From NCBI RefSeq assembly GCF_003324675.1, contig NZ_CP030918.1, positions 2,190,001 through 2,222,000 of the forward strand: a stretch of 32,000 nucleotides of DNA. Reading direction: 5' to 3'. Made by a program: the position numbers and the translations under genes. This stretch comes from Paracoccus suum. GTDB taxonomy: Bacteria > Pseudomonadota > Alphaproteobacteria > Rhodobacterales > Rhodobacteraceae. The notes beneath the pieces are model-generated. The model saw nothing but the letters and a program-made list of their open reading frames with translations, made no database searches and was not told the DNA's origin. Positions within the stretch are counted from its first letter, which is position 1, and each line of letters begins with the position of its first letter. Below, piece after piece: positions 1 to 32,000 of the stretch.

Positions 1-666
1 CTGATCGATTTCGAGGGCATGGGGAACAGCTTCCTCAAGGGTCAGTGGCGCATCCACCAGAACTTCCTGCCGGAAGGCTATTTGGGTGCCTCGGACGACA
101 ACTCGTGGAAGTTTGATGTCGAGGCCGCGAAGAAGATCCTGGCCGATGCCGGCGTGACCTCGGGCACGATTACCACCAAGATCCGCGACCTGCCGGAATA
201 TATCAACATTGCCCAGACCTTGCAGGCCGCGATGGCCGAGGCCGGCCTGACGTTGAACATCGAGCAGATGACCGGCGCGCAGGTGCTGGACGCTTATCGC
301 GCGCGGCAGGTGCCGATCTTCATCGGCGAGTGGGGTCCGGACTATTCCGACCCGCAGACGAACGCGAGCGCCTTTGCGCTGAACCCGGACAACGCGGCCG
401 AGAAGGGCTCGACCATTGCCTGGCGCAACTCCTACGCCGTCCCGCAGGAGATGCAGGACAAGGTGAACGCCGCGCTGCTGGAGCCCGACAGCGACAAGCG
501 CAAGCAGATGTATATCGAGATCCAGAAGGAATTTCACGACACCGCGCCGATCATGCCGCTGTTCCAGCGGGTCGAGCAGGTCGGCATGCAGAAGGGCGTG
601 AAGGACTGGTCCGGCGGCGGCTCGGTGGCCTGGGTGATGTACAAGCAGGTCAGCAAGGGCGAGTAA
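1..666 (+). CDS. ABC transporter substrate-binding protein, peptide/nickel (family 5) type, C-terminal part; 5' end lies outside the window
   Basis: Frame 1 is open from base 1 (LIDFEG precedes the first Met at 19). The C-terminal sequence looks like a family-5 SBP, including GEWGPDYSDPQTNASAF. Two permease and two ATPase genes follow immediately. Confidence 0.8.
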   Translation: MIDFEGMGNSFLKGQWRIHQNFLPEGYLGASDDNSWKFDVEAAKKILADAGVTSGTITTKIRDLPEYINIAQTLQAAMAEAGLTLNIEQMTGAQVLDAYRARQVPIFIGEWGPDYSDPQTNASAFALNPDNAAEKGSTIAWRNSYAVPQEMQDKVNAALLEPDSDKRKQMYIEIQKEFHDTAPIMPLFQRVEQVGMQKGVKDWSGGGSVAWVMYKQVSKGE

Positions 667-669
667 GTC

Positions 670-1752
670 TTGTCCGTCACAGACACCGGCGGGGGGCAGC
701 AGGCGCTGCCGCCGAAGGCGCCGCGCGGCGCGACCCGGACGGGACGGCGCCTCAGAAAAACCGGTGGCTTGCTGCTGTCCCTGCTGCTGACGCTGCTGGG
801 CCTGCTGCTGGTGACCTTCATCATCGGCCGGGTGATGCCTATCGACCCCGTGATGAAGGTGGTGGGCGAGCGTGCCTCGCCCGCGCAGATCGAGGCGGCG
901 CGCGTGGCCATGGGCCTCGACAAGCCGCTGATCGTTCAGTTCTTCAATTATATGGGCGATGTCCTGCGCGGCGATTTCGGTCGCTCGATCTCGACCGGGC
1001 ATCCGGTGGCCGAGGATCTGCGCCGCGTGTTCCCCGCCACGCTGGAACTGGCGAGCCTCGGCACATTGATCGGCGTCTTCGTCGGCATCCCGCTGGGCGT
1101 GATTGCCGCCGCCAATCGCGGCGGATGGATCGACCAGGTCGCGCGGGTAGTCGCGCTCGTTGGCTATTCGGTGCCGATCTTCTGGCTGGGACTTATGGGC
1201 CTGCTTGTGTTCTACGGCATCCTCGGCTGGGTGGGGGGACCGGGGCGGCAGGACATCATTTATGACGGCATGGTCACGACCCACACGGGCCTGTTGCTGA
1301 TCGACACCCTGATCGCCGGCGACTGGGGTGCGTTCCGCGATGCCTTCAGCCACATCATCCTGCCGGCGTCCCTGCTCGGCTACTTCAGCCTCGCCTACAT
1401 CAGCCGCATGACGCGCAGCTTCATGCTGGAGCAGCTGTCGGCCGAATACATCACCACTGCGCGCGTCAAGGGGCTGAGCGAGAGCAAGGTCATCTGGCGC
1501 CATGCTTTCGGCAATATCCTGGTGCCACTGATCACCGTCATCGCTCTCAGCTTCGGCTCGCTGCTGGAAGGCTCGGTCCTGACCGAGATCATCTTCAGCT
1601 GGCCCGGCATCGGCAGCTACATCACCAAGACGCTGCTGGCCGGCGACATGAACGCGGTCCTTGGCGGCACGATTGTCGTCGGCACCTGCTTTGTGGCGCT
1701 GAACCTGCTGAGCGACATCCTTTACCGCGTGATGGACCCGAGGGCGCAGTGA
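670..1752 (+). CDS. ABC transporter permease (DppB/OppB-like)
   Basis: Multiple hydrophobic segments. The conserved EAA-type loop region YITTARVKGLSESKVIWRHAFGN is present. TTG start lies 3 nt after the SBP stop; the true start is uncertain and an internal start is possible. Confidence 0.85.
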   Translation: MSVTDTGGGQQALPPKAPRGATRTGRRLRKTGGLLLSLLLTLLGLLLVTFIIGRVMPIDPVMKVVGERASPAQIEAARVAMGLDKPLIVQFFNYMGDVLRGDFGRSISTGHPVAEDLRRVFPATLELASLGTLIGVFVGIPLGVIAAANRGGWIDQVARVVALVGYSVPIFWLGLMGLLVFYGILGWVGGPGRQDIIYDGMVTTHTGLLLIDTLIAGDWGAFRDAFSHIILPASLLGYFSLAYISRMTRSFMLEQLSAEYITTARVKGLSESKVIWRHAFGNILVPLITVIALSFGSLLEGSVLTEIIFSWPGIGSYITKTLLAGDMNAVLGGTIVVGTCFVALNLLSDILYRVMDPRAQ

Positions 1753-2675
1753 CCGACATCATGACCAATTCCCAGCCGACGCTGCGCGCCTGGCTGCTGA
1801 GCCCCGCGCCCCAGACCGCGCGGCAGGCCCGGCTTGGCGCCATCTACCAGGGTTGGCTGGTGTTCCGCTCGAACCATCTTGCGGTGCTCGGGCTGATCAT
1901 CCTGATCCTGCTGATTGGCATGGCGATATTTGCGCCGCAACTGGCGCCCTATAGCCCGTTCGCGCAGCGCTTGCCTGACCGCCTGCAGCCGCCCTCGTCG
2001 GCGCATTGGCTGGGCACGGACGCGCTGGGCCGGGACATCCTGTCGCGGCTGATCTGGGGCAGCCGGATCACGCTGTTCATCGTCGGCACCGTCGCCCTGA
2101 TCTCACCGCTGATCGGGCTGCTGGTCGGGACGATCGCCGGCTTTGCCGGTGGCTGGGTCGACCAGGTCCTGATGCGGATCACCGACATTTTCCTGGCGTT
2201 CCCGAAGCTGATCCTGGCACTGGCCTTTGTCGCGGCGCTTGGCCCCAGCGTGACCAATGCGGTGCTGGCCCTCGCGATCACCGGCTGGCCGCCCTACGCC
2301 CGCCTGTCGCGGGCCGAGACGCTGACCATCCGCAACGCCGATTTCATCGCCGCAGCGCGGATGCAGGGGGCAGGACGCCTGCGCCTGCTGATCGGACATA
2401 TCTGGCCGCTATGCTTGTCCTCGCTGATCGTGCGGGTCGCGCTGGATATGGCGGGGATCATCCTGTCGGCCGCCGGCCTCGGCTTTCTCGGCCTCGGGGC
2501 GCAGCCGCCGGCGCCGGAATGGGGGGCCATGATCTCGGACGGGCGGACCTATATCCTTGATTTCTGGTGGGTGGCGGCCATGCCGGGTATCGCCATCTTC
2601 ATGGTCAGCCTCGCCTTCAACTTCCTCGGTGATGGGCTGCGCGATGTTCTCGATCCCAAGGGGTCCAAGGAATGA
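1749..2675 (+). CDS. ABC transporter permease (DppC/OppC-like)
   Basis: GTG at 1749 overlaps the upstream TGA (GTGA). Typical OppC N-terminus (HWLGTDALGRDILSRL) and the motif FIAAARMQGAGRLRLLIGHIWP. An alternative ATG lies at 1761. Confidence 0.85.
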   Translation: MTDIMTNSQPTLRAWLLSPAPQTARQARLGAIYQGWLVFRSNHLAVLGLIILILLIGMAIFAPQLAPYSPFAQRLPDRLQPPSSAHWLGTDALGRDILSRLIWGSRITLFIVGTVALISPLIGLLVGTIAGFAGGWVDQVLMRITDIFLAFPKLILALAFVAALGPSVTNAVLALAITGWPPYARLSRAETLTIRNADFIAAARMQGAGRLRLLIGHIWPLCLSSLIVRVALDMAGIILSAAGLGFLGLGAQPPAPEWGAMISDGRTYILDFWWVAAMPGIAIFMVSLAFNFLGDGLRDVLDPKGSKE

Positions 2676-3562
2676 GCGGCGCTCCGATCCTCAGCGTGCG
2701 CGATCTACGCGTGACCTTTCCGACGCGGCAGGGCCCGTTCGAGGCGGTGCGCGGCATAAGCTTTGACCTCGGGCGCGAGCGTCTGGGCGTGGTCGGCGAA
2801 TCCGGCAGCGGCAAGTCGATGACCGGCCGCGCCATCCTTGGACTGGTACGGCCGCCCGGCCGCGTGACCGCCGCGCGGATGGAACTGGACGGCGAGAATA
2901 TCCTGAACCTGCCCGAACGGCAGATGCGATCCATTCGCGGCAACCGCATCAGCATGGTCATGCAGGACCCAAAGTTCAGTCTGAATCCGGTGATGCGCGT
3001 CGGCGACCAGATCGTCGAGGCCTACCGCCTGCACGCCGGCGGCAGCCGCGTCGAGGCCCGTGCCAAGGCGATGGAGATGCTGCGCGCGGTCCGCATCCGC
3101 GACCCTGAGCGTGTTTATGACGCCTATCCGCACGAGGTGTCCGGCGGCATGGGCCAGCGGATCATGATCGCAATGATGCTCGCACCCAACCCCGAGGTGC
3201 TGATCGCCGACGAGCCGACCTCGGCCCTCGATGTGTCGGTCCGTAGCGAGGTCCTGCGGATCATGGACGATCTGGTCCAGGACCGCGGCATGGGACTGAT
3301 CTTCATCAGCCATGACCTGCATCTCGTCTCGCAGTTCTGCGACCGCGTGCTGATCATGTATGCCGGCCGCGTGGTCGAGACACTTACGGCATCACGCCTT
3401 CACGAGGCGCGCCACCCCTATACGCGCGGCCTGCTCAGCAGCCTGCCGCAGCTGTACGCCCCCGTCGACCGGCTGCCCGTGCTGGACCGCAAGCCCGAGT
3501 GGCGCGACGGCGCGATCATCGAGGACAGCATGATCGAAGCCTTTCCGGGTGGCATCCGATGA
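2672..3562 (+). CDS. ABC transporter ATP-binding protein (DppD/OppD-like)
   Basis: Walker A GESGSGKS, signature VSGGMGQR, Walker B LIADEPTSALD. ATGA overlap with the upstream permease. Confidence 0.9.
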   Translation: MSGAPILSVRDLRVTFPTRQGPFEAVRGISFDLGRERLGVVGESGSGKSMTGRAILGLVRPPGRVTAARMELDGENILNLPERQMRSIRGNRISMVMQDPKFSLNPVMRVGDQIVEAYRLHAGGSRVEARAKAMEMLRAVRIRDPERVYDAYPHEVSGGMGQRIMIAMMLAPNPEVLIADEPTSALDVSVRSEVLRIMDDLVQDRGMGLIFISHDLHLVSQFCDRVLIMYAGRVVETLTASRLHEARHPYTRGLLSSLPQLYAPVDRLPVLDRKPEWRDGAIIEDSMIEAFPGGIR

Positions 3563-4338
3563 GCGGTGCCGTGCCCGACCCCGTGATCCAGATCCGCGAT
3601 CTGAGCGTCTGGTTCGGCGATCCGCCCGAACGTGTCGATGCGGTTCGCGGCGTGTCGCTGGACGTGGCGCGGGGCGAAAGCTTCGGCCTTGTGGGCGAGA
3701 GCGGGTCGGGCAAGTCCACCATCCTGCGCGCCATCGCCGGCCTGATCCCGACCTGGTCGGGCAACATCACCGTCGATGGCGAGGAGCTGTCGGGTATCCG
3801 GCGCAGCCCGACGTTCAAGGGCCGGGTGCAGATGGTGTTTCAGGACCCCTATGCCAGCCTGCATCCCCGGCACACGATTGACGCGGTGCTGCGCGAAACC
3901 CTGCATCTGCAGGGCAAGACCGATGTGGACGCCCGCATCGACCAGTTGCTGCAGCAGGTCGGCCTCGGGGGCGGGTTCCGCTTTCGCTATCCGCATCAGC
4001 TGTCCGGCGGCCAGCGGCAGCGGGTCGCCATCGCGCGCGCGCTTGCGGCCGAGCCCGAGGTGCTGCTGCTGGACGAGCCGACCTCGGCCCTTGATGTTTC
4101 GGTTCAGGCCGAGATCCTGAACCTGCTGGCCGACCTGCGTGCCGAGCATGGCCTCAGCTACGTCATGGTCAGCCATGACCTCGCGGTGGTCGGGCACCTC
4201 TGCGAGCGTCTGGCTGTCATGCAGCAGGGCCAGATCGTCGAGACGCTGACGGTCGAGGCGTTGCGCGCGGGATCGGTCGCGCAGGATTACACGCGCCATC
4301 TGCTGGATGCCTCGACCACCTACCGCCGGTCGGCCTGA
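3559..4338 (+). CDS. ABC transporter ATP-binding protein (DppF/OppF-like)
   Basis: Walker A GESGSGKST, signature LSGGQRQR, Walker B LLLDEPTSALD. I place the start at ATG 3559, which forms an ATGA overlap with the previous stop, rather than at the track start 3499. Confidence 0.9.
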   Translation: MSGAVPDPVIQIRDLSVWFGDPPERVDAVRGVSLDVARGESFGLVGESGSGKSTILRAIAGLIPTWSGNITVDGEELSGIRRSPTFKGRVQMVFQDPYASLHPRHTIDAVLRETLHLQGKTDVDARIDQLLQQVGLGGGFRFRYPHQLSGGQRQRVAIARALAAEPEVLLLDEPTSALDVSVQAEILNLLADLRAEHGLSYVMVSHDLAVVGHLCERLAVMQQGQIVETLTVEALRAGSVAQDYTRHLLDASTTYRRSA

Positions 4339-4466
4339 ACAGCGGCTTTCCCGCAACATCACGGCACCCTGATTTTGTGTTCCGCACCAGCCGCTACCCA
4401 AGCCCTTTGGGCCAACCTATAGTCATGGGGTCCAGCGCGGCACGGCCGCCGAGATGAGGGGTCCTG

Positions 4467-4931
4467 ATGCGCTGTCCGTTCTGCGGCAATATCGACACTC
4501 AGGTAAAGGACTCGCGCCCGGCCGAGGATAACGTCGCCATCCGCAGGCGCCGCTTTTGCCCGGCCTGCGGCGGGCGGTTCACCACTTACGAGCGGGTCCA
4601 GTTGCGCGATCTTGTGGTCATCAAATCGTCCGGCCGCCGTGAGGATTTCGATCGGGACAAGTTGTCGCGCTCGATCCGGATCGCCATGCAGAAGCGGCCG
4701 CTGGAACCCGAACGGATCGACCAGATGATCTCCGGCATCGTGCGCCGGCTGGAATCGCTGGGCGAGACGGACATACCCTCCAAGACCATCGGCGAGATCG
4801 TCATGGAGACGCTGGCCCGGATCGATACCGTGGGTTACGTCCGTTTCGCCAGTGTTTACAAGAATTTCCAAGCCGCTGACGACTTTGACCGCTTCGTGGC
4901 CGAACTGCGCCCCCAGACGGGAGATGCGTGA
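4467..4931 (+). CDS. nrdR: Transcriptional repressor NrdR
   Basis: N-terminal zinc ribbon MRCPFCG...[12 protein letters not shown] followed by an ATP-cone. Size is 154 aa. The gene sits directly upstream of ribD, which is the usual arrangement. Confidence 0.95.
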
Positions 4932-5998
4932 GTGTGCCTGATCCGGATGCGCTGAACGGGCCCATGGACCACGCGCTGCGACTGGCGGCGCGCGGTCTGG
5001 GCAATGTCTGGCCAAATCCCGCTGTCGGTTGCGTTATCCTCGATGCCGGGGGCCTCGTCGCCGGGCGGGGCTGGACGCAGCCCGGTGGCCGCCCCCATGC
5101 CGAGGTCAGGGCCTTGTCGCAGGCCGGCGAGCGGGCGCGCGGCGGCATCGCCTTTGTCACGCTCGAGCCCTGTGCCCACCATGGCAAGACACCCCCCTGC
5201 GCCGAGGCCCTGATCGCGGCGGGCGTCGCCCATGTCGTAACCGCGATGACCGACCCAGATCCCCGGGTCGCCGGTCGTGGCCACGACATGCTGCGCTCGG
5301 CCGGCATCCGCGTTACCGAGGGCGTGCGCGGCACCGAGGCCGCGCGACTGAACCGCGGCTTTGTGCGCCGCGTCACGCAAGGACTGCCGCTTGTCACGCT
5401 GAAGCTCGCAGCCTCGCTCGACGGCCGGATCGCAACGGCCTCAGGGCAGAGCCAGTGGATCACCGGCCCGGAGGCGCGGCGCGCCGTCCATGCCCTGCGC
5501 CTGTCGCACGACGCGGTGCTGGTCGGCGGCGGCACCGCACGCGCCGACCTGCCACGCCTCGATGTGCGTGGCCTTGGCACGATGCGCCAGCCGGTCCGCG
5601 CGGTCCTCTCGAGCGGCCCGCTGCCGGTCCTGCCGCAGACGGGCGCACCATTCTGGCACCTGCACGGGGCCGCCGATCCTACCGCCGACGGTGCCAAGGG
5701 CGTCGTCATTTCAACCGCCGAAGGTCGCCTGGACATTGATGCCGCACTTCGCGCGCTGGCAGAGCGGGGCATCACGCGCGTGCTTTGCGAAGGGGGCGGG
5801 ACGCTCGCCGCCGCGCTGATCCATGCCGGCCGGATTGATGATCTGGTGCTGCACAGCGCCGGCATGATCCTCGGCGGCGACGGCGCCGCGGCGATTGGCC
5901 CGATGTCGCTGGACGCCCTCAGCGGCGCGCCGCGGTTCCGCTTGATTGGAACCCGCCGATTGGGCCCGGACCTCGAACAGACCTGGACCGCAGCCTGA
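4928..5998 (+). CDS. ribD: Bifunctional riboflavin biosynthesis protein RibD (pyrimidine deaminase / uracil reductase)
   Basis: Deaminase zinc motifs HAEVRAL and [15 protein letters not shown]-terminal reductase domain is present ([11 protein letters not shown]). GTG 4928 overlaps the nrdR TGA; an in-frame ATG at 4964 is an alternative start. Confidence 0.9.
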
Positions 5999-6087
5999 CG
6001 CGCCGGCGCGTTCCCTTGCCGCCGCGCCACCGCTCGCCACCTTGCCAGCCCCGCGCGCGGTTGCTACCCACGGGGCCACCCTGCTGG

Positions 6088-6597
6088 ATGGACCGCGACA
6101 TGCCCGATACCCCCCAAAACCCTGCCCAGCCATCCACGACCGAGGCCGATCTCGCCCTGATCAAACGGATCATCCCGCACCGCTACCCCTTCCTTTTTAT
6201 CGACAAGGTGACCGGCATCGTGCCGAACAGCCGCGCCGTCGGGATCAAGAACGTCACCTGCAACGAGCCGCATTTTCAGGGCCATTTTCCGGATCGCCCG
6301 ATCATGCCGGGCGTCACCATCATCGAGGCAATGGCCCAGACCGCCGCCGTTCTGGTCGGCATCAGCATGGATCTGGTCGACAAGTCGGCGCTGACCTATT
6401 TCATGGCCATCGACGATTGCCGGTTCCGCCGGATGGTCGTTCCCGGCGATGTGCTGTCGCTGGAGGTCGAGGTGGTGCGCGGCGGCGGCAAGGTCTGGAA
6501 ATTCAGCGGCCGGGCAACGGTCGATGGGCAGCCGGCGGCCGAGGCGAATTTCACGGCCATGATGGACCTCAAGGGCGACGCCGGCCGCAATGGCTGA
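6088..6597 (+). CDS. fabZ: 3-hydroxyacyl-ACP dehydratase FabZ
   Basis: Motifs [13 protein letters not shown] and [15 protein letters not shown]. The track start 6016 adds an Arg/Pro-rich extension that is implausible. ATG 6088 or ATG 6100 gives the normal size of about 165 aa. Confidence 0.88.
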
Positions 6598-7387
6598 CAC
6601 CCGTATTCACCCGACGTCCGTGATCGCGCCCGGCGCCGAGATCGGCGTGGGGGCCGAGGTCGGGCCGTTCTGCGTCATCGGCCCCGAGGTGGTTCTGCAC
6701 GACGGCGCGGTGCTGAAATCGCATGTCGTCGTCTCCGGCCAGACCGAGATCGGTCCGGGCACCGTCATCTTTCCCTTTGCCAGCATCGGCGAGGCGCCGC
6801 AGGATCTGAAGTTCCGCGGCGAGCGCACACGCCTTGTCATCGGGGCCCGCAACCGCATCCGCGAGCATGTGACGATGAACCCCGGGACCGAGGGCGGCGG
6901 CGGCGAGACGCGCGTCGGCGACGATGGCCTCTACATGACCGGCTGTCACGTCGCCCATGACTGCCAGGTCGGCGACCGCGTGGTGCTGGTCAACCACGTT
7001 GCCCTCGCCGGGCATGTCAGCATCGGTGACGACGTGGTGGTCGGCGGCCTCTCGGGCGTGCACCAGTTCGTGCGCATCGGCCAGGGCGCGATGATCGGCG
7101 CACTCAGCATGGTGACGGCCGACGTCATCCCCTTCGGCTTGGTGCAGGGCCCGCGAGCGCGGCTGGATGGGCTGAACATCATCGGCCTCAAGCGTCACGG
7201 CGCATCGCGCAGCGAGTTGTCGGCCTTGCGCGCGATGCTGGCGGCTCTGGGCCACGGGCCGTTCCGCGAGGCGGCCCGCGGCCTTGCCGGTCAGCCGGAT
7301 GCAGGCCCACGTGAGCGCGCCATCCTCGATTTCATCCTCGGCCCCAGCGAGCGCAGTTTTCTGACGCCCCTCGGCGGCGCCGAGTGA
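6590..7387 (+). CDS. lpxA: Acyl-ACP--UDP-N-acetylglucosamine O-acyltransferase LpxA
   Basis: Left-handed beta-helix hexapeptide repeats starting from [15 protein letters not shown]-terminal [10 protein letters not shown] region. The start overlaps the fabZ stop by 8 nt. Confidence 0.92.
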
Positions 7388-8193
7388 TGCCGGGGACCCC
7401 CGAAGCCAACCGCACCGCTATCATCGCCGGCTCCGGCGGCTTGGCTGCCGAGGTCGCGGCAGGCCTGGACGCGCCAATTGTCGCCGCGCTGGAGGGCTTT
7501 GCCCCCGACGGCATCGCGGCCGAGACCTTCCGGCTCGAGCGGTTGATCCCGTTCCTCGACGGCCTGATGGATCGGGGCGTGACCCGGGTCGTGTTCGCTG
7601 GCGCCGTCCGCCGCCCGGCGCTCGATCCTGAGGCGTTCGACCCGTTGACCGCACGGCTGGTGCCGCGGATCGCCATGGCGATGCGTCAGGGCGACGATGC
7701 CGCACTGCGCGAGCTGATCGCCATCTTCGAGGACGCCGGCCTGGCCGTCGCGGGCCTCAGGGAGGTCGCGCCGCAATTGTTGCCGGCCTCGGGCATCCTC
7801 GCCGGCCGGGTCACCGCGGCCGACGATGCAGACGCCTCCCGCGCCGCCGAGGTCGTCGCCACCCTCGGCGCGCTCGACATCGGCCAGGGGGCAGTCGTCG
7901 CCGGCGGGCTGACGCTGGCGGTCGAGACACTGCCGGGCACCGCGGCGATGCTGGAATTCACTGCCCAGAGCCGCTCCGGTCGCGGAGGGGTGCTGTGGAA
8001 AGCGCCCAAGCCCGGCCAGGACCTGCGTATCGACCTGCCGGCCATTGGGCCCGACACCATCGACCAGGTGGCCGCCGCCAAACTGAACGGAATTGCCTGG
8101 CGCGCCGGTCACGCGGTGCTGCTGGACCGAGAGCGGACCATGGCGGCGGCGGAGGCAGCAGGGCTGTTCCTGTGGTCCCGCCCGGATGACTGA
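7387..8193 (+). CDS. lpxI: UDP-2,3-diacylglucosamine pyrophosphatase LpxI (DUF1009 family)
   Basis: Position between lpxA and lpxB matches the alphaproteobacterial arrangement where LpxI replaces LpxH. C-terminal DLPAIGPDTIDQVAAAKLNGIAWRAG...GLFLW. ATG 7387 abuts the lpxA TGA (TGATG); the track start GTG 7384 is one codon earlier. Confidence 0.8.
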   Translation: MPGTPEANRTAIIAGSGGLAAEVAAGLDAPIVAALEGFAPDGIAAETFRLERLIPFLDGLMDRGVTRVVFAGAVRRPALDPEAFDPLTARLVPRIAMAMRQGDDAALRELIAIFEDAGLAVAGLREVAPQLLPASGILAGRVTAADDADASRAAEVVATLGALDIGQGAVVAGGLTLAVETLPGTAAMLEFTAQSRSGRGGVLWKAPKPGQDLRIDLPAIGPDTIDQVAAAKLNGIAWRAGHAVLLDRERTMAAAEAAGLFLWSRPDD

Positions 8194-9394
8194 CCCGGTA
8201 TCACAAGCCGATGCCGGCCCGCGGGTGTTCCTGATCGCGGCCGAGCCCTCGGGCGATCGCCTCGGCGCCGCGCTTATGAAGGGATTGTCAGAGCTCGCTC
8301 CCGGTACCCGGTTCGACGGCATCGGCGGCCCCGAGATGGGTGCCCTCGGTCTCGAATCCCGCGTGCCCATGTCCGAACTCGCGGTCATGGGCCTGTGGGA
8401 GGTGCTGCCCCGCTACCGCGCACTCAAGCGGCGGATTTCCCAGACAGCGCAGGCAATCACCGAGATCCGGCCCGATGTGTTGATCACCATCGACGCGCCG
8501 GACTTCGGCCTGCGGGTTGCCCGCCTGGCACGCGGCGTGCGACCCGATCTGGCGACCGTCCATTACGTCGCGCCCTCAGTCTGGGCGTGGCGCCCCGGCC
8601 GGGCGAGCCGCATGGCCGAGGTCATCGACCACGTCCTGGCACTGCTGCCGTTCGAGCCGCCGCTGATGCGGGCGGCCGGAATGTCTTGCGATTTCACCGG
8701 CCATCCCGTGGTTGCCGAGCCCCGCGCCACCCCGGAGGAGGCGGCAGCGTTTCGAGCTGAGGTCGGGCCCGGCCCGCTAATGCTTGTCCTGCCTGGCTCG
8801 CGCATGGGAGAGGTGACGCGGCTTGGCCCGCGCTTCGCGCGCGCGGTTGAACTGCTGCGCGAGAAGAACCCGCGTCTGAGCGCGGTCGTGCCCACCGTGC
8901 CGCATGTCGCCGATGCCGTCAGGGCGATGTTCCCGCAGGCGCGGGTGGTCACAGATGCACAGGAAAAGCGCGCGGCCTTTGCCGCGGCCGACCTGGCCCT
9001 TGCTGCCTCGGGGACGGTCAGTCTGGAGCTTGCGGCCAACGATGTGCCGATGGTCATCGGTTATGACATGGCGCCGCTGACCCGCTGGATCATGGGCCGC
9101 CTGATCCGCACGGACACCGTGACGCTGGTCAACCTCGTCTCGGAGACGCGCGCGGTACCGGAGTTTCTGGGACGCGCCTGCCAGCCCGAAACATTGGCGG
9201 CTGCGGTACAGCGGCTGTTGAGCGACCCGGCAGCCGTCGTCGAGCAGCGCGCGGCGATGGCGCTGACGATGCAGAGGCTGGGGCAGTGCGGTCCGCTGCC
9301 CGGGGTGCGGGCTGCGGCCTCGGTGCTGGCCTATTTGGACCGGCGGGCCACGATCCAGCCGCCGCCGAACACCCGACTGCCATCCAGCGCATAG
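8186..9394 (+). CDS. lpxB: Lipid-A-disaccharide synthase LpxB
   Basis: N-terminal [10 protein letters not shown] motif and glycosyltransferase-B fold length. ATG 8186 overlaps the lpxI stop by 8 nt (lpxI TGA at 8191-8193). The track start 8093 lies inside lpxI. The 3' end overlaps mnmA on the opposite strand by 64 nt. Confidence 0.9.
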
Positions 9395-10500
9395 AACACG
9401 CAGGCCTGGCCAGGGCTGACGCCTTCCTCGGGGTCCAGCAACTCGACCTCGGCCGTGCGCCGGCCTGTCGCGCGCAGGATCGCTGGCACCGGCAGGCGTG
9501 TAGAGCGCACGCGCACGGCGATGTGCCGCTCGGGCACCGCGTCAAAGGCCTCGTCGCCAAGCCAGTTCACCTCGCCCACTGGCACAATGCTGGTCGCGAG
9601 CGCCGATTTGGGACCGACAATGACCTGCCGCGCCGCCGGATCGAGGCGCACGACATACATCGGCTCTGCCAACCCGCCGATGCCGAGACCGCGGCGCTGC
9701 CCAACGGTGTAGCGAATCACGCCCTGATGCGCGCCGACGACATTCCCCGCCTGATCCACAATCTCGCCCGGCTCGCCAGCGCCGGGGCGCAGCTTTTCGA
9801 TGACGCTGGCATAATCGCCGTTCGGCACGAAGCAGATATCCTGGCTGTCGGGCTTGTCCGCCACCGCAAGGCCATAGCGTGCCGCGAGCGCCCGCGTTTC
9901 GGACTTGTTGGCGAGGCCGCCCAGGGGAAAGCGAAGAAAATCCAGCTGTTCGGGGGTGGTCGAGAACAGGAAATAGCTCTGGTCGCGGGACGGGTCGGCG
10001 GCCATGTGCAGCTCGGGTCCGGCCGCGCCATCAACGCGGCGGATGTAATGACCCGTCGCCATGCAATCGGCGTCGAGATCGCGCGCCGTGGCGAGCAGGT
10101 CGCGAAACTTGACCCGCTCGTTGCAGCGGATGCAGGGAACGGGGGTAGCGCCGCCAAGATAGCTCTCGGCGAACTCCTCCATCACCGCTTCGCGGAACTT
10201 GTTTTCGTAATCAAGGACATAATGGGGCACACCGATGCGCTCTGCGACGCGGCGGGCATCATGAATGTCCTGCCCGGCGCAGCAGGCCCCCTTTTTCGCG
10301 AGCGCGGCCCCATGGTCATAGAGCTGAAGCGTGACGCCGATCACGTCATAGCCTTGCTCGGCCAGCATGGCCGCCACGACCGAACTGTCGACGCCGCCCG
10401 ACATGGCGACAACCACCCGCGTTTCCGCCGGAGATTTCGCAAAACCAAGCGAATTCACCGCATCGAGCGGCGCATCGGACATGGAAGCGGCGACGGTCAT
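9331..10500 (-). CDS. mnmA: tRNA 2-thiouridine(34) synthase MnmA
   Basis: PP-loop [13 protein letters not shown], a CCAGQD region, and catalytic-Cys contexts ([11 protein letters not shown]; SQDICF). Start set at ATG 10500 (MTVAASMSD...); ATG 10482 is also possible. The track start 10593 adds an unlikely leader. Confidence 0.92.
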
Positions 10501-10557
10501 CGAAGGGTCCAATAAGTGGGGCAGGGCAGGAATGGGTAAAAGTAGAGGCACTAAGGG

Positions 10558-10587
10558 CGTCAAACAACCCCGCAACCGGGTTTGACG
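10558..10587. promoter_or_regulatory. 8-bp inverted repeat CGTCAAAC-N14-GTTTGACG in the divergent mnmA/sciP intergenic region; each arm reads TTGACG (-35-like) toward one gene
   Basis: Read directly from the sequence at 10558-10565 and 10580-10587. I could not identify convincing -10 elements. Confidence 0.3.
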
Positions 10588-10656
10588 GTACATTGCTTCA
10601 ACCCGATCTTAATGCGCCGATCGTATTTACGGATGGCAATACAATGGGATGCTGTC

Positions 10657-10944
10657 ATGTATGTCCGAAAGAACCGTGGCCCGCGGGCGGTGACCTTGCC
10701 CGATGGCCGCATCCTCAGCCTTGCTGACCTGCCGCCGCCCGACACTCGCTGGGTCGCCAGCCGCAAGGCGATCGTGGTCCACGCGGTCAGCCGCGGCCTG
10801 ATCGAGCGGATTGACGCGCTGTCACGCTATCAATTGACCGATGAGGAGTTTGATAGCTGGATTGATGCCGTGGCGCGTTTTGGAACGGGCGCCCTTAGGG
10901 TCACGGCAATACAAAAGTATCGGCAACCCAGGATTGAAGATTAG
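10657..10944 (+). CDS. sciP: DUF1153-family small protein, probable CtrA inhibitor SciP
   Basis: 95-aa product MYVRKNRGPRAVTLPDG...LPPPDTRWVASRKAIVVHAV..G......LSRYQLTDEEF..W....RFG..ALRVT..QKYR, which fits the DUF1153 pattern. The gene lies immediately upstream of ctrA, as described for Rhodobacter capsulatus. ATG 10657 chosen over the track start 10582. Confidence 0.7.
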   Translation: MYVRKNRGPRAVTLPDGRILSLADLPPPDTRWVASRKAIVVHAVSRGLIERIDALSRYQLTDEEFDSWIDAVARFGTGALRVTAIQKYRQPRIED

Positions 10945-10960
10945 AAATGTTTGCCTTCCG

Positions 10961-10976
10961 GTAACGTCCTGTTAAC
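10961..10976 (+). promoter_or_regulatory. CtrA-box-like site GTAA-N7-TTAAC (one mismatch to TTAA-N7-TTAAC) about 60 bp upstream of the ctrA start
   Basis: GTAA at 10961-10964, 7-nt spacer, TTAAC at 10972-10976. The consensus is quoted from the Caulobacter/Rhodobacter CtrA literature. No binding data are available. Confidence 0.3.
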
Positions 10977-11029
10977 CTTTCGGTGATACGAGTGTTACAC
11001 ACAACAAGAGCTTTGGAACGGAGGGCGTG

Positions 11030-11740
11030 TTGAGAATCCTTCTGGTTGAAGACGATCCCAGCACGGCGCGCAGCATCGAATTGATGCTGACCCACGCCAG
11101 TTACAACGTATACCGGACCGATATGGGCGAGGAGGGCATCGATCTTGCACGCCTCTATGATTACGATCTGATCCTTCTCGATCTCGACCTTCCAGACATG
11201 CACGGGATGGAGGTGCTGAGGCAGATCCGCCTCAGCCGGGTCGACACGCCGATCTTGATTCTGACCGGCTCGGACGACACCGAGAGCAAGCTCAAGGGCT
11301 TTGGCTTCGGTGCCGATGATTACATGACCAAGCCCTTCCACCGCGAGGAATTGGTCGCCCGCATCCAGGCCATCATCCGTCGTTCCAAGGGCCACAGCCA
11401 ATCGGTGATCCGCACCGGCCGCATGATCGTCAACCTGGACGCGCGCACGGCCGAGGTTGACGGCCGTCCGGTGAACCTGACGGGCAAGGAATACCAGATT
11501 CTCGAGCTGCTCAGCCTGCGCAAGGGCACCACGCTGACCAAGGAGATGTTCCTCAATCATCTCTACGGCGGGATGGATGAGCCGGAGCTGAAGATCATCG
11601 ACGTCTTCATCTGCAAGCTGCGCAAGAAGCTGGCCGAGGCGCTGGGCGGCGACAACCATATCGAGACGGTCTGGGGGCGCGGGTATGTGCTGCGCGAGCC
11701 AACGCCGCAACAGATCGAGCGCCTGGCCGTCGGCGCCTGA
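11030..11740 (+). CDS. ctrA: Cell-cycle response regulator CtrA (OmpR family)
   Basis: MRILLVEDD...[14 protein letters not shown] receiver domain and a winged-helix C-terminus [14 protein letters not shown]...[14 protein letters not shown], which is very characteristic of CtrA. GGAGGG at 11020-11025 is spaced correctly for TTG 11030. The track start GTG 11027 lies only 1-2 nt from that SD. Confidence 0.93.
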
Positions 11741-11852
11741 CTCGCCCCCTTTGGTCGGCATGGCGGTGCCCGCGCTGGCACGGCTGGACATGCCGGCACA
11801 GGCACCGGTATCACCTTCGTCGCTGCCGGCATCTCCGTGCGGCGTCGGATGA

Positions 11853-16132
<4,280 letters not shown>

Positions 16133-16149
16133 CCCGTGTCCGGCACGAT

Positions 16150-16164
16150 GTTCTTAAAAAGTTC
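16150..16164 (+). promoter_or_regulatory. Exact match to the alphaproteobacterial LexA (SOS) operator GTTC-N7-GTTC
   Basis: GTTC TTAAAAA GTTC is read directly, 18 nt after the recG stop, in the only AT-rich patch of this region. An inverted one-mismatch copy, GAAC-N7-CAAC, lies at 16188-16202. Function is not tested. Confidence 0.45.
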
Positions 16165-16224
16165 TTTACGCGCGGCTGTGATCGTGAGAACAAAGTGGCA
16201 ACACTGTCGCCACAGGGAATCGCC

Positions 16225-16320
16225 ATGGACCGCCAAGCCCTCTCCGACCTCGTCAGCGTAACCGCGCTTTTCGGCGCCATGATTGCCCTGCTGTGGCTGC
16301 CCGCGCTAGTCCCGGCCTGA
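16225..16320 (+). CDS. Hypothetical 31-aa single-TM peptide (MDRQALSDLVSVTALFGAMIALLWLPALVPA), possibly SOS-regulated
   Basis: AGGGAA at 16214-16219 lies 5 nt before the ATG. The ORF has a short polar head followed by about 21 hydrophobic residues. It sits between a LexA-box match and a strong terminator. An in-frame GTG at 16195 would give 41 aa. I recognise no family, so this could be non-coding. Confidence 0.3.
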   Translation: MDRQALSDLVSVTALFGAMIALLWLPALVPA

Positions 16321-16402
16321 CTGTTCACTGCCCCGCGTTGCCCGGATGGTCCGCTCGCCTGTGGACCCGTCGACCGTCCCCTCGGTAGGTAATGCGCAAC
16401 TG

Positions 16403-16429
16403 GCCGGCCGCCTTGCGGCCGGCTTTTTT
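16403..16429 (+). terminator. Rho-independent terminator (plus-strand orientation)
   Basis: GCCGGCCGC CTT GCGGCCGGC forms a perfect 9-bp GC stem with a 3-nt loop, followed by TTTTTT at 16424-16429. The T-tract overlaps the stop codon of the convergent IscU-like gene. There is no T-tract on the minus strand. Confidence 0.8.
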
Positions 16430-16868
16430 ATGCGCGCGTCGCCGCATCCGCGATGGCCGCCAGCGTCGCGTCCCAGGCGAGCATGATCGAGGCGTGCCGG
16501 TTGGGGAAATCGCGCGCCGCTGCCAGCACCGCAAGATCGGCAAAGGCGCCCTCCGGTGCGGGCCCCCCGGCGAGCATCCCTGCCAGTGCAGCGCGTGCGG
16601 CTTGGACCTCGTCCAGAGTCGGGCCCGGCATGTGCTTGCCGAGCAGACCCGCCGAGGCTTGCCCCAGCGCGCAGGCCCGAACCTGCTGGGCAAATTGCGC
16701 GATCCTGCCGCCTTCCATCGCCACCTCGACCCGTACGGTGGAGCCGCATTGCGGCGAGCGACGCTCGGCCGCGCCCTCGGGGTTGTCGAGACGACCGAGA
16801 TGCTCGATGTCGGCCGCAAGCGCCAACAACTGCCGCGAATAGAGGGCCATCAGATCGGTGTCGGACAT
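16428..16868 (-). CDS. Iron-sulfur cluster assembly scaffold-like protein (IscU/NifU N-terminal family, degenerate)
   Basis: Aligns by eye to IscU: SPQCGSTVRVEV with APACGDVMKLQI, VRACALGQASAG with YGCGSAIASSS, and NRHASIMLAWDA with KIHCSILAEDA. Start ATG 16868 is preceded by GGGAGG. The track start 16973 would overlap hisI. Confidence 0.78.
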   Translation of the reverse strand: MSDTDLMALYSRQLLALAADIEHLGRLDNPEGAAERRSPQCGSTVRVEVAMEGGRIAQFAQQVRACALGQASAGLLGKHMPGPTLDEVQAARAALAGMLAGGPAPEGAFADLAVLAAARDFPNRHASIMLAWDATLAAIADAATRA

Positions 16869-17222
16869 TGCGCGAGCCTCCCTTGGCGGTAGATAGGGGC
16901 GAGCGAGCGAAAGGAAAACCATGTTCGATCCCATCACGCTGCGCTTTGATGCCCAAGGCTTGATCCCTGCCATCGCCCAGGACGCTAGGGACGGCGCGGT
17001 GCTGATGATGGCCTGGATGAATGCCGAGGCAGTGCAGAAAACGCTTGAGGAAGGACAGGTAACCTATTGGTCACGCTCAAGACAGGCCTTCTGGCGCAAG
17101 GGCGAAACCTCGGGCCATCGGCAGCGGTTGGTCGAGATGCGGGTCGATTGCGACCGGGACTGCCTGTTGCTGATGGTCGAACAGACCGGTCCGGCCTGCC
17201 ACACCAACCGCCGCAGCTGCTT

Positions 17223-18103
<881 letters not shown>

Positions 18104-18119
<16 letters not shown>

Positions 18120-19438
18120 TGGCTGAAATCCGTTTTCGCACGTTCGGTATAGGCCGGATAGCGGTCCTTGCGGCCGCGCCGGCCCGCGCGCGCCTCGATC
18201 GGGGGAAAGAGGCCAAAGTTCACATTCATCGGCTGGAAGGTCTTGGCCTCGGCGCCGCCGGTGATGTGATGCACCAACGCACCCATCGAGGTCGTTCCCG
18301 GCGGCGGGCCAAGATCGCGCCCCAACGCCTCGGCTGCGGCCATGCGCCCAGCAAGCAGGCCCATGGCGGCGCTCTCGACATAGCCCTCGACGCCGGTGAT
18401 CTGCCCGGCGAACCGCAGATGCGGGCGCGAGCGCAGGCGCATCCGTTCGTCCAGCAGGGTCGGGCTGTTCAGGAAGGTGTTGCGGTGGATTCCGCCGAGG
18501 CGCGCAAATCTGGCTGATTGCAGGCCGGGAATACTTTTGAAAACATCAGTTTGCGCGCCGTATTTCATTTTTGTCTGAAAGCCGACGATGTTGTAGAGCG
18601 TACCCAGCGCATTGTCGCGGCGCAACTGGACCACGGCATAGGGCTTTTCCTCCGGGCGATGCGCGTTGGTCAGCCCGACCGGTTTCATCGGGCCAAAGCG
18701 CAGCGTCTCGCGCCCCCGCTCGGCCATCACTTCGATCGGCAGGCAGCCATCGAAATAGCCAGCCGTCTCGCCCTCATGGAACTCGGTCTTTTCGGCGGCC
18801 AGCAGAGCGTCGATGAAGGCGTCATACTGGGTGCGGTCCATCGGGCAGTTGATATAGGCAGTTCGTTCCTCTTCGGTCTCTCCCTTGTCATAGCGCGACT
18901 GGCGCCAGGCGATGTCCATGTCGATCGTATCGGCATGCACGATCGGGGCGATGGCGTCGAAAAAGGCTAGTGCCTCGGCGCCGGTCTCGGCGGCGATGGC
19001 GCGGCCGAGGGCGTCCGAAGTCAGGGGACCTGTGGCGATGATCCAGTGGCCGTCCGCAGGCAGTCCAGTGATTTCGCCCGGGGCAAAGCTGACCAGCGGC
19101 TCGGCGCGCAGAGCCGCGGTGACCGAGGCCGAAAACGCGTCCCGGTCCACCGCGAGTGCGCCACCGGCGGGCAGGCGGTGGCGTTCCGCCATCGCCATGA
19201 TCAGACCGTCCGCGGCGCGCATTTCCCAGTGTAGCTGGCCGACGGCATTCATGACGTCATCATCGCTGCGAAAGCTGTTCGAGCAGACCATCTCGGCGCA
19301 ATCGCTGGTACGGTGGGCAAAGGTCGCGACAGCCGGGCGCATCTCATGGATCACGACCGGCACGCCCGCGCGGGCGATCTGCCAGGCGGCCTCCGATCCG
19401 GCAAGGCCGGCGCCGACGATATGGACGGGTTCGGTCAT
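18104..19438 (-). CDS. trmFO: Methylenetetrahydrofolate--tRNA-(uracil-5-)-methyltransferase TrmFO
   Basis: FAD-binding N-terminus [16 protein letters not shown] and Gid/TrmFO-type sequence throughout ([22 protein letters not shown]; [16 protein letters not shown]). Confidence 0.93.
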
Positions 19439-19465
19439 GGCGGGTCCGGATCACATTCTGGCATG

Positions 19466-19497
19466 AAAAAGGGGGCGCGGCCATAAGCCCCGCCCCC
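19466..19497 (-). terminator. Rho-independent terminator downstream of rplY
   Basis: On the minus strand GGGGGCG...CGCCCCC forms a 7-bp stem plus 2 further pairs after a bulge, followed by TTTTT (the plus-strand AAAAA at 19466-19470). It lies between the rplY stop (19519) and the trmFO start (19438). Confidence 0.7.
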
Positions 19498-19518
19498 TCG
19501 TGTCAGCAGGGGCGAGGC

Positions 19519-20160
19519 TCAGGCCTCGGCCGCCTCCGCTTCGCCTTCTTCGGCGGCAGCGGCGTCATCGGCATTGTCCGACGCGCGCAGGCCCGAGGGC
19601 GCCGCGATGTTGGCAATGACGAAGTTGCGCTCGATGGTCGGGCGCGCGCCGGCGGGCAGCGTCACGTCCGAGATGTGGATCGAATCGCCGATCTCGCGGC
19701 CGGTCAGATCGACGGTGATGTGATCGGGGATATCGGCCGCGGTCACCATCAGCTCGACCTCGGGGCGGACAACGACCAGCGTGCCGCCGCGCTTGAGGCC
19801 GGGCGCGGCCTCCTCGTTCTCGAAGTTCACGTGGATGAACAGGTTCACCCGCGTGTTGCGATGCACGCGCATGAAATCGATATGCGTCGGCAGGTCCTTG
19901 ACCACGTCGCGCTGGACGCCGCGGCAGACGACGCGCACGTCGTCCTGGCCCTCGACCTTCAGGTTCCACAGCGTGGACATGAAGCGGCCGGCGCGCAGTT
20001 TGGTCAGCAGCGGGTTGAATTCGAGGCTGATCGGCGAGGGGTCCTTGCCGTCACCGTAGACAATGCCGGGCACCTTGCCGTTGCGGCGAGCTTGACGGGC
20101 GGCCCCCTTGCCTGTCCCCGTCCGTGCCTCGGCCACCAGATCCGGGATCTCTTTGGCCAT
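19519..20160 (-). CDS. rplY: 50S ribosomal protein L25 / general stress protein Ctc
   Basis: L25/Ctc pattern: [25 protein letters not shown], then a beta-barrel, then an acidic Ala/Glu-rich tail. ATG 20160 (MAKEIPDL) is preceded by AAGGAA. The track start 20190 is upstream of that SD. Confidence 0.9.
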
Positions 20161-20332
20161 GATACGTTCCTTCGTTTGGATGATAGACATCGCCCCTCCT
20201 CCAAGGGTGCAGGCGGCGACGAAGCTGGGCGTTTAGCAGGCCGCACCGCGGACGGCAAACGGAATTCCGCCCCTCGCCGCCCTGCCTCGGCTGAGATAGT
20301 CAGGCGCGGCGATCACGTTGCGGGAAGATGTC

Positions 20333-21487
20333 ATGTCAGGGCTGCGCCGAGCGCTGCAGATCAGTCACCGGCCGGCCGCGGGCCTCGCCGCGTTGGGGGC
20401 GTTCTGGGGGGCCTATGCCGCCTGGCTGCCCGCGGTGAAGGCGCGGGCCGGATTCGAGGACGCGACCATGGGCATGGTGATGCTGGGCGCGGCGGTCGGC
20501 AATATCGCCGCGATGGCGGTCTATCCCGCCCTGGCGCGGCGGCTGGGTCCGCGCATGTTGCCGCTGACGGCGCTCGCGCTTTCGCTGGCCGCCCTGGCGC
20601 AACTGGCGGGCGCGGGCGGGCCGGTGGCGCTGTTTGCGGCATTTGCCGTCATGGGCGTTGCCATGGCCAGCATCGATGTCGCCTGCAACGTGCGGATCTC
20701 GGTCCTTGAGGCGCAGTATGGCGTCCCGCTGATGAACCTTGGCCACGGACTTTACTCGCTCGCCTTTGCCGTCTCGGCGGCGCTTGCCGGGGTGGCGCGC
20801 GCGGCGGGCGCGCCGCAGGCGGTGGTGGTTGGCGTCATCATGCTGCTGCTCCTGGGGGTGGCCGCGCATATGCGCGGTGACGGCGTTGCCGGACCCAGGG
20901 AATCGGCGGCGCTTGCCCCCACGCCGATGCCCTGGGCCGCAGTGCTGCCGGCCGCCCTGATCCTGATGGCCGCCTTCATGTCCGAGAACGCGACCGAGAC
21001 CTGGTCGGCCCTACATATCGAGCGCACGTTGGGCGGTCAGCCCGGCGAGGGGGCGTTCGGGCCGGCGATGATGGGACTGATGATGGCCATTGGTCGACTG
21101 TCGGGTCAGGCGGTGGCGGCGCGTCTGGGCGAGGCGCGGCTGGTCGCGATCTCGACCGTGATCGCCATGGCCGGCGCCATGATGCTGGCGGCCGCCCCCA
21201 GTCGCGAGATCGCAGTCGCCGGGGTCGCGCTGATCGGTATCGGCGTCGCGGTGGTCGTGCCTTCGGCCAATTCCCTCCTCGGCCGGCGGGTCGCGCCGCA
21301 GGATCGCCCGCGCGCCATCAGCCGCGCCTTCATGCTGGGCTTTACGGGTTTCTTCATCGGCCCGGTGGCGATGGGCTGGGTGTCGCAGGGCGGCGGCCTG
21401 CGTCTCGGGTTTGCCGCCGTGACCGGGGTGATGGCGCTGATCTTGCTGGGGTTGTGGGCGCTGCTGCGTCGTCCCGTTCTGGCTTAA
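20333..21487 (+). CDS. MFS-type transporter
   Basis: About 385 aa that are almost entirely hydrophobic, with 10-12 predicted helices and a central loop, as in MFS proteins. Substrate unknown. ATG 20333 preferred to TTG 20318. Confidence 0.7.
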
Positions 21488-21581
21488 AAACCAGCATGTT
21501 CCGCGAATAAGCCTTTGGCATTGCACCACTCCGGTGCAGGATCTGCGCGCCGTCCTTCCACTCCGTCGCGAGAGGTCCGTC

Positions 21582-23138
21582 ATGTCCGTCCCCATCTTCT
21601 CGGCCAGTGTCGATGCGGGCGTGCTGCGCCTTGCCGGCCATGCCGAGATTCATCCGCTGGTCATCTCGCGCTCGCCGTCCGGGGTGATCGCTCCAGTCTT
21701 TGGCCTCGGCGCCGAGGAGCTGGCCGGGGTCCGGATGGTTGACGGCAGTGGGCTTTTCCAGACCGCAATGCGGATTTACTGGGACGGACCGGGGGCCGTA
21801 ACCCTGATCGGTGGTGGGCGCGGTGACGTGATCTCGATCGAGGGGACGGACACCAGCGGCGCGCTGATCGAATCGGGGTTCGGCCCCGACATCGTGCGCG
21901 GGGGTGCGGGCAATGACATCATCCGCGGTCAGAATGGCAACGACGAGCTGGACGGCCGCGGCGGTGACGACCGGATCGAGGGCGGGGTCGGGGGCGATTC
22001 GCTGATCGGCGGCTATGGCCGCGACAGCCTCTTCGGCTTTGACGGCGATGACTGGCTGTGGGGCGATTTCAGCGTCCCCAGCCCCGCCGACGGCGGCCGC
22101 GACATGCTGAGCGGCGGGCGCGGCAACGACAACCTGTTCGGCGAGCGCGGCAACGACACCCTGTTCGGCGGTCCCGGCGACGATATGCTGTCGGGGGGTG
22201 CGGGTGCTGACCGCCTTGACGGAGGCGAAGGCTTCGACGGTGTGGATCTCGCGGCGAGGCGGCAGGATTTCCAGCTGACGCTGGAGGCGGACGGCTGGCA
22301 CGTCACCGACCTTCGCGATGGCAGCACCGATCGCCTGTCCGGGATCGAACGGGCCTATTTCACCGATGGTTTTGTCGATCTCACTGCGCCTCTGGTGGCG
22401 ATCCATAGCGACGGCCGGCTGACGGCAACCGGCATTGCAGCGCGCGCGCCCGGCGGCGATGCAAGCCTTCAGGTGCAGGTCAGCGACGCCAGCGGGGATT
22501 TCAGCGTAAGGGATGCCGACGGGAACTTGATCGGTGCGCAGGTCGAGGGCGGGTGGCCGATCAGGGTCCTCGATCTGGTCGGGGTCCAGAACGCGGGGGT
22601 TCAGGTCCAATGGGACAACACCACCGATTTGCTGGTGATCGGCAGCCATAATGACGATCTGATCGCGTTGGCTGGGCCGGCCACGGGCGAGGGGGTGCGC
22701 ACCCCGACAACGCGCACGGTCGGCTGGGGCGGCGATGACGTGATCCAGTCGGCCGGCAACAATGACGAGGCGGACGGCGGCCCCGGCAATGACCTGATCG
22801 ACGTCGCCCGGCCCAGCAATCTGGTCGGCGGCGGCTGGGACAAGGTCTGGGGCGGCACCGGGGACGATACCATCGTCCTTGACGGCTGGCAGAAGGACGT
22901 GATGCCGGCCGAGACGATTGACGGCGGCGCCGGCAGTGACCTGATCCTCGGTTATCCCGGCTTTGCCGACGATTTCGTTCTGATGGACATCGGCGCGCCG
23001 GGCGGCGACTGGCAGTTGGTCGACCGCGCCACCGACCACCGCATCACCTTGCGCGGAATCGAACTCATCGACCCGGACGGCGCCGGCGGCCTGCCGGCGC
23101 TCGCGCTGGAGGATTATGCCGCTGGTCTGGCTGTCTGA
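21582..23138 (+). CDS. RTX (hemolysin-type) calcium-binding repeat protein
   Basis: Two blocks of GGxGxDxUx nonapeptides. Block 1 is [38 protein letters not shown]...[38 protein letters not shown], at about nt 21900-22244. Block 2 is WGGDDVI...GGPGNDLI...GGTGDDTI...GGAGSDLI, at about nt 22725-22960. ATG 21582 is preceded by GAGAGG. No N-terminal signal peptide is evident. Confidence 0.8.
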
Positions 23139-23154
23139 GGTCCGCCCTCAGACA
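23132..23154. terminator. 9-bp perfect hairpin spanning the 9-bp gap between the convergent RTX and lldD-like genes; both stop codons lie within the arms
   Basis: TGTCTGAGG tccgc CCTCAGACA. The RTX TGA is at 23136-23138 and the lldD-like stop (TCA on the plus strand) is at 23148-23150. Only a weak T-rich tail (TATT) follows on the plus strand. Confidence 0.4.
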
Positions 23155-24311
23155 TATTCCTCGACCCAGCCGCGCTTGAGCAGGACGTTGTGCCGGCCGA
23201 CCTTGCGGATGTCGCGCTCGCCGCACAGCGCCATGGACACGTCCAGTTCCTTGCGGATCACGTCCAGCGCGGTGGTCACGCCCGCCTCACCATAGGCCCC
23301 AAGGCCGTAGACGAAGGCGCGGCCGATATAGGTGCCCTTGGCGCCGAGCGCGATTGCCTTCAGGACGTCCTGACCGCTGCGGATTCCGCTGTCCATGTGG
23401 ACCTCGACCCGGTCGCCGACCGCCGCGACAATCCGTGGCAGCATGCGGATGCTGCTCAGCGCGCCGTCCAGCTGGCGTCCGCCGTGGTTGCTGACGATGA
23501 TCGCATCGGCCCCGAAGTCGGCAGCAATGCGGGCGTCCTCCTCATCGAGGATGCCCTTGAGGATCAGCTTGCCGCCCCACATCTCGCGGATCCTGGCGAT
23601 CTTTTCCCAGTCGAGTTGCAGGTCGAAGTTATCGTGGTTCCAGGCAGCCAGATCACTGACATTGGCGACATTCTCGACATGACCGACGATATTGCCGAAC
23701 TGCCGGCGCGGGGTGCGCAGCATGCCCAGGCCCCAGCGCGCCTTGGTCGCCATGTTGGCCAGCACCGGCAGCGTCAGCTTGGGTGGGGTGGACAGGCCGT
23801 TCTTCACATCCTTGTGGCGCTGGCCGAGGATCTGCAGATCCAGTGTCAGGACCAGTGCGCTGCACTTGGCGTCCTTGGCGCGTTGGATGATGCGCTCCAG
23901 GAAGCCCTGGTCGCGCATGACGTAAAGCTGGAACCAGAACGGCTTTTCGACATGCGCCGCCACATCCTCGATCGAGCAGACCGACATGGTGGACAGAGTG
24001 AACGGCACCCCGGCCTTTTGCGCCGCCCGGCAGGCCTTGATCTCGCCATCCGCCGCCTGCATCCCGGTCGAGCCGACCGGCGCCAGTGCAACCGGCATCG
24101 CAACGGTCTCGCCGATCATCTCGGTCCGCAGGTTGCGGTCAGCCATGTCGACGGCGACCCGCTGGCGCAGGCGGATGTCGGCAAAATCATTGCTGTTGTC
24201 TCGGAAGGTCTGCTCGCTGTAGCTGCCGCTCTCGGCATAGTCATAGAACATGCGCGGGGCGCGGCGGCGGTAGACGCGCTTGAGATCGTCGATGCAGGTT
24301 ATGACGGGCAT
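23148..24311 (-). CDS. lldD: FMN-dependent alpha-hydroxy-acid dehydrogenase, L-lactate dehydrogenase-like
   Basis: Close by-eye match to E. coli LldD along its length (MPVALAPVG, FTLSTMSVCSIEDV, PFWFQLYVMRD, IIVSNHGGRQLDG, DSGIRSGQDV). ATG 24311 (MPVITCIDDL); the track start 24371 is upstream. Confidence 0.85.
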   Translation of the reverse strand: MPVITCIDDLKRVYRRRAPRMFYDYAESGSYSEQTFRDNSNDFADIRLRQRVAVDMADRNLRTEMIGETVAMPVALAPVGSTGMQAADGEIKACRAAQKAGVPFTLSTMSVCSIEDVAAHVEKPFWFQLYVMRDQGFLERIIQRAKDAKCSALVLTLDLQILGQRHKDVKNGLSTPPKLTLPVLANMATKARWGLGMLRTPRRQFGNIVGHVENVANVSDLAAWNHDNFDLQLDWEKIARIREMWGGKLILKGILDEEDARIAADFGADAIIVSNHGGRQLDGALSSIRMLPRIVAAVGDRVEVHMDSGIRSGQDVLKAIALGAKGTYIGRAFVYGLGAYGEAGVTTALDVIRKELDVSMALCGERDIRKVGRHNVLLKRGWVEEYV

Positions 24312-24385
24312 GGCGCCTTTCCCGAGGTGAGCGGTTCGGGGCTTTGTGGCCTGCACGGCGGACGCTCGCAAGCCTGACGGCGGTC

Positions 24386-24715
24386 TCAGCAGTTGGGTCC
24401 GGGCGTCTCCCCCTCACAGCGCATCTCGGCGGCGCGGGCGCGCAGCGCGCGGGTCCGCGCCGCGAGGTCGGGGGTCATGACCGGGGCGATGGGCGCCGTG
24501 GCCTCGGCCCGCAACTCGCGGTTTGCCGCATGCAGGTCAGCGGCGACGGCGTCGGGGTCGGCCGCGGCATGCGGGGGCAGGGCAGGCTCGGCCAGAACTT
24601 CCTCGGCGGGGACGAGGCTGGGATAGTCATCCATCGCTCGGTCCCCGCAGGCGGCGAGCGCGAGGCATGCTGCAAGCCATGCGGCGGGGCGAAGGGTTGG
24701 GCGAGCGGCGTTCAT
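24386..24715 (-). CDS. Hypothetical small lipoprotein (109 aa)
   Basis: MNAARPTLRPAAWLAACLALAACGD gives a signal peptide with lipobox LAAC. It is the 3' end of a 383-aa track ORF whose upstream part is antisense to the TetR gene and is not credible. No family recognised. Confidence 0.5.
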   Translation of the reverse strand: MNAARPTLRPAAWLAACLALAACGDRAMDDYPSLVPAEEVLAEPALPPHAAADPDAVAADLHAANRELRAEATAPIAPVMTPDLAARTRALRARAAEMRCEGETPGPNC

Positions 24716-24820
24716 GGGGCGCAGACTAGGGCGCGCGGCACCGGCCGGGCAAGATCGGAACGCAGGGCGATGAAGGGGTCGGGCCTTTCCCGGGACGGCA
24801 TCGCGGACTAAAGGGAAAGG

Positions 24821-25417
24821 ATGGCACGCACACACGGCTCCCGCGCCGGGACCACCGGCCCGCTGATCCGCGCCGCCGCATTGCGGCTGTTCGCGCGGCA
24901 CGGCTATGACGGCGTGAGCATGCGCCAGATCGCGGCCGAGGTCGGGCTGCAGGCTGGCGCGCTCTACGGTCATGTGCCGGACAAGCAGGCGCTGCTGTTC
25001 GGGCTGCTGTCGGATCACATGACCGCGCTGCTGGCCGCATGGCAGGACGACCCGGCCGCCGCGCCACTGACGCGGCTGGAGGCCTTCGTGCGCTTTCATG
25101 TCCGGCTGAGCCTGGAGCATGCCGACGGGGTCTTTCTCAGCATGATAGAGTTGCGTTCGCTGACGCCGGAAAACCTGGCGCGGATCACCGCCCAGCGCCG
25201 CAGCTATGAGGATGCCTTGCAGGTCATCCTCGATGCGGGTCGGGCCGATGGCACCATGCATGTGACCGAACCGCGGCTGACGGCGATGGCGCTGATCGCC
25301 ATGCTGACCGGGGTCACCAGCTGGTATCGCGCGGGCGGCCGCCTCGACCGCGAGCGGATCGAGGCCCTCTACTGGGGCCTGGTGCGCGGCGCCGTCACCG
25401 GCGGGGACCGAGCATGA
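24821..25417 (+). CDS. TetR/AcrR-family transcriptional regulator
   Basis: N-terminal HTH: LIRAAALRLFARHGYDGVSMRQIAAEVGLQAGALYGHVPDKQALL. 198 aa. The stop overlaps the dnaG ATG (ATGA at 25414-25417). Confidence 0.88.
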   Translation: MARTHGSRAGTTGPLIRAAALRLFARHGYDGVSMRQIAAEVGLQAGALYGHVPDKQALLFGLLSDHMTALLAAWQDDPAAAPLTRLEAFVRFHVRLSLEHADGVFLSMIELRSLTPENLARITAQRRSYEDALQVILDAGRADGTMHVTEPRLTAMALIAMLTGVTSWYRAGGRLDRERIEALYWGLVRGAVTGGDRA

Positions 25418-27321
25418 GCCTTCCACCCGGATTTCTGGACGAGCTGCGGGCGCGCGTGCCGTTGAGCCGGGTGATCGGCCGGCGCGTGACCTGGGACCTG
25501 CGTCGTAGCAACCAGGCGAAGGGCGACTGGTGGGCACCCTGTCCCTTTCACCACGAAAAGACTGCCAGCTTTCACGTCGATGACCAGAAGGGGTTTTATT
25601 ACTGCTTTGGCTGCCACGTGAAGGGCGATGCCCTGACCTTCCTACGCGAGGCCGAGGGTCTCGGCTTCATGGAGGCTGTGGCCGCCATGGCGTCCGAGGC
25701 CGGCATGGCGATGCCCGAGCGCACGCCCGAGGCGCGCCAGCAGGCCGACCGGCGCGGCCAGCTTTACGAGGTGATGGAGGCAGCGGTGCGTTGGTTCCGG
25801 CTGCAGTTGCAGACCGGGCCGGCGGGGCCGGCCCGCGATTACCTGACCGCGCGCGGGCTCGATGGCGAGGCGTCGGAATGCTTTGGCCTCGGCTTTGCCC
25901 CCGGCGCAAGGCGGGCGCTGACCGAGGCCATGCTGGCCAAGGGCATCAAGGCCGAACTGCTGGCAGAGGCCGGGCTGACGATCCAGCCCGACGACGGCGG
26001 CGCGCCCTATGACCGCTTTCGTGACCGGATCATCTTTCCGATCCGCGACGCGCAAGGCCGGGCGATCGCGCTGGGCGGGCGGGCAATGGACCCCAATGCC
26101 CGTGCCAAATACCTGAATTCGCCGGAAACACCGCTCTTCGACAAGGGTCGCAACCTCTACAATCTCGGGCCGGCGCGGGCGGCTGTTGGCAAGGGCCAGC
26201 CGCTGCTGGTGGCCGAGGGCTACATGGACGTGATCGCGCTGGTGCGCGCCGGCTTCGAGGGGGCAGTCGCACCGCTGGGGACCGCCATCACCGGCGATCA
26301 GTTGCGCCTGATGTGGCGCGTCTCGCCCGAGCCGGTGATCGCGCTGGATGGCGACGCCGCCGGCCTGCGGGCCGCGCTGCGGCTGGTCGATCTCGCCCTG
26401 CCGCTGACCGGCCCGGGGCAGGCGCTGCGCTTTGCCATGCTGCCGCCCGGCCTCGATCCGGACGATCTGATCCGCCGCGAGGGCGCCGGGGCGATGCGCC
26501 AGGTGATCGAGAGCGCGCGGCCCTTGGTCGACCTGTTGTGGCAGCGCGAGACCGAGGGGCGCGTCCTCGACAGCCCCGAGCGGCGGGCCGCGCTGGATCA
26601 CGCGCTGCGCGCAGCGGTCCAGCAGATTCCCGACCCCGCGACCCGCAGCCACACCGAGGCCGAGTTGAACGCACGCAAGCGCGCGCTGTTCGCCCCCTTG
26701 CCGCGCGAGGCGGCGGGCGCCCCCCGAAACTCCGGGACGCGCCGACGCGGCGCACCTGCGGCCCCTGCGCCGGCACGGGCGGAGACGCGCGCCTCGGTTC
26801 TGGTCGCCTCGGACGAGGGTGAGCGGCTGCTGGAGGGGCTGATCCTCGCGATTTGTGCGCGCCATCCGGATCTGGTCCATGGGCTGGAGGGGCGGCTCGA
26901 ACGCCTCGATCCGTCCGATCCGCCGCGGGCTGCGCTGCTGCATGATCTGCTGTCGGGCCGCGAAAGCCCGGCCGGGCGTGCCGCCCTTGACGCACTGCTG
27001 GACGATCCCCATCTGCGCACCGCACCGCCCCTGCAAGGCGGCGCAGGTCCCGATCTCGCCGGCCCGGTCCTTCAAAATGCCCTCGACAAACTCGAGGCGC
27101 GGCGGGCGGCGCGGGCCGAACTGGTGCGGGCCGAGGCGGAAATGTCCGGGTTGGTGGACGAGGGGCTGACCTGGCGCGTTGCGCAGTTGGCCCAGGCGCG
27201 CGAAGCGGCCGACCGTCCGCAGTGGAACGATACCGCCGATCTCGGCGAGGACAGCGAGGCCCTGAGCGCACATCTTTCGTCGCTGCTGGAGGACGAAGTG
27301 TGGCGCAAGAAACGGACCTGA
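25414..27321 (+). CDS. dnaG: DNA primase DnaG
   Basis: Zinc-binding CPFHHEKTASFHVDDQKGFYYCFGCHVKGD. RNA polymerase core (DRFRDRIIFPIRD, KYLNSPETPLFDKG). TOPRIM (LLVAEGYMDV, ALDGDAAG). Confidence 0.93.
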   Translation: MSLPPGFLDELRARVPLSRVIGRRVTWDLRRSNQAKGDWWAPCPFHHEKTASFHVDDQKGFYYCFGCHVKGDALTFLREAEGLGFMEAVAAMASEAGMAMPERTPEARQQADRRGQLYEVMEAAVRWFRLQLQTGPAGPARDYLTARGLDGEASECFGLGFAPGARRALTEAMLAKGIKAELLAEAGLTIQPDDGGAPYDRFRDRIIFPIRDAQGRAIALGGRAMDPNARAKYLNSPETPLFDKGRNLYNLGPARAAVGKGQPLLVAEGYMDVIALVRAGFEGAVAPLGTAITGDQLRLMWRVSPEPVIALDGDAAGLRAALRLVDLALPLTGPGQALRFAMLPPGLDPDDLIRREGAGAMRQVIESARPLVDLLWQRETEGRVLDSPERRAALDHALRAAVQQIPDPATRSHTEAELNARKRALFAPLPREAAGAPRNSGTRRRGAPAAPAPARAETRASVLVASDEGERLLEGLILAICARHPDLVHGLEGRLERLDPSDPPRAALLHDLLSGRESPAGRAALDALLDDPHLRTAPPLQGGAGPDLAGPVLQNALDKLEARRAARAELVRAEAEMSGLVDEGLTWRVAQLAQAREAADRPQWNDTADLGEDSEALSAHLSSLLEDEVWRKKRT

Positions 27322-27385
27322 AGCTGGCGCGACGGCGTTTTACCTGCCGCTGATGCATGAGCATCTGCCTGACGAGGGCGCCTTT

Positions 27386-27514
27386 GCGAATCACCGGGGC
27401 GAATCACCTGCGGTTTCAGGCAGGCATTTACCGCCGGCTGGGCTTTCTCAGCCGCCGGCGACACGATAGACCCGGCGGGAGCCGCTGTGATTCGGGCCAG
27501 CAACCGAATCACCC
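27386..27514 (+). repeat. Four copies of CGAATCAC(C) in the dnaG-rpoD spacer (three direct, one inverted), interleaved with CCGCCGG(C) copies (two direct, one inverted)
   Basis: GCGAATCACC at 27386-27395 and 27399-27408. GTGATTCG at 27487-27494. CCGAATCACC at 27504-27513. CCGCCGGC at 27431-27438 and 27452-27459. CCGGCGG at 27472-27478. All were read directly from the sequence. Confidence 0.75.
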
Positions 27515-27544
27515 AGCGCCCCGACCATTGTCAGGAGAGCCTCG

Positions 27545-29523
<1,979 letters not shown>

Positions 29524-29527
<4 letters not shown>

Positions 29528-29886
29528 GCGAGGAGTTGCTGCGCCCGCCGGAGGGTGTATCTGCCGGTTCGCGCGAGGCTTGGACCCTATTCACCACCGC
29601 GCCGCTGCCCGAAGGCTGGCGGCGCGAGCTGAGGTCCAACGGCTTTATCCAACACGATCTGCGCTTTTACCACGGCGAGGACTGGATGTTCTCGGCCATC
29701 CTCAACGAGGGCTGGGTTCTGTTTTCCCTCCGCAAGCCGGCGATCCGTGGGGGCATCACAACGCCCGACGCGCTGTTGGCGCGCTTTCCCGCCGCGCGCT
29801 GGAAGGACAAGGGCGAGGTCAAGCTGCGCCTCCATGACGAGGCGGAGGCGCAGGCCTTGTGGGACTGGCTGAAGGTCGGGGCCTAA
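29524..29886 (+). CDS. Hypothetical 120-aa Trp-rich protein translationally coupled to rpoD
   Basis: The ATG at 29524 overlaps the rpoD TGA (ATGA). Third-position GC bias is consistent with coding. There is no signal peptide or TM segment. It contains 7 Trp, including recurring EGW/EDW motifs. I recognise no family. Confidence 0.55.
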
Positions 29887-29895
29887 GTCCTCGAC

Positions 29896-30444
29896 CTAGC
29901 CGTGCTTGTCGACGAAAGCCGCGAAAGCGTCGACAAATCCTTGCAGCAGCTTGCGTGTGTCGTCGGACTTGATCTCTCCGTCCGGGCCGAACCGCTCGCT
30001 GTTCCAGGTGATGTACATCTCTGGCGCGTGCATCACGATCATCCCCAGGTTCACCGCCGCCAGCCGCAGGTGCTGCTGGCCGGCAGCGGTCCCCGTCGCG
30101 CCCCCGGTCGCGCCGATGATGCCAACCGGCTTTCGCGTAAAGGAGCTTTGGCCCGACGGCCGGCTGCCCCAGTCAAATGTGTTGGCGAGAATCCCCGGAT
30201 AGCCGCGGTTGTATTCAGGCGAAACGATGAGGACGCCATCCGCGGCCTCGATCTGGCGCTTCATCCGCGTCACCGGGGCGGGCACCTCCGCCCACAGATC
30301 CTCGTTGTAGAGCGGCAGATCGCCGATCTCGACATTCTCGAATGTCAGCTTGTCCCCACCCAGTCCCTCAAGCGCATGGGCGAGCTTGCGATTGATCGAC
30401 CCACTTCTGAGCGAACCCACTAAAACGGCGACGTTTTTAGGCAT
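29896..30444 (-). CDS. NAD(P)H-dependent FMN reductase family oxidoreductase
   Basis: MPKNVAVLVGSLRSGSINRKLA...LPLYNEDL...ADGVLIVSPEYNRGYPG, typical of the FMN_red family. ATG 30444 is preceded by AAGAGGG. The track ORF's 180-aa Pro/Arg/Ala-rich N-terminal extension is rejected. Confidence 0.85.
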   Translation of the reverse strand: MPKNVAVLVGSLRSGSINRKLAHALEGLGGDKLTFENVEIGDLPLYNEDLWAEVPAPVTRMKRQIEAADGVLIVSPEYNRGYPGILANTFDWGSRPSGQSSFTRKPVGIIGATGGATGTAAGQQHLRLAAVNLGMIVMHAPEMYITWNSERFGPDGEIKSDDTRKLLQGFVDAFAAFVDKHG

Positions 30445-30548
30445 TGGCCCTCTTTCCGATAGCATACCGGGCATAACCGGGCGTTGCCGGCAGGGTTCCC
30501 GGGGGTTAGGAAACGAAAGAGGAACAACCGGAAAGAAGGACGGTTTGC

Positions 30549-32000
30549 ATGACGTTGGATGCGCCCATGATTGCAATCGTTCTGCTGCTCGCGGTGCTGG
30601 GCCTGCTTCTGTTCTTTTGGCGCGGCGCGGTTGGAACGGCCGCCCGGGCAAGGCTTGAGGCCGAGGCGCGTTTGCGTGCGGCCGAGGAACGGCTGGCGGC
30701 GGCGCGCGAGGGGCTGGAAGTGGCGGCAAACACGCAGCGCGGGTTGGAGGCGCGGCTCGCCGATGTGTCCGATGCACGCGAGGTGCAGGCCCTGCGCGCC
30801 GCCGCGGCGGAAACGCGGGCCGAGTCGCTTGCTGGGCAACTGGCCGACCGAGCGGCCGAGCGCGACAGCCTTGCGGGCCAGTTGCGCAGTGAGCGCGACG
30901 CCGCCAACGACCTGCGGCAGCAGCTGGGAGAGGCCCGCCTTGCCGCGCAGAAAGACGCTGAGGCCATGGCGCGTGAGATCGCAACCCTGCGCGGCCTGCG
31001 TCAGGAGATGACGGACCAGTTCCGTCTGCTGGCCGACGAGACGCTGAAGTCGACGGGGACGGCGCTGCACGAACGCCATGCAGAGCAACTCTCGGCCCTT
31101 TTGACCCCCTTTCGCGATCAGGTCGCGACCTTTCAGACGGAACTTCAGAACCGCGAGGATCAATCCAACCGCGAACGCGCGCGCCTGGGCGAGCAGATCC
31201 GCCTGCTGCACGAGCGCTCGGAACAGATCAGCGTCGAGGCGGTGGCCCTGACCCGCGCATTGAAGGGCGAAAAGCAGCGCCAGGGCGCCTGGGGCGAGAT
31301 GATCCTTGCCCGCCTGCTGGAGGATTCCGGGCTGGATGCGGGGGTTCACTACCTGACCCAAGAATCCCGGCGGGACGAGGAAGGCAAGCTGTGGCGCCCG
31401 GACGTGATCGTGCGGCTGCCGCAAAAGAAGGTGCTGGTCGTCGACAGCAAGGTCTCGCTGAACGCTTACGCCGAGGCGACCGAGGCTGAGGATCCGCTGA
31501 TGCGTGCCGCCGCCCTGAAGCGCCATGTCGCAGCCGTGCGCACGCATGTGCAGACCCTGTCCGACAAGGGCTACGAGCGCCTGGACGAGGGCTCGGTCGA
31601 CTACGTCATGATGTTCATGCCGATCGAGGGTGCCTATGCCGAGGCGGTCCGCGCCGACGGCGATCTGGTCAGCTGGGCAATGCAGCGCCGGGTTGCGGTC
31701 ATGACGCCCGCGACGCTGATGCTGGCGCTGCGGATCGTCGATCACATCTGGACGGTGGAGCGCCGGGAAAGCAACGCCGCCGCCATCGCCGACCGGGCCG
31801 GCGCGCTCTACGACAAGTTCGCGCTGTTCATAAAGTCAATGAATGACGTCGGGACAGCATTGTCGCGCGCCCACGAGGCCCATGGCATCGCCATGGGCCG
31901 GCTGACCTCCGGGCCCGGGAACATCACCGGGCAGATCGAGAAGCTGCGTCTGCTGGGGGCCCGTGCCAAGCAGCGCATCGGCATCGAGTTTGACGGCGGG
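30549..32000 (+). CDS. rmuC: DNA recombination protein RmuC, 3' end outside the window
   Basis: This ORF is absent from the track because it has no stop in the window. My own translation from ATG 30549 is open to base 32000 (484 codons). It has an N-terminal TM (MIAIVLLLAVLGLLLFFW), a long Ala/Arg/Glu coiled coil, then QRQGAWGEMILARLLEDSGL...WRPDVIVRLPQKKVLVVDSKVSLNAY...YVMMFMPIEGAY. AAGGA lies 8 nt upstream of the ATG. Confidence 0.88.
   Translation, partial: MTLDAPMIAIVLLLAVLGLLLFFWRGAVGTAARARLEAEARLRAAEERLAAAREGLEVAANTQRGLEARLADVSDAREVQALRAAAAETRAESLAGQLADRAAERDSLAGQLRSERDAANDLRQQLGEARLAAQKDAEAMAREIATLRGLRQEMTDQFRLLADETLKSTGTALHERHAEQLSALLTPFRDQVATFQTELQNREDQSNRERARLGEQIRLLHERSEQISVEAVALTRALKGEKQRQGAWGEMILARLLEDSGLDAGVHYLTQESRRDEEGKLWRPDVIVRLPQKKVLVVDSKVSLNAYAEATEAEDPLMRAAALKRHVAAVRTHVQTLSDKGYERLDEGSVDYVMMFMPIEGAYAEAVRADGDLVSWAMQRRVAVMTPATLMLALRIVDHIWTVERRESNAAAIADRAGALYDKFALFIKSMNDVGTALSRAHEAHGIAMGRLTSGPGNITGQIEKLRLLGARAKQRIGIEFDGG

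Follow-up and report, generated by a model that had tools for sequence, protein, structure and literature searches.

The analysed window is a 32,000-nt stretch of Paracoccus suum contig NZ_CP030918.1, in which recG is followed, beginning 18 nt past its stop codon (16130-16132), by a compact unit made up of two LexA-type operators, a 31-codon ORF, a structured 3' untranslated region (UTR) and an intrinsic terminator (Table 1). The next gene on the 3' side is convergent (NifU_N-like, 16428-16973, minus strand), leaving an intergenic gap of 295 bp, and ctrA (11027-11740; NF045991, 410.8 bits) lies approximately 5 kb upstream of the unit, in a gene order (ctrA-ligA-recG-ORF) that is kept across the Rhodobacterales. 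A first-pass annotation of the window, made from its letters alone, had described this interval as a self-contained, LexA-repressible mini transcription unit for an undescribed single-transmembrane peptide, and each of the features that it listed was found in place when the positions were rechecked on the window. Comparison with related genomes supports the proposal: throughout the Rhodobacterales, at RecG identities of 62-74%, recG is followed by the same conserved set of operator, ORF and terminator, and synteny is unchanged from Paracoccus to Phaeobacter. The interval 16146-16429 could well be an autonomous SOS gene of Paracoccus suum missed by annotation, a reading to which we give middling confidence; read-through from recG into the unit may also occur.

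Table 1. Features of recG and of the small-ORF unit that follows it (window coordinates)
Feature	Position	Strand	Basis or remark
recG	14015..16132	+	Pfam DEAD, Helicase_C, RecG_dom3_C; exact match to Paracoccus suum RecG WP_114076431.1
LexA-type operator site 1, GTTC-TTAAAAA-GTTC = GTTCTTAAAAAGTTC	16150..16164 (23-mer 16146-16168)	+	sole exact GTTC-N7-GTTC in the window
CtrA-like box TTAA-N7-TTTAC	16154..16169	+	overlaps site 1 and the -35; one mismatch to TTAA-N7-TTAAC
-35-like hexamer TTTACG	16165..16170	+	conserved in relatives; promoter role inferred
Invariant block TGAGAACAAAG plus GGCAAC	16185..16202	n/a	contains site 2 and the probable -10/TSS region
LexA-type site 2, GAAC-N7-CAAC = GAACAAAGTGGCAAC	16188..16202	minus-strand reading GTTG-CCACTTT-GTTC	inverted, one mismatch
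5'-UTR hairpin GTGGC-N9-GCCAC	16195..16213	+	sequence and fold
Shine-Dalgarno-like AGGGAA	16214..16219	+	SD-like motif in homologous loci
31-codon ORF MDRQALSDLVSVTALFGAMIALLWLPALVPA, new small-protein family	16225..16320	+	ATG 16225, TGA 16318-16320; family HMM
Structured 3' UTR	16321..16401	+	MFE fold and conserved blocks
Intrinsic terminator: 10-bp G+C stem, CTT loop, T6	16402..16429	+	stem 16402-16424 (10 pairs, 9 G-C), T6 16424-16429

The comparison set consisted of 80 recG loci from Paracoccus and other Rhodobacterales, with 73 loci aligned for the promoter and 81 sources used for the family HMM. The HMM recovers an ORF of 31-45 aa in 76 of the 81 sources, as a single copy per locus and on the plus strand only, and detects no further copy of the family elsewhere in the 0.8 Mb scanned. 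In the family alignment, D8 is invariant and L25 and P26 are near-invariant. The synonymous-biased change that the first-pass annotation had proposed as a check is also observed, as substitutions are of the coding type (codon positions 3>1>2) and pN/pS is 0.50-0.56 in frame versus approximately 0.9-1.7 out of frame. On these sequence comparisons the ORF clearly appears to evolve as coding sequence under protein-level constraint, and we regard it as almost certainly a real protein-coding gene. An SD-like motif lies 4-15 nt upstream of the ATG in 67 of 75 homologous loci. The alternative 41-aa form once suggested from the in-frame GTG at 16195 is unsupported, because homologues begin at the ATG after this motif, and we rejected it; its upstream 'codons' correspond to site 2, which is conserved at the DNA level.

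The peptide had not been recognised as a member of any named family, and searches agree with this: five representative peptides matched no family in Pfam or NCBIfam at E<=10, and among the database relatives listed no true family member carries a precomputed Pfam domain. A profile search returned 181 database relatives, of which 120 were listed, any name among these being 'hypothetical protein' only, and 306 clusters at 50% identity, nearly all of them 29-79 aa in length. The ORF is unannotated in the genome of Paracoccus suum, in P. denitrificans and in D. shibae (in a 400-bp gap after Dshi_1510), and published transcriptome tables for the latter two species consequently omit it; gene callers independently annotate it in Phaeobacter and other genomes.

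Taken by itself, the operator is not significant, as the first-pass annotation had correctly estimated: the window holds a single GTTC-N7-GTTC, where 0.6 would be expected, and 43 of 100 shuffles contain one or more. Its significance instead derives from conservation after recG in relatives. Within 450 nt past the recG stop, GTTC-N7-GTTC is present in 72 of the 80 related loci, nearly always no more than approximately 60 nt from the stop and with the same A-rich spacer in nearly all copies, and in several of these loci three to four GTTC repeats are phased at 11 bp. Of the 73 aligned loci, 70 have site 1 and 70 have site 2, the spacing between the two sites is fixed, and the GTTC tetramers are the best conserved bases. 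When a matrix built from 77 published predicted alphaproteobacterial LexA sites was used to score approximately 64,000 window positions, site 1 ranked second (17.4) and site 2, read on the minus strand, third (14.4), with the next position at 8.3; both sites lie under the training median of 26.5 and over the training minimum of 7.8. Published sites favour a T-rich spacer and TGTTC, and site 1 departs from this, its spacer being A-rich and its second GTTC preceded by an A; site 2 carries the canonical TTTGTTCTC flank of LexA sites.

One of these operators has been predicted before. The P. denitrificans site AGATGTTCGCGCGATGTTCTTAA, identical to that in one locus of our recG set (L015), is a predicted LexA site at +2092 of Pden_4082 (recG) in Additional file 4 of a study that inferred LexA regulation for recG in some alphaproteobacteria (Sanchez-Alberola et al., 2012; PMC3323433). 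We infer that this site is that of the small-ORF gene and not of recG, which corrects the published inference. LexA control of the small-ORF gene is well supported by computation, and we consider it highly probable.

For the 31-residue peptide, AlphaFold gives a single helix spanning residues 3-28 (pLDDT 91.7), the Kyte-Doolittle 19-mer maximum is 2.07, and lysine and arginine occur on the N-terminal side only. One N-in membrane helix with the invariant Asp and the Leu-Pro pair is predicted; the peptide would insert N-in/C-out, with the Asp interfacial and Leu-Pro near the periplasmic end.

By analogy with SidA, the best explanation we can offer, and a tentative one, is that the peptide is a division inhibitor. 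In undamaged cells LexA would sit on both of the inverted operators and keep the promoter tightly shut, and DNA damage, through RecA-stimulated self-cleavage of LexA, would release a short burst of transcript. The peptide would then most likely bind a late divisome membrane component (of the FtsW, FtsI or FtsN class) and delay septation until repair is done, which is the job of SidA in Caulobacter, while the co-transcribed 3' UTR, with its C-rich loop motifs, would probably add an RNA-level activity or control the life of the message. No feature of the peptide or locus sequence singles out the divisome as its target, and the make-up of the peptide, which is small and hydrophobic, forms a single helix and keeps one charged residue, would also suit an SOS-induced membrane-depolarising toxin of the TisB/DinQ kind, which would promote dormancy or persistence after damage rather than target the divisome. 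With two operators, repression would be tight, which a harmful product calls for, and the RNA structure on its transcript could hold translation down in the way known from type I toxin mRNAs. Several observations nevertheless make a toxin unlikely. No antisense or neighbouring antitoxin RNA was detected: a sigma-70 scan of 15800-17000 contained no promoter-like site on either strand, the sole minus-strand feature being a weak terminator-like site formed by the 5'-UTR hairpin (16213-16195), and no Rfam family was matched. In 76 of 81 loci the gene occurs once, always at the same place in the core genome, unlike typical type I modules, and a mobile or plasmid-borne toxin was rejected since tblastn matches in a plasmid collection fall only on Mb-size second chromosomes (chromids), true plasmids being without the gene. 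The 5' UTR is short, with an ordinary SD, and pairing between the initiation region and the 3' UTR was not detected: masking of the transcript's own SD and start by the C-rich 3' UTR loops was rejected, as duplex z averaged -0.02 against shuffles, with one of 66 below -2.

The 3' UTR had been described in the first-pass annotation as an 82-nt tail; the tail is indeed present, but its conserved blocks and covariation indicate a conserved structured RNA rather than an inert stretch. In the MFE fold, CTGCCCC (16328-34) is single-stranded and helix P1 pairs 16334-42 with 16388-96; hairpin A (16345-54/16361-71) has GCCTG (16357-61) within its loop or at the loop edge, and hairpin B (16373-76/16383-86) has a loop at 16377-82 (TCCCCT) in the GTCCCC motif (16376-81). 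Conserved blocks are present in 23-27 Paracoccus loci, where the GCCTG loop is closed by stems of differing sequence, with a mean of 5.3 bp versus 2.8 in shuffles in a motif-in-loop test. The roseobacter 3' UTR is longer and was modelled from a 7-sequence seed and a covariance model; across 34 sequences, 90.7% of cells pair, compared to 70.4% when shuffled and 38-51% when slid; compensatory change is seen at 33 of the 39 pairs, a count taken from an alignment fitted to the model itself. The motifs CUGCCUG, CCUGUCCC and UUGCCUC fall in loops or single strands, and the sole position in 784 kb that the covariance model matches is the one after this ORF. MAFFT with RNAalifold on all 28 roseobacter 3' UTRs returned the terminator only, because the alignment was too gappy; the Paracoccus inner hairpin presents the same problem, which the motif-in-loop test handles. 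In nearly all Paracoccus loci the ORF is followed, at a distance of 66-110 nt, by an equivalent terminator; the roseobacter terminator has the form CCGCCGCC...GCGGCGG-T7. Judged by these comparisons, the 3' UTR is a conserved structured RNA with C-rich loops, its architecture kept across the order. No Rfam family reached its gathering threshold in the window or in 12 loci, the best hits at permissive thresholds (score/gathering), all at noise level, being Hrs13 23.2/52, SorX 11.8/46.6 and sX13 17.6/50, and the P. denitrificans sRNA catalogue does not mention the locus.

Such conservation raises an alternative in which the RNA itself is the main effector, an SOS-induced riboregulator or protein sponge acting in trans through its C-rich loops, and the peptide is secondary. 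This would fit the order-wide architecture, the compensatory changes in roseobacters, the exposed motifs, the covarying Paracoccus hairpin that presents GCCUG and the restriction of covariance-model matches to this one position, and C-rich-loop sRNAs are a known class, of which sX13 is an example, albeit one matched weakly here (17.6 bits). We consider it improbable as the primary role. The ORF is clearly under protein-level selection and is therefore not incidental to the RNA, message stability or termination may be all that the structure serves, and the covariation was counted on an alignment that had been fitted to the model. A regulatory RNA may also be compatible with the division-inhibitor explanation, the transcript then being a dual-function RNA.

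The promoter region raises a further alternative. The first-pass annotation had found no clear -35 or -10 element. A -35-like hexamer is in fact present (TTTACG, 16165-16170) and kept in relatives as TTTAC, TTGAC or TTGCC, with TTTAC in 57 of 73 loci and the variants (TTGCC, TTGCA, TTGAC and TTGAT) all nearer to TTGACA; the doubt about the -10 stands, as the putative element (GAACAA after TGn) is a poor match to TATAAT. Site 1 abuts the conserved TTTAC and site 2 covers the expected -10/TSS, although the sigma-70 scan gave no promoter here. An alternative promoter using the A-rich spacer as its -10 was rejected because no -35 is conserved upstream of it in Paracoccus. Further downstream, many Paracoccus relatives pair GGCAAC with GTTGCC just upstream of the ATG, instead of forming the GTGGC-N9-GCCAC hairpin.

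The CtrA-like box over this promoter suggests that the promoter could be driven by CtrA or another direct-repeat binder, making this a cell-cycle gene whose GTTC repeats are not, or not only, LexA sites. Three matches to the CtrA box within one mismatch occur in the window against 0.09 expected, two of them being both strands of one near-palindrome before ctrA itself; TTAA-N7-TTTAC marks the only other locus. With an approximate CtrA matrix the box scores 19.0, compared to 19.2 before ctrA, and 45 of 74 promoters reach the training minimum versus 2% of control segments, although predicted sites were the source of the rebuilt matrix and its scores run too high on AT-rich promoters. An extra TTAA lies exactly 11 nt further in 14 of 44 roseobacter promoters and in none of 27 Paracoccus-type loci, and the A-rich spacer is atypical of LexA sites. 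Against this, the box is only partly conserved, with the first half-site TTAA in approximately 38% of loci and second half-site variants shifting towards TTGACA, not TTAAC; the best conserved bases remain the GTTC tetramers, and the flank of site 2 is canonical for LexA. We therefore regard the substitution of CtrA or a similar factor for LexA as doubtful, and joint control by LexA and CtrA as more likely than control by CtrA alone. A still broader scheme, in which LexA (damage) and CtrA (cell cycle) jointly control a single transcript with two effectors, a divisome-directed peptide and a C-rich 3' UTR riboregulator, that together form a Rhodobacterales DNA-damage checkpoint beside ctrA-ligA-recG, is speculative and on balance unlikely. 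That there is no gene at all, and that a chance ORF and a chance box lie in the recG terminator region, is scarcely credible: the box alone is within chance expectation and the ORF is unannotated in Paracoccus suum, but the conservation, HMM and substitution results already contradict it, with box, ORF and terminator co-conserved at such RecG divergence, residues invariant, substitutions of the coding pattern, and independent gene-caller annotation in Phaeobacter and other genomes.

We know of no report from the Rhodobacterales (Paracoccus, Rhodobacter, marine roseobacters) of an SOS-induced division inhibitor or of a small membrane protein under SOS control, and our literature search found no described SOS small protein or sRNA in this order; SulA is for the most part restricted to gammaproteobacteria. 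Conservation of the unit extends across the order and, on its sequence features, it is a good candidate for a damage-induced brake on division there, one that is concrete and testable in the model strains P. denitrificans, Phaeobacter inhibens and D. shibae. With it comes a further protein family, often overlooked by annotation and numbering at least 300 clusters at 50% identity. The conserved structured 3' UTR RNA and the CtrA-like box over the promoter appear to be new: the covariation-supported structure may make the transcript a dual-function SOS RNA, and if CtrA also acts, the promoter would be a compact meeting point of cell-cycle and damage signals.

The locus can be set beside several known systems. 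The predicted alphaproteobacterial LexA regulon uses the same operator type, and the P. denitrificans orthologue of site 1, already known as a predicted LexA site since 2012 and ascribed to recG, stands in its table; the site is filed there under recG, its position of +2092 counted from the start codon and so at the 3' end of that gene, and the downstream gene is unrecognised (PMC3323433). TisB/IstR-1 and DinQ/AgrB of E. coli likewise combine a LexA-repressed, single-helix membrane peptide of approximately 30 aa with RNA structure on the transcript, as predicted here. In contrast to those systems, no antisense or divergent antitoxin RNA was found for this gene (15800-17000 scan, Rfam), which is single-copy and core-genome at a fixed site rather than patchy, multicopy or mobile, has a short 5' UTR with an accessible SD, and shows no sequence similarity to them in Pfam/NCBIfam searches.

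C-rich-loop sRNAs (sX13 of Xanthomonas, RF02232; the CcsR or 'cuckoo' CCUCCUCCC RNAs of Rhodobacter) have several hairpins with C-rich loop motifs, as does the 3' UTR here. It is not a member of either group, scoring 17.6 bits against a gathering threshold of 50 for sX13; it carries CUGCCUG/CCUGUCCC in place of CCCC or CCUCCUCCC, and it is a 3' UTR, whereas those sRNAs are free-standing genes. The DinR sRNA acts on ftsZ. In Klebsiella pneumoniae it is processed out of the 3' UTR of dinI, an SOS gene (PMC10907235). Common to both cases is an SOS-controlled mRNA, a predicted one in ours, and the 3' UTR here may likewise act as a regulator with a link to cell division; bacterial class, upstream gene and RNA fold all differ.

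SidA is a 29-aa SOS-induced inner-membrane division inhibitor of Caulobacter crescentus that acts on FtsW/FtsN. The gene described here resembles it as an alphaproteobacterial, stand-alone tiny ORF with one hydrophobic helix, in our case a predicted one, and a GTTC-N7-GTTC operator. It differs in its neighbourhood, as sidA (CC_1927) lies between dnaE (CC_1926) and a nucleoside hydrolase gene (CC_1928), Caulobacter recG is CC_1437, and the gene here adjoins recG. No protein named SidA occurs among the relatives listed in profile searches, and by names and neighbourhood no link between SidA and the family is seen; to our knowledge, sidA has not been described as having a conserved, structured 3' UTR. 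The sidA gene is the most strongly MMC-induced, RecA-dependent gene of Caulobacter (PMC4211646), and by analogy strong damage induction would be expected of the Rhodobacterales gene as well.

Every element listed by the first-pass annotation, which had read the stretch after recG as a candidate LexA-controlled small membrane protein gene, was found in the window at the position given there. As that annotation had cautioned, the box could arise by chance: the window has a single GTTC-N7-GTTC where 0.6 are expected, and by itself it is therefore no proof. A RecG scan with one genome per species yielded 80 loci for comparison (RecG identity 68-74% in Paracoccus, 62-67% in other Rhodobacterales), and across these the reading was supported and extended: operator, putative promoter, ORF, structured UTR and terminator form one conserved unit, as shown by computation.

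Features of the recG-small ORF region and of the ctrA neighbourhood in the window
Feature	Position	Strand	Remark
ctrA-proximal CtrA-like near-palindrome GTAACGTCCTGTTAAC	10960-10976		~50 nt before ctrA
ctrA	11027-11740	+	upstream of ligA; NCBIfam NF045991 equivalog, 410.8 bits (cut-off 350)
recG	end 16132	+	protein exactly matches Paracoccus suum WP_114076431.1
LexA-type site 1 GTTCTTAAAAAGTTC	16150-16164	+	
CtrA-like box TTAAAAAGTTCTTTAC	16154-16169		TTAA-N7-TTTAC; overlaps LexA-type site 1 and candidate -35
LexA-type site 2 GAACAAAGTGGCAAC	16188-16202		inverted relative to site 1
5'-UTR hairpin	16195-16213		
Shine-Dalgarno-like AGGGAA	16214-16219	+	
31-codon ORF	16225-16320	+	
Single-stranded CUGCCCC	16328-34	+	minimum-energy fold
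Helix P1	16334-42/16388-96	+	minimum-energy fold
Hairpin A	16345-54/16361-71	+	minimum-energy fold; GCCUG in loop or at loop edge
Hairpin B	16373-76/16383-86	+	minimum-energy fold; UCCCCU loop inside GUCCCC motif
Strong intrinsic terminator	16402-16429	+	
NifU_N-like ORF	16428-16973	-	next gene, convergent with recG

Conservation of the box in relatives, a check named by the first-pass annotation, is evident: GTTC-N7-GTTC lies within 450 nt after the recG stop codon in 72 of the 80 loci, nearly always at most 60 nt from it, with a YYAAAAA-like spacer in nearly all carrying loci; at several, GTTC is repeated three or four times with an 11-bp phase. An anchored alignment of 73 loci shows a single architecture, TnTTCnCnnATGTTCTTAAAAAGTTC-TTTAC-N12-ATnTGAGAACAAAGnGGCAACA, in which 70 loci have site 1 and likewise 70 have the inverted site 2. 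TTTAC directly follows site 1 in 57 of these loci and is replaced in the remainder by TTGCC, TTGCA, TTGAC or TTGAT, a pattern of variation expected for a candidate -35 hexamer. GAACAA, preceded by TGn, lies 17 nt beyond this element, in extended -10 geometry. Because GAACAA matches TATAAT poorly and a sigma-70 scan reported no promoter at the locus, a promoter upstream of the small ORF is inferred rather than shown; the first-pass annotation had seen no clear -35 or -10 element, and of the two a -35-like element does exist. Three complete loci (L019, L040 and L071, from P. solventivorans and two MAGs) carry no box, ORF or RNA after recG, and in L040 an unrelated 72-aa hydrophobic ORF occupies the position.

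A LexA matrix was built from 77 predicted alphaproteobacterial sites (Sanchez-Alberola et al., 2012; PMC3323433, Additional file 4). Scanning the window on its two strands ranks site 1 second (17.4) and site 2, on the minus strand, third (14.4), the next score being 8.3. Site 2 has the canonical TTTGTTCTC flank. Site 1 has an A-rich spacer atypical of LexA sites, and its score lies under the training median of 26.5. Computationally, both putative operators match the LexA motif of Alphaproteobacteria. The top score, 22.1, belongs to GGTTGTTCCTCTTTCGTTTCCTA (30507-30529, minus strand), ~60 nt upstream of a gene for an NADPH-dependent FMN reductase (29899-30444, minus strand; Pfam FMN_red), which is no classical SOS gene; as only one exact GTTC is present there, this match may be chance.

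The recG column of the same published table holds a P. denitrificans entry, 'Pden_4082, distance 2092, AGATGTTCGCGCGATGTTCTTAA' (PMC3323433, Additional file 4). This sequence is identical to the post-recG site at 6104-6135 in L015, the recG locus of P. denitrificans DSM 413, and a position of +2092 from the start codon corresponds to the 3' end of recG. The P. denitrificans site was already predicted, yet credited to recG; the gene truly downstream of it is the small ORF, not recG. The statement that recG in some alphaproteobacteria appears LexA-regulated (PMC3323433) may rest on a misassigned small-ORF operator.

Two further checks named by the first-pass annotation, conservation of the ORF after recG and synonymous-biased change, also came out in favour of a gene. 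A peptide HMM found exactly one copy in 76 of 81 sources, in every case downstream of recG and on the plus strand, and no further match in 0.8 Mb; truncated contigs account for two of the five misses. Paracoccus peptides are mostly 31 aa and of the MTRESLSDLLGTVAISVTAIILFSLPSILAA type; in most other genera the peptide is 40 aa long and gains a charged N-terminal stretch (MAKEIKSVIxRSxDTLLxDALG...). Asp8 (window numbering) never varies, and Leu25-Pro26 is kept in at least 90%. Orthologue differences follow codon positions 3>1>2. In frame, the 31- and 40-aa sets give an uncorrected pN/pS of 0.50-0.56, with pS near saturation; the two remaining frames give about 0.9-1.0 and 1.5-1.7. In 67 of 75 loci the ATG has a Shine-Dalgarno-like motif in front of it. 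The small ORF is, by computation, a protein-coding gene. The alternative GTG start at 16195 (41-aa form) was rejected, since what is conserved at this point is the DNA of site 2 and not a protein sequence. With a hydropathy maximum of 2.07, basic residues confined to the N side and a single AlphaFold helix (36 sequences; residues 3-28, pLDDT 91.7), the product is predicted to be an N-in/C-out single-pass membrane peptide.

No Pfam or NCBIfam model matched the peptides at E<=10; the first-pass annotation had recognised no named family either. A profile search returned 181 relatives, the best 120 of the 181 being unnamed or 'hypothetical protein'; named relatives among the matches listed come from Paracoccus and Roseobacteraceae. 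A full HMMER search of 1.84 billion representatives gave 306 clusters (50% identity), nearly all of them 29-79 aa long. In a plasmid collection, the family was met solely on second chromosomes of megabase size, from Paracoccus and Pseudorhodobacter, and lacks annotation there. The 31-aa P. suum peptide is not contained in a 15-billion-protein collection and is therefore unannotated in its genome. In Phaeobacter the ORF is annotated and has the same surroundings, ligA-recG-ORF-(convergent gene)-hisI-gluQRS; in D. shibae a 400-bp gap without annotation follows recG (Dshi_1510).

The 'tail' between ORF and terminator is, by comparative folding, a structured RNA. In Paracoccus the distance is near-constant (66-110 nt), with conserved blocks CTGCCCCGCG, CGCCTGT, GTCCCC and GCGCGCAACT. 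GCCTG occupies a loop in 21 Paracoccus loci, and the stems that close it differ in sequence (GGTCCG/TGGACC, CGGTGC/GCACCG, GGCGC/GCGCC and ACGAT/ATCGT, for example); they average 5.3 bp, against 2.8 in shuffles. Other genera enlarge this plan to 150-200 nt, and independent folds of 28 sequences all place a long closing helix around hairpins with loop motifs CCUGUCCC, CUGCCU and UUGCCUC. At E<1e-3, a covariance model built from seven sequences picked out the element in 43 loci, in each case immediately after the ORF, and nothing convincing elsewhere in 784 kb. Among 34 sequences aligned, and thus fitted, to the model, 90.7% of cells pair (70.4% shuffled, 38-51% with slid partners) and 33 of the 39 pairs carry compensatory changes. 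No Rfam family was matched in the window or in 12 loci. One rival reading makes this RNA the functional centre, for which DinR, from the dinI 3' UTR, is a comparison (PMC10907235); pairing of the loops with the small ORF's own ribosome-binding region tested negative.

Many roseobacter terminator loops read CCUGUCCCGG (6480-6495 in the recG locus L076, for example), so that, counting the post-stop stretch, the C-rich motif occurs up to five times per transcript. The 5'-UTR hairpin is lineage-specific: GTGGC/GCCAC in the window, GGCAAC/GTTGCC in many Paracoccus and absent in most roseobacters. On the minus strand (16213-16195), followed by TTTGTTCTCA, it scores as a terminator-like site and could halt antisense transcription running on from the convergent NifU-like gene, the end of which has no T-run on that strand.

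CtrA is encoded in the window, giving the order ctrA-ligA-recG-small ORF. This order looks conserved: in D. shibae, Dshi_1509 is ligA and Dshi_1510 recG, and Dshi_1508 is ctrA. The two CtrA-like boxes, before ctrA and in the small-ORF promoter, are the only window sites within one mismatch of TTAA-N7-TTAAC (0.09 expected per window), and an approximate matrix built from predicted D. shibae sites scores them equally (19.2 and 19.0). The box before ctrA is similar to the site GTAACTCGCAATTAAC in the ctrA promoter of D. shibae. An extra TTAA(C/T) lies exactly 11 nt, one helical turn, downstream (TTTAC-N6-TTAAC) in 14 of 44 roseobacter promoters versus 0 of 27 Paracoccus-type ones, and in roseobacter recG loci such as L055, L062 and L076 GTTC half-sites alternate with TTAA half-sites at an 11-bp phase, suggesting plausible joint control by LexA and CtrA. 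The A-rich spacer, being untypical of LexA sites, may be kept by CtrA or act as an UP-like element. CtrA-only control is a rival reading of this promoter; the first CtrA half-site is only moderately conserved among related promoters.

In the mechanism we propose, LexA would repress through two sites bracketing the core promoter, DNA damage would derepress it, and the peptide would insert into the inner membrane. By analogy with SidA, it would most likely block late division for a time; a gene found in single copy, in the core genome and across the order fits such a checkpoint component better than a type I toxin. A depolarising toxin like TisB or DinQ is a rival reading. As far as the literature searched shows, the family, its order-wide conservation and frequent lack of annotation are new, as are the reassignment of the LexA site credited to recG and the 3' UTR RNA with its covarying pairs; LexA-controlled tiny membrane peptides are already known as a kind. 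SidA is the Caulobacter gene most strongly induced by MMC, in a RecA-dependent manner (PMC4211646). Among the profile matches listed none is named SidA, and sidA adjoins dnaE, not recG; the peptide is an analogue of SidA, not a member.

Follow-up and report, generated by a model that had tools for sequence, protein, structure and literature searches.

The spacer between dnaG and rpoD of Paracoccus suum raises the question of why four copies of a single 8-mer should be crowded in front of the gene for the housekeeping sigma factor. The window analysed here is a stretch of 32,000 nucleotides (contig NZ_CP030918.1, positions 2,190,001 to 2,222,000), and coordinates refer to it unless genome positions are indicated. 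The spacer measures 223 bp and lies between dnaG (25414–27321) and rpoD (27545–29527); the identities of both genes and of the TetR-family gene at 24821–25417 were confirmed by NCBIfam. Three direct copies of CGAATCACC are present at 27387–27395, 27400–27408 and 27505–27513, and an inverted copy, GTGATTCG, at 27487–27494. Copies one and two stand in tandem with a period of 13 bp, GCGAATCACC ggg GCGAATCACC, in which GCGAATCACC spans 27386–27395 and 27399–27408; CCGAATCACC spans 27504–27513. The inverted and the last direct copy form a 9-bp perfect inverted repeat (GTGATTCGG / CCGAATCAC, 27487–27495 / 27504–27512) with an 8-nt loop, which terminates 20 nt 5' of the rpoD SD sequence (AGGAG, 27533–27537; ATG at 27545). 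The coordinates, the 13-bp tandem, the 9-bp hairpin and its loop had all been described in the initial annotation of this DNA and were found as given there. The annotation left three readings side by side: a methylation- and GcrA-responsive promoter region, operators of the TetR protein encoded upstream of dnaG, and a leader RNA switch with competing hairpins. The elements on which the argument turns are the following, with distances counted from the rpoD start predicted below.

27387–27393, minus strand: upstream box U1, CGAATCA on the top and TGATTCG on the bottom strand, GANTC at 27389–27393, about -89 from the predicted start; fits YGAKTCG (PMC4647560)
27400–27406, minus strand: upstream box U2, CGAATCA on the top strand, 13 bp after U1, about -76 from the predicted start
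27488–27494, plus strand: downstream box D1, TGATTCG on the top strand, centre about +13 from the predicted start
27505–27511, minus strand: downstream box D2, CGAATCA on the top strand, centre about +30 from the predicted start
27487–27512, plus strand: inverted repeat composed of D1, D2 and one flanking base on each side, a local hairpin in the predicted leader fold
27533–27547, plus strand: rpoD SD (AGGAG, 27533–27537) and start codon (27545–27547)

A further perfect 8-bp inverted repeat, CTGCCTGA / TCAGGCAG (27365–27372 and 27416–27423), flanks both upstream boxes. It lies in the genome-specific part of the spacer and is without counterpart in congeners.

All four sites read (T/C)GATTCG and each contains GANTC (4/4), as had been pointed out. 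GANTC sites methylated by CcrM are read by the cell-cycle regulator GcrA. Among such methylated sites, GcrA prefers TGATTCG and, more broadly, YGAKTCK (Haakonsen 2015, PMC4647560), and the motif is also given as YGAKTCG (Wu 2023, PMC9976885). The motif that the initial annotation had named, YGAKTCK, was thus correct, and the extended context is found at 4/4 sites. The rule is not universal, since the GcrA of Brevundimonas showed no preference for the extended motif (PMC7987155).

For a site logo, all GANTC preceding rpoD were collected from 24 Paracoccus species and 75 other Rhodobacterales (430 sites). The 5' position is Y in 96%, the central position T in 99% and the 3' position G in 93% of the 124 Paracoccus sites, with corresponding values of 96%, 97% and 91% for the 306 sites of the other Rhodobacterales. 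For all 4086 GANTC of this genome the values are 59%, 70% and 39%. The flank bias before rpoD relative to the genome as a whole therefore argues for selection on the 7-mer read by GcrA and not merely on the methylation pentamer. This selection is equally strong on either orientation of the 7-mer, a hallmark of sites in duplex DNA. Boxes of two other regulators were considered and rejected: the spacer is without any TTAA and hence without a CtrA box (TTAA-N7-TTAA), and the flanks required of a DnaA box show no conservation in the logo.

The genome consists of one contig of 3,250,998 bp with 66.9% G+C. Counted on both strands, the 8-mer CGAATCAC/GTGATTCG has 25 copies genome-wide, four of which lie inside 129 bp of the dnaG-rpoD spacer; the remaining 21 copies of CGAATCAC are scattered singles. 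The clustering is therefore not due to chance, as the initial annotation had maintained, and the dispersed REP-like element that it had named as a counter-explanation is ruled out by copy number. GANTC itself is rarer than composition predicts (4086 observed against ≈ 10,000 expected in the whole genome). Only 8 places in the whole genome have at least four GANTC within 130 bp, and the rpoD spacer, with 4 GANTC in 118 bp, is one of them. The comparison of GANTC density proposed in the annotation thus reveals a pentamer that is depleted genome-wide and clustered here.

A crude gene call based on codon usage (2941 genes, 88% coding) yielded 2188 intergenic regions. One box is present in 116 of these, two in 14, three in 1 and four in 3. 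The other two four-box regions are stretches of 2.7 and 6.7 kb without called genes, which leaves the rpoD spacer as the sole short region with four boxes. Two-box regions precede ftsZ, mraZ, a class II ribonucleotide reductase, an nrdH-like glutaredoxin, a DUF882/M15 peptidase and an L,D-transpeptidase. These genes match the Caulobacter GcrA regulon classes of nucleotide synthesis, division and envelope (PMC9976885), which makes it plausible that a GcrA-type regulon exists in this Paracoccus.

The ftsZ upstream region (genome positions 543672–543888, outside the window) carries two GcrA-type boxes, CGAATCG and CGACTCG. Two boxes each are also found before mraZ, nrdJ and the nrdH-like gene, giving a candidate GcrA regulon. 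Within 70 bp upstream of the ccrM start (genome position ≈ 274903, minus strand) there are three GANTC, one of them in box context (CGATTCG), and these sites recall the methylation feedback on ccrM in Caulobacter.

Both proteins are encoded in this genome. Compared with Caulobacter CcrM (6pbd), the CcrM orthologue (374 aa) scores 558.7 bits over its full length; it has both the N6_N4_Mtase and the RAMA domain. The GcrA orthologue scores 167 bits to PF07750, and its DNA-binding and sigma-interacting domains both align with the known structures (7ye1, 5yiu, 5yix). GcrA residues 1–45 share ≈ 84% identity with the DNA-binding domain crystallised from Caulobacter (5yiu). The recognition helix is unchanged, the stretch TRNAVIGKVHRLGL being identical to that of Caulobacter.

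The boxes are retained among relatives although the spacer around them cannot be aligned. A BLAST search with the 223-bp spacer against representatives of 151 Paracoccus species gave a single 29-bp match, over the last box, and spacer alignments among relatives end at gene boundaries. Counted within 200 bp before rpoD, 3–6 boxes are present in 23/23 other Paracoccus species, so that the repeats are far from being absent in close relatives, an outcome that the initial annotation had considered would speak against it. When 29 further genera were drawn evenly from this GTDB family, 2–6 boxes were present in 29/29, with at least three in 27/29 and two in the other two, and at least two boxes were found in 70/75 Rhodobacterales loci from public collections. 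Upstream boxes of the U type recur in the same orientation in congeners, numbering one to three. Before rpoD, Paracoccus has 32 boxes per kb and the family draw has 19, as against 0.63 and 0.19 per kb in the 1.5-kb flanks on either side, which is 50- to 100-fold above the flanks. No array was seen in 32 genomes from other alphaproteobacterial families; these have 0–2 GANTC before rpoD, with two boxes in one genome, one in two and none in the rest. In a sister family of the same order, boxes were found in 0 of 5 genomes, though GcrA is encoded in 5/5.

Many roseobacter-group genera show a strongly conserved block, GGTAAACGGGTG(G/T)(C/G)CGAATCA, ≈ 75–95 nt before the rpoD ATG. The GGTAAACGGGTG block is present in seven loci and in others, and Paracoccus is without it. 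An A-rich run precedes the block, just 5' of the first box. The block may represent a -35 region together with an UP element; alternatively, it may be an additional binding site.

A generic scan for E. coli-type promoters and terminators found none at the spacer. The promoter was predicted from the genus alignment together with the alphaproteobacterial consensus, and the start was set 7 nt after the -10 octamer. The Paracoccus alignment contains a conserved predicted promoter, TTGATTC-N13-GCTAGAAC, which matches the Caulobacter sigma-73 consensus (TTGaCg and GCtANAWC; PMC13004042). In P. suum the predicted elements are:

27445–27450, plus strand: predicted -35, TTCTCA, 4/6 to TTGACA, from the genus alignment and promoter scoring
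27465–27472, plus strand: predicted -10, GATAGACC; congeners have GCTAGAAC, equivalent to Caulobacter sigma-73 GCtANAWC
27479 (within ≈ 3 nt), plus strand: predicted rpoD start, derived from the -10 position, giving a leader of ≈ 66 nt

The -35 position reads TTGATTC in 14/23 other Paracoccus species. In 12 species a G follows, which creates a GcrA box centred at -30 with the -35 hexamer included; this box is lost in P. suum. Relative to the predicted starts, the box centres of P. suum are at -89, -76, +13 and +30, and those of congeners include -30 (12 species), -18/-19 (2 species) and upstream copies from -46 to -89. A box at +13 to +16 and another at +28 to +32 are each present in 23/24 Paracoccus species. 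The P. suum spacer is 50–100 bp longer than those of its congeners. In Caulobacter, GcrA is reported to work from -30 ± 2, -20 ± 1 and +5 to +30 (PMC9976885); with the start as predicted here, this range does not include the boxes at -76 and -89. Genera other than Paracoccus have a different but equally rigid layout, with box centres 21 and 13 bp on the 5' side and 14 bp on the 3' side of a reference box. This reference box abuts a CTAnnT-type -10, placing the boxes at ≈ -27, -19, -6 and +9 from predicted starts. P. suum accordingly has the Paracoccus-type layout (+13, +30 and far-upstream copies, with -30 lost) as opposed to the -27/-19/-6/+9 of most other genera.

The predicted -10 is bracketed by a 7-bp inverted repeat, CCGCCGG / CCGGCGG (27452–27458 and 27472–27478), which is statistically unremarkable. 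In two or three congeners the -10 likewise lies between G+C-rich arms.

The reading that we prefer, at a probability of about 0.68, is that the four repeats are high-affinity GcrA boxes in double-stranded DNA, placed on CcrM sites around a sigma-70-type rpoD promoter. The supply of the housekeeping sigma factor would then probably be tied to DNA methylation. This corresponds to the first of the three readings offered originally, and it is favoured by the motif, by the presence of the CcrM and GcrA genes, by the rank of this spacer within the genome and by the family-wide occurrence of boxes close to the predicted promoters. According to this model, CcrM would methylate the adenines of the boxes, and GcrA, travelling on sigma-70 region 2 of RNA polymerase, would read the methylated boxes at ≈ +13 and ≈ +30 (also at -30 in about half of the sister species) through its N-terminal domain. 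Box reading would help the holoenzyme to load on a promoter with weak -35 and -10 elements, and the two far-upstream boxes would probably favour capture of GcrA-holoenzyme nearby. Since rpoD encodes sigma-70, the partner of GcrA, the result would be a positive loop in which sigma supply is coupled to the methylation and replication state. It is the start site, the methylation, the binding of GcrA and the direction of the effect that we infer in this scheme.

A modest precedent, by analogy, comes from Caulobacter, where depletion of GcrA lowered PrpoD-lacZ activity to 68% of the wild-type level (bioRxiv 10.1101/741363). Cumulative GC skew has its minimum at ≈ 0.755 Mb (origin) and its maximum at ≈ 2.514 Mb (terminus). 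With rpoD at 2.217 Mb, the gene lies ≈ 83% along the replichore, ≈ 0.3 Mb from the terminus; it would hence replicate late, be fully methylated during most of S phase and become hemimethylated only towards its end.

The boxes might instead be operators of a different protein, either specific to Rhodobacteraceae or methylation-sensitive, that recognises (T/C)GATTCG; or the methylation state alone, full or hemi-methylated after passage of the fork, might tune the sigma-70 promoter without GcrA. Several features would suit such an explanation. Arrays of 3–6 boxes, with rigid centre spacings of 8, 13 and 14 bp in the non-Paracoccus genera, are atypical when compared with the single-box promoters of Caulobacter and could reflect another mode of action or another reader. 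The array is moreover restricted to one family, GcrA being far more widespread, and with the predicted starts the upstream boxes at -46 to -89 are beyond the known reach of GcrA. Nevertheless, we consider this explanation unlikely, since the conserved flanks are exactly the published GcrA optimum, the recognition helix of GcrA is intact and the genes behind the other multi-box regions are typical of the GcrA regulon. We know of no other reader of (T/C)GATTCG.

It appears quite improbable that the repeats act at the RNA level in the rpoD leader, whether as switch, processing site or stabiliser, with the terminal hairpin (27487–27512) competing against long-range pairing to the upstream copies. 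The local hairpin is indeed present in the minimum-energy fold, the 83-nt leader counted from 27478 folds better than shuffled sequences (z -2.8), and a convergent GATTCG...CGAATC pair occurs 25–60 nt before the ATG in 70/99 species. No terminator was found after dnaG by the generic scan, so that read-through could bring the upstream copies into the RNA. However, conservation of the 7-mer in both orientations points to duplex DNA, and two of the copies lie 5' of the promoter as predicted. Outside the 7 box pairs, pairing does not exceed chance (14/70 for the second outer pair, 22/62 and 19/51 for the inner pairs); what is conserved is sequence and not pairing, and hence there is no covariation. 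In nine species the spacing of the two proximal boxes leaves no room for them to fold on each other, with 0 nt between them in eight and 2 nt in one. An Rfam scan of 26800–28000 at permissive E-values returned chance matches only, to eukaryotic and unrelated families. The 9-bp hairpin is best described as a by-product of two convergent boxes and not as a conserved structure.

Of the two folds proposed in the initial annotation, the local terminal hairpin is in the predicted fold, while the long nested alternative appears in neither the minimum-energy nor the centroid structure of the full spacer. The second motif on which that alternative drew is present as reported, with CCGCCGGC at 27431 and 27452 and CCGGCGG at 27472, but it is not significant and was rejected. 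When 223-bp windows are taken at random from this genome, 15% contain an equivalent combination (an 8-mer twice plus its 7-mer inverted), and the motif is not conserved in relatives.

That the TetR-family regulator whose gene precedes dnaG (24821–25417) uses the repeats as its operators is very improbable, for although its gene overlaps the dnaG start (ATGA), the order TetR-dnaG-rpoD is kept in at least 20 of 24 Paracoccus species and an orthologue is found in 21/24 (one on a separate contig), the phyletic pattern is against it: the boxes are present in 8 genera without a TetR orthologue (E ≤ 1e-20) and also where the orthologue lies 8–17 kb away, on another contig or, in one genome, ≈ 1.75 Mb off on the same contig, they vary in number (2–6), spacing and orientation, unlike a TetR palindrome, and the 8-mer is absent before the TetR gene itself. 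Linkage of TetR to dnaG was seen in Paracoccus and one other genus, the gene elsewhere in the family being mostly 8–17 kb from rpoD, which suggests that TetR and rpoD belong to a conserved neighbourhood since rearranged.

GcrA boxes on CcrM sites at promoters are a known kind of element. Among Caulobacter promoters that are CcrM-methylated and activated by GcrA, PcsM has its box at -20 and PmipZ has boxes at +4 and +12 (PMC4647560; PMC9976885); most Caulobacter GcrA promoters have a single box (PMC9976885). The P. suum region resembles them in box sequence (TGATTCG / YGAKTCG) and, if the predicted promoter is right, its boxes and those of congeners would fall in the same position classes, -30, -20 and +5 to +30. 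CcrM and GcrA are encoded in both organisms, with the same DNA-binding helix in GcrA. The rpoD promoters differ in having 3–6 boxes, with extra copies at predicted positions from -46 to -89, beyond the known working range. They differ also in their target, which is the gene of GcrA's own partner sigma-70, and in the restriction of the array to one family.

In Caulobacter, the CcrM-dependent promoters of ftsZ and mipZ and the methylation feedbacks on ccrM and ctrA link division and replication genes to methylation. P. suum likewise has GANTC at the promoters of core cell-cycle genes (two boxes for ftsZ, three GANTC for ccrM), but its densest putative target is the housekeeping sigma gene. The E. 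coli rpsU-dnaG-rpoD macromolecular-synthesis operon contains internal rpoD promoters. Similarly, rpoD of P. suum follows dnaG and apparently has its own promoter in the spacer; in Paracoccus, however, a TetR gene takes the place of rpsU. To our knowledge there are no methylation-reader boxes in the E. coli dnaG-rpoD spacer. A literature search of incomplete coverage found no paper on a GcrA-box array at rpoD in Rhodobacterales.

A wider proposal can be put forward only tentatively. Among the Alphaproteobacteria sampled, it may be in Rhodobacteraceae only that rpoD is the most box-dense GcrA/CcrM target. The sigma-70-GcrA holoenzyme would there drive the synthesis of its own sigma factor, and the state of the chromosome, in methylation and replication, would gate the total capacity for transcription. 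The array, including boxes past the known reach of GcrA, would then constitute a capture platform that is new with respect to the Caulobacter promoters.

The cell-cycle regulators GcrA and CcrM, studied mainly in Caulobacter, are known for their control over genes of division, replication and polarity. The rpoD array offers a natural multi-box promoter for studying how box number, orientation and distance enter into GcrA action. If our reading is true, the array puts the supply of the housekeeping sigma factor, the binding partner of GcrA, under epigenetic control by GcrA and CcrM. A feedback loop between global transcription capacity and DNA methylation would then operate in roseobacters, Paracoccus and Rhodobacter, a large and ecologically important group.
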